This document shows, piece after piece, positions 1-64,000 of a DNA stretch of 64,000 bases. The DNA comes from a virus. Each line of letters begins with the position of its first letter. The first letter of the stretch is position 1. The notes under the pieces are model-generated. The model had not been told where the DNA came from. It was given only the letters and a program-made list of their open reading frames with translations, and searched no databases. The stretch spans positions 2,481-66,480 of IMG/VR virus record IMGVR_UViG_3300049027_000111; one strand, written 5' to 3'. The position numbers were made by a program, and so were the translations under genes.

Positions 1-75
1 CGCGCACACCCACAGCGTCAGCGACGTGCGTCCGTCGTGGGTCGCCATCGTCCCCTTGCTCTGGGTAGGCACCTG

Positions 76-1500
76 ATGCCGATCGACACCGACCTGCTGT
101 CCACGACCGGCGCCGTGGACAAGGAGGACGTGCGCACCGGGCTGATCCTGCCGGCCGCCGCCGACATCGCCGCGCTGCAGGCAGCCGCGGCCACGCTGCA
201 GGAGGACGTCGCCGCGCTCGAGACGGTCGTCGGCGGGCTCGAGGACGCCTACACGGTGATGACCGTGTCGGAGTATGCCGGGGCGACGCTCGAGGCCGAC
301 ACCGCCTACTCCATCGAGCCAGCGTGGGTCGCCGCCACGGACGACCTGCCCGACCTCCTCGACGATCGGTGGGACGGGGTCGAGCTGACGGTCGGGACCG
401 AGGAGCCCAGGATCTACCGTTGCCTGCCCGACGGTGAGGGCGGCCGATCCTGGGTGGCGATCGGCACGGTCAGCGCGGACAGCCCGACCTTCACCGGCAC
501 GGCGACGGTTGAATCCCTCAAGATCGGCGACCTGTGCTTTCTGACCGAGGTCGACGGCGACGCTTATCTCAGTGTCAATGCGCGCTACGACGGAAGTGAT
601 TGGCTGCGGATCGACGTGACCGCGCCGGCCTACCGCCTGCAGTGGAACGTCGCAAATAACATGGACTTTGAGTCCTACAAAGCCTGTACTTTCTGGATTG
701 CTTCGGCCGCTGCCAACCCTATTGGGGCTATCGCCACAGTGGGCGGCTGGGAACTTGCTTTCTCTATGTCACAATTTCGCGACTGGACCCAGGGTGGCGG
801 CGGGACCGAGTTCGACGGGCACGGCACGGTTGAACAATACGGCTACGGCCGCTACCAACATGCGACCATCTCCGGGGTCGCAAAAACCGGACTGTTATGC
901 AACCAATACCTGGATGAGAGCGGGCGCGATCGGCCGCTGAAGCCGAGCTGGCAGGCCGGCTTCCAGAGCGACGGCACCACCGACCGCTTCGTGATCAGCC
1001 GCGGCGCCGGTGGCGTCTCCTGGCCCGGCTGGACCGAGCTGCTCACCCTGTCGAGCACCGGCAGCCTGACCGTGGCGCAGCCGCTCGCGGTGGCGCAGGG
1101 CGGCACGGCGGCGACGACCGCCTCGGCGGCGCGGACCAACCTTGGCGTCGGCACGGCCGGCCTGTCTGTGGTCGCCGACAACGCCGGCACCGTCCTGACC
1201 GCGGGGGGCATGGGCGACATCGAGATCCCGTTCGCCTGCCTGATCACCAGCGTCAAAGGCTTCGCCGACCAAAGCGGCAGCGTCAGCGTCGATTTCCTGC
1301 GCGCGGCCTCCGGCGTCTACCCGCCGGTGACCTCCTTGTGCGCCGGGGCGCCGCTGGCCTTGTCGAGCGCGTCGAGCGCCACCGCGACAATCTCTGGATG
1401 GACCAAGACGCTGGCAGCTGGAGATATTCTCAGGCCCGTCACCAGCAGCATTTCCACGATTACCCGCCTCACCGTCAACATCACCTTGACGAGGACTTGA
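76..1500 (+). CDS. Tail fibre / virion appendage protein
   Basis: ATG at 76 inside ORF 37..1500. Fibre-type motifs 'DSPTFTGTAT' and 'LAVAQGGTAATTASAARTNLG'. First gene of a run of T/S/G-rich structural genes. Confidence 0.7.
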   Translation: MPIDTDLLSTTGAVDKEDVRTGLILPAAADIAALQAAAATLQEDVAALETVVGGLEDAYTVMTVSEYAGATLEADTAYSIEPAWVAATDDLPDLLDDRWDGVELTVGTEEPRIYRCLPDGEGGRSWVAIGTVSADSPTFTGTATVESLKIGDLCFLTEVDGDAYLSVNARYDGSDWLRIDVTAPAYRLQWNVANNMDFESYKACTFWIASAAANPIGAIATVGGWELAFSMSQFRDWTQGGGGTEFDGHGTVEQYGYGRYQHATISGVAKTGLLCNQYLDESGRDRPLKPSWQAGFQSDGTTDRFVISRGAGGVSWPGWTELLTLSSTGSLTVAQPLAVAQGGTAATTASAARTNLGVGTAGLSVVADNAGTVLTAGGMGDIEIPFACLITSVKGFADQSGSVSVDFLRAASGVYPPVTSLCAGAPLALSSASSATATISGWTKTLAAGDILRPVTSSISTITRLTVNITLTRT

Positions 1501-1502
1501 CG

Positions 1503-2546
1503 ATGGCCTTGGTCACCTTCGAGGGCTTTGATCAGTTCGACGACACCGGCCTGGGCACCCAGCTGTTGACCAAGGGCTGGGCGGCCATCGTCTCCCCCGC
1601 CGGCGCCGCCGGCCGGTACGGCGGCCGATGCTTCCGGCTCACCACCAACTCGGTCACCGCGCGCTACGATTTTGCCGCGGCCCTGGCGACGGCCACGGTC
1701 GGGCTGGCGTTCCAGAGCACCGCCACGAACGCCACGTCGTCCTCGATCGTGATCTTCACCGACTCCGGCACGACGGGCCAGTTCGGCCTGGGGCTTAACG
1801 CATCCAACAAGTTTTTCGTCTTTCGCGGCACGACGTCGACCGTGGTGGCGACCTCGGCCACCGGCCCGGTGGCTCTGCAGTGGTATTATCTGGAGTTCCA
1901 GGCGACGATCCACAACACCACCGGTGCCTACGAAGTAAAATTGAATGGAACGCAGCTCGCCGATCTGACCGCGACTGGCGTCAACACCCGCTCGACCGCC
2001 AACAACCAGACGACTGGGGTCTATCTGTCCAGCACCGCCAACCCGACCGGCTTCTTCTATTGCGACGACTTGTACATCACCGACACGACGGGCGGTTCGA
2101 ATACCGGATTTCTCGGCGAGGTCCGGGTGACGACCATCGTCCCGACCGGTGCCGGGGCCAGCACGCAGTTCACCCCGTCGACCGGCAGCAACTGGCAGAA
2201 CGTCGACGAGATCGGCACCAGCGGCACGGCGGCCGACACCGACTACAACAGCTCCAGCACGGCCGGGCACATCGACAGCTTCGCGATCAGCAGCAGTTCC
2301 ATTTCCGGCAGTCCGGCGGTCTATGCTGTAGCCTTGAGCGTCACCTGCCGGAAAGACGATGTCGGCGTCAGGACGATCCGGACGCGGCTGAAGTCCTCCG
2401 CGGCGATCAGCACCGGCACGACCTCGACCGTGCTGTCGAGCTACGGGACGTTCAGGACGGTGCATTTGGTCGACCCGAACACGACCGCGGCCTGGAGCGT
2501 CGCGGCGGTGAACGCGATGGAGATCGGCTACGAGCTGGTGAGCTAG
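1503..2546 (+). CDS. Virion structural protein, beta-sandwich/lectin-like
   Basis: MALVTFEGFD start 2 nt after the upstream stop. T/S/G-rich with 'WYYLEF...GAYEVKLNG...YCDDLYI', a pattern seen in phage minor tail proteins. Confidence 0.6.
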   Translation: MALVTFEGFDQFDDTGLGTQLLTKGWAAIVSPAGAAGRYGGRCFRLTTNSVTARYDFAAALATATVGLAFQSTATNATSSSIVIFTDSGTTGQFGLGLNASNKFFVFRGTTSTVVATSATGPVALQWYYLEFQATIHNTTGAYEVKLNGTQLADLTATGVNTRSTANNQTTGVYLSSTANPTGFFYCDDLYITDTTGGSNTGFLGEVRVTTIVPTGAGASTQFTPSTGSNWQNVDEIGTSGTAADTDYNSSSTAGHIDSFAISSSSISGSPAVYAVALSVTCRKDDVGVRTIRTRLKSSAAISTGTTSTVLSSYGTFRTVHLVDPNTTAAWSVAAVNAMEIGYELVS

Positions 2547-2550
2547 CTCG

Positions 2551-2817
2551 ATGGCCGTCCGCGTCACCCAGACCAGCGCCGAGGCGCTGGTCACCGACAA
2601 CACCGCTCGCAGGGTGCGGGCTACCCAGGTCTCAGCCGAGGCGCTGGTCACCAACAACACCGCCCGCCGGGTGCGGACCACCCAGATCAGCGCCGAGGTG
2701 CTGCAGACCGTCGGCACCAACCCGGCGGTGCTGCGGGTCACCCAGATCAGCGCCGAGGTGCTGATGCAGGTGGTGCCCCCGGCCAGCCAGCGCTCCCGGG
2801 TGGTCTGGATTGTGTAA
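2551..2817 (+). CDS. Small repeat protein (4 x VRxTQxSAExL)
   Basis: 88 aa with four internal repeats, within the structural operon. Confidence 0.6.
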   Translation: MAVRVTQTSAEALVTDNTARRVRATQVSAEALVTNNTARRVRTTQISAEVLQTVGTNPAVLRVTQISAEVLMQVVPPASQRSRVVWIV

Positions 2818-2847
2818 GCGCGCGGGATCGCTGAGGAGCCGCCGGCC

Positions 2848-3933
2848 GTGACCCTGACCGTCGTCGGCAACAGCTTGCGCTGGCACGACGTGCCGATCGT
2901 CCTGCGCGGGGTGGCGGTGGGCGATCCCCTCGACGCGCGCGGCTGGCGGCCGACCAGCGACTACACGACCCTGTCGAGCACCTGGGGCTGCAACTGCGTG
3001 CGCCTCAGCGTGCAGAGCCTGTCCTGGCGCGACCAGCAGGCCGGGCTGCTCGAGGCGCTCGAGAGCGACGTGGCGGCAGCCCTGGCGGCCGACATGTGGG
3101 TGATCATCACTTGGCATGTCATCGGCTGGCCGGATGGCTTCACGGATACCCCTGAGTGGTACGACACGGATTTTAGCCTCGCGGTTGATTTTTGGACGGA
3201 CATGAGATCGCGTTTCGGCTCGGAGCCACGGGTGCTGTTCGAGCTCTGGAACGAGCCGCTGTCCGAGGATGCCTACGGCGGGACCAGCACCGAGGACACC
3301 TGGCCGGAGCTCAAGGCGCGCTACGAAGAGCTGGTGACCTTGATCCGTGAGGAGTCGGCGAACGTTATTCTGTGCTCTGGTGATATGAACTCGTATGACC
3401 TGCGAAGCATCGCCGACAACCTGATCACGGGCGACAACGTCGGCTATATTTGGCACGTCTATCCTCTCTACAACGCCGATCCGCCGATCGGGAAAAGCAC
3501 CATCGCCGAGCATCAGGCGGACTGGGCCGAGAAGCTCGACGGGCTGCCGGCCGTGGCGCCGGTCGTGGTGACGGAATGGGGCTTCCAGCCGGACGTCGCG
3601 GACCACTGGTCCGGCACCGCCGAGAGCTTCGGCACGCCGCTGGTCGAGCTCCTGGACGACGACGACCTGCATTGGACCGCCTGGATCTGGCACCCCGAGT
3701 GGGGGCCGCCGATGCTGACCGAGGACTGGTCCGGCGTGAACGTCTTCGGCGCGTTCGTGCAAGCCACCCTCGCGGCGACGACCCAGGCCCGGCCGAGCGC
3801 CGAGCCCGAGGATCCCGAGGATCCCGAGGAGCCGGAGCCTCCTGAGCAGCCGCCCGCCGTGCTGCACCGCATCCTGCGCAGGAAGCCGACCGGCGGCCCG
3901 ATGCAGACCATCCGCGTCGTCAGGCCGTCCTAG
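2848..3933 (+). CDS. Glycoside hydrolase family 5 (cellulase-like)
   Basis: Acid/base motif 'LFELWNEP', 'WHVYP', nucleophile motif 'VVVTEWG', 'WTAWIW'. Acidic P/E linker at the C-terminus. Confidence 0.85.
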   Translation: MTLTVVGNSLRWHDVPIVLRGVAVGDPLDARGWRPTSDYTTLSSTWGCNCVRLSVQSLSWRDQQAGLLEALESDVAAALAADMWVIITWHVIGWPDGFTDTPEWYDTDFSLAVDFWTDMRSRFGSEPRVLFELWNEPLSEDAYGGTSTEDTWPELKARYEELVTLIREESANVILCSGDMNSYDLRSIADNLITGDNVGYIWHVYPLYNADPPIGKSTIAEHQADWAEKLDGLPAVAPVVVTEWGFQPDVADHWSGTAESFGTPLVELLDDDDLHWTAWIWHPEWGPPMLTEDWSGVNVFGAFVQATLAATTQARPSAEPEDPEDPEEPEPPEQPPAVLHRILRRKPTGGPMQTIRVVRPS

Positions 3934-3957
3934 CCCGCCCCAAGTTCGGAGACTCGC

Positions 3958-4290
3958 ATGTCCGAGATCTATGTCCGCACCGCGCTGTCGCGGCGCGGCG
4001 GTCTTCCCTTGCCCGCGGCCTCGCCCGACACCTCCCTCGGGGTGCGGCTCGCCGTCGGCTCGACGGCGACGACCAGCAGCGCGCTCACGGCCGGGCTGTA
4101 CTACATCGGCAACAGCGTGGCATGCTATCTCGCCATCGGACAAAATCCCACGGCAACAACCGGTGCCACGAACCTTCCGCTTTTTGGGCCGTCGACTATC
4201 ACCATCGCGATCAAGAGTGGGCATAAGATTTCGGTTATTCGCGACGCGACCGACGGCTACTTGTGGATCGTGCCGGCGAGGAGCAACTGA
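3958..4290 (+). CDS. Small virion protein (hypothetical)
   Basis: 110 aa, RBS GGAGA, stop overlaps the next ATG. Confidence 0.6.
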   Translation: MSEIYVRTALSRRGGLPLPAASPDTSLGVRLAVGSTATTSSALTAGLYYIGNSVACYLAIGQNPTATTGATNLPLFGPSTITIAIKSGHKISVIRDATDGYLWIVPARSN

Positions 4291-7200
4291 TGCTCGATCT
4301 CCAGCCCCTTTATTACGGCACATCGACCTTCACCGTCGGCCGGTTCGGGGTGCTCGGCACCCTGCCGGCCGTGCCGCAGGGGCTGGGGCTGATCTACGAC
4401 CTCGACTTCCAGCACACGGCGACCAGCACCGACCTAAGCAACGCCGGGTACAGCTTTAGCAGGACGGGTAGCGCGTGGGACGAATTCGGCAACAGCTTCA
4501 GCTCGGGCACGCCGCGCATCGTTCCTGGTAAGGGTTTGTTGATCGAAGGAAGTCGAACCAACAGTGTTCGCAACAGCACGATGGTCGGCGTGGCGGCGGG
4601 CACGCCGGGCACCCTGCCGACCAACTGGACCGCCAGCGCCGCCACCGGCTTGTCCCATCAGGTCGTCGGCACCGGCACCTTGGGCGGGCTGACCTATCTT
4701 GATTTGCGGGTCTACGGCACCGCCGGCAGCACGGCCGCGACCGGCTTCTCGCCCGAGGCCGCCACCCAGATCGTCGCCAGCAGCGGCCAGACTTGGACGG
4801 CTTCCTGGTACATGGCCCTGGTCGGCGGCAGCCTGAACAACGTCACCGCGCTTCGCTTCGACGTCACCGAGCGGAACAGCGGCGGGTCGGCGGTGCAGAC
4901 GACCAACGGCAGCGACATCAAGGGCAGCTTGACGACGAGCCTGCAGCGCTTCTCGCTCACCCGCACGCTCACCGACGCGACGACGGTCGGGGTGCTCACC
5001 AGCATCCGCGGCGCGGTCACCAACGGCGCGGCCGTCGACTACACGCTGCGCCTCGCCGCGCCCCAGATCGAATCGGGCGCGCATATGTCGTCGCCCATTT
5101 TAACCTCCGGCTCTGCAGCGACCAGGAACGGCGAGTCCTGCATCCGCACCATCCAGCCCAGCTTCATGGCGCAGGGCACGGTCCTGGTCGAGTACGGCAA
5201 CCCGGCCGGCGGCACCGCGCGGACGTTCCTGCTGCTCGTCACGGACAGCGGCAACAGTCGCTGGAATCTGCGGTCGAGCGACGGCGGCAGCTACGCGCCC
5301 AATCTGGCCGTCGGCGACGGCACCGCCAACACGACGCTGGTCGGCACCGCGTACGCGGTCGGCACCGGCCAGCGGGCCGCCGCGGCCTGGACCGGCTCGC
5401 GCTCGATCCTGGCGCACAACGGCACGCTCACCGCCGCCGGGAACGGCTACACGTCGGATGGCACCACGCAGCTTGTCCTGGGCGGCACATCGGACAATGC
5501 GCACTGGGGCTACATCCGGAGGATCCGGCACTACGCCGCGGTCTTCACCGACAGCAACCTCCAGCTCGCGACCGCCGACTTCGACCTCAATCTGGCTTAC
5601 GACGCGACCGCCAACGACCTCGCCGCGGCGGGCTTCGCCACGACCCGGGCGACGGCTGCCTGGGATGAATTAGGAAGATCTTACACATCAGATACACCTA
5701 GGGTTGTTCCGGGACGCGGTTTGTTGGTCGAGGGTGCCCGAACGAACCTCGTTTTGCGCTCGCAAGAGTTCGACAACGCCGCCTGGACCAAGTCCTCGGT
5801 CACGGTGACCGCGAACGACGCCATCGCTCCCGATGGCACCCTGACCGCCGACAAGCTGACGGAATCCGGCTCCGGCGCGATCACCCGCCCCGGCACCGCG
5901 CTCACCGTGACCGCGGCCACCAACTACACGGTCTCGTTCTATGCGCGGCGCAGCAATTTCACTTGGCTGCGCGTGCTCGTCGGCGACGACAGCGCGTTCA
6001 CCAACCGCATCGCGGGCTGGTTCGATCTGCTCAATGGGGTCAAGGGCAGCGTCGTGGTCAACGGCGCGGTGACCTCCGGCGGCTCGACCATGACGGCGAT
6101 CGGCGGCGGATGGTATCGGTGCGCGATCGTTTTCTCGATGAACTCGGCGACGACAGCGTTTCCGGCGGTGGTGAGCGCCAGCGCCGACGCGTCCACGACC
6201 CGGGCCGACGTGGGCGGCGGTGCCGGCATCGGCGGCATCATGCATGTCTGGCAGGCCCAGGTTGTGGCCTCGTCGTTCGTCGGCACGCCCATCGCGACCA
6301 CTTCGGCCGCGGTGACCAGGAACGTCGACGCCATCGTCGCCACCCGCGCGGCGGGGCTGCTCGATCGCGGCAGCGCGCTGGTCCGCGCCGCCCTAGCGCC
6401 GGGCAGCGACAGCGGCGTGCAGCAGATGCTGCTCACCCTGCACGACGGCACCGTCAACAACCGGCTTTCGCTTTATCGCTCGACCGCGACGTCCGCCCTG
6501 ACGCTGTATCTGGGCGCCGGTGGCGTGCAGCAGGCCTCGCTCGGGGGTGGCGCGGGCTCGGCCAACGCCTTGGCGATCAGCGGCGGCGCCGGCCGCTGGG
6601 CCACCGACAACACCGCGTGGTCGGTCAACGGCGGCGCGGTCACGGTCGATGCGGTCGCGACCGTCCCGGCGATGACCAGCGAGCAGCTGGGCGCGCGCAA
6701 CGGCAACGCCGAGCCGCTCTACGGCTACCTCCGCCGGATCAAGCGCACCACGACCCTGCTGACCGACGCCGAGCTGCAGGCGGCGTCGAACGGCTACGAC
6801 CTCTCGTTCGCGCTCGGGGCGACCGCGGTCGAGTTGTCCGGCTCGGGCTGGTCCTTTTCCAGGGCCGGCACGGCCTATGACCTATGGGGAAACAGCTACC
6901 CGGCCAACCAGCCCAGGATCGTGCCCGGCCGGGGTCTCCTGCTGGAAACCGGCGCCCGCACCAATCAGGTTTTGCAGTCGAACACCTTCAGCTCCGGCAG
7001 CTGGACCAAGACCGAGATGACGCTGACCGCCGCGGCCGGCATCAGCCCCGACGGGACGGCGAACGCGTGGTCGATGGTCGAGAGCGCCAACAGCGCCTCG
7101 CGCACGATGCAGAGCAGCGTCAGCTTCACCTCGGGCACGACCTACTGCTTCAGCTGCTACTACAAGCCGTTGCCGGGCTCAGCGACGCGCTACGCGCGGA

Positions 7201-7973
7201 TCCTGCTGCCGGCGGTCGCGTTCGGGGCCAGCAGCTTGGGCGCGAACTTCGATACGAACACGGGCGCGGCGACGAACGTTGGCGCCGGGGTGACCACCCC
7301 GGCCGTGTCGATCGGCGGCGGCTGGTGGCGGTTCGCGATCACCGCCACCGCGGTAGCCACCTCGTCGAACAGCGTCATCATCGGCATGTCGGTGAACACC
7401 CTCGGCACGACCAACTACGCCGGTGACGGCGCCAGCGGCCTCCTCGTCTGGCAGGCCCAATGCGAGGCCGGGGTGTTCGCGAGCACGCCAATCCCGACCA
7501 CCTCGTCGACGGTCACCCGCGCCGCGGACGTCCTCACCGCCGCCCGCACGGCCGGTCTGCTGACCACCGGCTCGGTTCTGCTCGAGGCGACCACCGCGTC
7601 CGGGGTCGACGCCAGCGTCAACGCGGGGCTTTACGCGGCTTATATTGACGCCGCGACCTATCTGTGGGTCTACCGCGGCACCAGCCGCGCGATCGGCGTC
7701 GACAGCCAGGGCGGCGGGCAGGCGTTCGCGACCGTGGCCGACCGCACCCACCTGCGCCTCGCCATGACCTGGACCAGCACCGGCTACCGAGCCTGCCTGA
7801 ACGGCGGCACGGTCCAGGCCGGCACCGGCTCGGGCGCGTTCACGACGGAAGCGCTCGGCGACCTGCCGCCCTACGGCAGGCCGTCCTTCGGCTACGTGCG
7901 GCGGATCGCGCGCACGGGCGAGAGCTGGTCCGACGCCCAGCTCAAGGCGTTCACCTACGGCGCCGTGCTGTAA
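4290..7973 (+). CDS. Head-spike/fibre protein with three tandem modules
   Basis: Three copies of 'F(S/T)RxxxAxDxxGxSxxxxxPR(I/V)VPG(K/R)GLL(I/V/L)ExxxRTN' and three 'GY(I/L/V)RRI...(S/T)DxxL' module ends. Confidence 0.75.
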   Translation: MLDLQPLYYGTSTFTVGRFGVLGTLPAVPQGLGLIYDLDFQHTATSTDLSNAGYSFSRTGSAWDEFGNSFSSGTPRIVPGKGLLIEGSRTNSVRNSTMVGVAAGTPGTLPTNWTASAATGLSHQVVGTGTLGGLTYLDLRVYGTAGSTAATGFSPEAATQIVASSGQTWTASWYMALVGGSLNNVTALRFDVTERNSGGSAVQTTNGSDIKGSLTTSLQRFSLTRTLTDATTVGVLTSIRGAVTNGAAVDYTLRLAAPQIESGAHMSSPILTSGSAATRNGESCIRTIQPSFMAQGTVLVEYGNPAGGTARTFLLLVTDSGNSRWNLRSSDGGSYAPNLAVGDGTANTTLVGTAYAVGTGQRAAAAWTGSRSILAHNGTLTAAGNGYTSDGTTQLVLGGTSDNAHWGYIRRIRHYAAVFTDSNLQLATADFDLNLAYDATANDLAAAGFATTRATAAWDELGRSYTSDTPRVVPGRGLLVEGARTNLVLRSQEFDNAAWTKSSVTVTANDAIAPDGTLTADKLTESGSGAITRPGTALTVTAATNYTVSFYARRSNFTWLRVLVGDDSAFTNRIAGWFDLLNGVKGSVVVNGAVTSGGSTMTAIGGGWYRCAIVFSMNSATTAFPAVVSASADASTTRADVGGGAGIGGIMHVWQAQVVASSFVGTPIATTSAAVTRNVDAIVATRAAGLLDRGSALVRAALAPGSDSGVQQMLLTLHDGTVNNRLSLYRSTATSALTLYLGAGGVQQASLGGGAGSANALAISGGAGRWATDNTAWSVNGGAVTVDAVATVPAMTSEQLGARNGNAEPLYGYLRRIKRTTTLLTDAELQAASNGYDLSFALGATAVELSGSGWSFSRAGTAYDLWGNSYPANQPRIVPGRGLLLETGARTNQVLQSNTFSSGSWTKTEMTLTAAAGISPDGTANAWSMVESANSASRTMQSSVSFTSGTTYCFSCYYKPLPGSATRYARILLPAVAFGASSLGANFDTNTGAATNVGAGVTTPAVSIGGGWWRFAITATAVATSSNSVIIGMSVNTLGTTNYAGDGASGLLVWQAQCEAGVFASTPIPTTSSTVTRAADVLTAARTAGLLTTGSVLLEATTASGVDASVNAGLYAAYIDAATYLWVYRGTSRAIGVDSQGGGQAFATVADRTHLRLAMTWTSTGYRACLNGGTVQAGTGSGAFTTEALGDLPPYGRPSFGYVRRIARTGESWSDAQLKAFTYGAVL

Positions 7974-7977
7974 CCTT

Positions 7978-8115
7978 TCACGCCGCGGGTCGCGCCAGCG
8001 TCCAGACGATCCAGCCGAGGGCGAGAGCGCTCGCCAGGGCGAGGAGCGGCGCCACCAGCAGCCAATCGAGCACGGTGGGAGGCCGGTTGCCTGGCGCTTC
8101 GGTGCGGGCGGTCAT
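7978..8115 (-). CDS. Small single-TM membrane protein
   Basis: MTARTEAPGNRPPTVLDWLLVAPLLALASALALGWIVWTL. Paralog at 33320-33526. Confidence 0.55.
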   Translation of the reverse strand: MTARTEAPGNRPPTVLDWLLVAPLLALASALALGWIVWTLARPAA

Positions 8116-8288
8116 CGGGCAGGGTCCAGCTCGAGCCGCGTGGCACGCAAGGTCTCGGCCAGGGCCGGGTCGGGCGGCAGCCGCCACATGCGGCGCGCGT
8201 AGACCGCCTGCATCAGCGCGTTCTCGCGGCGCAAGAGCCAGCTTCGCCGGCCTGCAAGAGCCTCTTTCCAACCGACGGTCGACAGCAT
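8112..8288 (-). CDS. Hypothetical protein (58 aa)
   Basis: GAGGAG RBS, MLSTVGWKEALAG..., ATGA coupling to the next gene. Not in the ORF track (under 60 aa). Confidence 0.45.
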   Translation of the reverse strand: MLSTVGWKEALAGRRSWLLRRENALMQAVYARRMWRLPPDPALAETLRATRLELDPAR

Positions 8289-8300
8289 GGGCTCTCCTCT

Positions 8301-8723
8301 TCAGGCGGCTCGGGCCGGCAGCGGCGCCGGGCGCGCCGCGGCGCGCGGGCCGTAGGTCCGCTCGAGCGCGAGCAGCAGCCGGTCGACCGGCGGGGCGCCC
8401 TTCTTGCGCTTGGGCTCCGGCTCGGGCTTCTCGACCCTGGCCCGGCCAACCGCCAGCGTGTGCCCGGCGGCGGCCAGGGCGAGGCGCAGCTTCTCGCCCT
8501 TGATGCCGTGCGCCTGGGCATGGGTGGAGGTGGCGATTCCTGGCCGCCACGACGCCACTGCCCTCGCCAGCCGTTCGCCCGCCCGGGCGAGCTGCGTCCG
8601 CGAGCGCATCTCGTAGCGGCACGGCAACGAGCAGGCCTTGCGGGAGCGCCAGAGCTCCTCGCGCTCGCCCTTCTCACGGTGGACGAGCTTGCCGCAGATG
8701 CAGCAACGGTGCGGCGCGCTCAC
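8301..8723 (-). CDS. Hypothetical protein with CxxC...CxxxC zinc finger
   Basis: 'CCICGK...KACSLPC', GTGA overlap with the upstream gene. Confidence 0.5.
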   Translation of the reverse strand: MSAPHRCCICGKLVHREKGEREELWRSRKACSLPCRYEMRSRTQLARAGERLARAVASWRPGIATSTHAQAHGIKGEKLRLALAAAGHTLAVGRARVEKPEPEPKRKKGAPPVDRLLLALERTYGPRAAARPAPLPARAA

Positions 8724-9112
8724 GGCCGGCTCCAGCGCAGCATCGCCGGCTCGAGCGCCTGCCGGTCCTGCCGGTCCTGCCAGCACTCGAGGCTGCTCCT
8801 GTTGCGGCGCGTGTCGAGCCCGGCGCCGCTGTCGAGCCGGACCTCGACCCGGGCGAGCCGGTCGGAGAGGTTGGCCAATCTCTCCTCGAACCCGCGCCAG
8901 GTGGCCTCGACCGCGACCCGCCGCGCCTCGCCGCGATTGTCCATGCCGTCCAGCCGGCGCTCGAGCTGCTCGAGCTGCAGGCTCATCGTCGAGCGGCCGA
9001 CCGTCTGGCTCACGCCCCAGGAGCCGAGGCCCATGATCGCCGCGACCAGGGTCGAGGTGACCGCGAGCCAGCCGCGGCTGATGACGATGCCGGTCTCCGT
9101 GCCCTCAGCCAT
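8720..9112 (-). CDS. Membrane protein with coiled coil (possible holin/antiholin)
   Basis: One N-terminal TM helix then coiled coil, directly after the spanin-like pair. Confidence 0.45.
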   Translation of the reverse strand: MAEGTETGIVISRGWLAVTSTLVAAIMGLGSWGVSQTVGRSTMSLQLEQLERRLDGMDNRGEARRVAVEATWRGFEERLANLSDRLARVEVRLDSGAGLDTRRNRSSLECWQDRQDRQALEPAMLRWSRP

Positions 9113-9347
9113 CGCGGGCCGTCCCGGCGAGACAGGCCCTCGATTGAGCGCGGAGCCTCGCATAGTCGGGGACGAAGCGATCTCCAAGGACCGACGGGTC
9201 GGGTAGGAGAACGAGCTCCCGAGCCGCCTGCAGCATCACCGCGGCGCCGTAGGCCACCGGCACCGGACAGGCCGCCGTGTCAAAAGCTTCCGTCGCGCAG
9301 GCGGTCAAGGACAGAGGCGCGATCACGAGGGCCAAGCGCGTCAGCAT
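9105..9347 (-). CDS. o-spanin-like lipoprotein (Rz1-like)
   Basis: Signal peptide with lipobox LTAC, two further Cys, overlaps the 3' end of the upstream gene. Confidence 0.75.
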   Translation of the reverse strand: MLTRLALVIAPLSLTACATEAFDTAACPVPVAYGAAVMLQAARELVLLPDPSVLGDRFVPDYARLRAQSRACLAGTARDG

Positions 9348-9516
9348 GGGCGATCTCCCGCTGGAGGGCAGCCTGTCTGATCAGCGCGCCTCGATCGGCG
9401 GCGGCCCGTCCGGCGGCTCGTCCCGTGTGGGCGAGGATGGCGATCGTGGCCAGGACAAGGCCCAGGAACCAGGCGGCGAGCTTGGCCCCGGTGGCGACCG
9501 CAGCGACGGACAGCAT
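9280..9516 (-). CDS. i-spanin-like protein (Rz-like)
   Basis: N-terminal TM, Ala/Arg helix, C-terminal 'PRDRASVLDRLRDGSF', overlapped by the lipoprotein gene. Confidence 0.7.
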   Translation of the reverse strand: MLSVAAVATGAKLAAWFLGLVLATIAILAHTGRAAGRAAADRGALIRQAALQREIAHADALGPRDRASVLDRLRDGSF

Positions 9517-9687
9517 GTCTTCACCCGCAGTGGGCTGTTGTTGCCGCCAACCTATCAGACGCCACCCGGGTCCGCGCCGGGGCATGAGCGCGCTGCCCTG
9601 CGACCTATTGGCGACCAACGCAACGATCGGCTCGACCGCCTGTTGTAGGGCTGAGTGTTGTGTTCGTTTTCCCGCAGTTGACTGATG

Positions 9688-9721
9688 TGCCCGCCAGGCG
9701 TTTGCCGGCGGGCATTTTTTT
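9688..9721 (+). terminator. Intrinsic terminator-like hairpin
   Basis: TGCCCGCC-11 nt-GGCGGGCA followed by T7. Confidence 0.6.
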
Positions 9722-9973
9722 CCATCGGCGCGTATTGACGCGCGGCGCCCCGGAAGCTGCCGACCTCCGACCGCCGGCCGTAGCTTCGGGCAGCCGGTTG
9801 CCGCAGGGCTGGAGGCTGTCCCTCCCAGCCTCGCCCGTCCAGAAAAGCCGGCCCAGTCCCCTGCGGGGACAGCTTCCCGCCGTGCAGCGTCGCCACACGC
9901 TCCGGCCGGGCACCGACGCGGTCGGCGGGGCTGCCTCCCCCTGCCGGCCGCGTCACCTTCCCGGAGATCGTTC

Positions 9974-11269
9974 ATGAGCATCCTGCGTGAGCGGGCGTCG
10001 GCGCTGGCCGACGTCCTCGATCGGCATGCCCAGGCCAGCGCCGCCCTGATCGACGCGCAGCTCGCCGTGCATCGCGGCATCGAGCTGCTGGCCGAGGCGG
10101 TCGACCAGACCGAGGCCCAGGTGCAAGCCCTCAACGACCGCCTGGCGCAGCCGCCCGTCGCCAATGGTCCTTGGGGTCCTGGCGAGCGCTCGGGCCATCG
10201 GTGGTGGTCGGGCGTCGCCTTTCGCGGCACGATCCCGCCCTTGCTCGCCTTCGTCCAGGGCCCGCGCGCCGGGGTCAAGATTGACCTCGTCCAGGTGTTC
10301 AGCCCCGGCAACGCAGGCTTGAACGACAGCTGGGAGCACATCGCGGGCGGACCCGGCGACGACCCGACCAAGCTCGACGGCACGCTGACCATGACCCGCG
10401 GCAGCAAGCAGGCGGCGGTCATCTGGGCCGACCCGCTGGTCGGCGGCCTGCCGGTCGCCTACACCATCCGGCCGATCCCGAGCTGCGCCAGCAACGAGGA
10501 CGGCAAGAACCCGGCGGTGTGGGAGGAGATCGCCAAGGGCGAGCATGACAGCGTCTACCGCATGCTCGGGCGGCGCATGGCCCACCTCGACCAGAAGCAC
10601 AACCGCACGGCGCCGCTTATATTAGAAATTGGTCATGAGTGCAGCGGGGGGTGGTATCCACATAGCATTGAGGGTGCCTTGCCCGACGGGCGGTTCGTCT
10701 GGCAGATCTTCCCGGGCGCATGGGCCCGCATCGTCGAGGGCATCCGCCAGGGCTACCTGAGCCTCGGTGGCAAATACTGCCCCTATCTGTTTGTCTTCCG
10801 GCCGGCGCGCGGCGTGCTCGCGGGCGGCGTGCGCCTCGACCGCTACCTGCCGCCGCCGGGCACCTGGGACGCCATAGGCCTCAGCCAGCACGACAACGCG
10901 CCGATGTGCTCGGCGGCCAACCCGCGCGCCTGCTGGAGCCCGAGCGTCCGCAAGGACGGGACCGTGGAGATGGAAGGCCTCTTGCTGCTCGCCGAGATCG
11001 CCGACCGGCATCGGCGCGCCATCGCGATTTTCGAGTGGGCCGGCTACCCGCCGGACACCGCCACCGTCTATCCTGGCAACCCGGAGGGCGAGCGGTTCGT
11101 CGCGGCTTTCTGGGACTTTTGCCGGACCCATAGCCATTTGATCGCGGCCGAGTGCTACTTTGACAGGGGCGCGACGGGTTTTGCGGAGCGCCCGGACTGG
11201 TCGGCGTCCATCGCCTACCGGGCGCGTTGGGGCGCGCCGCAGGCCTGGGTGCCGGGTGCCGGTGCCTGA
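9974..11269 (+). CDS. GH26-like glycoside hydrolase with N-terminal coiled coil
   Basis: 'ILEIGHECSGGWYPH' (acid/base HE), 'WDAIGLSQHD', 'IAIFEWA' (nucleophile). Confidence 0.7.
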   Translation: MSILRERASALADVLDRHAQASAALIDAQLAVHRGIELLAEAVDQTEAQVQALNDRLAQPPVANGPWGPGERSGHRWWSGVAFRGTIPPLLAFVQGPRAGVKIDLVQVFSPGNAGLNDSWEHIAGGPGDDPTKLDGTLTMTRGSKQAAVIWADPLVGGLPVAYTIRPIPSCASNEDGKNPAVWEEIAKGEHDSVYRMLGRRMAHLDQKHNRTAPLILEIGHECSGGWYPHSIEGALPDGRFVWQIFPGAWARIVEGIRQGYLSLGGKYCPYLFVFRPARGVLAGGVRLDRYLPPPGTWDAIGLSQHDNAPMCSAANPRACWSPSVRKDGTVEMEGLLLLAEIADRHRRAIAIFEWAGYPPDTATVYPGNPEGERFVAAFWDFCRTHSHLIAAECYFDRGATGFAERPDWSASIAYRARWGAPQAWVPGAGA

Positions 11270-11385
11270 TACCGTCGCGATCCTTCTCGGTGTCTTGGTG
11301 GCTTGCGGGGCGGTGGCGATGGTCGCCTTCGTCAGCGCTGCGGTGATCCTGCTGCGGAGGGCGCGCGGGATCAGGAGGGGCAAGA

Positions 11386-11646
11386 ATGCCCGAGCGGACA
11401 ATGTTGCAGTTTCTAGCGAGGGTCGAGCTCGTCAACGCGGTCGCTGCCGTGGCGATGACCATCGGCTTGGTGGTCGCCTGCTTCCTGCTCGACGCGAGCT
11501 ATCGCCGGCTGGGGGTGATGCAGGCGCAGCTCGAGCAGCGCAACGCCTTGGGTGCTCGGGCGCTGGCCGAGCTGCAGCGACAGAGCGACCAAGGGGCGGA
11601 AAGCCTGAAGCTCCTGCTTGAGGCGGCGCGGCGCCTCGGGCGCTGA
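11386..11646 (+). CDS. Small membrane protein
   Basis: GGAGG RBS, one TM helix plus coiled coil. Confidence 0.5.
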   Translation: MPERTMLQFLARVELVNAVAAVAMTIGLVVACFLLDASYRRLGVMQAQLEQRNALGARALAELQRQSDQGAESLKLLLEAARRLGR

Positions 11647-11660
11647 CCCCCGCCGCGAAG

Positions 11661-12059
11661 GTGCTTATCGTTGAGGACGAGACGATTATCGCCCTGATCC
11701 TGGAGATGACCCTCACGGGGGCCGGGATCGAGGTGTGCGGCGTCGCCGGTTCCGAGGAGGAGGCCTTGCAGATGGCCGCGATCTGCGAGCCGACGCATGC
11801 CATCTGCGACGTGCGGCTCGCGCCCGGCGACGGCCTGACGGTGGCGCGCGAGCTGCAGGCAAGATACCACTGCGCGATCGTGTTCTCGACCGCCTACGCC
11901 CACGATGTCTGCCACAAGCCGGGCCTGCCGCCCGGTGTGTGCCTGGGCAAGCCCTACGACCCCGCGCTTCTGCTCGCGGCCCTGCTCGCCGCGCGCGAGA
12001 TCGCCGATGGCCAGCCGCCGTCGAAGCTGCCGCACGGGGCGGTGATCGTGGGGCCTTGA
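11661..12059 (+). CDS. Single-domain response regulator (REC)
   Basis: 'LIVEDE', phospho-Asp 'ICDVRL', 'VFSTAY', 'GKPY'. Confidence 0.85.
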   Translation: MLIVEDETIIALILEMTLTGAGIEVCGVAGSEEEALQMAAICEPTHAICDVRLAPGDGLTVARELQARYHCAIVFSTAYAHDVCHKPGLPPGVCLGKPYDPALLLAALLAAREIADGQPPSKLPHGAVIVGP

Positions 12060-12092
12060 GGGGCAAAGGCAGCCCCACGGCAGCCCGTCACG

Positions 12093-12130
12093 GAGCCCCG
12101 GCCGGAAGCCCCCGGCCGGGGCTCTTCGTG
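12093..12130 (+). terminator. GC-rich hairpin, probable terminator
   Basis: GAGCCCCGGCCGG...CCGGCCGGGGCTC then TTCGTGTT. Confidence 0.5.
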
Positions 12131-12164
12131 TTCTACGGGCGAAGCCTAAGACGGAGGAGCGAGC

Positions 12165-12401
12165 ATGGACGATCAACAGCCCACCGGCTGGCGCGACATC
12201 GAGACAGCACCGACAGACGGCACGCCGGTCTTGGTCTTTGCCCAGGACTTGCAGGAACCGCCGCCCGGTGTGGATGGCAAGCTGCCCTCCTTCCAGGCGG
12301 TGGCGAGCTACCACCCTGATGCCGGGTGGTGCGTCTGCGAGTTGCGCATGGCAACGCACTGGATACCGCTCCCCGAGCCACCGCCCGGGGCCAGCGCGTA
12401 G
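12165..12401 (+). CDS. DUF551-like phage protein
   Basis: 'WRDIETAPTDGTPVLV...ATHWIPLPEPP'. Confidence 0.8.
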   Translation: MDDQQPTGWRDIETAPTDGTPVLVFAQDLQEPPPGVDGKLPSFQAVASYHPDAGWCVCELRMATHWIPLPEPPPGASA

Positions 12402-12493
12402 ACCCGTCTCCTGCGGGCGAAGCACGCGGCAGGCCGCGCGGCACATTGCTGCAGTGCAGCATAAACCTCTGGGAAGGTCGGCGGCGCGTCCCC

Positions 12494-12847
12494 ATGTGGG
12501 AGATGAACCCGCACGGATTGATTGGACCCATGCCTCCCTTCCGCCACCGCGACCGACTGGAGCAGCGCCTGCTGGGCCTGGGCGAGCGCGTGGCGGAAGA
12601 GGATGTGCCCGAGGATCTGCGGTGGTTCACGTGGCGGCCGGAGACCCAGCGCCTCTACTGCTGGTCCTGGGCGGTGCGCGACGGCTGGCTCTGGGGCCGG
12701 CTGCACGATCAGGACGGCGAGGGCGGCGTATGGCGCGTGCCGATCTCCGGCGCGGTGCGGCAGGCGCTGCGGGCGATCGGCCGCCACTTGGGCGCGGGCA
12801 TCACCCTGGTCGCGGCGCGCGTCTGCCTGTCCGTCGCCGACGCCTGA
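12494..12847 (+). CDS. Hypothetical protein
   Basis: Trp-rich plausible ORF converging on the exonuclease gene. Start uncertain. Confidence 0.45.
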   Translation: MWEMNPHGLIGPMPPFRHRDRLEQRLLGLGERVAEEDVPEDLRWFTWRPETQRLYCWSWAVRDGWLWGRLHDQDGEGGVWRVPISGAVRQALRAIGRHLGAGITLVAARVCLSVADA

Positions 12848-12866
12848 CCGCTGCGGGCGAAGCCGC

Positions 12867-13457
12867 CTACGGCACCAGCCCACGGCGCGTGAGCTCGGCG
12901 AAGATGTCGGCGGCGGCCTGACAGTCCGACATGGCGTCGTGCGCCGTGCCCGGCATCGGCCGCCCGAGCAGGTGCTGGTAGCTCTCGCCGAGCTTGGGCG
13001 ACTTGAACCAGTCCCGGCCGGTGGCGAGCATGGCCTCGGTCGGCGGGATGGCGCACAGGTCGCGCGTCGCTGCCATGGTGCAGAAGGCCGGGAGGCTGTC
13101 CCAGTCGCGGACCAGCCGGCCCAGGGCGATGCGCAGGACCCGGCTGTCGAACGTCTCGTTGTGCGCGACGCGGACGTGCGCCTGCGCGGCCAGGGCCAGG
13201 AACCGCCCAAGCGCCTCCGCCTCCGGGATACCTTCCTCGAGCGCCCGCTCCATGCTGATGCCATGCACCCTCGAGGCCGCGGCCGGGATGATCCACCCCT
13301 GGGGACGGACGATCACGTCGAGCTCGTCGAGCTGGCGCCAGCCGCTGTCGAGCAGCAGCGCCGCGAGCTGGACCGGATGCGGCTGCGCCGGGTGATCGTC
13401 CGGGAGCTCGTCGCGCAGGAGGGCGTTGGTCTCTAGGTCATAGACCAGGACGGTCAC
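12867..13457 (-). CDS. DEDDh (DnaQ-like) 3'-5' exonuclease
   Basis: ExoI 'VYDLETN', ExoII 'VAHNETFD', ExoIII 'AHDAMSD'. GTGA coupling to the upstream gene. Confidence 0.9.
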   Translation of the reverse strand: MTVLVYDLETNALLRDELPDDHPAQPHPVQLAALLLDSGWRQLDELDVIVRPQGWIIPAAASRVHGISMERALEEGIPEAEALGRFLALAAQAHVRVAHNETFDSRVLRIALGRLVRDWDSLPAFCTMAATRDLCAIPPTEAMLATGRDWFKSPKLGESYQHLLGRPMPGTAHDAMSDCQAAADIFAELTRRGLVP

Positions 13458-13945
13458 GCCGGCCTCGCCAGGGCGGCCACCATCGCCTTGAGATCGACGA
13501 TCGGCGACACCGGAGCGCGGACGATCGCGTCGACCGATTTCCGGCTGGCCAGGGTCTCCACCGCGCTGGCGACCGCCACCACCGCCTGCTGCCGCGACTT
13601 GTCGACCGGCGGCAGGGCCTCGTAGTCGCGCACCGACAGGGTGATCCGTCGGGTCCGGCGGGCGGCGGAGCGCACCGAGGCCAGCGAGCGGCTGCCATGC
13701 ACCACCGTCTCGGTATCCTCGAGGGCCTTGAGGCCGACGCGGATGATGGTCCCGAACACCAGCTGGTGGTCCCGCATGACGATCCTGCGCGCCTGCGCCA
13801 GCCGCGACCGGCCCGGCTGGTCGGTCACGCTGAACCCGACCCGAAGGGCGATGTCGTCGTAGGTGGCCGTGGCGCCGATCGCCACCTGCCGCAGCAGATC
13901 GATCAGCATCCGGGTCTCGGGCTGCGGGACGGCGTTCACGGGCAT
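13454..13945 (-). CDS. Hypothetical protein, possible winged-helix N-terminus, candidate accessory of the array system
   Basis: AAGGA RBS directly after the last array tail. 'LIDLLRQ...TYDDIALRVG...SRLAQARR...VFGTIIRVGLK'. Confidence 0.65.
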   Translation of the reverse strand: MPVNAVPQPETRMLIDLLRQVAIGATATYDDIALRVGFSVTDQPGRSRLAQARRIVMRDHQLVFGTIIRVGLKALEDTETVVHGSRSLASVRSAARRTRRITLSVRDYEALPPVDKSRQQAVVAVASAVETLASRKSVDAIVRAPVSPIVDLKAMVAALARPA

Positions 13946-13960
13946 GTGGGGATCCTTGGT

Positions 13961-14700
13961 GAGAGGACGTTGCCTGGTGCTGAGGCGCGATGTGACGGGC
14001 TGCGCTGCGGCGCGGCGCCCTGGGGCGAGGAGCGCGGCGCTGTGGAAAGAGGACGTTGAGGTGAGGAACGCTGAGTTGAGGTGCGGCGCGTAAAGTAGCG
14101 GCACGTCGGGAAAGGGCTGGGAAGAGGACGTTGCGAGGCACGGCGCCGGGGCGCGGGGTGCCGGGTCGCGGAACGAGTTGGAGCGCGGCGCGAGGCTGCG
14201 GTGCCGCGGGAAGCTCGCTGTGGAAAAGAGGACGTTGCGGAACGGAGCGGCGCGCGAGGTAGCGTGGCGCTGAGCGAAGCAGAGGAGATTTGCGCAGCGG
14301 CGGAAAAGGGGTCGGAAACAGGACGTTGCGTTGTGCTGCGCCATGCGGCGAGGTGCTGCGGCGAGGCACGGTAAGGAGCGCTGCTGCGGCGCGGTGGTGT
14401 GGCGAGTGGCAGGCCGAGGCCTGCGAGCCCGAAGGCTCCTCGAGCGGCGGACGGGCTCGGGGAGGCCTCGGATGGGGACGTTGCCGGGAGAGGCGTAGAG
14501 TAGCGCGACAGGGAGAATCGCTGCGGTACGGTGCGACACTCGCCAAGGAAAAGAGGACGTTGCCGGGAGAGGCGTGGCATGACGGGTCGTGTGGATGCGG
14601 CGAGCCGAGCCGGGACGAGCGGACGTTGCGGCGCGGCACCATGCGGCGCGGGTCGTGAAGCGGCGTTTTGTGGTGCGGAGCTGCGCCAAGACGCGGAGCG
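13961..14700 (-). ncRNA. Pentamer-periodic array 1 (8 units), putative guide-RNA array
   Basis: GACGTTG (+) at 13966, 14052, 14127, 14231, 14322, 14477, 14556 and 14622, each preceded by a purine tract and followed by NN-G(C)G pentamers. The repeat structure is directly visible. RNA function is inferred. Confidence 0.8.
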
Positions 14701-14715
14701 GAACTCACCAGTCGA

Positions 14716-15276
14716 TCAGGCCCACGTGACCCGCTCGACCACGAACCTACCGTAGTAGCCGCCCTGTCGGGGACGGAACCGGCCGACCCCGACGAACGAG
14801 CCGGCCTCGCGCAGGTGCTCCTCGAACACCGGCGGGGTGACCGTCTCGTCCAAAATCACGAAGCTGGCCTCGACGACCCAGTCCTCGGGGATCTTCGGGA
14901 AGCAGCGCCAGACCCGCTTGCCGGAGCCGCGCACCCCGTTGGCGTGGACGTAGAGCCACTCCCCTTCGACCTCGTCCTTCCGCAGGCCGAGGGGCACGGG
15001 CTCGGTGCAGAGCAGCCCGGCCTCAAAGTGCTTGGTGTAGGTCGACTTGCCACGACCCGGGATCTGCCGGCCGGTCATCTTCGCGGCTTCCGACACCGAC
15101 CACTTCAAGGCCATCGGCGGGATGAACACGTTGCCCTTGCCGTCGAAGTGCAGCTTCTCGCGCCATGTCCGCTTCTCCCAGTCGTCGGGCCCCTCCTTCT
15201 CCAACCGGGGGGTGACGTGCATGCGGGATTGTGACATGGGCGAGACGCCGTGAAGGCGGGCGATGGCGGTTCTCAT
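14716..15276 (-). CDS. Stand-alone Cas7/RAMP-like protein (186 aa)
   Basis: GGAGGA RBS. N-terminal strand 'ARLHGVSPM', 'VFIPPMALK' (cf. RAMP 'IPGSSLKG'), terminal G-rich loop 'AGSFVGVGRFRPRQGGYYGRFVV'. Confidence 0.75.
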   Translation of the reverse strand: MRTAIARLHGVSPMSQSRMHVTPRLEKEGPDDWEKRTWREKLHFDGKGNVFIPPMALKWSVSEAAKMTGRQIPGRGKSTYTKHFEAGLLCTEPVPLGLRKDEVEGEWLYVHANGVRGSGKRVWRCFPKIPEDWVVEASFVILDETVTPPVFEEHLREAGSFVGVGRFRPRQGGYYGRFVVERVTWA

Positions 15277-15291
15277 GGGGGTCCTCCTGGC

Positions 15292-15580
15292 GGAAAAGAC
15301 GTTGGGTCGAGCTTCGTGGCGACGCGCAGCGCAAGGGCGGGGCGCGGGGCGTAACGGCGGGGAAAGGACGTTGAGTCGAAGGGCGACTTGGTTCGATGCG
15401 CGATGTGGAGAAGAGAAGAGTGGAGGGAACAAGAGAAGACGTTGAGTCGAGTCGCCTGGCGGCGCGGCTTGTTGCGCCAAGTTGCGCCACGGCGGGAAAG
15501 GGGTGGAAGAGAAGACGTTGGGTCGAGTCGCCTCGCGATGCGGCGCGGCAAGACGTGAAGCGAAGCGCAGCGCTGGGACA
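15292..15580 (-). ncRNA. Pentamer-periodic array 2 (4 units), putative guide-RNA array
   Basis: GACGTTG(A/G)GTCGA (+) at 15298, 15367, 15438 and 15514 with the same purine tract and 5-nt periodicity. Confidence 0.8.
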
Positions 15581-15588
15581 GGGTTCGC

Positions 15589-17247
15589 TCATGCCGCCTC
15601 CTGCCGCTTGCCGACCTCGACCAGACGGTCCTCGACCAGCCGCCAGGTCGGCACCCCGGCGGCCTGCAGCCGCTCGGCCGCAGCCGCGGGCGCCGTGAGC
15701 AGGAGCAGGGTCGGCACGCCCGAGGCCCGCACCGCCGCCAGCACCCCGTTGCGGTTGCGGGTGTCGAGCACGTCGAGCCCGTCGAGGATGCACAGCGCCG
15801 ATCCATCGGCGCGGGCGACCGCCAGGGCGAGGAGCGCGTCCACCAGCCACTGCTCCGACTGCGCCAGGGCCTCGGCCGCCGCGTCACCGTAAGCGATGCC
15901 AAGGTCATCGGGCTGGACCTTGACCATCGGGCAGCTCGCCCGCCCGCACAGCTCGGCCAAGCTGTCGTTGAGCGCCCCGAGCCGGTCGCCGAGCTTGGCC
16001 TGCCGCGCCCCGGTCGGGTCGGCGAGGTCGGCGAGACGGAGCAGCGTGTCGAGCTCGTGGTGCAGCCACCACGCCTCGGCCTTGGTCCGGCGCTCGGCCA
16101 TGGCGGCCTCCAACGCGGCCAGCCGCTGCTCGGCGGCGGCCAGCCGGCCCTCGTCCGCGGGCGGCTCTTGCGCCAGAAGCCCGGCGGCGCGTTCCGCCTC
16201 CTCGACCTGGGACCGCAGATCCTTGGCCTGGACCAGCAGCTCGCGTGCGGCGGCGAACGCAGCCTCGGCCTTGCCCTTCCATGCTTCGCCGGTCTTCTTG
16301 TCGACCGTCGCCGCCCGGGTCGGCTTGCGCACCGGATCCGGTGTCTCCGGCCACAGCTCGACCAGCGCGGCGCAGTGCGGGCACTTGCCCCGAACCCGGG
16401 CGAACGCGACCGACTGCAGCTTGTCGCGCCAGCCCTCGGCCTCGCGACGGCGCTCCTCGAATTCCCCATCGATCGCCGAGCAGGCTGCGCGCCGGGCGTC
16501 CAGGGTCTCGGCCAGCCGCTCAAGCCGCGCCCGCTCGTGGGCATCGACCGCCCCGACCTTCAGAGCGGCATCACGCTCAGCCGTCGCCTGCGCCAGCTGG
16601 GCCGCGAGCTCATCGGCGGCCTGCTGCCGCGCGGCGCCGTCCTCGGGCCCGAGATAGCGCTCGGCCGCCCGGCGGCCCCAGGCGCTGCCCGTGAGCTGCT
16701 GCCAGGCACCCTTGCGCTCGCGGGCGCGGTCGCGCAGCTGCACCGCCGCCGCGTCCCAGCCGTGTCGCCGGATCATCGCCCACGCCCCGGCGACGGCCGC
16801 GTCGTCCTCGATGCCGAGGAAGCGGCACGCCCCGATCCATTCCTGCTGGTCGGGCTCGCCACCGAGCGCTGCCGTGAGCGCCGCCGCGCGCTCGGCCGGC
16901 GGCAGGCGGGCCGGACGGATCAGACCCGTGGCGATCCCCGAGGCCTCGGGCGGCTCGCCCGACAGCTCCATCTGCCCCTCCGGCCAGACGATCCGCACCG
17001 AGCCCTGGCTGGTGAGCAGGTGCGCCTGGGCGGTGTCGCTCGCCGGGCCGACCAGCGAGGCGCGCTGCCTGGCGCTGAGCCCGAGCCGCGAGCTGCGGCA
17101 CAAGACGGCGGCCGCGATCAGGGCCAGGGTCGACTTGCCGGCACCGTTGGGGCCGACCACCACGGTGAGCTCGCCGAGCGGCAGCTGGACGTCGCTCAGG
17201 GTGCGGCAGTTGTCGGCGCACAAGACCATCTGCCCGGCGGCGGCCAT
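15589..17247 (-). CDS. Rad50/SbcC-like ABC ATPase
   Basis: Walker A GPNGAGKS, coiled coils with CPHC hook, degenerate signature LAQSE, Walker B 'CILDGLD'. Confidence 0.8.
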   Translation of the reverse strand: MAAAGQMVLCADNCRTLSDVQLPLGELTVVVGPNGAGKSTLALIAAAVLCRSSRLGLSARQRASLVGPASDTAQAHLLTSQGSVRIVWPEGQMELSGEPPEASGIATGLIRPARLPPAERAAALTAALGGEPDQQEWIGACRFLGIEDDAAVAGAWAMIRRHGWDAAAVQLRDRARERKGAWQQLTGSAWGRRAAERYLGPEDGAARQQAADELAAQLAQATAERDAALKVGAVDAHERARLERLAETLDARRAACSAIDGEFEERRREAEGWRDKLQSVAFARVRGKCPHCAALVELWPETPDPVRKPTRAATVDKKTGEAWKGKAEAAFAAARELLVQAKDLRSQVEEAERAAGLLAQEPPADEGRLAAAEQRLAALEAAMAERRTKAEAWWLHHELDTLLRLADLADPTGARQAKLGDRLGALNDSLAELCGRASCPMVKVQPDDLGIAYGDAAAEALAQSEQWLVDALLALAVARADGSALCILDGLDVLDTRNRNGVLAAVRASGVPTLLLLTAPAAAAERLQAAGVPTWRLVEDRLVEVGKRQEAA

Positions 17248-17248
17248 G

Positions 17249-18160
17249 TCACTCGTCCGCGAAGGCCGGCGGCGGGCTGGCGGCAGCGGCGGGGGCCGGC
17301 TGCTCCTGCGCCGCGGCGGGCGGTGGCTCGGGCTCGGGCGGCGACGGCTCGGGATCGGGATCCGGCACCGGCACCGGACGGCCGGGAGCGGGCAGGCTCA
17401 CCATGTCGGGCGAGGCGTCCACGGTCTCGCGCCCACCGTCGTCGAGGTCCCTGAGCGCGTCCGGGTCCTCGAGCGGCAGGCGCTTGCACAGGCGCTTGAG
17501 GCAAACCTTTCTCGCCATCTCGTCGGGGAAATTCTTCCAGGCGGGCGAGTTCTTCGACGGCGCAAGCTCGCGTATCTTCTCAATCTCCGCCCGCTCCATG
17601 AGCTCGATCTCGGGCGTGTCGACGCCCGTCACGACCGCGACGGCGTAGACCGCCAGCCAGTCGCCCCGGCCGCTGATCGGCACCTCGTGCTCGATGCTTT
17701 CGTCGGTGCCGAGCCGGATGCGGCAGCGGTCGTTCTCGCGGACGACGTGCGCGCTGACCTTCTTGACCAGTTGGCTGCGGCGCACGAGGGTCAGGGCCCC
17801 GCGGTAGTCCAAGCTCTCCTGCACCTGCCCTTTGAAGGGGAGCAGGTGGTAGCCACCTGCGCCGATCGGCAGGCCCGTCTTCGCCACGCGCTTGACGGCG
17901 CGCAGGAGCGAGGCCCGATCGGCGTTGAGCAGGTCGTTGTTGTCGCGCACCGCGGTGACGAGCAGCTCGCAGAGCCGTTCGATGTAGCCGGTGGTGCGCT
18001 GCTCGCGCGGCACGGTCGCGGCGAGGCTCTCGCGAAATTGCCGGCCGTCGACCTGCAACCGGAGCTGCTGGAAGGCCTGCTGCGCCGGGCTCGGCGGACG
18101 GACCTGCGCCGGGCTCGAGCCGCGCGGCTGGGCGAGCGGGACACGCTGCGGGTCGGTCAT
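17249..18160 (-). CDS. recT: RecT-family ssDNA annealing protein
   Basis: 'GYHLLPFKG...LDYRG...VSAHVVREND', 'WKNFPDEMARKVCLKRLCKRLP'. Confidence 0.85.
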   Translation of the reverse strand: MTDPQRVPLAQPRGSSPAQVRPPSPAQQAFQQLRLQVDGRQFRESLAATVPREQRTTGYIERLCELLVTAVRDNNDLLNADRASLLRAVKRVAKTGLPIGAGGYHLLPFKGQVQESLDYRGALTLVRRSQLVKKVSAHVVRENDRCRIRLGTDESIEHEVPISGRGDWLAVYAVAVVTGVDTPEIELMERAEIEKIRELAPSKNSPAWKNFPDEMARKVCLKRLCKRLPLEDPDALRDLDDGGRETVDASPDMVSLPAPGRPVPVPDPDPEPSPPEPEPPPAAAQEQPAPAAAASPPPAFADE

Positions 18161-19017
18161 GCGATCTCCTGATAGGTCGCGGGGCAGGCCTTCGAGCCCC
18201 AAAGCCTGCAGTACTTCGCCGAGCACAAAAGACTGGACGGGTTCGGCAGGAACCGGCTCGGATCGCCATCGCGCTGGAAGTCCAGGGCTTTGGCCCCGAA
18301 GTCCTTCAGCACCGCATCAGCGATCTTCTCGGCCTCGACGATGCCGATCGGCTGCTGCTCCACGGACGGCTGGGGCTTCTGCTCCTTCACCCTCTGGATG
18401 AAGTCGACCTGGCAACCGTCGACCGCATGGCCGCGCGTGCGCAGGAGCAGCGTGTAGGCCCCGAGCTGTGGCGCGTGCCTCCAGGCGCTCATCCGGCGCC
18501 GGCCGGTCTTGGAGTCGTGCAGGATCGTGCGCCCGCCCTTCTCGGCATCGAGGGCGACGAGATCGCTCTGGCCGGAGATCACCAGCCCGGGCACCGCTTC
18601 CGCCTCCAGCCGGCGCTCGACCGCCACCGGTCGCACGCGGGGCACGATGTCCCGGCGGTAGGTGCGGACCATCCGGCGCACCTGACCCTCGGCGGCGTTC
18701 CTCGAGGGTGTGTCATCATCCATGATGACGGGCTGGTCGCCGACATCCTCCGCCCACCGCTGCCGGAAGGCGCTGATGCCGGCGTCCTCGAGCACGTCGT
18801 CGGGCGACGGGCTGCCGCCGAGCAGGAGCTCGGTCAGCGCCAGCTCCGCCCCGCCGTGAACGCCGCTGCCGACGAGCGCGCCCACGTTCGCGCGCCGTGG
18901 GGCCATGGCGTGACCGTGCTCGGCGAACAGGTGCGGGAAGGCGTGGCCGGCGGCGCGCAATTGACAGTCGGTGAACGTGCTCAAGCTTGAAGCGCGGATG
19001 ATCAGCGGCGGGCTCAC
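18157..19017 (-). CDS. PD-(D/E)XK nuclease (RecB/Cas4-like, RecE partner)
   Basis: 'IRASSL...C', 'SGQSDL', 'HDSKTG', 'QLGAY', C-terminal 'CSAKYC...C'. Confidence 0.85.
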   Translation of the reverse strand: MSPPLIIRASSLSTFTDCQLRAAGHAFPHLFAEHGHAMAPRRANVGALVGSGVHGGAELALTELLLGGSPSPDDVLEDAGISAFRQRWAEDVGDQPVIMDDDTPSRNAAEGQVRRMVRTYRRDIVPRVRPVAVERRLEAEAVPGLVISGQSDLVALDAEKGGRTILHDSKTGRRRMSAWRHAPQLGAYTLLLRTRGHAVDGCQVDFIQRVKEQKPQPSVEQQPIGIVEAEKIADAVLKDFGAKALDFQRDGDPSRFLPNPSSLLCSAKYCRLWGSKACPATYQEIA

Positions 19018-19226
19018 GCCCAGCGCCACCAGCGCCACCAGGACCGGGTCGCGAGCTCCAGCCGGCGCTCGAGATAGCGCACCTCCCGCCGCAGCCGCGC
19101 CGCCTCGTCGATCGCCTCCTCGCGCTGCCGCTCGGCGCTCTGCAGCAGCTCCTCGAGCGCCAGGATGCGCGAGGACGGGCAGACGGTGATCCGGTCAGCG
19201 TCCGAGGTCTTGCGATCCGACCACAT
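19014..19226 (-). CDS. Small coiled-coil protein, first gene of the leftward operon
   Basis: Strong GGAGGAGGT RBS, ends 'RSWWRWWRWA'. Confidence 0.6.
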   Translation of the reverse strand: MWSDRKTSDADRITVCPSSRILALEELLQSAERQREEAIDEAARLRREVRYLERRLELATRSWWRWWRWA

Positions 19227-19339
19227 GCGCACCTCCTCCGTGGCTGAGGTGCGACCTTTACCTAGACCGCCGGTCAGCTTCAAGCGATTTTCGCCTGTCA
19301 GATGACCTAGCGCGGGTAATTTCTCCTTGAACGCAGGTC

Positions 19340-19642
19340 ATGGTGGGTCTACGGGAAACCATGATGGTTCATTTGGTCGATCGGATGTTGCGGCTGTTCG
19401 GCTCCCGCGCGGAAGCCGCGCGGGTCTGCGGCTGCCATCCGTCGGCCGCGTCGCACTGGGCCCGCCGGCATGGCGTGATCCCGCCCTTGCGCATCGCCCA
19501 GCTGCAGGCCGAGGCCGTCAAGCGCGGCTTCGGCCACCGATTCGACGCCGACGCGTTGCTGGCGCTGGCCGAGGCTCGCACCGCCACCCACGTCGAGAAC
19601 CGCCGCCGCGCTCGTTCGCGCCGCAGAAAGCAAGCCGCTTGA
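19340..19642 (+). CDS. Cro-like HTH protein
   Basis: 'FGSRAEAARVCGCHPSAASHW...IPP', divergent from the recombination operon. Start may be 19361 or 19364. Confidence 0.7.
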   Translation: MVGLRETMMVHLVDRMLRLFGSRAEAARVCGCHPSAASHWARRHGVIPPLRIAQLQAEAVKRGFGHRFDADALLALAEARTATHVENRRRARSRRRKQAA

Positions 19643-19741
19643 CCGCCGCCCCGGTCCAACCGCCAGCCGCCGTTTTCCCTGCGGCGGCTGGCGTCTGCGC
19701 CGGCTCTCTCCCTCCCGAGCGCAGGAAGCCCCTCGCGAAGT

Positions 19742-19772
19742 GCCGGGCGGTGCCAAGCCGCCCGGCTTTTTC
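19742..19772 (+). terminator. Intrinsic terminator after the cro-like gene
   Basis: GCCGGGCGG-7 nt-CCGCCCGGC followed by T5. Confidence 0.7.
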
Positions 19773-19832
19773 TGCGCCCAGCATGCGCGAGGACGGCGAC
19801 AGAAACGCGACAGCCCCCGCCGGAGATCCGCC

Positions 19833-20330
19833 ATGCGGCTATCCGCCCAGCAGCTGCACCGCCTCGGCTATCGCCAGGACGAGGGCCAGCGCTGGATCCG
19901 GGGCGGGCCCGCGGTCGAGCCCGACATCGCCGCCTACCTCGCCAACCGCCCGCTCTGCCCGCGGCCGACCGGCCCGGAATTCACGTTCTCCTGCGCCCTC
20001 ACCCAGGCCCTGGACGGCCTGACGCTCAGCGGAGCGCTGCACGCCGTCTGGTCGGCGACGGAGGCCAGCTCGAAGGCCGGCGGCCATCGTGGCCAGCGCG
20101 CCCAAGCCCGCCTGCGCGCGGCCGGGGTCAATCCTGGCTGGCCGGATTTCACCTTCTGCTGGAGCACCGGCAGTGGGGTCCTGGAGCTCAAGAGCGCGAC
20201 CGGGCACCTGAGCCACGCCCAGGTCGCGATGCGCCGCTGGTGCCAGCGCCATGGCGTCCGGCACGCCGTGGTCCGCTCCGTCGAGGACGCCCTCGAACAC
20301 CTACGAGATTGGGGAGTGCTGGACAGATGA
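19833..20330 (+). CDS. VRR-NUC family nuclease / resolvase
   Basis: 'GVNPGWPDF...LELKS..G.LS.AQ...VVRSVED'. Confidence 0.8.
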   Translation: MRLSAQQLHRLGYRQDEGQRWIRGGPAVEPDIAAYLANRPLCPRPTGPEFTFSCALTQALDGLTLSGALHAVWSATEASSKAGGHRGQRAQARLRAAGVNPGWPDFTFCWSTGSGVLELKSATGHLSHAQVAMRRWCQRHGVRHAVVRSVEDALEHLRDWGVLDR

Positions 20331-20536
20331 TCGATCCCGACGACCCGGGCCCCGATGTCACGCTCGCCGAGCTCCTGCGCCGCACGCAGGTGCTGCCGGA
20401 GGAGCAGCTGCTGCGCGAGAGGGCCCACCACAGCAACGCTGCCGTGAAGAGCGCCGTCAGCAGGCGGACGCACGCCAAGCTGCGGCGGCTGGGCAAGCTC
20501 GACTTCAGCAGGAGGGTCGAGCCATGCCGGTCGTGA
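20327..20536 (+). CDS. Hypothetical protein
   Basis: ATGA-coupled 69-aa ORF. Confidence 0.45.
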   Translation: MIDPDDPGPDVTLAELLRRTQVLPEEQLLRERAHHSNAAVKSAVSRRTHAKLRRLGKLDFSRRVEPCRS

Positions 20537-21324
20537 CCACCCGCGGCAGGCCGCGTCCCACCGATCCCGGCCTCGCGCCGCCCGACGTGGTCAAGCGCTG
20601 CCTCGACAAGATCGGCTTGGTGCCACGTGGCGTGCGCGCCAACAATCCCGGTAACCTTGAGCGCGGCAAGAAACCATGGGTCGGTGAAGTAAACGACGGT
20701 CGAGAGCCCAGGTTCGCCCAGTTCAAGACGCCTGAGGATGGTATCCGCGCCATCGGTGTCTGCGTCATGACTTATGTCGACCACCGCAAGGCCAATGACG
20801 GCTCGGCCATCGACAGCGTCGATGACATCATCAACCGGTGGGCGCCAAGTCACGAGAACGACACGCGCGCCTACGCGGCGCATGTCGCCGCGCTCCTCAA
20901 GGTCGATCCGTTCGAGAAGGTCAACTTCTACGCTTGGGACAACATCCGGGCGCTGACCTGTGGACTGATCGAGCATGAAAATGGACTTAACCCATACTCG
21001 GACACGACGATCGACACGGGCCTGCTCAAGGCCGGCTTCAAGCGCCCGGCCGCGACCGTCACGGCCGAGCGCACCACCGACCGGATGATCTCCGCCGCGG
21101 GGGTCGCCGCTGGCGGCGGGGCCGCCGTGCTCAGCACCGTGGTCGCCGTGCTGCCGGCCGTCACCGAGGCCTACAAGCAGGCCACCACCTCCTCGAGCGC
21201 CTTGGCCGAGATCGCGCCCTGGCTGCCGATTGCTTTCGGCGTCCTCGCCGCCGGCACCGTCGTCGTCCTGACCGTCCGCAACGCGCGGCTCGCGCGCCTG
21301 GTCGACGGGAGATCGCCGCCATGA
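20524..21324 (+). CDS. Lysozyme-like muramidase (probable endolysin) with two C-terminal hydrophobic helices
   Basis: 'RGVRANNPGNL', 'FKTPEDGIRA', 'IINRWAPSHENDTRAY', 'IEHENG'. Confidence 0.8.
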   Translation: MPVVTTRGRPRPTDPGLAPPDVVKRCLDKIGLVPRGVRANNPGNLERGKKPWVGEVNDGREPRFAQFKTPEDGIRAIGVCVMTYVDHRKANDGSAIDSVDDIINRWAPSHENDTRAYAAHVAALLKVDPFEKVNFYAWDNIRALTCGLIEHENGLNPYSDTTIDTGLLKAGFKRPAATVTAERTTDRMISAAGVAAGGGAAVLSTVVAVLPAVTEAYKQATTSSSALAEIAPWLPIAFGVLAAGTVVVLTVRNARLARLVDGRSPP

Positions 21325-22044
21325 GCCGCCGCAAGCCGCCTCCGTCCGGTGGTCCGTGCGATTTGCACCTGTCGGCAACGGAGATCGCCGTGCTGATCGC
21401 GGTCCGCGATGCGCCGCAGGTCCGCGACCGGGACCTCGCCGACCGCCGCACCGTCGCCCGGCTGCTCGCCCGGGGGCTGCTCTGGCGGGTCGACGGCGAG
21501 GTCGGCCTGACCTGGGGCGGGATGGGATGGTGCGGCCGGATCCTCGAGCCCGTGGAGGTCATGCAGTGACGCCCATCGTGACCTCGGTCTTCAGCGCCAG
21601 ATGCATCTGCGGCGAGATCCGCACCCTGGAGCTCGACATCGCCGACCCCTGGGAGTGGACCAAGATCCACGATCGCCTGCGCGCCGAGGGCTGGAGCCGT
21701 GAGCCCGGACCGCGGGGCCGCCGGCTGTGCCCGCACTGCGCCGCCGAGGGCGCGCGCACCCTCGAGCCAGTCGACGCGACGCCCCCGCCATGAAGCGACG
21801 GCCCGTGAAGCTGGCCCTGCCCAAGGGGGCGGCGCGCACGGCCTACCAGGCCGGCTGGCAGGCGCAGGCGCGCGGCAGCACGGCCGTCGACAACCCCCAC
21901 CACGAGCTCGAGCCCGCCACGGCCTGGTCGCTCGGATTCTTCGCGCGCGGCGGCGCCCTGCCGCACTGGCTGATCCGGCAGGCGCGACACGCCGGCCTCC
22001 TCGCCGCCGACGGGGAGATCGCCACGGACACTCAGGAGGATTGA
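21321..22044 (+). CDS. Three coupled small hypothetical genes (21321-21569, 21566-21793, 21790-22044)
   Basis: ATGA/GTGA overlaps. The second has CxC...CPHC. The third resembles 'AYQAGW...NP...AWSLG' small phage proteins. Confidence 0.55.
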
Positions 22045-22047
22045 GCC

Positions 22048-22749
22048 TTGGAACCCCTCATGCCGAGCCCGAACTCGCACGATCCCGACCTCGGGCCGCT
22101 GTTCCCGGCTGCCGAACCGGACCCGCCCGAGCCGACGCCCGGGAAGCCGCGCAAGAAGCGCGCGCGGCGTGACGCGGACTGGCGCTTCAGGCCGGTGCAT
22201 AACTGGCCCCTCGAGGAGAGGCCGCCGAAACACTGGAGGCTGGCCAAGGTCGCCGGGCTGGTCGGGTGCAACAGCGGCCCGATCTGGAACGACTGCATCA
22301 CCTTCGGCAGGGCGGCGCACTGGCGCTGGGGCGTGCGCTGGGTGATCTTCCTGGTGCCGCAGGTCTACCAGATCATCGACGTGCTGCGCGCGCGTCGGCA
22401 CCGGGCGCCCTTGTACGACGACAGCCTGAAGAGCTGCCCCTGGATCGAGCCCGTGCCGGTCGACGCGCCGGTTCTAGAGCCGCCCGCGGTCGAGGCCGCG
22501 ATCCAAGCACCTCCCCCCTCCCCTGTCGAGCTCGTCGCCCGCCCGTGCCTGATCGAGCGCCCGCCGCTGCTGACCCCGGAGGCCATCGCCGACTGGGCGC
22601 ACCTGTCCCCGGCCCGGGTCGACGCCCTCCTCAACAGCGGCGAGATCCCGTCGTTCGAGATGGCGGGCGAGATCCGCGTCGCCGAGCCCGACTTCGACGC
22701 CTGGGTCGAGCGCCAACGCCGAAGAGGAAAAACTGATCCGCGGTCTTGA
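22048..22749 (+). CDS. Protein with C-terminal excisionase-like HTH
   Basis: 'LLTPEAIADWAHLS...VDALLNSGEIPSFEMAGEIRV...FDAWV'. Confidence 0.65.
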   Translation: MEPLMPSPNSHDPDLGPLFPAAEPDPPEPTPGKPRKKRARRDADWRFRPVHNWPLEERPPKHWRLAKVAGLVGCNSGPIWNDCITFGRAAHWRWGVRWVIFLVPQVYQIIDVLRARRHRAPLYDDSLKSCPWIEPVPVDAPVLEPPAVEAAIQAPPPSPVELVARPCLIERPPLLTPEAIADWAHLSPARVDALLNSGEIPSFEMAGEIRVAEPDFDAWVERQRRRGKTDPRS

Positions 22750-22856
22750 CTATGCAGGCGTTTTGATTTCACCTCCCAGGTGCCCATCCGGGCATCTCCG
22801 CCACGATCGCGGTGAACGTGGGGTCCCGTCTCGGACGGGGCTGGAGGAATGGCTTC

Positions 22857-23102
22857 ATGGCTCGCTTCGCCACCAAGTACGACCGCGTGCTCCTGCTGAT
22901 CCGCCAGGACGGCAGGTGCGCGGGGTGCGGACACCGACTGGCGGAGTTCGAGGTCGATCACCTTGAGCCGTGGGCCGACAGCAAGGACGCGGACCTATGG
23001 AACTTGCAGGCGCTCTGCGCGACCTGTCATCGGCGCAAGACTTCCGGCGATATCTCGAGGATCGCTTCCCGACGCCGTCGTCGGTCGAAGGCCGCAGCCT
23101 GA
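22857..23102 (+). CDS. HNH endonuclease
   Basis: 'CAGCG...EVDH..PW...NLQALCATCHRRKT'. Confidence 0.8.
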   Translation: MARFATKYDRVLLLIRQDGRCAGCGHRLAEFEVDHLEPWADSKDADLWNLQALCATCHRRKTSGDISRIASRRRRRSKAAA

Positions 23103-24922
23103 AGCTCAGGCTCGGCCAGATGATGCTGGCCCGCGCGCTCGAGGCGGGCTGGGACGGCTCGATGTTCATCGAGTTCCCGACCGGCTACGGCAAGACCACC
23201 GCGGCCGTGATCGCCGCCCACATCCTGCGGCTGCGCGGGCAGGTCACCCACATCCTGATCCTGGTGCCGAGCGACGAGCAGCGGGGGAAGTGGATCAAGG
23301 ACGGCCCCGAGGCCTTCAAGGAAGTCTCCGGCACCGCGCTCGACATCATCGATGCCGGCGACCACAGCGCGTTGCGCTACTTCTCGGTCGAGGGCGTGAA
23401 GGCGTTCACGACCACCATCCAGACGGCCACCGGCAAGGTCGGTTCCGCCCTCCTCGACCAGATGCTCTCACGCGGCCGGTGGCTGGTGGTCGTGGACGAG
23501 GCCCAGTACTACGCGCCCGAGGCTGAAGGCGCGAGCTGGAGCAGCGGGCTCAAGGCGATCCTCGACAAGCCGAGCGTCGAGCGCTGGCTCGGCATGTCGG
23601 CGACGCCGCTGCGCCGCAGCCGCCGCTACGGCCTCCTCGGCGAGCCCGATCTGGTCGTGCCGCTGAAGGTGGCGCTCGACGAGGAGGCCATCCGCAAGCT
23701 CGCGGTGCGGGCCGAGGAGTACGTGGTCGACGTCCAGATGGACGATGAGGGCACGCCGGTGCGCGTCCACACCAGCGAGGTGGCGAAGTGGGCCGGGCCG
23801 GGGGCCGGCAAGCCCGACGGCTCGGCGATCACGGCCTGGGAGCTGCGCCACCGGGTCCGTTACCACCACAAGTTCCTGTCGCAGATCATCGCCCACGCCC
23901 TGAAGATCTTTCTCGACAAGCTGACGCACCATCCCCGCCAGCATCAGATGCTGGTGTTCGCGATGTCGGTGCGGCATGCCAAGCACCTGACCGAGGCGAT
24001 CAACAAGGTCGCGCCGGAAATGGGCTTCGCGGACTACATCGGCGACACCGACGATCCGCAGGCGCACCGCAAGCCCGAGCACAACAAGGCGGTGCTCGAC
24101 CGCTTCAAGGCCAACCAGCTGCCGTGCCTCGTTCAGGTCGCCAAGGCCGGCGTCGGCTTCGACAACAAGCGCTGCTCGACCCTGCTCTTCCTGAACGTGA
24201 TCGGCAACAGCCCGCTGCTGCTGCAGTTCATCGGGCGTGGCCTGCGCCGGAACGCGGAGGTGCCGCAGGAGGAGGACGTCTGCCACGCGATCGTCTCGAT
24301 GGATCACCCGGGCCTCGAGCTGTTCCGCGAGATGGACACGGGCGACGTCGGCGACGAGGACATCGGGCTCGACATCCCCGGTCCGGGAGGTGGCGGCGAC
24401 GGAGATTGCGGCAACATCCGGCTGACCAACCTGCCGGAATTCTTCCTGATCGACGCCACCTTCGACCACGCCGAGATCATCGAGCCGTTCGTGGTCGAGG
24501 AGCGGCTGCGGCGCCTGCGCGAGAGCGCCAACCCCGAGGTCCGCGAGCTCATCGCGCACGCCGAGGCCAGGGCCGGCGGCGACATTTTCGCTTACGTGCA
24601 GAAGGCGATCATCCTCGAACGGTCGGAGGAGCTCACCGAGCTGCGCCTCGCCGCCCGGCACGAGCAGGCCAAGGCCCAGGTCAACAACGCGCGCAACACC
24701 ATCGCCACCAACGTCCTGGCGCTGCGCAACGGCACCCGCAAGACGATCGACTCCAGCCAGTACGGCCCGATCTACCGGGCGCTCGACGGCCACTACATCC
24801 GGATGACTGGGCTGCCGCAGAAGACGATGACGGTGGCCGACCTGCAGGCCAAGTACGATTGGTTGAAGGGCGTCAACGATCTCGTCCGGCAGAGCAAGGT
24901 GCCGGACTTCCTCGACCTGTGA
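22997..24922 (+). CDS. Superfamily 2 helicase (Res-like)
   Basis: 'LRLGQ', 'PTGYGKT', 'VVDEAQ', 'MSATP', 'GVGFD', 'QFIGRGLR'. Start uncertain. Confidence 0.85.
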   Translation: MELAGALRDLSSAQDFRRYLEDRFPTPSSVEGRSLKLRLGQMMLARALEAGWDGSMFIEFPTGYGKTTAAVIAAHILRLRGQVTHILILVPSDEQRGKWIKDGPEAFKEVSGTALDIIDAGDHSALRYFSVEGVKAFTTTIQTATGKVGSALLDQMLSRGRWLVVVDEAQYYAPEAEGASWSSGLKAILDKPSVERWLGMSATPLRRSRRYGLLGEPDLVVPLKVALDEEAIRKLAVRAEEYVVDVQMDDEGTPVRVHTSEVAKWAGPGAGKPDGSAITAWELRHRVRYHHKFLSQIIAHALKIFLDKLTHHPRQHQMLVFAMSVRHAKHLTEAINKVAPEMGFADYIGDTDDPQAHRKPEHNKAVLDRFKANQLPCLVQVAKAGVGFDNKRCSTLLFLNVIGNSPLLLQFIGRGLRRNAEVPQEEDVCHAIVSMDHPGLELFREMDTGDVGDEDIGLDIPGPGGGGDGDCGNIRLTNLPEFFLIDATFDHAEIIEPFVVEERLRRLRESANPEVRELIAHAEARAGGDIFAYVQKAIILERSEELTELRLAARHEQAKAQVNNARNTIATNVLALRNGTRKTIDSSQYGPIYRALDGHYIRMTGLPQKTMTVADLQAKYDWLKGVNDLVRQSKVPDFLDL

Positions 24923-25596
24923 GCTTCGCCGTCACCTCCGAGACGGTTGCCGACCACCTGGAGCGGCTGGTCGGCAGCCCTCTCGTCTTGCGCGAGCAGA
25001 TCGAGGGCTACGTGCGGGCGAGCCTCGGGGAAGCGGAGATCACCGCCCGGTCCAGCGCGGCGCTGCTGCGCCGGGTGCGCGACAAGGAGCTGTACCGACC
25101 GTCGGGCTGGCGCAGCTGGCGCTCGTTCTGCGCCTTCTTCAGTCCCGAGGAGCCGGAGCGCATCGACGTGCTGATCCGCGCCTTGGAGGTTCTCGAGAGC
25201 CGGGGCGAGAAGCGTGACTTCGGCGAGGCCGAGGCACGGGCGCTGGCCGGTCATGGCGGGGATCGCAGGAGCGCCAAGGCCAGGGCGGATCAAGTTGACA
25301 TTGTCAACTTGAAACACAAGGGCGGCAACGGGGCGGATTACCTCATGGGCCGGCTGGAGAAGCTGGCCCGCGAGGGCATGCCGCGGAAGGGCATCCCGCC
25401 GGTCGCCGAGGCGGCCGAGCTCCTGCGGCGTGTGCGAGCCAAGGAAATCAGCGCGCACGCCGCCGCCAAGGCCGTGGGCATCGTCTCGAAGCTCGCGCCC
25501 TTGGACCGGCTGCGCGCGGCGTGGCGCGGCGCCAGCGCCGAGGATCGTCGGGCGTTCCTGGCCGAAATTTCTGGGCACGAGAAGGACACCGCATGA
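24919..25596 (+). CDS. Hypothetical DNA-binding protein coupled to the helicase
   Basis: GTGA overlap. 'HGGDRRS' motif and 'ISAHAAAKAVGI'. Confidence 0.6.
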   Translation: MSFAVTSETVADHLERLVGSPLVLREQIEGYVRASLGEAEITARSSAALLRRVRDKELYRPSGWRSWRSFCAFFSPEEPERIDVLIRALEVLESRGEKRDFGEAEARALAGHGGDRRSAKARADQVDIVNLKHKGGNGADYLMGRLEKLAREGMPRKGIPPVAEAAELLRRVRAKEISAHAAAKAVGIVSKLAPLDRLRAAWRGASAEDRRAFLAEISGHEKDTA

Positions 25597-25847
25597 CCGA
25601 GCGCAGCGATCTTGCCGAGGAATGGCGCCAGGCCTTCGCCGCGGCCCACCCCGGCGAGCCCATCCCCGAGCCCAGCCCGCACGATCTTTTGCAGTGGATG
25701 GAGTGGACCGAGGCCAACGTCGCCCGGCTGCTCGAGCATCTCCAGGACGAGCTGACGCCCGCGCAGTGGCGCATCCTGGAGGAAAGGCTGACGGAGCTGG
25801 GCCGCGACATGGACGAGGGCCGCACGGTTCCCGAGCGGCTGCAATGA
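25593..25847 (+). CDS. Hypothetical protein
   Basis: ATGA-coupled, AAGGA RBS. Confidence 0.55.
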   Translation: MTERSDLAEEWRQAFAAAHPGEPIPEPSPHDLLQWMEWTEANVARLLEHLQDELTPAQWRILEERLTELGRDMDEGRTVPERLQ

Positions 25848-25952
25848 TCGCCGGTCGCCCCTAGATCGCGGTTGTCGCCTACCGCGTGGGGGATTATTGT
25901 TCGGAATTATCTTGCGGGCAGGCTCGGCGCTAGCAGGGGGCCCACGAGAACA

Positions 25953-25994
25953 ATTTGACCCGGAGAGGCGGGATAGTCCTCGTCCGGGTCAAAT
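25953..25994. repeat. 12-bp perfect inverted repeat in an AT-richer intergenic region
   Basis: ATTTGACCCGGA...TCCGGGTCAAAT. Confidence 0.7.
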
Positions 25995-26339
25995 CGCATT
26001 CAAGAAAGGATCGTTCTGTGCCCACAACATGTAGCGGCACTCGCTCAGCCGCGCAAGCCCCTCAACGCGACCCCAGGTCTCTTTTCTGCGCCGATCCTCC
26101 GAGGAGGGCTGGGTCATGAGCGACGGCGCCATGGAGCGCCCGCTTGCGACCGTCCAAAAATCGGTTCAGAAAAAGCTTGGGCCCGATGCTTGCGACACCG
26201 GGCCCGGTAGCTCCAACCGCGCAATCGGGAGTTACGCGGTGCCAGGAAAACTATGCCCATCGGCCTGCCGTCCGGCAAGGCCAACAGCGAATGATCATTC
26301 GGCCCTCCAGGTCAGCTTGCGCGCGCGGAGGGCCGGGCC

Positions 26340-27275
26340 ATGAGCGACGGCGCCCCGTCCGACGACGGCTGGATCAAGCTCTGCCGCCGCTGCTCGCGCC
26401 ATCCCGACCTCCGCACCTTCGAGGAGAAGGGCGTCTGGTGCGACCTGCTGATGCTCGCCGCCTCCCGGTCGACGACCACGATGGTGAACGGCGTCGAGGT
26501 CGGCCTCGAGCGCGGCCAGCTCGCGCTCGTGCTCACAAGTTGGGCGGCCGAGCACGGCATCAGCCACCAGCGGTTGCGCGCGATCCTGGCGTACTTTAGC
26601 AAAAAGCAAATGATCGATCTCGCTACGGTGAAGGGAAAAGCAGGAACGATCGTAACCATTTGCAACTACGGCATATATCAGTCGCTCTATCGAGCCGACG
26701 GACATCAGGAACGGCCGCTAAGTGATTCGACGCGGAAAACAATACAAGAAGAAGAATCTGAGTCTTATCCTAACGTTGAGTCTCCTACGTCTAACGTTGA
26801 GCCCTATCCCGTCGTCGTATCGCGCGCGCCCACGCGCGAGGAGACGGCGGCTGGCGCCGCCAACGACGACGGGGGCGGAGCACAGGCGGTCGAGCTCGAT
26901 CGCGAGCGCAAGACCAAGCGGCTGGCCAGCCTGTACGGCTTGCGCGGTGCCCGGCCACCCAGCGCGGCCAGAGGCGATGTCGAAACCTGGGCCTCCGTGA
27001 TCGGCTGGCCACGAACGCGGCAGATCCTGAACTGGGTGTTCGGGCTGGAGAGCGTCGGCGACTACGGGACGCTGATCGATGTCTCCGTGGCCAACGCCAG
27101 CACCAAGGTCGAGGCCGCCAAGCATGCGGCCGTCCAGCCCGTGCTCGACCCGAACCTGGAAGCCCTCAAGCGCGGCCTGTCGCGACCGCGGCATGATCCG
27201 GTCGTGGAGGATGACGATGGCTACGTCGACCCAGCAGATCACTACCTGGCTCACCAAGCTCCGGCTGGTGCATGA
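26340..27275 (+). CDS. Phage replication initiator (O/DnaD-like)
   Basis: N-terminal 'GWIKLCR...ERGQL...TIVTICNYGIYQ' typical of phage initiators. AT-rich linker contains direct repeats. Confidence 0.75.
   Translation: MSDGAPSDDGWIKLCRRCSRHPDLRTFEEKGVWCDLLMLAASRSTTTMVNGVEVGLERGQLALVLTSWAAEHGISHQRLRAILAYFSKKQMIDLATVKGKAGTIVTICNYGIYQSLYRADGHQERPLSDSTRKTIQEEESESYPNVESPTSNVEPYPVVVSRAPTREETAAGAANDDGGGAQAVELDRERKTKRLASLYGLRGARPPSAARGDVETWASVIGWPRTRQILNWVFGLESVGDYGTLIDVSVANASTKVEAAKHAAVQPVLDPNLEALKRGLSRPRHDPVVEDDDGYVDPADHYLAHQAPAGA
26770..26801 (+). repeat. Iteron-like direct repeat CTAACGTTGAG x2 (candidate origin)
   Basis: Copies at 26770 and 26791 (21-bp period) in an AT-rich part of the initiator gene. 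Confidence 0.45.
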
Positions 27276-27807
27276 GCCGCACGCCAAGCGCAGCGTCGAT
27301 GCGATCGACCTGCAGAACAGCATCTACGCCGACGCCCTGCGCAACCTCGATCCCCGCTGGCTCAGCGCCGCCGTCGACTGGTTCGTGCGCGAGGGCGAGA
27401 AATTTCCCAAGCCGATCGAGCTGCGCCGCAAGGCCGAGGAGCTGGAGGTCGAGGCCGACAGGGCCAGGACCCGGCCCCAGGCCGCAGCCGCGATCGGCGA
27501 CCCGGGAGCCGCCCTGCGCAACGAGGTGATCTGCCTCTTGGGCGACTTCGACAACGCTGCCCGCCGGCACTTCGGCGGCGGCATCGACAGCATCGCCGGC
27601 ACCCAGAGCCCCGAGTACCGACAGTTTCTGAACGACGCCGCAGTGCTTTGGTCAGGTCAGCGGCCCCACGACGAGGTCGTGAACGGCCTGCTTACGACCG
27701 GCTACGACATCGCCGTGCGCGGCCGCCGGATGCGCGGCGTGGCCGCGTCCTTGCAGGCCTGGGCCGCCACCCGGCTTCGGCACGACGATCCGGTGAACGG
27801 CGCATGA
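27217..27807 (+). CDS. Putative helicase loader / replication protein
   Basis: Follows the initiator. 'YADALRNL...AAV.......KFPKPIELR'. Confidence 0.55.
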   Translation: MATSTQQITTWLTKLRLVHEPHAKRSVDAIDLQNSIYADALRNLDPRWLSAAVDWFVREGEKFPKPIELRRKAEELEVEADRARTRPQAAAAIGDPGAALRNEVICLLGDFDNAARRHFGGGIDSIAGTQSPEYRQFLNDAAVLWSGQRPHDEVVNGLLTTGYDIAVRGRRMRGVAASLQAWAATRLRHDDPVNGA

Positions 27808-28004
27808 TCGCCAGCTTCGCGGCCACCCTGACCAGCCTGCGGGCGGCGCTCGACGAGGCCGAGCGCAAGGGCTACTGGACCACCGAGGAGCACGATGTCG
27901 CCGCCCTGCTGGTGCGCCGGCTCTACGGCACCGGCCTGGTCCAGCGCTGGCAGTCGCTGCTCCAGGCCACCCCGGCCGGCGAGCCTGCCCGAGAGGAGCC
28001 CTGA
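27804..28004 (+). CDS. Hypothetical protein
   Basis: Coupled at both ends. Confidence 0.5.
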   Translation: MIASFAATLTSLRAALDEAERKGYWTTEEHDVAALLVRRLYGTGLVQRWQSLLQATPAGEPAREEP

Positions 28005-28588
28005 TGCAGTCCACGCACGACCTCGGCAAGGCCTACTCCAAGGGCCGCAAGCTGGCGCGCAAGAAGCTCTCCGTCGCCAGGCGCCAGTCGGCCCTGCGTC
28101 TGCCCCAGGTCAACGGCCACGTCGCCCAGGCGGAGCAGGAGCTCGAGCGCCGCGAGGCCGAGCGTGCCGGACGCCACGAGCATGTGCACATGCTCAACCG
28201 GCTCGCCCGAAGGGACCGGCGCTCGGTCAACGAGCGGCAGCGCGTGGCGGGCATGTGCTACCACGATCTGCACTTGGCCGCGCAGGCCACCGTCGTCAGC
28301 CAGCTCGACCCCGGGCGGCGGGCCGGCAACCCGGGCGACCCGTTCCCGCTGGCGAGGCTCGAGGCCTGCGCCGACGCCGCCCAGCAGCTGCGAGCCGCGC
28401 AGGCGGCCGTAGGAGCCCCGCTGCGAGCCGTGCTCGATCCGGTGGTGCTGGAGGGCAAGGCGCCCCACGCGGTCGCCCTGGCGCGCAGCGCCGCCACCGG
28501 AAGGGCCATCACGCCCAAGCTGGTGCTCGAGCTGCTGCGCACCGGCCTCGACGCCCTGGGCGAGCACTTCGAGCGGGTCAGCCGATGA
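28004..28588 (+). CDS. DUF6456-like putative late transcription regulator
   Basis: C-terminal 'VLDPVVLEG...LELLRTGLDALGEHF', last gene of the replication operon. Confidence 0.6.
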   Translation: MQSTHDLGKAYSKGRKLARKKLSVARRQSALRLPQVNGHVAQAEQELERREAERAGRHEHVHMLNRLARRDRRSVNERQRVAGMCYHDLHLAAQATVVSQLDPGRRAGNPGDPFPLARLEACADAAQQLRAAQAAVGAPLRAVLDPVVLEGKAPHAVALARSAATGRAITPKLVLELLRTGLDALGEHFERVSR

Positions 28589-28820
28589 TCCCGCGGTCGG
28601 CCTCCTCGCGCCCGACGAATTCCGCCACCTCCGCCAGCGACCGGAAGCCCAAGTGCGGCTCGGCGCCCCAGTCCCCCGCGAGGACCCGGCCGACCTGCCA
28701 CTCGAAGGCCCGGCCCGTCCTCGGATCCTCCACGCCATGCCCGGCCTGCGGACGGTCGAGCCAGTAGCCGAGCTTGCGCAGCCGACGCCAGAGCGCCTTG
28801 CGGTCCTTCGTGCCTGTCAT
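28578..28820 (-). CDS. Hypothetical protein
   Basis: GGGGTGAGG RBS, MTGTKDRKALWRRLRK. Confidence 0.5.
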   Translation of the reverse strand: MTGTKDRKALWRRLRKLGYWLDRPQAGHGVEDPRTGRAFEWQVGRVLAGDWGAEPHLGFRSLAEVAEFVGREEADRGIIG

Positions 28821-29006
28821 TGCCTCACCCCAGCTGCCGATGCCGTCGCCAGGCCTGGAGAACGCCCAGCACCCCGCTCGCTGCACCGAGGCTGCGGTCG
28901 ACCGGACCGATAAATAAACCAGAGGCGTATCTGAGGGCAACACCACTCCCTTGCTAGTTTCGTGTCGACACGGCATATTCGGGTCATCGCAACAGGGAGA
29001 CCCGAG

Positions 29007-30835
29007 ATGACCACCGCCACCGACTACACCGCCATCGCCTACAGCCCCAGCTCGCTGGTCCTGTTTCGGCCTGAGAACGCCGAGGCCCGCGAGCACCTCG
29101 AGGAGAACGTCCAGCAGGGCGCCGTCTGGATCCACGGCTGCTTGGTCGTCGAGCCTCGATACCTCCAGGGCCTGATCGAAGGGCTCGAGGGCAACGGCTT
29201 CAGCGTGGGGGTCGCGTGATGTCCGCCTTCATCGTCAGCATCCAGACCATGAACCGCGTCGTGCAGGCCATCATGCACACCTGCCCCCACTTCGACGGCG
29301 AGCCGACCCGGCCGCCAGCCGTGCGCCTGCAGGACGTCGGCACCCATCTCGGCATCAAGCTCTACCGCCTCAACGCCGAGGCCGTGCGGCAGCGCTACGA
29401 CCAGAGCGAGCCGGTGCCGCTGTTCCGCTCGACGCAGGTCGAGGCACCGCGGACCCGGAAGGAATGGATCGCCTGCTTCAAGGCGCTGCAGTGCCTGAGC
29501 TACCAGTGCTCGGAGGGTGATGTGCCCGACACGCCGCTCTACCGGGAGCTCGAGACCGTCCGCTACGGGCTCGCCGCCAGGATCATCGCCGACCTGCCCG
29601 AGTACCAAGCCGCGAAGTGGGACGAGTGATGACCCGCCAGGAGATTGAGACCGCCGTCTTCAACTACCTCGACGGCCAGGACGTCGGCAACGTCGAGCTC
29701 GACCTCGAGGATTTCATGATGAACGTCATCGAGGGCGCGGACGAAGGCGAGTGGGACCTCGACGAGATCGCCGATGAGGCGAGGGAGATCCTCACGGAGA
29801 TCAAGATACGGCAGGAGGCCAGCTGATGCCTCCCCTGCCCAAGCCCGGCACCAAGTGCCGCCTTGCCTTCGACCTCATGCGCCAGCCCGGCGGCGCCACC
29901 AACAAGGAGATCTGCGACGTCACCCAGATCTACGGTTCCTGGGCCGCCGAGGGCCGCGACTGGGCCGAGCGCTACGGCCTGCGCTTCGCCAGCAAGGCGG
30001 AGCCCGGCGCCAACGGCCGCACCCTGGCGCGGTATCGGCTGATCGGCACGCTGTCGGGAGAGGACGCCTGATGCCCCGCCCCCGCCTGGGCACCGAGGCC
30101 CTGACCAACGCGCAGAGGCAGAAACGCAAGCGCTCGCGCCGTGCGGCCGAGACCACGACCCTGCGCCTGCTGCTCAGGGAGGCGACCAGGAGCCTGCGCC
30201 TGCACGCCGGCCGACACTACCACGACCATCAGGTCTGCATGCTCTGCGGCGCGTTCGACGAGCACACGCCGCAGTGCCTGATCTACCGCGCCGAGAGAGC
30301 GCTCGAGCAGCTGGAGGCATCGCCATGACCACGCCGAAGAAGAACCCCTACGAGCTCGTGTTCTGGGGCGGCTCCGACGGCCTGCGCTACCGGCGCTGGC
30401 ACAAGAGCCTCGAGGAGGCCAGAGCCACCGCCTGGCGCGTGCTCGCGGCCATGAGCAACCGCGGCGCCCACCCCGCGATCATCCACGGACCAGGGCTCGG
30501 CAAGGACGGCATCTCGATCTTCTGAGACGGGCGCCCTTCCCACCACACCCAAGGGAGCAACGATCATGATCACCATCGCCGTCGGCATCGTTCTCGCCGT
30601 CCTGTTCCTGTGCGCCCTGCCGTTCCTGATCCTCGGCTTCCTGGCGTTCGGCTGGATCGCCCTGCTGGGGTATGGCCTGGTCCTGCTGGCCGACGCCTAT
30701 CAAGCCTCGAGCGGCGCTCCTGAGCTCGTGCTCCCGCTCGCCATCCTGGCCGCCAGCGCCCTCTGGTGCTGGATCGCCATGTCGGCGTGGGACGACTACC
30801 ACGCCTTCCAGCGCCGGTACGGAGGGCGGTCATGA
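29007..30835 (+). CDS. Operon of seven small accessory genes (29007-29219, 29216-29629, 29629-29826, 29826-30071, 30071-30328, 30325-30525, 30566-30835)
   Basis: Mostly overlapping start/stop codons with RBSs. One has 'LQCLSYQCSEG', one is very acidic, the last is a membrane protein. Confidence 0.6.
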
Positions 30836-30842
30836 GCGACCT

Positions 30843-30869
30843 CGGCGGCACCCCCGCCGGGCCTTTTTC
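30843..30869 (+). terminator. Probable intrinsic terminator
   Basis: CGGCGG...CCGCCG hairpin then T5, after the accessory operon. Confidence 0.5.
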
Positions 30870-31036
30870 ACGCCCAAGGTGAAGAAAACACTTGCGCACC
30901 TGGGACCGCGTGATCTAGGTCGCCATTGAGGGTCACAAACTGTGACCCTAGGTAGCTTTCCCAGTTTGATGCCTCCCTGATCATTGCGTGCGGCTCGGTG
31001 CAAACCGGGCCGTTTCTTTGCGCGCGGAGTAGAAGC

Positions 31037-31489
31037 ATGACAGAGCAAGTCAAGCGACCGCGTGGTAGACCGCTGACATACGACAAGGAAACAGCGCACG
31101 CGATCTGCGTAAGACTAGCGCGTGGTGAAACCTTGCGAGGTATTTGCCGAGACGAGGAATTCCCGCCAGAGAGCACCGTGAGGGCTTGGGCGCTTGAGGA
31201 TATAGATGGTTTTGGTGCGCGTTACGCGTACTCTCGGCAGATGGGCCTCGACACGATGGCCGAGCAGCTGCTCGAGATCGCCGACGATGGCACCAACGAC
31301 TTCGTCGCCGACAAGCACGGCGGCACCACGCTCAACATGGAGCACATCAACAGGTCGAGGCTGAGGGTCGACACCCGCAAGTGGTACCTCAGCAAGCTCG
31401 CACCCAAACGCTACGGCGAGAAGGTCGACGTCAACGTCGGCGGGCAGAGCGAGAACCCCGTGCAGACGGTGATCAAGTGGGAGAAGTGA
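31037..31489 (+). CDS. terS: Terminase small subunit
   Basis: 'GRPLTY...ICVRLARGETLRGIC...P..STVRAW', 'RSRLRVDTRKWYLSKLAPKRYG' (Sf6 gp1-like). Confidence 0.9.
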   Translation: MTEQVKRPRGRPLTYDKETAHAICVRLARGETLRGICRDEEFPPESTVRAWALEDIDGFGARYAYSRQMGLDTMAEQLLEIADDGTNDFVADKHGGTTLNMEHINRSRLRVDTRKWYLSKLAPKRYGEKVDVNVGGQSENPVQTVIKWEK

Positions 31490-32778
31490 TCGCGGCGCTC
31501 GACGCGCTGCCCCACGGCACCCGCCAGATCACCATCCCCTACAAGCCACGAGACGCGTTCAAGGCCTTCCATGAGCGGCAGGAACGCTGGGCCGTCCTGG
31601 TCTGCCATAGACGTGCTGGGAAGACCGTCGGCGCCGTCAACGACCTCATCCGCTCCGTGTTCACCTGCACCCTGCCGCGGCCTCGAGCCTGGTACCTGGC
31701 GCCCACCTACGGGCAGGCCAAGCGCGCCTCCTGGGACTACGCCAAGCACTACAGCTCGGCCATCCCCGGCGTGAGGTTCAACGAGACCGAGCTCAGGGTC
31801 GACTACCCCGGCGGTGGCCGGCTCCAGCTCCTGGGCGCCGAGGCCGCCGAGCAGCTGCGCGGCATCTACGCCGACGCGGTCGTGCTCGACGAGTTCGCCT
31901 ACATGGCCTCGAGCGTCTGGACCCAGGTCATGCGGCCGGCGCTCTCCGACCGCCAGGGCCGGGCGACGTTCATCTCGTCGGTCAACGGCCGGAATGAGTT
32001 CTGGAAGCTCTACAGCGACGCTCAGGACGATCCTGAGTGGTACTCGATGGACCTCAAGGCCGATGCCTCGGGGATCCTGCCCGAGAAGGAGCTCGCGGCG
32101 CTGCGCAAGCAGATGTCCGATGAGGACTACAGGCAGGAGTACCTCAACGACTGGGATGTCGCGACCAAAGGCTCGTACTACGGCGCCCTGATCGCCCAGG
32201 CCGAGATCGAGGGCCGGGTGTGCGGCGTGCCCTACGATGGAGCCCTGCCGGTGCACACCAGCTGGGACCTGGGCATCTCCGACAAGACAGCCGTGTGGTG
32301 CATCCAGGAGGTCGGCCGGGAGCTGCACCTGATCGACTACCTCGAGGACACCGGCAAGCCGCTGAGCCACTACGCCGCCGCGCTCAAGAACAAGGGCTAC
32401 GCCTGGGGCACGCACTACCTGCCGCACGACGGCGCGGCACGGGAGCTGGGCACCGGCAGGAGCCGGCAAGAGGTGCTGGCGAACCTCGGCTTCACCTGCA
32501 GGATCGCGCCACGGCTCGATGTCGAGGATGGGATCAACGCGGTGCGGACCCTGTTCTCGCGTCTCTGGGTCGACCGGACTCGTGCGCGCGAGGGCCTCGA
32601 CCATCTCCGCCTCTACCGGGCGACCTACGACGAGAAGCGCAAGATCCTGAGCCAGCGGCCCTTGCACGACGAGCACAGCCACGCGGCCGATGCCCTGCGC
32701 ACCTTCGCCATCGCCCATCGCTCGAGCACGGCACGCTCGGCGCGGCGCGATCGGCGCGAGATGGCGTGGATCGTGTGA
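31486..32778 (+). CDS. terL: Terminase large subunit
   Basis: 'HRRAGKT', 'YLAPTYGQAK', 'LRG...VVLDEFA', nuclease 'SWDLG.SD', 'HSHAADA'. Confidence 0.95.
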   Translation: MIAALDALPHGTRQITIPYKPRDAFKAFHERQERWAVLVCHRRAGKTVGAVNDLIRSVFTCTLPRPRAWYLAPTYGQAKRASWDYAKHYSSAIPGVRFNETELRVDYPGGGRLQLLGAEAAEQLRGIYADAVVLDEFAYMASSVWTQVMRPALSDRQGRATFISSVNGRNEFWKLYSDAQDDPEWYSMDLKADASGILPEKELAALRKQMSDEDYRQEYLNDWDVATKGSYYGALIAQAEIEGRVCGVPYDGALPVHTSWDLGISDKTAVWCIQEVGRELHLIDYLEDTGKPLSHYAAALKNKGYAWGTHYLPHDGAARELGTGRSRQEVLANLGFTCRIAPRLDVEDGINAVRTLFSRLWVDRTRAREGLDHLRLYRATYDEKRKILSQRPLHDEHSHAADALRTFAIAHRSSTARSARRDRREMAWIV

Positions 32779-33209
32779 TGCTGCACTACCACGGCAGGAA
32801 CCGCGCGCCTCGATCCCGCATGGATGCTGGGTTTCTAGCCCAACCTCAGGTCTTGGGTAAGCACACGGTCATCCTGAGGCCAGGATATCCCCATCCCAGG
32901 TAGATGAGATGGCATGGGTTATACCTACCTCAGATGTACACGTCACAACTCTATACGTTCGTTAACGCATGTGATGGTCATCGCTTGCCATGACATGCGC
33001 TCGCCTTCATAGGGTGGGCGGGGCTGGACCGCTGGTGAACGGCTGCGGTCCAGCCCTGCAGTTGGCATGGGGTGCGGGCGGTGGCTGGCGGGCTGCCGCC
33101 CGCTGCCGTCTGGGGCCTGGCCCGGCGGCCCGGCCGCCCGGCCGCTTCGGCGCCGGAGTCCCGTTGCGTCGGCCCTATGCGGCCGTGAGAGATGATCCTC
33201 CTTGCTTCC

Positions 33210-33292
33210 GCGGGTCCCTCCACGGCGACCGACGGGTACCCGCGATCCGGACGGCGGGTCCCTCCAGCACCTGGAGCGGGTACCCCCGATCC
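33210..33292 (+). repeat. Two 39-bp imperfect direct repeats (44-bp period)
   Basis: GCGGGTCCCTCCA-N10-CGGGTACCC-(G/C)CGATCC at 33210 and 33254. Confidence 0.75.
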
Positions 33293-33319
33293 TAGCGGCC
33301 CCGTCCTGGAGGTCCCGCG

Positions 33320-33526
33320 ATGCCCGCGCCTGCCCTGCGTCTGGTCCCGTGGTCTCCGCCGCCTGCGAGGCCTCCTGAGCGCCCTCTCGCGCGTGCCCGC
33401 CCCCGGGAGCCTACCGCGCTCGACTGGCTGCTGGTGGGCCCCCTGGTGGCCCTGGGCGGCGCTCTGGCGGTGGGCTGGCTGGTGTGGGCTCTCACCGTCG
33501 AGGCTGGTCGGGGCGGCTGGCGCTGA
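33320..33526 (+). CDS. Small single-TM membrane protein
   Basis: GGAGG RBS. 'PTALDWLLVGPLVALGGALAVGWLVWAL', paralog of 7978-8115. Confidence 0.6.
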   Translation: MPAPALRLVPWSPPPARPPERPLARARPREPTALDWLLVGPLVALGGALAVGWLVWALTVEAGRGGWR

Positions 33527-33876
33527 TGTGGCGTTACCGCGCCTCGCTGGTCCGCGTGATCGACGGCGACTCTCTTGTGATCGACGTGGACGCGGGCTTC
33601 TACGTGACGATCCGCCAGCACGTTCGTCTGGCGGGGATCGACACGCCGGAGCTGAACGCCAGGGATCCGACGGCGCGGGCTCTGGCGCAGCAGGCTCGGG
33701 CGCGTCTGACCGAGCTGCTGCCGACGGAGTTCACGGTGCGGACCTACAAGACGCGTCTCGCCGACAAGTACGGGCGTTTCCTGGCCGACATCGAGCTCGC
33801 CGACGGTCGGCTGGTGTCGGACGTGCTGTTGTCGGAGGGCTTGGGCAAGCCGTACGCTGGCGGGGCGCGTGGCTGA
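33526..33876 (+). CDS. Thermonuclease (SNase-like)
   Basis: 'RVIDGDS', 'VRLAGIDTPE', 'DKYGRFLA'. Confidence 0.9.
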   Translation: MWRYRASLVRVIDGDSLVIDVDAGFYVTIRQHVRLAGIDTPELNARDPTARALAQQARARLTELLPTEFTVRTYKTRLADKYGRFLADIELADGRLVSDVLLSEGLGKPYAGGARG

Positions 33877-33926
33877 CGTCAGGGCGTCATGATCTCCCGA
33901 CGTCGTGGTGTCATGCTGTCATGCCA

Positions 33927-34502
33927 TCACGGTGTCCTCGTCGGCTTGAACGGGTTCGGCTCCTCGTCGATCCAGGGCGGCAGCTCTTCCTGGTCCGCGT
34001 TGTTGGCGATGGCGCTGGCGGCGGTCTCCAGCGTGATGGAGACAGTTTTGGGTCCGCCGTGGGTAGTGTTCATCCTGGCCCAGGCGCGCAGGAAGGTGGC
34101 GATCCGGCGGCGTTCGTCGGCGACGGCTCTTTGGAGCTCTTCCTCGCTCACGGTCTGCTCCTTTGGCGCTGATCAGGGCGGATCTTCGTCCCGTTCCACG
34201 ACGACATGGTAGTCCTCCTCTTCCCGGGCCCGCCGGCAGGCGAGGTTCTCGATCCGCTCGCACAGGCCGATGAAGGCTTCGGCGACGGCGTTGTCGATGC
34301 GCCGGGCAGCCTCGTCGGGGGGTGTGTCGTCCGGGATGCGGTCGGCGGCGGTGTCGACGTAGCGTCGGGCGGCTTCCACCTCCTTGAGCAGGTCGTGTTC
34401 CAGGGGCTGGAGGGCGATCTCGACGGCGACCCAGCGCGTGCCTTTGGATCCGGCGAGGGCGAAGCCGGTGGTGAGGGTGACGGTGTCGGGGTTGTCGCTC
34501 AC
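33927..34502 (-). CDS. Two small hypothetical genes (33927-34151, 34173-34502) with identical RBS/start regions
   Basis: Both begin CCAAAGGAGCAGACCGTGAGCGA. Confidence 0.6.
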
Positions 34503-34627
34503 GGTCTGCTCCTTTGGGACGGCCTGCGGGCTGGTCGCTTCCGAAGGAATATTGCAGGGTCGCTTGTAATCCTTCTGTCTCCTGATCGGGCGTAGGGTGC
34601 GCGCCGTGGCATCAGGGATGGCAGACG

Positions 34628-34957
34628 ATGATATGCGGTGTTCGGCTGTACCGGGACGGCGCGCCGTTCGTGTTCGCGGCGAATCGGATCAGCACGTTGT
34701 TCCTGCCCCATCTCCAGCGGATGGAAGGTTTCCGTGGCGTGCTTCTGGTGCGCTTCGGCGACGATGGTGGCGCTGGCGGGTTGGGGGTGATCGCGTTCGA
34801 CACGCCTGAGCAGCTGGAGGCGGCGAACCTGGCGGCGGCGTCGTGGGCGGAGCATCATCTCAGCGACCTGGTCGGTTCCCTGCAGCCGTCGGAGCTGTTC
34901 CCGGCGGAGGTGCTGATGGCGGCGGGGACGCTGGCGCCGCCCGGCCCGGGCGAGTGA
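34628..34957 (+). CDS. Hypothetical protein, possible ABM-like ferredoxin fold
   Basis: 'LPHLQRMEGFRG...GLGVIAFDT...AAN..AASW'. Confidence 0.5.
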   Translation: MICGVRLYRDGAPFVFAANRISTLFLPHLQRMEGFRGVLLVRFGDDGGAGGLGVIAFDTPEQLEAANLAAASWAEHHLSDLVGSLQPSELFPAEVLMAAGTLAPPGPGE

Positions 34958-35826
34958 GCTTGGGGCGAGCGACGCCTGTTGGTGGGCGGGAGGCCGCGGT
35001 GGCGTTGTCCGATGGCGTGGGCGTGGACGAGGTGCTGCGGCGACTGGAGCCGCAGGTTTGGCGGGGCTGGCGCTACTGGGGCGGCGCGCGGCCGGAGCCT
35101 TTGACGGCGGCCTCGCCGTTGTGGGACCTGCGATATTTAGGTGTCGGCTACCGGGTGCTGAAGCGGGCCGGCTTTCACCGGCTTGGCCAGCTGTGCGCGG
35201 TGTCGGAGCGTCAGCTTCTGTCGCTGAAGGGCTTTGGCGGCGTGGGGCTGCTGGAGCTCAAGGAGGCGTTGGCCTGGCACGGCTTCGCGTTGTCGGCCAC
35301 GGACGGCCCGATGCCTTCGGCGGAGGAGCGGGTAGGGTTGGCGACGCCGCTGGGGTGGTTCGACGATGTCGATGCGGCCTCGGTGGCGCAGCTGCGCCAG
35401 GCCGGCTGCGTGACGGTGGGTGATTTTCTCGCCCGGACGACGAGCAGCTTGCTGGGCACGGGCGTGGTGGAGCCGCGGTCGATCAACGACGTCGATGGCA
35501 CCTTGGGCCTGCACTACGGCCTGCACCGGGTGACGGAGCGGCGGGTTCCGCGAGTTCTGCCGCGGCCGCGGCCGCCTTTGAACCAGGCGGCGTTGGCGCG
35601 TGCGGCGCAGGCGTGGCGGTCGAGCAACGGGCATGAGCCGGACCTGCGGGCGCTGGAGGCGGCGATCCGGGCGTTCGCGAGCAGCAGCGGCGGCAGGGAG
35701 TGCATCGGTCCGGACGAGCGGCGTTACCGAAGCCTGACGGTGGCGGCGCGGTCGGCGGGTGTGGAGCCATCGACGATGCATCGCTGGGTGACGCGTCGCC
35801 TTCACGGCTGGCGCCCGGCCCCCTGA
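34954..35826 (+). CDS. Protein with RNA polymerase alpha-CTD-like domain(s) and C-terminal HTH
   Basis: 'YRVLKRAGFHRLGQL...SERQLLSLKGFG..GLLELKEAL...GFAL', with a second degenerate copy 'AQLRQAGCVTVGDFL'. Confidence 0.7.
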   Translation: MSLGRATPVGGREAAVALSDGVGVDEVLRRLEPQVWRGWRYWGGARPEPLTAASPLWDLRYLGVGYRVLKRAGFHRLGQLCAVSERQLLSLKGFGGVGLLELKEALAWHGFALSATDGPMPSAEERVGLATPLGWFDDVDAASVAQLRQAGCVTVGDFLARTTSSLLGTGVVEPRSINDVDGTLGLHYGLHRVTERRVPRVLPRPRPPLNQAALARAAQAWRSSNGHEPDLRALEAAIRAFASSSGGRECIGPDERRYRSLTVAARSAGVEPSTMHRWVTRRLHGWRPAP

Positions 35827-35910
35827 GCTTTCGGCTTTGGAGTCCCGTTGCGTCGCCCCTGGCGGGCTGGCGCGGGTGTTCTCGTGTCCCTCCTTCAGGA
35901 GCTCCCGACG

Positions 35911-36288
35911 ATGTCCCAAGAGGACTACAAGCGCAGGTTCACCTCCAGCGCCAACTTCCGCACCGGGACGTTGGGTGCGGCGTTGACCACGGTTCTGGCG
36001 AACGTGCCGCCGTCTGAGGTGGTCAAGACCGCGATCTACACCATCGCCGCCACGGACCACCTGCGGGAGATCATCGTCACGGCGGCGGTGACCATCACGG
36101 TGCCGGCGCACACGGTTCTTGGGGTGGGTTTCCAGTGCTGGGTGCTGGCGGACGGCAACACGGTGGTTCTGGACGGTCCTGGCGGCACCAACCTGAGCCT
36201 GAGCTCGGGCGACATCGCGCAGATCCGGGTGCTGAACAGCAAGGTCCGGGCCTGGAAGAACGCCACGACGGATCTGACGACGGCATGA
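35911..36288 (+). CDS. Small structural-type protein
   Basis: CAGGAG RBS. Beta-rich 'AAVTITVPA..LGVGF' resembles fibre-tip domains. Confidence 0.5.
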   Translation: MSQEDYKRRFTSSANFRTGTLGAALTTVLANVPPSEVVKTAIYTIAATDHLREIIVTAAVTITVPAHTVLGVGFQCWVLADGNTVVLDGPGGTNLSLSSGDIAQIRVLNSKVRAWKNATTDLTTA

Positions 36289-36435
36289 GGGCGTGACGTC
36301 ATGGTGGCTTGGTGGCGACGTTGGCTGCGCTCTTACCGCCATTTCCGCGCGGTCGGGCATCGGGTGCAGGACGCGGCGTATTACGCGGTGGTGGCGCCGT
36401 TGCCCGGTGTGGGGGAGTGAGAAGGACGCCCGGGC

Positions 36436-38765
36436 TCACACCCACAAGTGGCGGCGGATGGCGATCAGCTCCTTGAGCTTCTGGTCCTTGAGGTCGTCGA
36501 GATGGGTGTAGGGCGGGGGCTCGCGTTCCTCCAGGCCGGGAAGCTCGTCGCGGTACCAGCGCCATAGGGCGATGGCCGTCTTGTCGTTCTCGACGCTGGG
36601 CTCGCCGCCGAGCTCGCCATCGACGTATTGCCCGAGGATGGTGAAGCAGGCGTGGAAGATCCGCTCGTCGGCGTCGACCCAGGCGCCGGGCTCGATCGGC
36701 AGCTGGAGCGTGGAGAAGTCTTGGTGGCTCACGCCCGCTCTCGGGCGGGCATGGGCTTGACGGGCAGGATCTTGTCGCCGGTCTTGACGGTGGCCGTGAC
36801 CGCGGCGTCGTGCGGGCCTTTCAGGGCCACGGGGTGGGGTGTGCCGTCGGCGGTGGCGAAGTAGTGCCGGCCGGAGCGGTCGGTCATGATGCGGTAGGCG
36901 GATCCGTTGGGTCTTATCACGAGGGTCTCGGAGACGATGGTCATGGGCCGTCTGGTACCACGTTCTGCTTGAGGCGGTTGGTTTCGCCGCGGAGCTCATC
37001 GAGCGCGACGGCGATGGGCGAGGTCTCGTCGCGCACCAGGCGGTTGAGGCTGGTGACGGCTTCCTCGGCGATATCGATCGCCTGATCGCGCTGGTCGCTG
37101 ACGGCGAGGAGCTGCAGGCGCAGGGCGCGGATGGTGCGCTCGTCGTCGGCGGCGGCCTGGAGCAGCTTGCGCACGCCGATCAGGTGCCTTCGCAGGCTCT
37201 CGAGCGGCTCCGGGTAGGCGCGGGCCAGGACGTCGGCGGCGTCGTCCTCCAGCGCCTCGTAGGCGACGCGGCAGAGGGCGATCATGGAGCGCCACTGGTC
37301 GGCGTCGTCGGGGTTGTCGGGCGGGGCGAGCGGGCTCGTCTGGCGGTAGGCATCCTGCCGCGCCTTGCGATCGGCATCGATCATCTCGCGGACCATGCCC
37401 TGGCGGTCGAGGCGGATCAGGTCGTGCAGCTGGTTCTTGTTCACGGGCGGCGGCTCCACAGCGGCGAGCGCCGCACGAGGTCGACGAGGAAGTCGTTGGG
37501 CGGCGGTGGGCTGGCGAGGATGGCGAGCAGGCGGTCGAAGCTCTCGGGCGACAGCTCGAGCACGGCGTCCAGCGCGGCCCGGCGGCTCTTGCGGCGGAAG
37601 CGGCGCCAGTAGCCGGCCTTGATCCGGCGGCGCTCGCCCGCCCGCCAGCGCAGGATCCGCTTGGCGCGCCGGCTCAAGCCGTCCCACTCGTCGCCGCCAC
37701 GCAACGGGATGCGGGTGAAGATCACGGCGTCCCTTCTTCCCCGGCCTTGAGCTCGGCGATCCGTTGCTTCTGGTCGGCTTGGAGCCTGTCGACGAGGCGG
37801 CCGGCGTGGCGCAGGCGCTCGTCGCCCGGCTCCTCCTGGAGGCGCTCGCGCAGGCGATCCTGGATGACAGCGATGATGTCGAGGATGTTGCGCTCGCGGA
37901 TGAGCTCGTGGTCTTCGGTCATGGGTTGCTCCGTGCCCGGGCGCGTTCGGCGACGACGTGGTCGTGGACCTTCCACAACAGGCCGGTGACGGTCTGCAGC
38001 CGCTCGAGCTCGGCAAGGATGGCCCAGACGTCGCCGACCTTGAGCTTGACGGTCTCGTCGAGGAACTCGTCCGGCTTGCCGACCTCGGCCCAGATGCGGG
38101 TGAGGGCGATGTGGGCGCGGGAGGCGGCGCCGGTCGGGTCGAGGAGGTCCGGCACGGTCCTCAGGTTGGCGTCGACATAGGCCATGCCCTTCTCGCCGCC
38201 GCCGGCATCGGCCAGGGCGGCGTAGCAGACGGCGTCGCCGCCGCCGGCACGGTCCTCCATGTCCCGGGTGCTCATGCACAGCGCGATGCGGTTCGCGCTC
38301 TCGCGATGGCAAAAATGGCAGCGTTCGCTCATGGCGCGGGCCTCTTGAGGGAGCTCCAGGTGGCGGCGATCAGCCAGCCGGCGATGGCGCCGTAGGTCAT
38401 GCCGACGTGCAGCGGGGTGGCCCACGCCACGGCCAGGAGCGTGCCGGCCTGGGCGAGCATCAGGACGCCCAGGCCGACGCGGCGGGCGGCCTCCTCCTCG
38501 GCCTGCTCGGGCGTCACGGCCAGACTTCCCGGGCGGCCCCGGCGTCGGCGTCGGTGAAGCCGTGCTCGTCCTCGAGCGCGGCGCGGGCGGCGCAGACCAT
38601 GGTCCAGAGCATCCTCGGGTCGTCGATCGAGCCGATCAGCTCGACCTCGAACAGGTCGGGATCGTCCGGGGGCGCCAGGGCGACGAGATGGACGACGCCG
38701 TGGACGTGGCCGCGCTCCTGGAGCTGGCGCAGGTGCTCGAGAGCCTCAAGGTCGGCTGATGGCAT
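36436..38765 (-). CDS. Leftward operon of eight small hypothetical genes (38514-38765, 38329-38517, 37919-38332, 37722-37922, 37441-37725, 36941-37444, 36729-36944, 36436-36732)
   Basis: Chain of ATGA/GTGA overlaps. Confidence 0.6.
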
Positions 38766-38989
38766 GGGCGAACCTCCCTCTGGCGGGGTTGGAGCAGGTG
38801 TTTGGCGGTGAGGGCTGAGGCGGGCAGGAGGTTGCTCGCCGCTCAAGCGGGCGGGTTTTGTCCTCCTGAGAAGCGTGTGTTTCGGGGCATTAAGTTGCTC
38901 TCTTGGTGACCTCCGGTCTTTGGCACACCTAAATACGTCTTGTCGAGAGGAATTGCTGCGGAGCAGCAGCGGCGACGGAAGGGCCGGGG

Positions 38990-39202
38990 ATGGTAAGCAC
39001 GCTGGTGTCGCTGCTGGTCGGCCTCTTGATCCTGGGCCTGATCCTGTGGGTGATCAGGTACGCGGTGGGGGCGCTTGGCCTGCCGCCGATCATCACGACC
39101 GTGGCCACCGTGATCGTCGCCATCGTGGCGATCCTATGGCTGGTGCAGGTGCTCCTGGGCGGGGTCGGCGGGCTGGACCTGCCGCTGCGGACGCTGCGGT
39201 GA
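38990..39202 (+). CDS. Two-TM small membrane protein (Thivi_2564-like)
   Basis: 'LLILGLILWVI...LPP...IVAIVAILWL'. Confidence 0.65.
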   Translation: MVSTLVSLLVGLLILGLILWVIRYAVGALGLPPIITTVATVIVAIVAILWLVQVLLGGVGGLDLPLRTLR

Positions 39203-39546
39203 GCGCCTGGTTCGACCGGCTGGCGGCGGAAGTCTCCCGCTGGGCCGGCTCGGCCTGGGCGTGCGCCTTCGCGGTGGCGGTGGTGCTGGCATGGGCGGCG
39301 AGCGGCCCCTGGTTCGGCTGGTCCGACACCCATCAGCTGTACATAAATACCAGTACTACAATCTGCACGTTCATCATGGTTTTCTTGATTCAGAACACCA
39401 CGAACCGCTCGACCGAGGCTCTGCAGATCAAGCTGGACGAGCTGCTGCGGGTGACCACGGCGCGGAATGAGCTCATGGACCTCGAGGACCGGCCGGAAGG
39501 CGAGCTCGAGGCGGCCAAGGCCGACGTGCGGCGCGCGCGGCGCTAA
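39199..39546 (+). CDS. Low-affinity iron permease (Fet4-like) family protein
   Basis: 'GPWFGWSDTHQLYINTSTTICTFIMVFLIQNTTNR...ALQIKLDELL'. Confidence 0.85.
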   Translation: MSAWFDRLAAEVSRWAGSAWACAFAVAVVLAWAASGPWFGWSDTHQLYINTSTTICTFIMVFLIQNTTNRSTEALQIKLDELLRVTTARNELMDLEDRPEGELEAAKADVRRARR

Positions 39547-39875
39547 GCCTCCGCTGCTTCGTCCTGGACCAGCAGCCAGGTCCCGGCGTTGGAGACATAG
39601 CCGGCGCTCAGGGTGTCGCGCCACAGCTCGCCGTCGAGGCGCACCCGATCGCTCTGGTCGGTCGGGAAGGTGCCGGGCCTGGTGATCCAGCGGCCACCGT
39701 TGGCGCGCAGGATGCCGCTGACCTTGCAGCGCTCCTCGCGGCGATCCTCGCGCTTGCTGCGAAAGATCAGCTCGCGGCCGACCTGCAGCGCGCGCAACGG
39801 GAAGGCCGGCAGCAGCCGCTCCTCCTGGTCCTCGGGCGCGGGCGGCTGGGGGGCAAGGCGAACGACCTTCGACAT
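39543..39875 (-). CDS. Hypothetical protein
   Basis: CAGGAG RBS, 110 aa. Confidence 0.5.
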   Translation of the reverse strand: MSKVVRLAPQPPAPEDQEERLLPAFPLRALQVGRELIFRSKREDRREERCKVSGILRANGGRWITRPGTFPTDQSDRVRLDGELWRDTLSAGYVSNAGTWLLVQDEAAEA

Positions 39876-39951
39876 GGCGGGCGGATCTCCTGACCTGAGG
39901 CTGGTTGGGAGCCTTTAAGATGCCCGGGTCCGGGCGGCAAGAGGAGGAGCG

Positions 39952-42630
39952 ATGCCCCTGCAGCCCGATGACCCGCTGGCGCCGGAGGTCGACCGTCCGG
40001 GCATGGCCCTGCCGGCCGGGGAGGCCAGGGATCAGCTGACCGACGAGCAATTCCAGGGCACCGTGAAGGCGCTGGTGCAGCGGGCGCACGACTACGCCCA
40101 GGACGAGCTCCGCCCGGCGCTCGAGCACGCGTGGCACTACTTCAGGGGCGGCGTGGACGCGTTGCCGGCCAATCTCGTCGGCACGGATCCCAGCGGCCGG
40201 GAGCTGTTCGAGGGCAGCCAGGTCGTGGTCCGCGAATGCTGGGACAAGGTGCAGGCGATCGTGCCCGAGGTCGCCCGGGTGTTCTTGTCGAGCGACGAGG
40301 CGGTGGCGTTCCTGCCGCGCGGCCCGGAGGACGAGGACGCGGCCGAGCAGGCGACCGACGTCGTCAACCACCTGTTCCGGATCGAGAACGACGGCGAGGA
40401 TCAGCTGCTCACCAGCCTTTACGACTGGTCCGTCAAGGCCACGGTCTGGAAGGTCTACCGCGAGGTCGAGGAGCGGGTCGAGACCTCGCAGTTCGAGGGC
40501 ATCTCCGAGCTTGCGATCCAGAGCCTGGTCGAGCAGGCGCAGGCCGAGGGCTCGGAGGTGGTCGAGCTGATCGCCGAGGAGACCATGGCCCCGGCGCGGG
40601 TGGATGTGCCCCGGCCGCCGCCGATGCAGGGGCCGCCCGGAAATCTGGGGCCGCCTTCGCCCGAGATGCCGCCCGAGATGGCCGGAGCCATGCCGGGCGC
40701 TCCGCCACCCGGCCCGGAGGGTGCCCCGCCTGGTGTGCCCGCGGGACCGCCAGCCGGGCCGGGACCGGCGGGCATGCAGCCGCCGCCGCCGCCACCGGAC
40801 CCGTTCCAGCAGGCCTTGCATCAGGCGCTCGGCATGGAGCCGCCCCTGGTGCCGGTCTCGGTGCCGTTGGCCAGCTTCAAGGGCCGGATCACCCGGCTGC
40901 AGCGCAGCAGCAGGATCCGCTGCGAGTGCCTGCCGCCGGAAGAGCTTTTGATCGATCCGGACGCCCGGGACGGCTCGCCGCCGCTGATCATCGGCAGCGA
41001 CCGGTACCTCACGGTTTCCGACCTCGTCGCCATGGGCATCGAGATGGAGACGGCGCTCGAGCACGCGGGCGTGCGGCCGGACGATTACAGCGGCGTGCGG
41101 TTGGCGCGCACGCAGCGCACGGGAACCGCCGCCGCGTTGGCGCCCGGAACCGAGGATCGCTCGCTCGAGTACGTGCGGGTGGTCGAGGCCCTGGTGAGCA
41201 TCGACAGCGACGGCGACGGGGTCACCGAGCGGCATCGGGTCTTGTGCCTCGGCGAGGGCTTCGAGCTGGTCTCCGTGACCCCCGGAGACGACTGCGAGTA
41301 CATCGTCGCCAGCCCCTTCCGCCTGCCGCACGAGCCCGTGGGTCGCGGCATCGTCGAGGAGCTCACCGACCTGCAGGACGTCAAGACGTCCTTGGTCAGG
41401 GACTGGTTGAACAATTTCCGCAGGTCGAATCATCCTCGCGAGATCCTTCCATCCGAGGACATCGATGCCTACACCGACCTGAAAAGCTGGTTCGGCGGCC
41501 CGATCCGCGCGATGCGGCCGGAGGCCCTGGGCTGGCATCAGGTGCCGATGGTCGCCGACAAGGCGATGCCGCTCTTGCAAATGTTCGATCAGATCGCCGC
41601 GATGCGCACGGGGATTGATGCCGCTGGCGCCGGGCTCAACCCAGACGTGCTAAAGGGCCAGACCGCGGCGGGCGCCTCGGCGATCGTGTCCGCGCCGCAG
41701 AGCCGCATGGAGTTCCTGGTCCGCGAGTACGCGGTCCGCTGCATGCGGCCGTTGTTCAAGGCGTTGCTGCGGCTGACGGTGCAGTTCCCGGACCGGGCGA
41801 AGGTGATCCGGCTTAGGAACCGTTGGGTGGAATGCGATCCCCAAGCCTGGTCCGCGTCCTACGATTGCGAGCCGCGCGTCGGGCTGGGGACCGGGACCAA
41901 AGGCGAGCGCTTGCAGGCGCTGATGAGCATCGTCCAGCAGCAGCAGATGCTGATGCAGATCGGCAGCCCGCTGGTGACGCCGACCGAGCTTCGGAACAGC
42001 CTGGTGGAGATGTGCACGCTGTCGGGCCGGCGCGATGCCAGCCGCTACTTCCGCGACGTGACCGACGAGGAGCTGGCGATGCACGCGCAGCAGCAGCAGG
42101 CGGCGCAGCAGCAGGCGCTCCAGGCGGCGGCGCAGGCCGAGGCGATGAAGGAGGCTGCCAAGGCGCAGGCCACGGCTCAAGCGAAAGGTCAGGTCGACCT
42201 GCAGAAGGCCCAGCTCGATAACGCCTTGGCCGAGAAGGCTCAAGCGGCGCAGCTGGACAGCGACATGCGGCAGTTCCAGCTCAAGCAGGCGGCCGAGGAG
42301 CGCCGCGCCGTCCAGGACCAGGAGGCGCAGCGGCAGGCGGCCGAGCTTGCCGCCGCGATCGAGCGCGAGAAGCAGGAGGTGGCCCGGGAATCGGCCCGCA
42401 TCAAGGCCGAGCAGGACGCCGCTGCGCAACGTTACGCGGCCGAGCTCAAGGCCGCCACCGACCGCGAGCAGACCGAGGCGACCCTGAAGGCGAAGATGGC
42501 CGAGCTTGAGATGCGGCGCAGCATCCGGCTCGAGGAGCTGGCGCAGGAGGCCGAGCTCGAGCGGCTGAAGATGAGGACCAAGGCCCGCGACGGTCAGGGT
42601 GATGTGCCGGCGTCCGAGAACCCGGCCTAG
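39952..42630 (+). CDS. Portal protein (P22-like) with Pro-rich insertion
   Basis: 'FLPRGPEDEDAAEQATD', 'PPEELLIDP', 'GRGIVEEL.DLQ', 'VIRLRNRWVECDP', long C-terminal Q/A coiled coil. Confidence 0.9.
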   Translation: MPLQPDDPLAPEVDRPGMALPAGEARDQLTDEQFQGTVKALVQRAHDYAQDELRPALEHAWHYFRGGVDALPANLVGTDPSGRELFEGSQVVVRECWDKVQAIVPEVARVFLSSDEAVAFLPRGPEDEDAAEQATDVVNHLFRIENDGEDQLLTSLYDWSVKATVWKVYREVEERVETSQFEGISELAIQSLVEQAQAEGSEVVELIAEETMAPARVDVPRPPPMQGPPGNLGPPSPEMPPEMAGAMPGAPPPGPEGAPPGVPAGPPAGPGPAGMQPPPPPPDPFQQALHQALGMEPPLVPVSVPLASFKGRITRLQRSSRIRCECLPPEELLIDPDARDGSPPLIIGSDRYLTVSDLVAMGIEMETALEHAGVRPDDYSGVRLARTQRTGTAAALAPGTEDRSLEYVRVVEALVSIDSDGDGVTERHRVLCLGEGFELVSVTPGDDCEYIVASPFRLPHEPVGRGIVEELTDLQDVKTSLVRDWLNNFRRSNHPREILPSEDIDAYTDLKSWFGGPIRAMRPEALGWHQVPMVADKAMPLLQMFDQIAAMRTGIDAAGAGLNPDVLKGQTAAGASAIVSAPQSRMEFLVREYAVRCMRPLFKALLRLTVQFPDRAKVIRLRNRWVECDPQAWSASYDCEPRVGLGTGTKGERLQALMSIVQQQQMLMQIGSPLVTPTELRNSLVEMCTLSGRRDASRYFRDVTDEELAMHAQQQQAAQQQALQAAAQAEAMKEAAKAQATAQAKGQVDLQKAQLDNALAEKAQAAQLDSDMRQFQLKQAAEERRAVQDQEAQRQAAELAAAIEREKQEVARESARIKAEQDAAAQRYAAELKAATDREQTEATLKAKMAELEMRRSIRLEELAQEAELERLKMRTKARDGQGDVPASENPA

Positions 42631-43112
42631 GCGGGCTCGACGAGCTCGAGCCGGGCCACGGCCTGCTTGCGCTCGTCGAGCGGCCCGATCCAATTGATTT
42701 GCGGGTGGACGCAGAAGCGGCCGTGCCCGAGGCGGATCAGGGCGCCGATCTCCGCGAGCCGGTTCATGGCGCGGCTGACTTCGGCGACCGTGGTGTTGGC
42801 GTCGTCGGCGATCTGCTCGCGCGAGGCCCTGATCTCGCGGCCGGCGCCGAACTCGGCGTAGGTCAGCGCGATGTTCCAGACGGCGATCGTGGCTCTCGGG
42901 CGCTCGCCGCGGGTGATCCGGCGGATGATCTCGCGGTGGCTGGTGGGGTTGGTCATGAAATACGCCCAGGGATCCGGTTCGACGTTCAACAGCAGCTCAT
43001 TGAGCGCCGTCCGGACCCCCGGCGTCAAGCTGGCGTTAAGTAGGACCAACCGCAAAGCGCCCGCAAGTTGATCCCGGTCGCGACGGACGAGGCGTCGGAT
43101 CTGGGCGGTCAT
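42627..43112 (-). CDS. Winged-HTH protein (plasmid RepL-like)
   Basis: 'SREQIADDANTTVAEVSRAMNRLAEIGALIR...FCVHPQINWIG'. Confidence 0.65.
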   Translation of the reverse strand: MTAQIRRLVRRDRDQLAGALRLVLLNASLTPGVRTALNELLLNVEPDPWAYFMTNPTSHREIIRRITRGERPRATIAVWNIALTYAEFGAGREIRASREQIADDANTTVAEVSRAMNRLAEIGALIRLGHGRFCVHPQINWIGPLDERKQAVARLELVEPA

Positions 43113-43270
43113 TGACGTGTCGCTCCCTGTGGAGAAGCTGTTGGCGGGTTGTTCCCGGAGTGCCACCCCTGACACTTTTAATGTCAGCGGCGGCACTTTG
43201 GCGCAAGCCCATATAAGGAAGAATAAGATCTAAGAATCTTGAGGAGCCCCCCCGGCCTGTGGAGAACCCT

Positions 43271-43492
43271 ATGCCGACCGGAAAAGAGGCCTTCCAAGAC
43301 GGGTCGTGCTCCGGCGAGCCGCGGCGGATCCTCGTCAAGGGCACGGAACACGTGCTCATCGACCGCTTCGACCTCCCCCGCATCAACGACCTGATCCAGG
43401 TCGACAACCTCACCACCGGCCGACGGCAGCTCGAGGCCGACGACTGGCCGTTCGAGGGCTTCATGGACCTGCCGATGGAGGTGCGGCGCTAG
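43271..43492 (+). CDS. Hypothetical protein
   Basis: GGAGA RBS, 73 aa. Confidence 0.45.
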   Translation: MPTGKEAFQDGSCSGEPRRILVKGTEHVLIDRFDLPRINDLIQVDNLTTGRRQLEADDWPFEGFMDLPMEVRR

Positions 43493-43547
43493 GGCGCCGG
43501 CCTGATCCGCGGCCTTTCTCAACGCCACCGCAGCCTGGAGATGGGCC

Positions 43548-44270
43548 ATGGCCAGTCCCGTTGTCGGCGTCCGCTCCTATCTCGCCAACCTGTTCGCCGG
43601 GGCCACGCGCGTCTCGACCGGGGCCAGCGGCGACGAGATCGTCGTCTTCCGCCGCGCCCGGCGCAACAAGCCCGTCGCGTACCGGATCCTGGCCAGCTCG
43701 TACGGCCTGGGTGCCAGCGGCAACCAGAGCATCAGCGGCAACCTCGCCGTCACCGGCACGTCCACCCTGACCGGCAACGTCACGGCGGGCGGCACGCTGG
43801 CCGTGACCGGCACCTCGGCGCACACCGGCAACGCCACGTTCGCCGGGACCCTGGCCGTGACCGGCACCTCGACGCTGACCGGCGCCGTCACCACCGGCGG
43901 CACGATCACCAGCCAGAGCTCCCTGGTCGTGACCAAGGCCAGCCGGCGCACGGACGCGGCGTTCCTGGCGCTGACCGACGCCGCGACGATCGCGGTCGAC
44001 ATGAGCGCGTCGTGGAATTTTGCCGTGACCCTGGGCGACAATAGAACCTTGGGCACGCCGACCGGCCTGCACGAGGGCCAGAGCGGCTGGATCCGGGTCA
44101 CCCAGGACGGCGCCGGCAGCAGGACGCTGGCCTACAGCGCCGCCTGGACCTTCGGCATCGCCGGGGCGCCGACGCTCTCGACCGCCGCCGGCAAGGTCGA
44201 CCTCATCCACTACGTCGTGACCGACGCGGCGACGCCCGTGATCCATGCCGTGTTCCACAAGGCCGCCTGA
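43548..44270 (+). CDS. Head fibre / decoration-like protein
   Basis: 'G(N/T)LAVTGTS' repeats, C-terminal 'VTLGDNRTL..PT...QDGAGSRTL' domain. Confidence 0.7.
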   Translation: MASPVVGVRSYLANLFAGATRVSTGASGDEIVVFRRARRNKPVAYRILASSYGLGASGNQSISGNLAVTGTSTLTGNVTAGGTLAVTGTSAHTGNATFAGTLAVTGTSTLTGAVTTGGTITSQSSLVVTKASRRTDAAFLALTDAATIAVDMSASWNFAVTLGDNRTLGTPTGLHEGQSGWIRVTQDGAGSRTLAYSAAWTFGIAGAPTLSTAAGKVDLIHYVVTDAATPVIHAVFHKAA

Positions 44271-44297
44271 GCACCGGGCAACGGCGGGGAGCTGCTG

Positions 44298-45395
44298 ATG
44301 GCGACCACGAACCAGCTTTGGGGCTTGGACGAGCCCGAGCCGGTCGATCCGGGCGCGCCGGGCATCGGCGGGCGCCTGGCGGAGCTCGTGCGCTACCTGC
44401 GCGGCGACGGTCCGGGCGTGCTCGACCAGATGACCGCCCAGCGCCAGCTCCTGCGCCAAAAGCTGGCCGGCGGGATGACCTATGCCGAGACCATGCGCGA
44501 CCCGGAGCTCACCAACCTCGGCCTGGGGATCGCGAGCAACTTTGCCGGCGCCAGCATGCCGATGGCCACCCGCGGCATGACCCTGCCGCAGATGTGGCCG
44601 CTGCGCGAGGCGCCGGTCCCGGGCCTGACCAAGGGACCGGAGATGGCCAACCCGGTCACGCAGGCCTCGCAGGAGGCCTACAAGGCCCGCGCCGGCATCG
44701 CCAAGCCGCCGCTCGAGGGCAAGCTGCCGATGCCTGAGGACTATCTCCGGCGGGTCGCTGACCACATGGACGAGGCGCCGCACGCGCCGACCGATCCGGA
44801 CGTGGCCGCCAGCTACCGGGCCATGATCGGCGAGACTGGCAAGCAGTTCGAGGCCTTGAAGGAAGCCGGCGTCCGCTTCGTCCCGTTCACGGGCAAGGGC
44901 GAGCCCTACGCCAGCTCCGCCCAGATGGCCGAGGATGTCGCCAAGAACAAGCGGCTGTATTTTCTGAAGACCGAGAACGCCTACGGCTCGGGGCAGAACC
45001 CATCCAACAACCCGATGCTCGGCGCCACCAAGTACCACGACCTCGAGGGCAACCCGATGGTCGCCAACGACCTGTTCCGGGTGATCCACGACTATTACGG
45101 TCACACGCCGCACGGCTTCCGCTTCGGCGGGCCGGGCGAATACAACGCCTTTCATGAGCACGCCAGAATGTTCAGCGACGAGGCGGTGCCGGCGCTGGCT
45201 TCGGAGACGCTCGGCCAGAACGCTTGGGTGAACTTCGGCAAGCATTTGCGCCGCGCCGACGGCTCGATCCCGAAGCCGGGCGACGTCGACTACGTGCCGC
45301 TGACCGAGCGCCCGTTCTCGGACCAGAAGATGGTCAAGATGCCCTGGGACCTGCTCAACGCCGACCCGGCCCGCGGCATCGGTCTGGGCCGCTGA
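44298..45395 (+). CDS. Polyvalent-type protein with zincin-like 'HDYYGH...GE' motif
   Basis: 'NDLFRVIHDYYGH...GEYNAF..H...ETLGQNAWVN', ends GIGLGR. Confidence 0.6.
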   Translation: MATTNQLWGLDEPEPVDPGAPGIGGRLAELVRYLRGDGPGVLDQMTAQRQLLRQKLAGGMTYAETMRDPELTNLGLGIASNFAGASMPMATRGMTLPQMWPLREAPVPGLTKGPEMANPVTQASQEAYKARAGIAKPPLEGKLPMPEDYLRRVADHMDEAPHAPTDPDVAASYRAMIGETGKQFEALKEAGVRFVPFTGKGEPYASSAQMAEDVAKNKRLYFLKTENAYGSGQNPSNNPMLGATKYHDLEGNPMVANDLFRVIHDYYGHTPHGFRFGGPGEYNAFHEHARMFSDEAVPALASETLGQNAWVNFGKHLRRADGSIPKPGDVDYVPLTERPFSDQKMVKMPWDLLNADPARGIGLGR

Positions 45396-47137
45396 TGCCG
45401 ATCGGCCTCGGCTGGCGCGAGGGCGGGATCCCGGAGCCGGAGCCCGGCGCGGAAGACTGGTGGAAGAACACGGCCTACCCGGTGCTCGGCGGCTTGTGGG
45501 ACTGGGTCAAGGGCAACCCGGTCGAGGCCGCGTCGGCGTCGATGGTGCCGGGGGTGTCGGACGTCGCCGATATCGGTCTGCTCGGCCGCGACCTCTACCG
45601 CTTCGGCACGGAGCCTTCCCGCGAGACCGCGGTCAACCTGGGCCTGGGTGCCGCCGGGGCCGCGCTGCCGTTCGTCGGTGCTGGCTGGATCAAGGCCGCC
45701 GCGGGCTACGCGCCGCAGAAGACCCAGAAGGCCTACAAGCTGTTTGAGCAGCACCCCAAGGACCCGAACCTGCTGCTGCCGCTGTTCGTCGGTCGCGACC
45801 AGCCGATTCCCTTCGGCGAGTGGCTGATCGCCGAGGCCGGGCAGCCTGGCAGGGCCCCCGGCAAGGTCAAGAGCACGCTGGGCGATCTGGCGTACCGCCC
45901 TGGCTGGCACGCGGGCGACGTGCCGATCGCGACGCACATCGGCGGCAAGAGCGACCCGACGTTGAAGGCGCCGGACTACCGCCCCGACAAGCAGGTCTGG
46001 GCCGAGGTCGAGATGGCCGACGACCAGGACTGGCAGTCGGTCGCCAACGCCCGCGCCAGGATCACCAAGGCTGGGACGCCCGACCCGAAGACGGCGCACA
46101 TCACCGATCAGGTGCCGCTCGAGGGCTACTACCGCTACAAGACCAACCCGAACATGACCGGCGAGTGGCTGATCGGCGGCAACATGCGGGTCAACCGCAT
46201 CTTGAGCGACGAGGAGGTCGAGGCGGCCAACAAGGCCGCGGGCGTGTCCGACCTGCCGCGCCTGTCGAAGCTCAACCGTGGTGCTGACCTCGCCGAGGTG
46301 CCCGCCCTGGCCAAGACGGAGATGCGCCAGCTGGTCGGCGGCGGCGGCAGCCTCGAGGAAGCGCAGGGCCGGCTGCAGCAGCTGGGCCCGGGGCACGGCC
46401 TGCGGCGGAGCCCGACCCATCCGGGGGTCTACTTCACCGTGCGCGAGCCGCAAGCACCCGAGGTGGGCGCGGCTGCCGCTCCCACGAGCTCCGAGCCGGC
46501 CCACTTCGTGTTCAAGGCGGATCCGGCCACGTCCGAGACGGTCGAGCGGCTGGCCGGGCGGGTGACCTCCGGCGTCAACGATCGCGCCGGCCTCGGCAAC
46601 AAGGGGCAGTACGTCTACGACAACAACAGCATCCTGCTGGACTCTTCTCTCTCGCCCGAGCAGCGCCACGACACGCTCACCCACGAGCTCGGCCACGCCA
46701 TGGCCGCCAAGGGCGGTGTCGTCGACCCGCGCGGGCTCGCGTGGCAAGGAGCGCCGCCGGCCCAGGTGCTGGAGCAGATCCGCGCCCTGTCCGCCGGGCG
46801 CCGGCCGCACCTGTGGGGCAGCAACGAGGAGCTCGAGAACGCCTTCCCGCATTTGGGCGCGGCGGCGATCAGCAAGTACCGGGAGCGGCCCGACGAGCTC
46901 GCCGCCGATCTGGTCGCCAGCATGATCGCCGACCCGGCGAAGGCGAAGCAGGTCGGCCACGAGGCCTACCGCTGGGCCGCATCGAAGCTCAACGCGTCCG
47001 ACCTCGGCAAGATCGCCCAGTTCCTGGGCGTGCCGCTGGCCATGGTCAGCGCCGCCCTGGCGCAGGCCTCGGGGCTCGAGCCGGAAGAGGCGCCGCCACC
47101 GCCCGCCACGGCCGGCGGCATCGGCCTGGGCCGGTGA
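45395..47137 (+). CDS. Multidomain polyvalent-type protein with HExxH motif
   Basis: N-terminus shared with the 48608 gene, 'LAYRPGWH...VWAEVE' domain, 'THELGH...ELAAD', ends GIGLGR. Confidence 0.65.
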   Translation: MPIGLGWREGGIPEPEPGAEDWWKNTAYPVLGGLWDWVKGNPVEAASASMVPGVSDVADIGLLGRDLYRFGTEPSRETAVNLGLGAAGAALPFVGAGWIKAAAGYAPQKTQKAYKLFEQHPKDPNLLLPLFVGRDQPIPFGEWLIAEAGQPGRAPGKVKSTLGDLAYRPGWHAGDVPIATHIGGKSDPTLKAPDYRPDKQVWAEVEMADDQDWQSVANARARITKAGTPDPKTAHITDQVPLEGYYRYKTNPNMTGEWLIGGNMRVNRILSDEEVEAANKAAGVSDLPRLSKLNRGADLAEVPALAKTEMRQLVGGGGSLEEAQGRLQQLGPGHGLRRSPTHPGVYFTVREPQAPEVGAAAAPTSSEPAHFVFKADPATSETVERLAGRVTSGVNDRAGLGNKGQYVYDNNSILLDSSLSPEQRHDTLTHELGHAMAAKGGVVDPRGLAWQGAPPAQVLEQIRALSAGRRPHLWGSNEELENAFPHLGAAAISKYRERPDELAADLVASMIADPAKAKQVGHEAYRWAASKLNASDLGKIAQFLGVPLAMVSAALAQASGLEPEEAPPPPATAGGIGLGR

Positions 47138-47859
47138 CCCTGGGCCTCGGGCGCACGCCCCTCGACGTGCAGCCGCTCGACGACGACGCGGCCTGGACGC
47201 GCCTGGTGGACGCGCTGCGGGATCGCGAGAGCGGCGGCGGCAAGCCGCTGGTGTCGAGGAAGGGCGCCTTGGGCTCGCTGCAGCTGATGCCCGGCACCGC
47301 CGACGACATGCTGAAGGCGCTCGGCCGGCGCGACGTCCTTGCCCTGCCGGCGCCGGAGCGACGCCACCGCGTGCGCTTCGATCGCACGCTCAACGAAGCG
47401 CTCGGGCAGGAATACCTCCGGCGCCAGCTGCGGGACTTCGGTGATCCGGTGCTGGCGCTTGCGGCCTACAACGGCGGGCCCGCCAACGTGAAGCGCTGGC
47501 TGAAGAAGAACGGCGATCCGCGCAAGGGCGAGGTCGATCTCGCGACCTGGATCGAGCGGATCCCCTTCGGCGAGACGCGCGCCTACGTCAAGACCGTGAC
47601 CGCCAAGGCCGGCATGGCGCCGAAGCCGCCTCAGGCATTCCAGCCGGAAGGGCCGGCGGTGGAGCCGGTGGTGGCCTCGGCACCGGCGCCATGGCGGGCC
47701 GAGATGCCGTGGGGGGTCGCGGCGCTGGCACCGTCGCCGATCGCGGGACCAACGCCGTGGCGGGTCGAGCCGCTGCCGGTCACGGCACCCTTGCCGGTCA
47801 CCAAGCCGCTGTTCCTGGCCGAGGACGATCCATTGGCGCGGCTGCTCGGCCGCAGGTGA
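47134..47859 (+). CDS. Lytic transglycosylase (SLT domain)
   Basis: 'RESGG...SRKGALGSLQLMPGTA', 'ALAAYNGGP', 'IPFGETRAYV'. Confidence 0.9.
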   Translation: MTLGLGRTPLDVQPLDDDAAWTRLVDALRDRESGGGKPLVSRKGALGSLQLMPGTADDMLKALGRRDVLALPAPERRHRVRFDRTLNEALGQEYLRRQLRDFGDPVLALAAYNGGPANVKRWLKKNGDPRKGEVDLATWIERIPFGETRAYVKTVTAKAGMAPKPPQAFQPEGPAVEPVVASAPAPWRAEMPWGVAALAPSPIAGPTPWRVEPLPVTAPLPVTKPLFLAEDDPLARLLGRR

Positions 47860-47870
47860 GAGGAAACGAC

Positions 47871-48608
47871 ATGCCGCAGCCGATGCGCCGGACCATCCCG
47901 CGCCAGCTCGAGCTCCTGTCCAAGCGTGGCGACTGGCGCAGCGTCGCGCTGGTCGGCGTCGCGGACGGCGATGCCGCGACCTGGCTGACCCAGGTGGCGC
48001 CGCGCGCGCGGCTGACGATCGTCGCCACGTGGCCGGAGGAGGGCGTCCTGCGCGCGGCCAAGCTCGCGGGCCAGCAGCGCCAGCTGCGGCGCCTGGCGCG
48101 GGCCTATGGCGACCGGCTGACCTTCCTCGAGGCCGACCCGAAGGAAGCGCTCAAGGCGGTTGGCGACGACAAGTTCGACGCGGTGGCGCTCCTCGGCGGC
48201 CTCGAGGGCAAGGAGCTCGGCACCGTCGGCAAGCGCTGGGCGGAGCACGTCAACCAGGGCGGCATGCTGCTCGGCATCGATCATCGCGACAAGGCGACGG
48301 CGAGCGCGCTCAAGAAGCTGGCGCCGGAGCACCAGAAGCTGAAGGACGGCCTGTGGGCCGCCCGCATCCGCCGGCCGTCACCAGAAGGCGAGGAGCAGGG
48401 CGAGCCCGACCCGGTGCTGTCGGAGCCGCCGGCAATCGAGGGGCCCGAGCTCGAGGATCCGCCGATCGAGGAGACGGAGCCCGACCTTGAGGAGGATCCG
48501 CCGAGCGACGGCGAGCGCGATCTGGCCCTGGAGGCCGCCGAGCCCGAGCCCGAGCCCGCGCCGCCGGTGGTGAAGCGCACGCGCGGTCGGCCGCGGAAGG
48601 CCCCCTGA
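47871..48608 (+). CDS. Hypothetical protein, degenerate methyltransferase-like fold with acidic tail and AT-hook-like end
   Basis: 'DDKFDAV...WAEHVNQGGMLLG.D', C-terminal 'KRTRGRPRK'. Confidence 0.45.
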   Translation: MPQPMRRTIPRQLELLSKRGDWRSVALVGVADGDAATWLTQVAPRARLTIVATWPEEGVLRAAKLAGQQRQLRRLARAYGDRLTFLEADPKEALKAVGDDKFDAVALLGGLEGKELGTVGKRWAEHVNQGGMLLGIDHRDKATASALKKLAPEHQKLKDGLWAARIRRPSPEGEEQGEPDPVLSEPPAIEGPELEDPPIEETEPDLEEDPPSDGERDLALEAAEPEPEPAPPVVKRTRGRPRKAP

Positions 48609-50119
48609 TGGCCAGGATCGGCCTCGGCCCGAGCGGCCCCCCGGCGCCGGATCCGCGTGCTGAGGACTGGTGGCAGTCGGTCTACCCGACGCTGCGCTCC
48701 GCCTGGGACTGGACGCGCGGCAATCCTCTCGACGCCGCCAGCATGTCGATGGTCCCGGGCGTCTCCGATGTCGCCGACGTGGCGATAGCCGGCCGTGACA
48801 TCGGCCGGTTCGCCCATCAGCCGAGCCGCGAGACGGCGCTCGATGCCGCGCTGTCGACCGCCGGGGCGGCGCTGCCGGTGCTCGGTGCCGCCACGGTCAA
48901 GCGCGCCGGCACGGTCGCAAGCAAGCTTGGGACCAGGGCGGCGATCGAGGGCCCGATCCCGATCTCGGCCGCGTCGTTCGCGAAGGAACCGGTGAAGCAG
49001 GAGATCGAGCGGCGCGTCTCCACGATGGAGGCGCCGTTCGACATCTCCGATCTGGGCCGGAGCAGCGGGCCGCAGGCCGAGCTGCCGCGCTACGATCCGC
49101 GCGCCGGCAAGGGCCGCGGCTTCCCGGCCCGGGTGCAGCGGCTCATGGGGAACAAGGACGTCTACGAGCAGATGAAGGGGTTCGTCGAGCGCGGCCTCGA
49201 TATGAGCGGCCGCGAATGGTACGACACCCGGCCGCTCAAGGAGGCGTTCATCGAGCACTGGGGCCCGGAGGACGGGCCCGGAATGTTCACGCGCTACATG
49301 GACTACGTGGCCGCCTCGAGCCCGCGCTCGGACGTGGCCAGCAACATCAGGAACGCCAGCTACTATTACAGCCGCGACGTGCAGGGCAACCCGCTCACGG
49401 ACGCGGAGGAGAAGCTGCCCTACCCCTACGGCCATCTGGCGCAGGGCCTGCACAAGCAGAACGCCGTTCGGGTCGGCGACCCGAATCAGGTGAGCTTCGA
49501 TCCCAGGAACAACCCCAAGCCCTTGTCCTTCTCGGCCAACCTCCAGGGCAACCATTTGCCGGCCACGATCGATGCGCATGCGATCAAGCTGCCGGCGATG
49601 CTCGCGCGCGATCCCGAGTTCCTGATCCGGAACATCCGCGAGGAGGCGTTTGATCCGGTCACCGGGAAGAACAAGATCGATCCGGCGACAGGGAAGAAGG
49701 TCTACATCAACCGCAGCCCCTACAAGGAATTCAAGGCGGGCACGCTGTCGATGGACGATGCGGTCAAGGACCCGACCTTGTGGGAAGGCCAGCCGAACGA
49801 GAACGAGTACCTGGCGATGGAGCTCTATTACAAGCGCATCGCGGAGGAGCTCGGCATCACGCCCGCCCAGGCCCAGGCCGCGGCATGGGTCGGCGGTGGC
49901 CATCTCACCGGTCTGGAGAGCGCGGCCGAGCCGTTCATGGCGACCGTCAACAAGCGGCTCCAGCGCACCGCGGCGGTGCATGAGCTGCCGGTCGAGGAGA
50001 CCACGCGCCGTTTCGTCAAGGGCGAGCTGCCGCTGTTGAGCGCGGCGCCGGTCGGCATCGGCCTCGGGCTGGGCGCCCGGACCTTGAGCCAGCTCGGCGC
50101 CGACGAGGAGCCCTACTAG
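48608..50119 (+). CDS. Polyvalent-type protein with putative HhH-glycosylase-like domain
   Basis: 'EWY...AASSPRSDV..N', 'PKPLSFSANL', 'TIDAHA', 'PAQAQAAAWV'. N-terminus shared with the 45395 gene. Confidence 0.55.
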   Translation: MARIGLGPSGPPAPDPRAEDWWQSVYPTLRSAWDWTRGNPLDAASMSMVPGVSDVADVAIAGRDIGRFAHQPSRETALDAALSTAGAALPVLGAATVKRAGTVASKLGTRAAIEGPIPISAASFAKEPVKQEIERRVSTMEAPFDISDLGRSSGPQAELPRYDPRAGKGRGFPARVQRLMGNKDVYEQMKGFVERGLDMSGREWYDTRPLKEAFIEHWGPEDGPGMFTRYMDYVAASSPRSDVASNIRNASYYYSRDVQGNPLTDAEEKLPYPYGHLAQGLHKQNAVRVGDPNQVSFDPRNNPKPLSFSANLQGNHLPATIDAHAIKLPAMLARDPEFLIRNIREEAFDPVTGKNKIDPATGKKVYINRSPYKEFKAGTLSMDDAVKDPTLWEGQPNENEYLAMELYYKRIAEELGITPAQAQAAAWVGGGHLTGLESAAEPFMATVNKRLQRTAAVHELPVEETTRRFVKGELPLLSAAPVGIGLGLGARTLSQLGADEEPY

Positions 50120-50328
50120 GCCCCGGGGCTCGGCGGGCCCTGCTCCTCGAGCACCAGCTCCATGTTCACCAGCAGCCAGGACAGCGCCATCGCCGCCATC
50201 GGCGGGATCGGCCGCTGGCCGCTCTCCCAGCGCGCCACCGTGGAGCGCGACACGCCCAGCTCCTGCGCCAGATGCTCCTGCGGCCACGACAGGCGGTAGC
50301 GCAGGTCGATGAGCTCCTGAGCGGTCAT
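50116..50328 (-). CDS. XRE-family HTH protein
   Basis: 'LRYRLSWPQEHLAQELGVSRSTVARWESG'. Confidence 0.85.
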   Translation of the reverse strand: MTAQELIDLRYRLSWPQEHLAQELGVSRSTVARWESGQRPIPPMAAMALSWLLVNMELVLEEQGPPSPGA

Positions 50329-50330
50329 GG

Positions 50331-50849
50331 TCAGCCCTCCTCGATCAGGTAGCGCTCGATCTCGGGCAGCGATGCGCCACAGTTACCGCCATCGGGGGGC
50401 CAGACGAGATAGTTGCCGCGGAGGTCGATTAGCCAATAGCCGTTGTAGTCGGCTGCCCGCGGGTCGCGGGTCCGGCTCTTGCGCAGGACCAGCTCCTGCC
50501 GTTGGGCCATCCGGCGCAGCCGGGTCTCGTAGCTCTTGTACTGCGTGCCGGTCATATTGTTGACGCGGTCGGCATCCGCCTGGTCGCGCTCGCGTTCGCG
50601 CTGCTCTTCGGCACTCTCTGCCGCCTCGATCAGACGGACGCCGATCCGCTCGACCGCCTGACGGATCTCCCAACCCGGGGCGCGCTCGCCGCCACCCTTG
50701 CGGACGTAGTCGAACTTGACCCCGTCGAAGTCGTAGTTGTCGAGGGCATCCTGGAACGCGTCGACCGTCGGTTCCTCGCCGAGCTCCTCGCGGAGCTCCC
50801 GCAGCGCCGTGCGCGCCATGCGCTCGATGATCCGCTCGTTGAGCCTCAT
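50331..50849 (-). CDS. Hypothetical protein
   Basis: GGAGG RBS, co-oriented with the XRE gene. Confidence 0.6.
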   Translation of the reverse strand: MRLNERIIERMARTALRELREELGEEPTVDAFQDALDNYDFDGVKFDYVRKGGGERAPGWEIRQAVERIGVRLIEAAESAEEQRERERDQADADRVNNMTGTQYKSYETRLRRMAQRQELVLRKSRTRDPRAADYNGYWLIDLRGNYLVWPPDGGNCGASLPEIERYLIEEG

Positions 50850-50947
50850 CGCAACCTCCCGCGTTTGATGGCGCCGGAAGTGTTACCACAAGTGTCGCTG
50901 GAAGTCACGCTGGAAGCGTAACCCCGGCCGCGCACCCAAGGACATCC

Positions 50948-51214
50948 ATGGACGACAACGAGAGGCTGCAGCTGGCGCGTCAGGCCGACGCGCTGTTGCA
51001 GAACCATGCCTGGCAGGCCGCCGTCGCGCGCCGCCGCCAGGCGCTCAAGGACATGTGGGAGGCGACGCCGCCGGCCGAGCTGGCCGAGCGCGAGCGCCTG
51101 TTCACCGAGCTTCGCGCCCTCGCGGGCGTCGAGGGGTCGCTGCGCTCGATCCTCATGGACGGGCAGGCGATCGAGCGTCGAACGACCCTTAGGAGAGTAC
51201 GCACCCATGGCTGA
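50948..51214 (+). CDS. Small conserved head-module protein
   Basis: 'ARQADALLQN...ERERLF', directly before the scaffold. Confidence 0.7.
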   Translation: MDDNERLQLARQADALLQNHAWQAAVARRRQALKDMWEATPPAELAERERLFTELRALAGVEGSLRSILMDGQAIERRTTLRRVRTHG

Positions 51215-52412
51215 GCCCTCCCCGGCCCCGGCTTCGGACCCGCCGCGCGGCATCAGCATGCATCAAGCGGCTGCCCTCTTGGATTCGCGGCAAGCGTCCG
51301 GGGCCTATGACCCGACACGCGCCTCTGCCGCCCCAGCTGCAGGCACGCCATCCGACCAGGCGCCAGAGCCCTCGGACGACGAGACCGTCGCTCCGACTCC
51401 AGGCGCGCCGAGCGAGACGCCCCGCCGTCCCGACGCCCCTGCACCCGACGACGAGGTCGATCCGGGCGAGGAGGAGGCCGAGGACGGCGAGCCTGAAGAG
51501 GAGGCCGAGCCGGAAGAGGAGACCGACGAGGCCTACCTTGAGGATGAGGACGGGACGAAAATCCCGGTCGCCGAAGCGCTGAGCACCTACAAGCGCTTCA
51601 AGGATCTTCAGGCACGCGTCACGCGCAAGGAGCAGGCCCTCGCTGAAGAGCGACGGCAGATCACCGGGCAAGTACGTGAGGTCGAGACCGCCCTGGCCCA
51701 GAAAGCCAGGGCGGCTCTGGAGAGCGAGCAGACCTACCAGACGAAGATCGCGGAGCTCGACACCTACCTGGCCGAGATCTCCCAGGGCCTGACGGGCGCC
51801 GACGAGCAGTGGAAGGGGGTCGACTGGACCAAGCTCAAGACCGAGCAGCCGGGCGAGTACCTCCTGCTGCGCGACGAGTGGCAGCGGCACCAGGACACCA
51901 AGCGCGAGGTCGAGACCCGGCGCCAGACCATCGCGCGCGAGCAGGCCGAGCACGAGCAGCGCACGCAGCAGCAGCAGCACGCCAAGCTGCAGCAGCACCT
52001 GCGCACCCGCTACGCGGACATGCTGGCCGATCCGCAAAAGACCCAGCGGGTGAGCGACGCGATGCTCGGGCTGGCGCACGAGCTCGGCTACAGCGACCAG
52101 GAAATCTCGCAGACGCTCGACACTCGGGCGTGGGATCTCTGGCACATGGCCGCTCAGTACAAGGTCATGATGCAGGAGCGTGACCGCGCCTTGCAGGGCC
52201 AGCCCAAGCGCCAGCTGGTCGAGGGCGGCGAGCTCGCCCCGCAGCGGGTCAAGATCGTCAAGCCGTCGGCCCCCAAGCCTCGGGCGCTCACGACCGAGAA
52301 GGCGCAGCTCGGCGGCGCCTACAGCGCGTTCCAGAAGGACCCGAGCCGCGAGAACGCGCTCAAGGCCCTGGAGGCCCGCCAGCGCTACAACGGCGCCGCC
52401 CGCACGCGCTAG
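51207..52412 (+). CDS. Capsid scaffolding protein
   Basis: Acidic N-terminus, 'TRKEQALAEER', 'DWTKLKTEQP.EY', 'LGYSDQEI'. Lies before the capsid gene. Confidence 0.8.
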   Translation: MAEPSPAPASDPPRGISMHQAAALLDSRQASGAYDPTRASAAPAAGTPSDQAPEPSDDETVAPTPGAPSETPRRPDAPAPDDEVDPGEEEAEDGEPEEEAEPEEETDEAYLEDEDGTKIPVAEALSTYKRFKDLQARVTRKEQALAEERRQITGQVREVETALAQKARAALESEQTYQTKIAELDTYLAEISQGLTGADEQWKGVDWTKLKTEQPGEYLLLRDEWQRHQDTKREVETRRQTIAREQAEHEQRTQQQQHAKLQQHLRTRYADMLADPQKTQRVSDAMLGLAHELGYSDQEISQTLDTRAWDLWHMAAQYKVMMQERDRALQGQPKRQLVEGGELAPQRVKIVKPSAPKPRALTTEKAQLGGAYSAFQKDPSRENALKALEARQRYNGAARTR

Positions 52413-52530
52413 ATTTGGTCACTTAGCAGCTTTCCTCTCCTCCTCCTCCTCGACCTCGCGGGATGCCCACCCGCCGGGCCGGCGCAACGCCGTCCTAAGT
52501 CATCACCAGAAATACCCAAGGTAAACCACC

Positions 52531-53559
52531 GTGGCGACAGTTACCGGCACCCTTGTGACCAATGGGACGCAAACGCTCGTTGGCATGCGCGAAGATCTCG
52601 CGGAGTTTATTAGCAGAACAGATCCAGCTGAGACGCCATTCTATAGTTTCTGCGATGAGGGCACGGCCAAGAATTCACTTGCGCACGACTGGCAGACCGT
52701 CGATCTGCGCAACGCCCGCCGCGTCCCGAGGCCTGAGGGCGACACCGTCACCCTCGACACGCCGAAGAAGACAGTCAAGCTCAGCAACGCTTGCGAGATC
52801 ATCCGTGGCGAGTATGGTATCTCGGGCACGGCGCAAGCGGTCGATACCGCTGGCGACACAGGCTCGATGAATTTTCAGCGGCTTCATTTTGGCATGGAGC
52901 TGCGCAAGGACGTCGAGTTCATGCTGCTCGGCCCGCAGAACAAGAAGGCGACCGACACGCGCGAGTCGGCCGGCATCCAGGCCTTTGCCGGGGTCTTCTC
53001 CTACGGCTCCGGCGCCACGACCCCTGGCACGGGCGCCAGCGCCGGCACGGTCGATGTCACGCAGGGCACCGCCCGTGACCTGACCATGGACATTCTCAAC
53101 ACAGGCCTAAGATCAGCCTGGACCGGCGGCGCCCGCACGTCAGTCATGTTCATGTCAAGCGCTCAAAAGATGGGCATCGACGAGGTTTTGCCGACCGATC
53201 AGCTGGCCACCGGCCAGTCTGATCTGTTGAAGGATGGCGTTCTTGTGGCCACGACAGTCGCGGTGTGGCGGTCAGCTTTTGGCGACGTTAAGTTTGTAAT
53301 GGATCGTATCCTTGACGAAGGTGCAACCGACAGTGCTGGCGACCCGATTACTTGGGGAACCGGCGTGATAATTGGCGTCGATGAGCGCGGCACCTATCGC
53401 CCGAAGGTCTGCACCTTGCCGGGCCGCAAGTTCAAGACCGAGCCGCTGGGCAAAAGGGGCGACATCGATGAAGAGCTGGTCGTGTGGGAAGGCACGCTCG
53501 AGGTGCCGAACCCGGCGGCCATCGCCGTCATAGGCGGGTTGAACGACCCGACGGCGTGA
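52531..53559 (+). CDS. Major capsid protein (DUF5309/SU10-like)
   Basis: 'REDL..FI...DPAETPF', 'HDWQT', 'ISGTAQAV', 'ELRKDVE', 'LGKRGD...EGTLEV.NP'. Confidence 0.9.
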   Translation: MATVTGTLVTNGTQTLVGMREDLAEFISRTDPAETPFYSFCDEGTAKNSLAHDWQTVDLRNARRVPRPEGDTVTLDTPKKTVKLSNACEIIRGEYGISGTAQAVDTAGDTGSMNFQRLHFGMELRKDVEFMLLGPQNKKATDTRESAGIQAFAGVFSYGSGATTPGTGASAGTVDVTQGTARDLTMDILNTGLRSAWTGGARTSVMFMSSAQKMGIDEVLPTDQLATGQSDLLKDGVLVATTVAVWRSAFGDVKFVMDRILDEGATDSAGDPITWGTGVIIGVDERGTYRPKVCTLPGRKFKTEPLGKRGDIDEELVVWEGTLEVPNPAAIAVIGGLNDPTA

Positions 53560-53664
53560 TCGGCCCGGCTGCCTGGCATCATGCTGGCGGCCACGCCTTC
53601 CGGGCCGATGAGCCGCCCCGGGATCCCGACCCCGGGGCGGCGCTCCCCTGCGGAGAACAGTGGA

Positions 53665-54021
53665 ATGCACCGACGCAACCGCACGGCCGCGGTCGAGATC
53701 AGCGGCGACCGCATGGTGCGCCACCGGCCCGGCGGCAAGCAGATCTACCGCGTCTCGGGCGACGAGCTGCGCTGGGCCGTGGTCGAGTACGTGCCGCAGG
53801 ATCTCACCGACCGGCTGGCCCGCTCGCGCAGCCTGGAGCTCAAGATGCCGCTCGGCGATCCCGAGAACGTCTGGATCAAGGTCGCCGAGTACCCGCTGAC
53901 GTGGCTGAACGCCCAGGTGCCGATGAGCGCCTGGGACGACCGCAAGGCTATGGCGCGGCGGGTGGTCAACAACCGGGACTATCGCCGGCTTCGGGCGGAC
54001 AGCGATACCAGGATGTGGTGA
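53665..54021 (+). CDS. Hypothetical virion-module protein
   Basis: 'KVAEYP...NNRDYRRLR' pattern, directly after the capsid gene. Confidence 0.6.
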   Translation: MHRRNRTAAVEISGDRMVRHRPGGKQIYRVSGDELRWAVVEYVPQDLTDRLARSRSLELKMPLGDPENVWIKVAEYPLTWLNAQVPMSAWDDRKAMARRVVNNRDYRRLRADSDTRMW

Positions 54022-54024
54022 GCC

Positions 54025-54633
54025 ATGGCGATCGGCACGTACAGCGAGCTCCAGGCGGCCTGCTCCTCCTTTGCCGGGGGGTCGTCCGACACGGCTTTTG
54101 CCGACGCCATCCGCACCTCGATCGCGCTCTGCGAGAGCGACATCGAGCGTCAGCTGCGAGCCCCCGAGCTCATCGTGCGGCGCACCGGCGTCGTGGGCTC
54201 GGCCTGGGAGGTCTTGCCCGACGACTTCATGAAGCTGATCAGCCTGTCCCTGATCTGCGACGATGCCGAGACGGTGCTCGCCCAGATCCCCGAGGACGCG
54301 GCGACCGCCTACGCGCTGCGCTATCCCTCGGGCACCCCGCGCTGGTTCGCGATCGTCGGCACCGAGCTGCGGCTGATCCCGGCGCCGGACGAGGACTGCA
54401 CCGACTCCTTGCGGATGGTCTACTACAAGAAGGTGCCGCGCCTGTCCGACGATGCGCCGACCAACGATTTGCTGACCGCCTTCCCGGACCTGTACCTCTG
54501 GGGCAGCTTGAGCGTGCTCGGCGAGTACGTCGAGGACAGCGCCCGCCTCCCGCGGTTCGAGCAGCGGTTCCAGAACGCGATCAAAGCCGTCAACAAGATG
54601 AGCGTCCTGCGTGACGGGACCTTGGCGGGCTGA
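54025..54633 (+). CDS. Head-tail adaptor protein
   Basis: 'TYSELQAA', 'LPDDF', 'GTPRWF', 'TNDLLTAFPDLYLWGSL'. Confidence 0.85.
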   Translation: MAIGTYSELQAACSSFAGGSSDTAFADAIRTSIALCESDIERQLRAPELIVRRTGVVGSAWEVLPDDFMKLISLSLICDDAETVLAQIPEDAATAYALRYPSGTPRWFAIVGTELRLIPAPDEDCTDSLRMVYYKKVPRLSDDAPTNDLLTAFPDLYLWGSLSVLGEYVEDSARLPRFEQRFQNAIKAVNKMSVLRDGTLAG

Positions 54634-54947
54634 TGGCCTGGTGCCTCGTCGAGCAGCCCGCCGCGACGGCCTGGAGCCTCGAGGCGGAGCCGGACGCCGC
54701 CGTCTGGGCCGAAGAGCGGGGCGACACCTTCTGGCCGACGGATGACGAGCTCTGGACGCCTTGGACCGACGGCAGCTGGTTCTTGGACCATGACGGCGCG
54801 TTCGTCGGCTGGACCGACTGGCCGCCGCCGTGGGGCCAGACGCCGCCGGCCGAGCCCTGCTCCTGCCTCGCCGACGGCGCCTACCTGACCGACGATGCGG
54901 GCAACCCGCTCACGGACGAGTCCGGCCTCATCCTGCTCTACGACTGA
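54633..54947 (+). CDS. Acidic Trp-rich hypothetical protein
   Basis: TGATG-coupled, 'LTDDAGNPLTDESG'. Confidence 0.55.
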   Translation: MAWCLVEQPAATAWSLEAEPDAAVWAEERGDTFWPTDDELWTPWTDGSWFLDHDGAFVGWTDWPPPWGQTPPAEPCSCLADGAYLTDDAGNPLTDESGLILLYD

Positions 54948-54958
54948 CCGGGACCAGC

Positions 54959-57900
54959 ATGGCCACATCGAAGCGCACCACCGACCTGCCGCTGGCGACG
55001 GCGCTGGTCGATATCCTCGGCCATGACGCCGACGGCCACACCAGCCGCGCGGACCTGACCGGGCTCGCGGCGGCCCTGGCCGGCACCTTGAGCAACGTCG
55101 AGCTCACCGCCAATGGCATCGCCGTGCGCTACGAGCTCGGGTTCGAGGTCGAGACGCCGCGCGCGGCGATCGTGGCGGTCGACGGCGTCGTTCAGCCGAT
55201 CAGCACCTACACGGTGGCCGGCGGCTTCATCACCTTCAGCGAAGCGCCGCCCACGGGCGCCAAGCTCGACATCCGGGTGATCGGCGAGGCCGTGCCGGTC
55301 CTGCTCGGCGATACCTTCACCGCCTCCGGCACGGGCGCCGTGTCGCGGCTGATCCTGAACAAGCTTGCCGACGTCGTCAGCGTCAAGGACTTCGGCGCCT
55401 ACGGCAACGGGGAGTACGACGACACCGTCGCCATCAACGCCGCGCTCGCGACGGGCAAGCCGGTGTTCTTCCCGGCTGGGGTGTACCGGTGCTCGAACGG
55501 CGTCGATCTGCCGGCCGGTGCCCGGCTGATCGGCTCAGGCGCGCCGAAGCTCGGCGTGTTCCCGCAGAGCACGGATGACAAGCGGTTCTTGCGGCCCGGC
55601 TACAAGGACCAGCTGCCGGGCACCACCCTGCTGTTCACCGGCACCGGCACCAAGACCACGACGACGCCCAGGGTCGACCGCTTCGCGTCCTTCACCTATT
55701 GCGTCCGGACCACGACCTCCGCCGCCGTGTCCCTCGAGGGCCTCGCCATCGTTATGGACATGGATGTCCTGGATGCCGACGGCGACCTGACCGAGACCAC
55801 GACCGACAATCGGGCGGCTTACGATGTCGGCTACCTGTGCGGCGCGGATCGGAGCTACCATCGGGATCTGGTGATCTTCGGCTACTTCGCGAAGGCGGGG
55901 CTCGTCGTCCACGGCAGCAACCCCGACTACATCACCTTCGATGGCGGCTCGAGCTCGGGCGACATCGGCTGCGCCATCGTCGGCGACGGCACCAACGGCC
56001 TGTCGGGCACCCAGTTCTACGCCTGGGACTTCTTCGCCAACGACCACCACAGCCGCAGCATCATCACGAATCAATGGGGCACGACGGCGCTCTACATCGA
56101 TGGCGCGGTCGCGGCCTCGCCACCGAACGCCGGCATCGGCGGGCACTTCTTCGTTGGCGGCTGCGTCCGGACCTACACCGACAACCCGTTGAGCTTCGAC
56201 CACTGCAACTGCGCGGTCCTCACCGGCGTGGTGCTCGAGTGGCCGAACCTGCCGGGCTCGACCGGCGCCACCGTGGCGACCCCGCTCGCCACCTCGAGCA
56301 CCTACGGTGTCAGCTTCGAGAACTGCCGCCATCTGGCGGCGATCGGGAGCGGCGGCATCTATGCCATGGCCAACGCGATGGGCGGGCCGTTCCTGCATGC
56401 CGATCCGCGCTACGGCGAGCTGGGTGTCGTCGGTGCCGGCGGCGGCGTCATGCTGCGCGGCGGCACCAGCGGGCAGCTGCCCCGCGTCCAGCTGACCACC
56501 GATGCCAACTCGAGCACCACCGGCTGGCAGCTGGTCTACGACACCGGCAACAGCGACATCCTGGACTTCCGCAACGCCGGCACAAGTCGTTTCAGCCTCG
56601 CCACGGCCGGCGGGCTGCAGAAGGCCGGTTTCGCGCATGGTGGAACCAAGACCATCGCGAGCGGGTCGATCGCCGCCGGCAGCTACAATTATTACAGCGT
56701 CGACACGGAAGCCTCGGCGTCGACCGACGACCTGGACACGATCTCCGGCGGCGTCTACGACGGCCAGCTTCTGCTGCTCCGGGCCGCCAACTCAAGCCGT
56801 GATGTCGTCTGCAAGGACGGCACGGGCAACCTGAGGTTGGTCGGCGATCTCACCCTGACGCACGCCCAGAACCGGCTGCTGCTGGCCTTCGACGGGACCA
56901 ACTGGGTCGAGGTCTCGCGGTCGGAGAGCACCAGCGCCTCGGCCGGCGGGCCGGTCTCGGTCAAGGATTTCGGCGCGGCCGGCAACGGCACGACGGACGA
57001 CACGACCGCGTTCATCAACGCCCTGGCCAGCGGCGCCAAGACGGTCTTCGCCCCGGCCGGGGTCTACAAGCTCACCCAGACCTTGTCCCTGCCCCAGGGC
57101 GTGACCCTTGAGGGCGAGGGTGTCGACGAGTGGGAGCCCATCTACCCGACCAGGGCCAAGAAGTGGGGCGGCACGGTCCTGCTGTTCGCCGGCACCGGGA
57201 CGCGGGCCACCACCTTCGCCGGGGTCACCAGCATGCGCCACGGCGGCGGCTGGCGGGTCGACGGGGCGGACACGCGCAAGCTCACCTCCTTCTATAATGC
57301 CGATGCCTCGGGCACGACCGCGGCGACGCAGCGGACCTTCAGCGTCGCCGTCCGCAACGCCACCGGCGCCTACTATTGCGGGCTGCGGAACTTGCGGATC
57401 GCCAACTGGTCCGGTGCCGACGGCATGTCGGGGCACAGCGACACCGGCTCCGGCTCGCTCGGCGACAGCTGGGACATTGGCCTGCTGCTGGACAACACGG
57501 AATATTTTCTGGCCGAGAACATCCAGGTCGTGGGCACCTGGAGGGAATACGGCCTGCTCGACATCGCCACGGCGATCACCGAGAGCCGGTCGGAGCGCAA
57601 CCACATCCGCCGCGCCAAGCTCCAGGGCCGGGTGGGGCTCGGCATCCGTAGCACGGATCGCTGGGCGGTCACCGCGACGACGGGCACGACCGTCGATGTT
57701 CGTTGGTCGGAGGAGCACTACTGGGCCGCCACCGGGTCGTTCCGCGGCCAGGACGGCGTCACCTACGCCTACACCGGGCGGAGCTTCGCCGGCTCGACCT
57801 TGACGCTCACGGGCGTGACGCCGGACCCGAGCGCGCTCACCCAGGTGCGCCATGCCGGCACTGGGTTCGGCAACACGGAGTTCCACGACGCCTATCTCTA

Positions 57901-58774
57901 CGGGCTCGATCACGTCTCGGGCTCGCTCGCGTCCAGCCTCAGCGTCGCCGACAGCAAGCCGCTCGAGGTGTCCGGCTTCCCGCTGCGGGGCATCAAGTTT
58001 CGCAACGTGAAGTGCCACACGCGCGAGCCGGTCATCGCGCATCTGCACGACGCCCAGGACATGACGTTCCTCGACCCGCAGTTCGAGGGCGGCGGCAAGC
58101 TCATCGCGTCGCCGGTCTCGACCGAGGCGTCCGGCTGGGCGGCGGCGGCCTGCGGCGAGACCCGCAACCTCGTGACGCTGGGCGACAACAGCCTGGACGA
58201 GCAGACCCTGACGCTGTTGACGCCGCGCTCCGGCTTCGTCCAGGGGCTGCAGGCGGGGCTGCGCGCCGACCTGACCGGCGACTTCACCCTGACCTCGCTG
58301 CGCTCCGACCGCGACACGGTGATCAAGACCCATTCGAGCCAGAACTTCTACGTCAAGAAATCGACCGGCAGCGGCGTTTTCCGGGTCACCGACACCGGCA
58401 ACGTCCTGGTCGAGGGCGGCGGCCAGTTCTCGCTGACCGGCGGCAGCGGCATCATGAACGTGGATGCTTCCGCGACCTTCGCCCTGAGGCAGTCGAGCAC
58501 GACGCGGCTGCAGATGTTCTCCACCGGCAACTTCGCCCCGGGCAGCGACAACGCGCTGAACTTTGGCGTGCAGGCGACGCGCTGGGCCAATGTCTACGGC
58601 ACGAACTTCAGGCCGGGCGCCGGCACCGCGACCTGGACCAGCGGCACCGGCACGCCCGAGGGCAGCGTGACGGCCACGGTCGGCTCACTTTTCACGCGAA
58701 CAGATGGCGGGGCTAGCACAACCTTATATTGCAAAGAATCGGGCAGTGGCAACACCGGTTGGATCGCCAAATAA
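54959..58774 (+). CDS. Tailspike with two pectate-lyase-3-like beta-helix domains
   Basis: 'VSVKDFGAxGNGxxDDT...F(F/A)PAGVY' occurs twice. C-terminal 'GTPEGSVTATVGSLF.R...LY.KESGSGNTGW'. Confidence 0.85.
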   Translation: MATSKRTTDLPLATALVDILGHDADGHTSRADLTGLAAALAGTLSNVELTANGIAVRYELGFEVETPRAAIVAVDGVVQPISTYTVAGGFITFSEAPPTGAKLDIRVIGEAVPVLLGDTFTASGTGAVSRLILNKLADVVSVKDFGAYGNGEYDDTVAINAALATGKPVFFPAGVYRCSNGVDLPAGARLIGSGAPKLGVFPQSTDDKRFLRPGYKDQLPGTTLLFTGTGTKTTTTPRVDRFASFTYCVRTTTSAAVSLEGLAIVMDMDVLDADGDLTETTTDNRAAYDVGYLCGADRSYHRDLVIFGYFAKAGLVVHGSNPDYITFDGGSSSGDIGCAIVGDGTNGLSGTQFYAWDFFANDHHSRSIITNQWGTTALYIDGAVAASPPNAGIGGHFFVGGCVRTYTDNPLSFDHCNCAVLTGVVLEWPNLPGSTGATVATPLATSSTYGVSFENCRHLAAIGSGGIYAMANAMGGPFLHADPRYGELGVVGAGGGVMLRGGTSGQLPRVQLTTDANSSTTGWQLVYDTGNSDILDFRNAGTSRFSLATAGGLQKAGFAHGGTKTIASGSIAAGSYNYYSVDTEASASTDDLDTISGGVYDGQLLLLRAANSSRDVVCKDGTGNLRLVGDLTLTHAQNRLLLAFDGTNWVEVSRSESTSASAGGPVSVKDFGAAGNGTTDDTTAFINALASGAKTVFAPAGVYKLTQTLSLPQGVTLEGEGVDEWEPIYPTRAKKWGGTVLLFAGTGTRATTFAGVTSMRHGGGWRVDGADTRKLTSFYNADASGTTAATQRTFSVAVRNATGAYYCGLRNLRIANWSGADGMSGHSDTGSGSLGDSWDIGLLLDNTEYFLAENIQVVGTWREYGLLDIATAITESRSERNHIRRAKLQGRVGLGIRSTDRWAVTATTGTTVDVRWSEEHYWAATGSFRGQDGVTYAYTGRSFAGSTLTLTGVTPDPSALTQVRHAGTGFGNTEFHDAYLYGLDHVSGSLASSLSVADSKPLEVSGFPLRGIKFRNVKCHTREPVIAHLHDAQDMTFLDPQFEGGGKLIASPVSTEASGWAAAACGETRNLVTLGDNSLDEQTLTLLTPRSGFVQGLQAGLRADLTGDFTLTSLRSDRDTVIKTHSSQNFYVKKSTGSGVFRVTDTGNVLVEGGGQFSLTGGSGIMNVDASATFALRQSSTTRLQMFSTGNFAPGSDNALNFGVQATRWANVYGTNFRPGAGTATWTSGTGTPEGSVTATVGSLFTRTDGGASTTLYCKESGSGNTGWIAK

Positions 58775-60240
58775 TGCCCGTGATCCCGCTCGGCCCCTGG
58801 CGGCCCGACACGGCCGGGTTCGTCAACAATTCCGGCCAGCTCAACGACATGAGGAACGCCATCCCGGTGCAGGGCGGCTGGCAGCCGCAGCGTTCGCTCG
58901 GGGCGCTGTCCGAGCAGACCATCGCGACGCCGGTGCAGGGCGTCCAGGTCGCGACCCGGACCAACGGCGGCCTCGAGCTGTTCGTCGCCGCCAACGGGTC
59001 GATCCACCGCGTCCCGAGCCGGACGGGCGCGCTCGAGGCCGCCGGCTCGGGCTTCGCGGCCTCGGCAAGCGACCGCTGGCGGTTCGTCCAGTTCGGCGAC
59101 CTGCTGCTCGCCACCAACTTCGCCGATGACCTCCAGGCCTACGACCTGACTTCCGGCGGTAGCTTCGGCGATCTCCACGCGAGCGCGCCGCGCGCGAAGT
59201 ACATCGCGATCGTGCGCGACTTCCCGGTGGTCGCCCACACGTACGACTCGGTTGACCTCACGGACGCCTACCGCGTTAGATGGCCGGGCTTCGTCAATGG
59301 TGTCGTCGACCCTACCAGCTGGGCCTACAGCCTGACGACCCAGGCCGACTTTCAGCGCGTGAGCGACATCGGCCAAATAACCGGCCTGACCGGCGGCGAG
59401 ATCGGCACCGTGGTCGGGCAACAGGGCCTGTGCCGCATGTCCTACGGCGGCTCGGCGCTGTTCTCGTTCGAAGTCGTCGAGCGCCGGATCGGCTGCCGGG
59501 TGCCGAACTCCGTGGTTCAATATAGACAAGGAACGTATTTCTGGTCCCCGGACGGCTGGCACGTCTTTGACGGGTCTGCAGTCAGTCCGATCGGCAACGA
59601 GAAGATCGATCGCTTCTTCCACGAAGACTTCGACGAGGGTTCCGCGGAATTGATGTGGGCGGTGGCCGAGGACGGCCGCGGCCACGTCGTCTGGGCCTAC
59701 CCCGGCCAGGGGCATGGCGGGCGCTGCAACCGGATGCTGCGCTTCGCGCCCGAGCTCGGCGAGTGGGCGGTCACGGACGTCGTCCTCGACGGCTTAGGCC
59801 CCGGCAAAAGCTTCGGCGCCTCCCTCGACGACTCGATGTTCGACAACCTCGACGAGTGGGGGTCGCTCGACGATCCCGGCTTGTGGCTGGAGCTGCCGCA
59901 GACGGTGGCGGTCGCGGACGGCACGGTGCAGGCCTTCATCGGCTCGCCGATGGATGCCTTTTTCCAGACCGGCTTGCTGATGCTCAACCAGGACGGCCGG
60001 TTCCTGCTCAACCGGGCCTTCGTGCTGCACGACCGCGGCTATCCCGCGATGCGGATCGGCATGGGCGAGCGGCTCGACGCCGGCACCATGACCTGGCTCG
60101 AGCCGATCGAGCAGCAGAGCGACGGCTACATGCGCGTGCGCTGTCCCGGGCGCACGCACATGGCCGAGCTTTACCTTTACGGCGACTGGGTCAGGGCGCA
60201 AGGCATCGACCTGCGCGGCGCGCCGATCGGCACCCGCTGA
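58774..60240 (+). CDS. Tail nozzle / DNA-stabilisation protein (P22 gp10-like)
   Basis: 'IPLGPWRPD', 'WRFVQFGD', 'QADFQ', 'GC..PNSV', 'PIGNEKIDRFF'. Confidence 0.8.
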   Translation: MPVIPLGPWRPDTAGFVNNSGQLNDMRNAIPVQGGWQPQRSLGALSEQTIATPVQGVQVATRTNGGLELFVAANGSIHRVPSRTGALEAAGSGFAASASDRWRFVQFGDLLLATNFADDLQAYDLTSGGSFGDLHASAPRAKYIAIVRDFPVVAHTYDSVDLTDAYRVRWPGFVNGVVDPTSWAYSLTTQADFQRVSDIGQITGLTGGEIGTVVGQQGLCRMSYGGSALFSFEVVERRIGCRVPNSVVQYRQGTYFWSPDGWHVFDGSAVSPIGNEKIDRFFHEDFDEGSAELMWAVAEDGRGHVVWAYPGQGHGGRCNRMLRFAPELGEWAVTDVVLDGLGPGKSFGASLDDSMFDNLDEWGSLDDPGLWLELPQTVAVADGTVQAFIGSPMDAFFQTGLLMLNQDGRFLLNRAFVLHDRGYPAMRIGMGERLDAGTMTWLEPIEQQSDGYMRVRCPGRTHMAELYLYGDWVRAQGIDLRGAPIGTR

Positions 60241-60548
60241 TGCCATTCCCGTCCCGCTACCGTCTGCCGACGCCGCAGATCAGCGGCCCGGAGCTGGCCC
60301 GGATCGTGGCCGACATGCGGGTGGGCCGCCTCGACGTCGGCAGCGAGATCACCCTCGAGAGCGCCGCGACAACGACGGTCGTGCGCTCCAGCACCATCGG
60401 GCCGGACACGATCCCGGTCCTGGTGCCGACCACCTCGACCGGGGCCGCGCTCAAATGGTGGCTGTCGTCCCGCGACAAGGGCGAGCTGACGCTGGGCCAC
60501 GACGCCCCCGCGGGCGACGAGCCGTTCCTCCTCCTGCTGATCGGGTGA
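60240..60548 (+). CDS. Small tail-associated protein
   Basis: TGATG-coupled, 102 aa. Confidence 0.6.
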   Translation: MPFPSRYRLPTPQISGPELARIVADMRVGRLDVGSEITLESAATTTVVRSSTIGPDTIPVLVPTTSTGAALKWWLSSRDKGELTLGHDAPAGDEPFLLLLIG

Positions 60549-60552
60549 CACG

Positions 60553-61674
60553 ATGGGCCTGTTCGATTTCCTGAGCGACGGCGGCTCAGAGGTGCAGAAG
60601 GCCGACCTGCCGGGCTATCTCGAGCGCCCGACCAAAGGCATCGCCAACAACGTCTGGGATCTGCTGCGCGCCGGCAGGGACAACGGCGGGATGAACGCCA
60701 CCCAGCAGCAGGCGCTGCAGGGCATGATCGCCCAGGCGCAGCAGCCGTCGGGCCTCGCGAGCGGCGCCAGCAACTGGCTCACCGGGCTGCTCCAGGGCGG
60801 CAGCGGCCTCAACCAGCAGCAGGCGGGGCTCGCCGGCCAGCTCACCGCCGGCCAGGTCGTGAACCCGGCCATGGCGGAGACGGCCAGGATCGCCCAGGGC
60901 GGCGATCTCGGCAAGAATCCCTATCTCAACGCACAGTATCAGCAAGGCGCCCAGCAGCTCACCGACCAGTTCAAGAACACCGTCGTGCCGGGCCTCGACA
61001 ACAGCTTCGCGAGCTCAGGCCGGCTCGGCTCCGGGGCCTACGCGCAGCTGCGCAACCAGACCGAGAAGGGCCTCGCCCAAGGCCTCGGCGACCTCGCCAC
61101 CAACATCTACGGCGGCGCCTACGCGACCGATCGCGCCAACCAGATGAGCGCTTTGAACCAGTGGCAAGGCCTCGGCCAGAACGCCATCGGCAACCAGCTC
61201 TCGGGCGCCAACCTCTTCGGGACCGGGCAGCAGAACCTGTTCTCGGCCGTCGGCGCGGCACCCGGCGCGCAGAACCTCAACTTCGACCAGCTCAATCGCA
61301 TGTACCAGGCGGGGACCATCCAGCAGCAGGCGCCCTGGCAGCTGTACCAGAACGCGGCTGGGATCATCGGCGGCCTCCCGGGCTCGCAGAACCAGACCAC
61401 GCAGCAGCGGCAGAACCCGGTCACCGGCGCGATCAACTTGGGTGCCTCGGCGGCAGGCGCCTTCATGGGGTCCGACGTCCGGCTCAAGACCGACATCGTC
61501 CGGGTCGGCGCCACGCCGCTCGGGATCCCGGTCTACCTCTTCCGCTACCACTGGGACGATCCGGGCACCCTGCGCTTCGGCGTGATGGCGCAGGAGGTGC
61601 TGCCGGTCCTGCCGGAGGCGGTGGCGCAGCTATCTAGCGGCTATCTAGCTGTCGACTACGGAAGGATCCGCTGA
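60553..61674 (+). CDS. DNA-transfer/ejection-like protein with C-terminal S74-type chaperone domain
   Basis: Q/G/N-rich with 'NPYL', 'SSGRLGSG'. C-terminal 'SDVRLKTDI...GVMAQEV...VDY'. Confidence 0.75.
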   Translation: MGLFDFLSDGGSEVQKADLPGYLERPTKGIANNVWDLLRAGRDNGGMNATQQQALQGMIAQAQQPSGLASGASNWLTGLLQGGSGLNQQQAGLAGQLTAGQVVNPAMAETARIAQGGDLGKNPYLNAQYQQGAQQLTDQFKNTVVPGLDNSFASSGRLGSGAYAQLRNQTEKGLAQGLGDLATNIYGGAYATDRANQMSALNQWQGLGQNAIGNQLSGANLFGTGQQNLFSAVGAAPGAQNLNFDQLNRMYQAGTIQQQAPWQLYQNAAGIIGGLPGSQNQTTQQRQNPVTGAINLGASAAGAFMGSDVRLKTDIVRVGATPLGIPVYLFRYHWDDPGTLRFGVMAQEVLPVLPEAVAQLSSGYLAVDYGRIR

Positions 61675-62168
61675 TGGACCCGCAGCAGCTGGCGATGATC
61701 CTGCAGTCGCTGCCGCCGGAGCAGCGCCTGCAGATGCAGGCCGCGCTCGGTGGCATGGCCCCTCAACCGACGGCGCTGCCCGCTCAGGGCGGCGGCCTGG
61801 CCGCGATCCTCGCCTCCTTGGGCGGTGGCGGCCAGGGCATGGGCCAGATGCGCAACACCCCGGGCGTGATGACGAACCGGCACGGCCAGCCGCTCAGCGC
61901 CAACGCGGCGGGCTTCGTCGGCGCCGGACAGGCGGCGAACGCTCCCGACGCCTGGAAGATGACGCCCGCGCAGGCGCTGACCGGCGCGCTCGGCGGCTAC
62001 TCGCAGGGCAAGCGGCAGCAGACCGCCGGGCTGCAGCAGCAGCAGCAGGGCCAGTCGGGTTTGATGAACATCCTCAAGATGCTGCAGGGCCAGCAGTCCT
62101 ACGGCACGGGCGGCTACGCCCAGACGCCGGTCCTCGGCCCGGGCGGACGCATGGGCGGGGGCGTGTAG
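61674..62168 (+). CDS. Q/G-rich ejection-like protein
   Basis: Low complexity. Shares 'WxxTPAQAL..A..GYS' with the next gene. Confidence 0.55.
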   Translation: MDPQQLAMILQSLPPEQRLQMQAALGGMAPQPTALPAQGGGLAAILASLGGGGQGMGQMRNTPGVMTNRHGQPLSANAAGFVGAGQAANAPDAWKMTPAQALTGALGGYSQGKRQQTAGLQQQQQGQSGLMNILKMLQGQQSYGTGGYAQTPVLGPGGRMGGGV

Positions 62169-62169
62169 G

Positions 62170-63651
62170 ATGCCGTTCCCGCCGACCCCGAACCCGCTGT
62201 GGCGATGGCTCTCGCCCGAGAAGCAGGAGGAGCTCCTGCGCCTGCAGCAGGGGCTGCCGCCGGCCCCGCCGTCGCAGATCCGGGTGACCGAGCTGGCGCC
62301 GCCGACACCGGGCCTGGCGCCGTCGCCGGGATCGCCGCCGCCGACGGCCGGGCCCGCCGCGTCGCCGGGGCGCAGCCTGCTGGGCATGACGCCCGAGCGC
62401 TATCAGCAGATGGCCGCGCAGGTCGACACGCTGTTCAATCCGGCATCCTTGCGCGGCCCTCTCACCGACGACGAGAAGGCCGACGTGCGCCGCGCCGGCT
62501 GGGCCGGGGTCGCGCAGGGCGCGGCGCAGACGCGCTGGAACGCCACGCCTGCCCAGGCGCTCGCCAATGCCTTCGCGGGCTACTCCGGCGGCGCCTACCA
62601 GGGCCGGGCGGACATCCGTGAGCAGCGCAAGGAGGATGCGGAGCTCGCCAGCAAGGGCCTCGAGGCGAGGCTCAAGCTCGAGGAGTACGTGCGCAAGCAG
62701 GCGGGCCGGGCGCAGATGGAGGCGCTGATCGACCGCGACCCGCAGCTCAAGGCGCTCTACGCCGCCGACCCGGAGGGCGTCAGCAAGGCGCTCACCGAGC
62801 AGATGCTGCAGACCAAGGACCGTTACGTCATCGGTCGCAACGGCGAGGTGCTGGACAAGTACACAGGCGAGCTCAAGGCCGGGCCGGGTATGGTCAGGCC
62901 GGACACGCAGCTCGGCAAGCTGTACGCCGAGCTGGGCGCCATGGCGCCGGACGACCCGCGCCGGCCGGCGTATCTCGCCGCGATCCAGAAGGAGGTCACC
63001 GCCAGCGGCGGCAGCACCACCTACCGCCAGCTCACGCCCGAGGAGCTCAAGGCGGCCGGCTACCGCGAGGGCGCGGTCGTCTATCGCGGCACCGACGGCA
63101 AGGACATCGTCACCCAGCAGGCCGGCGACGTGAAGGATGATCCGAAGTTCAAGCAGAGCACCGACCTCCGGACCTCGTTCGAGGCGCTGACCAAGGAGGC
63201 GCGCATCATCGTGCCGGCCTTCGGCAAGATGGAATCGGCGTTCGCCCAGGACAGCAAGAGCGGCGACGTCGCGGCGCTGTTCGCGTTCATGAAGATGCTC
63301 GACCCGACCTCGGTGGTGCGCGAGAGCGAGTTCGCCACCGCCGGACAGGCGGGCAGCCTGCCCGATCAGGTCCAGGCCTACTGGAACAAGTTCACCGGCC
63401 AGGGCCGGCTGACCCCGGCGCAGCGCGCCGAGATCCTCAGCGCCGGTCGCTCGCAGCTGGCCCCGTACAAGCGGGCCTACGACGAGACCGCGGAGAACTA
63501 CCGGGCGCTGGCCGCGCGCTTCGGCCTCAAGCCCGAGGACGTCGTTCCGACATTGACCTGGCCTGAGATCGCGGCGCCGAAGCCGCCCCCCGCCGCCGGT
63601 CCCGACATCGATGCGATCGTCAACGAAGAGCTGGGGCTGACGGGGGACTGA
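62170..63651 (+). CDS. DNA ejection (internal virion) protein
   Basis: 'GDVAALFAFMKMLDPTSVVRESEF', 'GRLTPAQR'. Confidence 0.7.
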   Translation: MPFPPTPNPLWRWLSPEKQEELLRLQQGLPPAPPSQIRVTELAPPTPGLAPSPGSPPPTAGPAASPGRSLLGMTPERYQQMAAQVDTLFNPASLRGPLTDDEKADVRRAGWAGVAQGAAQTRWNATPAQALANAFAGYSGGAYQGRADIREQRKEDAELASKGLEARLKLEEYVRKQAGRAQMEALIDRDPQLKALYAADPEGVSKALTEQMLQTKDRYVIGRNGEVLDKYTGELKAGPGMVRPDTQLGKLYAELGAMAPDDPRRPAYLAAIQKEVTASGGSTTYRQLTPEELKAAGYREGAVVYRGTDGKDIVTQQAGDVKDDPKFKQSTDLRTSFEALTKEARIIVPAFGKMESAFAQDSKSGDVAALFAFMKMLDPTSVVRESEFATAGQAGSLPDQVQAYWNKFTGQGRLTPAQRAEILSAGRSQLAPYKRAYDETAENYRALAARFGLKPEDVVPTLTWPEIAAPKPPPAAGPDIDAIVNEELGLTGD

Positions 63652-64000
63652 TGCCGGAGATCAAGGAGATCCTGACGCCGGACCAGATCCGGCAGCTGAA
63701 GCTCGACCTCGAGCAGCTGAAGAGCGACGGCTACGGCGAGGCGGAGCTGCGCGACTACGTCAAAGGCTTCAAGGACGGGTTCGTCAGCAACAGCCCGGTC
63801 GGGCTGGCGGGCAACTTCGCCAACGGCCTGCTGCTCGGCTACGGCGACGAGGCCAAGGGCGGCTTGCGCAGCCTGTTCTCGGGCCAGTCGCGCCTCTACG
63901 AGACCGCGCGCGCCCGCGCGCAGATCAGCCGCTCGCGCCAGGCGCATCCCGTGGCCAGCCTGGGCGCGGAGGTCGCCGGCGCCACGACGGCGGGCAACAT
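63651..64000 (+). CDS. Large internal virion protein, 5' part (truncated by the window end)
   Basis: TGATG-coupled, MPEIKEILTP..., 'ANGLLLGYGDE', open to the window end. Confidence 0.65.
   Translation, partial: MPEIKEILTPDQIRQLKLDLEQLKSDGYGEAELRDYVKGFKDGFVSNSPVGLAGNFANGLLLGYGDEAKGGLRSLFSGQSRLYETARARAQISRSRQAHPVASLGAEVAGATTAGN

What the first reader, a model, noticed from the sequence alone, without database searches (positions are those of the whole stretch)
13966..14700. Strict 5-nt register with information confined to dinucleotides
SEEN (+ strand, after GACG): unit 13970-14044 = ttGCC tgGTG ctGAG gcGCG atGTG acGGG ctGCG ctGCG gcGCG gcGCC ctGGG gcGAG gaGCG cgGCG ctGTG (G at position 3 in 15/15, at position 5 in 13/15). 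Unit 14056-14110 = ttGAG gtGAG gaACG ctGAG ttGAG gtGCG gcGCG taAAG taGCG gcACG tcGGG (position-5 G in 11/11). The register is anchored to the tail in all 12 units while the dinucleotides differ, which neither a codon frame nor a microsatellite explains. INFERENCE: if one target base is skipped per dinucleotide (NNx), the first unit reads as codon positions 1-2 of roughly L-A-(I/M)-T-L-L-A-A-L-A-(D/E)-R-L and the 14235 unit as (D/E)-(D/E)-A-R-Y-(W/C)-L-R-(Q/H)-(D/E). That would be a wobble-insensitive address. This reading is speculative.
Basis: partly seen in the sequence, partly recalled or inferred. Interest (0 to 1): 0.85.

Follow-up and report, generated by a model that had tools for sequence, protein, structure and literature searches.

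The report
Phage VIPR guide-RNA arrays, C-N-Y repeats
The strict five-base pattern is a set of twelve guide RNAs of a phage VIPR system, a CRISPR-like RNA-guided DNA silencer first described in 2026, so it is a real but already explained kind of element with an unusual repeat spelling.

Summary
Twelve units in strict 5-nt register fill two intergenic gaps (13946-14715 and 15277-15588). They flank a 186-aa gene in the early leftward operon of an uncultured soil phage.

On the gene (minus) strand each unit is 9-16 variable pentamers of C-N-Y + NN. Every unit is closed by an invariant CAACGTC and a pyrimidine tail.

The 186-aa protein is a Vipr. Its only PDB sequence match is SUSP1 Vipr (profile E 2.5e-8), and its model has a Cas7/Csm3 fold. 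A winged-helix-like 163-aa partner gene sits beside vipr in 73 of 80 related viral loci. In 71 of those 80 loci, 5-nt arrays flank the gene.

This is therefore a VIPR system (bioRxiv 2026).

I could not show that rule here: no target was found. Natural variants do place 8 of 12 array SNPs at NN positions, and one variant has lost exactly two units.

The scan has found VIPR loci on other DNA before. Verdict: a new member of a known kind with a non-canonical C-N-Y triplet. Non-canonical triplets are already in print.

The parts
15277..15588 (-). vrRNA array B, upstream of vipr: 4 units (B1-B4)
   Evidence: Anchors at 15514, 15438, 15367 and 15298. Minus-strand pentamers C-N-Y+NN closed by CAACGTC.
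15502..15587 (-). unit B1 (approximate span: repeats plus tail)
   Evidence: 14 pentamers, tail CAACGTCTTCTC.
15426..15496 (-). unit B2 (approximate)
15355..15420 (-). unit B3 (approximate)
15286..15356 (-). unit B4 (approximate); its tail runs into the ribosome-binding site of vipr
14716..15276 (-). vipr: 186-aa Cas7-like RAMP protein
   Evidence: phmmer against PDB: the only hit is SUSP1 Vipr 36pp_D, E 0.0031. Profile of 40 relatives: E 2.5e-8. AF2 model pLDDT 93.4. Foldseek top hits are type VII Cas7 and Csm3, E 5.6e-8. phrog_4652.
13946..14715 (-). vrRNA array A, downstream of vipr: 8 units (A1-A8)
   Evidence: Anchors at 14622, 14556, 14477, 14322, 14231, 14127, 14052 and 13966.
14610..14700 (-). 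unit A1 (approximate)
   Evidence: 15 pentamers.
14544..14619 (-). unit A2 (approximate)
   Evidence: It shares a 21-nt exact 3' end with A3 (family D11).
14465..14535 (-). unit A3 (approximate)
   Evidence: Absent together with A4 in one natural variant.
14410..14471 (-). long hairpin between the A3 tail and the A4 repeats; role unknown
   Evidence: strand folding on 14385-14480 (minus strand): -40.4 kcal/mol, z -2.15, 1 of 200 shuffles as good.
14310..14380 (-). unit A4 (approximate)
14219..14305 (-). unit A5 (approximate)
14115..14215 (-). unit A6 (approximate), the longest guide (16 variable dinucleotides)
14040..14110 (-). unit A7 (approximate)
13954..14044 (-). unit A8 (approximate); its tail runs into the ribosome-binding site of the 163-aa gene
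13454..13945 (-). 163-aa accessory gene (vap-like): winged-helix-like N-terminal domain plus a helical hairpin
   Evidence: A family member lies on the same strand beside vipr in 73 of 80 related loci (profile search). AF2 pLDDT 89.2. Fold matches are weak: winged-helix proteins, best Foldseek E 0.027; VIA Z 8.4 to the NSE1 winged helix and 7.1 to PurR.

Best explanation
This is a phage-borne VIPR system: a vipr gene, a small winged-helix-like accessory gene and twelve guide RNAs (vrRNAs). The vrRNAs are read from the minus strand, with the operon. Each consists of 9-16 pentamers of a fixed triplet (here C-N-Y instead of the canonical G-G-Y) followed by two free bases. Each ends in a conserved 3' handle, (triplet)AA-CGUC plus a pyrimidine run.

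By analogy with the solved SUSP1 complex, one Vipr protomer binds each triplet and flips it out. That gives the strict 5-nt register and leaves the NN bases stacked for pairing. The filament then binds double-stranded DNA whose sequence matches NN-x-NN-x..., skipping every third base, and silences transcription of a competing phage, satellite or prophage.

Shown here: the anatomy, the homology and fold of the protein, the conserved gene pair, the recurrence of the arrays in relatives, and the hypervariability of NN. Inferred from the family: transcription and processing of the units, binding by Vipr, the 1-nt skip rule and the targets.
For: Protein. The only PDB sequence match of the 186-aa protein is SUSP1 Vipr (E 0.0031; profile of 40 relatives E 2.5e-8). 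The match covers the G-loop: GVGRFRPR here against GVGDWRPR, with the arginine that holds Y3 in SUSP1 invariant in 40 of 40 relatives (paper .720927 section 5). The AF2 model (pLDDT 93.4) matches Cas7/Csm3 backbone subunits (Foldseek E 5.6e-8, prob 1.00).

RNA. There are 12 units of pentamers with C 89% / N / Y 91% and near-uniform NN. CAACGTC is invariant in 12 of 12 units.

Strand. In relatives with the canonical triplet, GGC-NN reads on the gene strand and ends in (GGCAA)n-GGT/A plus a T-rich tail, which is the same layout as here.

Recurrence. 71 of 80 related viral loci have at least 20 in-register pentamers within 2.6 kb of the gene. 73 of 80 have the 163-aa family next to it.

Population. 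In contigs from four soil or rhizosphere runs, 8 of 12 array SNPs are at NN and 1 is at the free middle base. The 3 at fixed positions either restore or keep C/Y. One contig has 10 differences in 283 nt of array against 2 in 461 nt of vipr. Another contig lacks exactly units A3 and A4, joined within the conserved anchor.

Codon test. NN composition fits codon positions 1-2 of this phage's genes better than positions 2-3 or 3-1: -545.7 against -588.9 and -608.5 bits, with 11 of 12 guides agreeing.
Against: The canonical GGY triplet is absent. The residues that read G1 and G2 in SUSP1 (D177, R138) align with R166 and F126 here, so the way the triplet is read is not the solved one. The tail is short and pyrimidine-rich, and I did not find or test a pseudoknot. 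The codon-position result beats a uniform model by only about 10 bits. It mostly reflects NN being 58-61% GC against 91% at codon position 3. The type (I-VII) cannot be assigned, because the type logos are in figures and supplements that I could not see.
Confidence: 0.9

Rival explanations
1. The arrays are periodic protein-binding RNA without guide function. As in TRAP binding to (G/U)AG repeats, the protein would recognise only the triplets. The dinucleotides would be free spacers, and the RNA would act as a scaffold, sponge or regulator of the flanking genes.
For: The fixed triplet with two free bases is formally what a spacer model predicts. No target was found. The tails abut the ribosome-binding sites of both downstream genes.
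Against: The protein is a homologue of Vipr, for which guide function of NN was shown by reprogramming (paper .720920, Results). Twelve different units per phage and unit-wise gain or loss fit a guide repertoire better than a scaffold.
Confidence: 0.05
2. The arrays act at the DNA level, for example as a loading or pairing site for the neighbouring RecT/exonuclease/ATPase recombination proteins or another DNA-binding filament with a 5-bp step.
For: The arrays lie inside an exonuclease-RecT-ATPase module.
Against: RecT accompanies the gene in only 1 of 80 related loci, and the exonuclease and ATPase in none (tblastn). The arrays travel with vipr and the 163-aa gene.
Confidence: 0.02
3. The arrays are a decaying pentanucleotide microsatellite with no function.
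For: Some short stretches look like simple repeats (CTGCG CTGCG).
Against: The register is anchored to an invariant tail in 12 of 12 units. The fixed positions are held while NN is near uniform. Natural variants change fixed positions only towards or within the consensus. The same architecture recurs at 35-68% GC with other triplets.
Confidence: 0.01

Closest known systems
Type II VIPR system of Escherichia phage SUSP1 (Vipr + vap1 + four vrRNAs; PDB 36pp; bioRxiv 10.64898/2026.04.26.720920 and .720927)
   Same: A small RAMP protein with a G-loop. Intergenic arrays on both sides of vipr. vrRNAs of 9-16 pentamers (fixed triplet + NN) with a constant 3' tail. A small predicted DNA-binding accessory gene. 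Carried by a phage.
   Different: The triplet is C-N-Y, not G-G-Y. Sequence similarity is confined to the C-terminal half (37 bits with a profile). D177 and R138 of SUSP1 align with R166 and F126. The tail is short and pyrimidine-rich, with no pseudoknot shown. There are 12 guides instead of 4. Expression, binding and targets were not shown here.
Divergent VIPR arrays with non-canonical repeats (GAC/NN, CAC/NN, WGT/NN, TGH/NN; bioRxiv 10.64898/2026.10.21.760802, passages read)
   Same: 5-nt arrays with a fixed triplet other than GGY, next to a Vipr-like fold. The branch sampled here shows GGC, CGC, GAC, GTC, CTC and C-N-C.
   Different: I could not see that paper's figure S10, so I cannot say whether C-N-Y or this branch is among its 21 clusters.
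Cas7 backbone of class 1 CRISPR effectors (Csm3, Cmr4, type VII Cas7)
   Same: The same fold. One protomer per fixed step of the guide, with a thumb that breaks the duplex periodically.
   Different: The step is 5 nt with 3 bases flipped, instead of 6 nt with 1. There is no cas operon, no CRISPR repeat-spacer array and no adaptation genes in the window.
TRAP (MtrB) binding sites in Bacillus trp leaders: 11 (G/U)AG triplets with 2-3-nt spacers (recalled, not from a call)
   Same: A triplet plus a two-base spacer gives a 5-nt period caused by one protein subunit per repeat.
   Different: There is no TRAP homologue here. The spacing here is strictly 2. In VIPR the spacer bases are the functional read-out, not filler.

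Membership tests
VIPR system | Vipr protein: minimal RAMP (RRM core, thumb, C-terminal glycine-rich loop) related to the described Vipr | tested here: met
   Only PDB hit is SUSP1 Vipr: E 0.0031 alone, 2.5e-8 as a profile. Model pLDDT 93.4. Cas7/Csm3 fold, E 5.6e-8.
VIPR system | vrRNA: tandem pentamers with a fixed triplet alternating with hypervariable NN, 9-16 repeats | tested here: met
   12 units with 9-16 variable dinucleotides each. NN is near uniform and the triplet is constrained.
VIPR system | Canonical triplet G-G-Y | tested here: not met
   The triplet is C 89% / N (G 51%) / Y 91%. The papers allow 'a related consensus' and report non-canonical triplets next to Vipr-like folds (.720920 Results and section 20.760802 passages), so this does not exclude membership.
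VIPR system | Invariable 3' tail after the repeat tract | tested here: met
   CAACGTC is invariant in 12 of 12 units and is followed by a pyrimidine run. Relatives have the same layout.
VIPR system | Structured tail (pseudoknot in the SUSP1 clade) | not tested
   The tail is only about 15-20 nt before the next unit. I ran no fold or covariation test on it.
VIPR system | Accessory vap gene beside vipr | tested here: inconclusive
   A conserved 163-aa partner is present in 73 of 80 relatives and has a winged-helix-like fold at weak scores. Identity with vap1-6 could not be checked: no vap sequence was at hand, and PDB gave no match.
VIPR system | Carried by a phage or provirus | tested here: met
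   IMG/VR virus record of 66,480 b with portal, scaffold, tail and RecT genes.
VIPR system | vrRNAs are expressed as about 100-nt RNAs and co-purify with Vipr | not testable with these tools
   No RNA run is listed for this DNA.
VIPR system | Targets match NN under the 1-nt skip rule | tested here: inconclusive
   Seeds for 7 of 12 guides gave only chance-like hits whose flanks do not extend. No skip length stood out in local scans.
CRISPR array | Direct repeats of about 28-37 nt alternating with contiguous spacers, with cas genes nearby | tested here: not met
   The constant part is about 16-20 nt and the units are 66-155 nt of 5-nt periodic sequence. The neighbours examined (9 ORFs, 9974-19194) include no cas gene other than the lone RAMP.
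TRAP-type attenuator | (G/U)AG triplets bound by an MtrB ring, in the leader of a regulated operon | tested here: not met
   The flanking proteins gave no such family in Pfam or PHROGs. The triplet on the RNA strand is C-N-Y.

The most novel reading that the evidence does not exclude
Within this one branch of Vipr proteins the fixed triplet has been re-specified several times (GGC, CGC, GAC, GTC, CTC, C-N-C), and changes at two RNA-contacting positions go with it. Residue 166 in the G-loop is R in 28 of 28 distinct GGC proteins and non-R in 5 of 5 GAC proteins. Residue 126 is Y in 9 of 11 proteins whose triplet starts with C. If real, this is a natural set of orthogonal protein-handle pairs. 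It could be driven by the need to escape hijacking by competitors' solo vrRNAs, and the C-N-Y form here would be one with a relaxed middle base.
Probability: 0.25. Interest if true: 0.55.

Novelty: new member of a known kind. Interest (0 to 1): 0.3.

Why it matters
The finding adds a soil-phage VIPR locus with twelve guides and a pyrimidine-type (C-N-Y) handle to a family known mainly from enterobacterial and Pseudomonas phages.

It gives population evidence that guides evolve faster than the effector gene, and that arrays gain or lose whole units by recombination in the conserved handle.

The branch-wide link between the triplet spelling and two Vipr residues is a testable lead for how the handle is read. 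It could also guide the making of orthogonal VIPR tools.

The system itself is not a new kind.

Tried and rejected
Known RNA families and cultured phages. Rfam on 12000-17000 gave only a chance match (SNORA77, E 0.88). blastn of 12800-15700 against cultured phages found no match. tblastn of the Vipr protein against them found 1 record at 33% identity.

Host. A portal-protein scan of genome contigs found no relative. The portal is at most 36% identical to podophages of Sinorhizobium, Rhizobium, Sulfitobacter and others. The host stays unknown.

Anchor-plus-period pattern in IMG/VR. It returned 120 single matches, which I did not analyse further and treat as uninformative.

Target search.
- I ran exact seeds of 9 dinucleotides under the 1-nt skip rule in IMG/VR for guides A8, A1, A5, A6, B1 and A3. 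They gave 1, 0, 4, 0, 3 and 0 stretches.
- I ran 10-dinucleotide seeds in metagenome contigs (A1, 2 stretches) and in genome contigs (A8, 3 stretches from three phyla).
- In every hit the flanking dinucleotides matched at chance level or little above it. Five guides were not seeded at all.
- Exact seeds miss imperfect targets, so this gives no verdict on targets or on the skip rule.
- Self-targeting: the best matches in the phage's own genome are no better than shuffled guides at any skip length from 0 to 3.
- All against all: 289 automatically called guide tracts from the 80 loci (79 related loci plus the phage's own genome), scanned against 1.8 Mb of fetched loci. No skip length was enriched. 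The 12 manual guides against the same set gave nothing beyond the seeded loci.

Expression. No RNA holder is listed for this DNA.

Promoter scan. No sigma-70-like site in 13400-15700, and two weak terminator-like sites, as expected by chance.

Other period-5 stretches in the window (2400-2460, 35155-35210, 20517-20582, 63884-63939). Only one phase is constrained and there is no tail, so I read them as chance within coding sequence.

Covariation on a tree. There are 5 changes of each trait on the best tree, but only 2 independent pairs on well-supported branches. The sign test cannot reach significance, so this stays a lead.

Supplements of the VIPR papers (type logos, locus tables) were closed. 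They may show whether this branch and this triplet are already catalogued.

I first considered a TRAP-like or RecT-filament reading, before the earlier notes and the paper search pointed to VIPR.

Full report
**What is there**

The window is part of an IMG/VR virus record of 66,480 bases. It carries portal, scaffold, tail and tail-spike genes.

Around the finding, all genes run leftward:
- a PD-(D/E)XK exonuclease (18157-19194);
- RecT (17249-18226);
- an SMC/ABC-like ATPase (15589-17247);
- a 312-nt gap;
- a 186-aa gene (14716-15276, phrog_4652);
- a 770-nt gap;
- a 163-aa gene (13454-13945);
- a DnaQ-like exonuclease (12867-13451).

The two gaps hold the periodic sequence.

**Check of the observation**

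Printed in pentamers after each GACG, the plus strand reads nnGnG for 11-20 steps in each of 12 units. Eight units lie in 13946-14715 and four in 15277-15588.

The signal is local and specific to period 5. The anchor motif is far above chance: 12 matches against 2.01 expected.

**Which strand, and what the unit is**

Read on the gene (minus) strand, every unit is a run of pentamers C-N-Y + NN that ends in (triplet)AA-CGTC followed by a pyrimidine run. CAACGTC is invariant in 12 of 12 units.

Over 170 pentamers:
- position 1 is C in 89%;
- position 2 is G 51, T 25, C 15, A 9%;
- position 3 is a pyrimidine in 91%;
- positions 4 and 5 are near uniform.

After dropping tail-derived pentamers and the constant AA, the guides have 9-16 variable dinucleotides.

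**Relatives**

A scan of IMG/VR with the 186-aa protein returned 80 loci at 51-61% identity, with 34-68% GC.
- 71 of the 80 have at least 20 in-register pentamers within 2.6 kb of the gene, on the gene strand.
- Examples: CGC-NN in L065, GAC-NN in L086 and RGY-NN in L010, each closed by a tail.
- With the window's own locus included (72 loci), the triplet calls are GGC 39, CGC 10, GAC 6, GnC 5, GTC 3, CnC 2 and seven singletons.
- In the GGC loci the canonical G-G-Y + NN reads on the gene strand and ends in (GGCAA)n-GGT/A plus a T-rich tail. This fixes the RNA strand here by homology of layout.
- A profile of the 163-aa protein finds a member on the same strand beside the gene in 73 of 80 loci. 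Five of the other seven loci are cut off on the side where the gene would lie (two just downstream of vipr, three upstream where their siblings carry it).
- RecT is a neighbour in 1 of 80. The exonucleases and the ATPase are neighbours in none.
- The mobile unit is therefore the gene pair plus the arrays, inserted here into a recombination module.

**What the proteins are**

The 186-aa protein has one match among PDB sequences, the SUSP1 Vipr protein: E 0.0031 alone and 2.5e-8 as a profile of 40 relatives. The match runs over the thumb-to-G-loop half. Its AF2 model (pLDDT 93.4) matches Cas7-type backbone subunits (type VII Cas7, Csm3, Cmr4; E 5.6e-8).

The 163-aa protein models well (pLDDT 89.2) as an N-terminal winged-helix-like domain plus a helical hairpin. 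The fold matches are only middling, and Pfam has no family for it.

**Comparison with what is known**

In 10.64898/2026.04.26.720920 I read the Results, methods sections 20 and 26, and some passages. VIPR loci are a vipr RAMP gene, a vap gene and vrRNAs of 9-16 YNNGG repeats with a constant 3' tail. The NN bases specify a DNA target in which one base is skipped per dinucleotide. Most top matches lie in coding sequence with the skip at the wobble position.

In .720927 I read sections 5 and 6. One Vipr protomer binds per repeat. G1 is read by H17 and D177, G2 by R138 and W178, and Y3 sits in a pocket with R179.

In 10.64898/2026.10.15.759431 I read the abstract and passages. It explains the skip as matching codon periodicity, so that synonymous changes cannot escape.

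In 10.64898/2026.10.21.760802 I read passages only. It reports 21 clusters of 5-nt arrays with non-canonical triplets (for example GAC/NN and CAC/NN) beside Vipr-like folds.

The locus here meets the architectural and protein criteria. It departs in the triplet:
- D177 aligns with R166 and R138 with F126;
- R179 aligns with the invariant R168, in line with a kept pyrimidine at position 3 and changed positions 1-2.

This residue-to-base link is my inference.

The NNx reading with a wobble-insensitive skip is the published VIPR rule. I could not demonstrate it on this locus.
- Exact seeds for 7 of 12 guides in IMG/VR, JGI metagenomes and GTDB genomes gave only hits whose flanks fail to extend.
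- Local mismatch-tolerant scans showed no preferred skip length.
- As an indirect test, I scored the 139 guide dinucleotides against the dinucleotide use of this phage's genes. Codon positions 1-2 give -545.7 bits, positions 2-3 give -588.9, positions 3-1 give -608.5 and a uniform model -556. Eleven of 12 guides prefer positions 1-2.
- This is consistent with the rule but weak, since it mainly reflects NN being 58-61% GC against 91% at position 3.

**Population evidence**

The stretch is held by 20 listed runs from 17 studies of soil and rhizosphere metagenomes. Two of the runs are flagged as possible sources, and none is RNA.

I laid contigs of four runs on it:
- One 2,864-nt contig joins 14319 to 14554, with 10 letters fitting both sides. 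It therefore lacks exactly units A4 and A3, with the joint in the conserved anchor.
- Twelve single-base differences fall in the arrays. Eight are at NN positions and one at the free middle base. Three are at fixed positions: A to C restoring Y, G to C restoring C1, and C to U keeping Y.
- One contig differs at 10 of 283 array positions but at only 2 of 461 positions of vipr.
- With 40% expected at NN, 8 of 12 gives about p = 0.06 by my own binomial sum, and the changes are linked in a few haplotypes. The direction is as the guide model predicts, but the statistics are thin.

**A lead beyond the finding**

Among 58 distinct proteins of the branch:
- residue 166 is R in 28 of 28 GGC-type proteins, but F, F, Y, S or A in the 5 GAC-type proteins;
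- residue 126 is Y in 9 of 11 proteins whose triplet starts with C. This phage and L013 keep F.

On a weakly resolved tree each trait changes about five times. Only two independent pairs sit on supported branches, so the association is not significant.

**Verdict**

This is a genuine VIPR locus, confidence about 0.9. The kind is known from 2026 preprints and has been met repeatedly by this scan on other DNA.

It is a new member with a C-N-Y handle, twelve guides and population-level unit turnover. It is not a new kind of system.

Noticed in passing
window 14319-14554: A natural variant (one 2,864-nt contig of run X9) lacks exactly 234 nt, which is units A4 and A3 plus the hairpin between them. 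The joint lies in the 10-nt conserved anchor, so the array gains or loses whole units by recombination between handles.
   Followed up: partly
window 14410-14471 (-): A long GC-rich hairpin (-40.4 kcal/mol, z -2.15) sits between the tail of A3 and the repeats of A4. It is the only non-periodic insert in the arrays, and its role is unknown (processing signal, terminator without a U run, or remnant).
   Followed up: partly
L009-L088 (Vipr residues 126 and 166 in this window's numbering): The triplet spelling tracks two Vipr residues across the branch. R166 goes with a middle G (28/28) and non-R with a middle A (5/5). Y126 goes with a first C (9/11). The association is not significant on a weakly supported tree.
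   Followed up: partly
window 14476-14496 and 14555-14575: Units A3 and A2 share an exact 21-nt 3' end (repeat family D11). The four units of array B share a longer constant 3' end (GA-CTCGA-CYCAA-CGTC). This suggests recent duplication of unit ends or an extended handle.
   Followed up: no
window 12867-13451 (-): The DnaQ-like DEDDh exonuclease gene starts two bases after the end of the 163-aa gene. No related locus has it next to vipr (0 of 80), so it is probably this phage's own replication or recombination gene, not part of the system.
   Followed up: partly
window 11661-12059 (+): A stand-alone response-regulator receiver domain gene (Pfam Response_reg, E 1.1e-10) lies on the opposite strand next to the early operon of this phage.
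   Followed up: no
window 13400-15700: The phage stretch is held by 20 listed public runs from 17 studies of soil and rhizosphere metagenomes (two flagged as possible sources), so the phage is widespread in such habitats. Its host is unknown, and its portal is at most 36% identical to cultured phages.
   Followed up: partly
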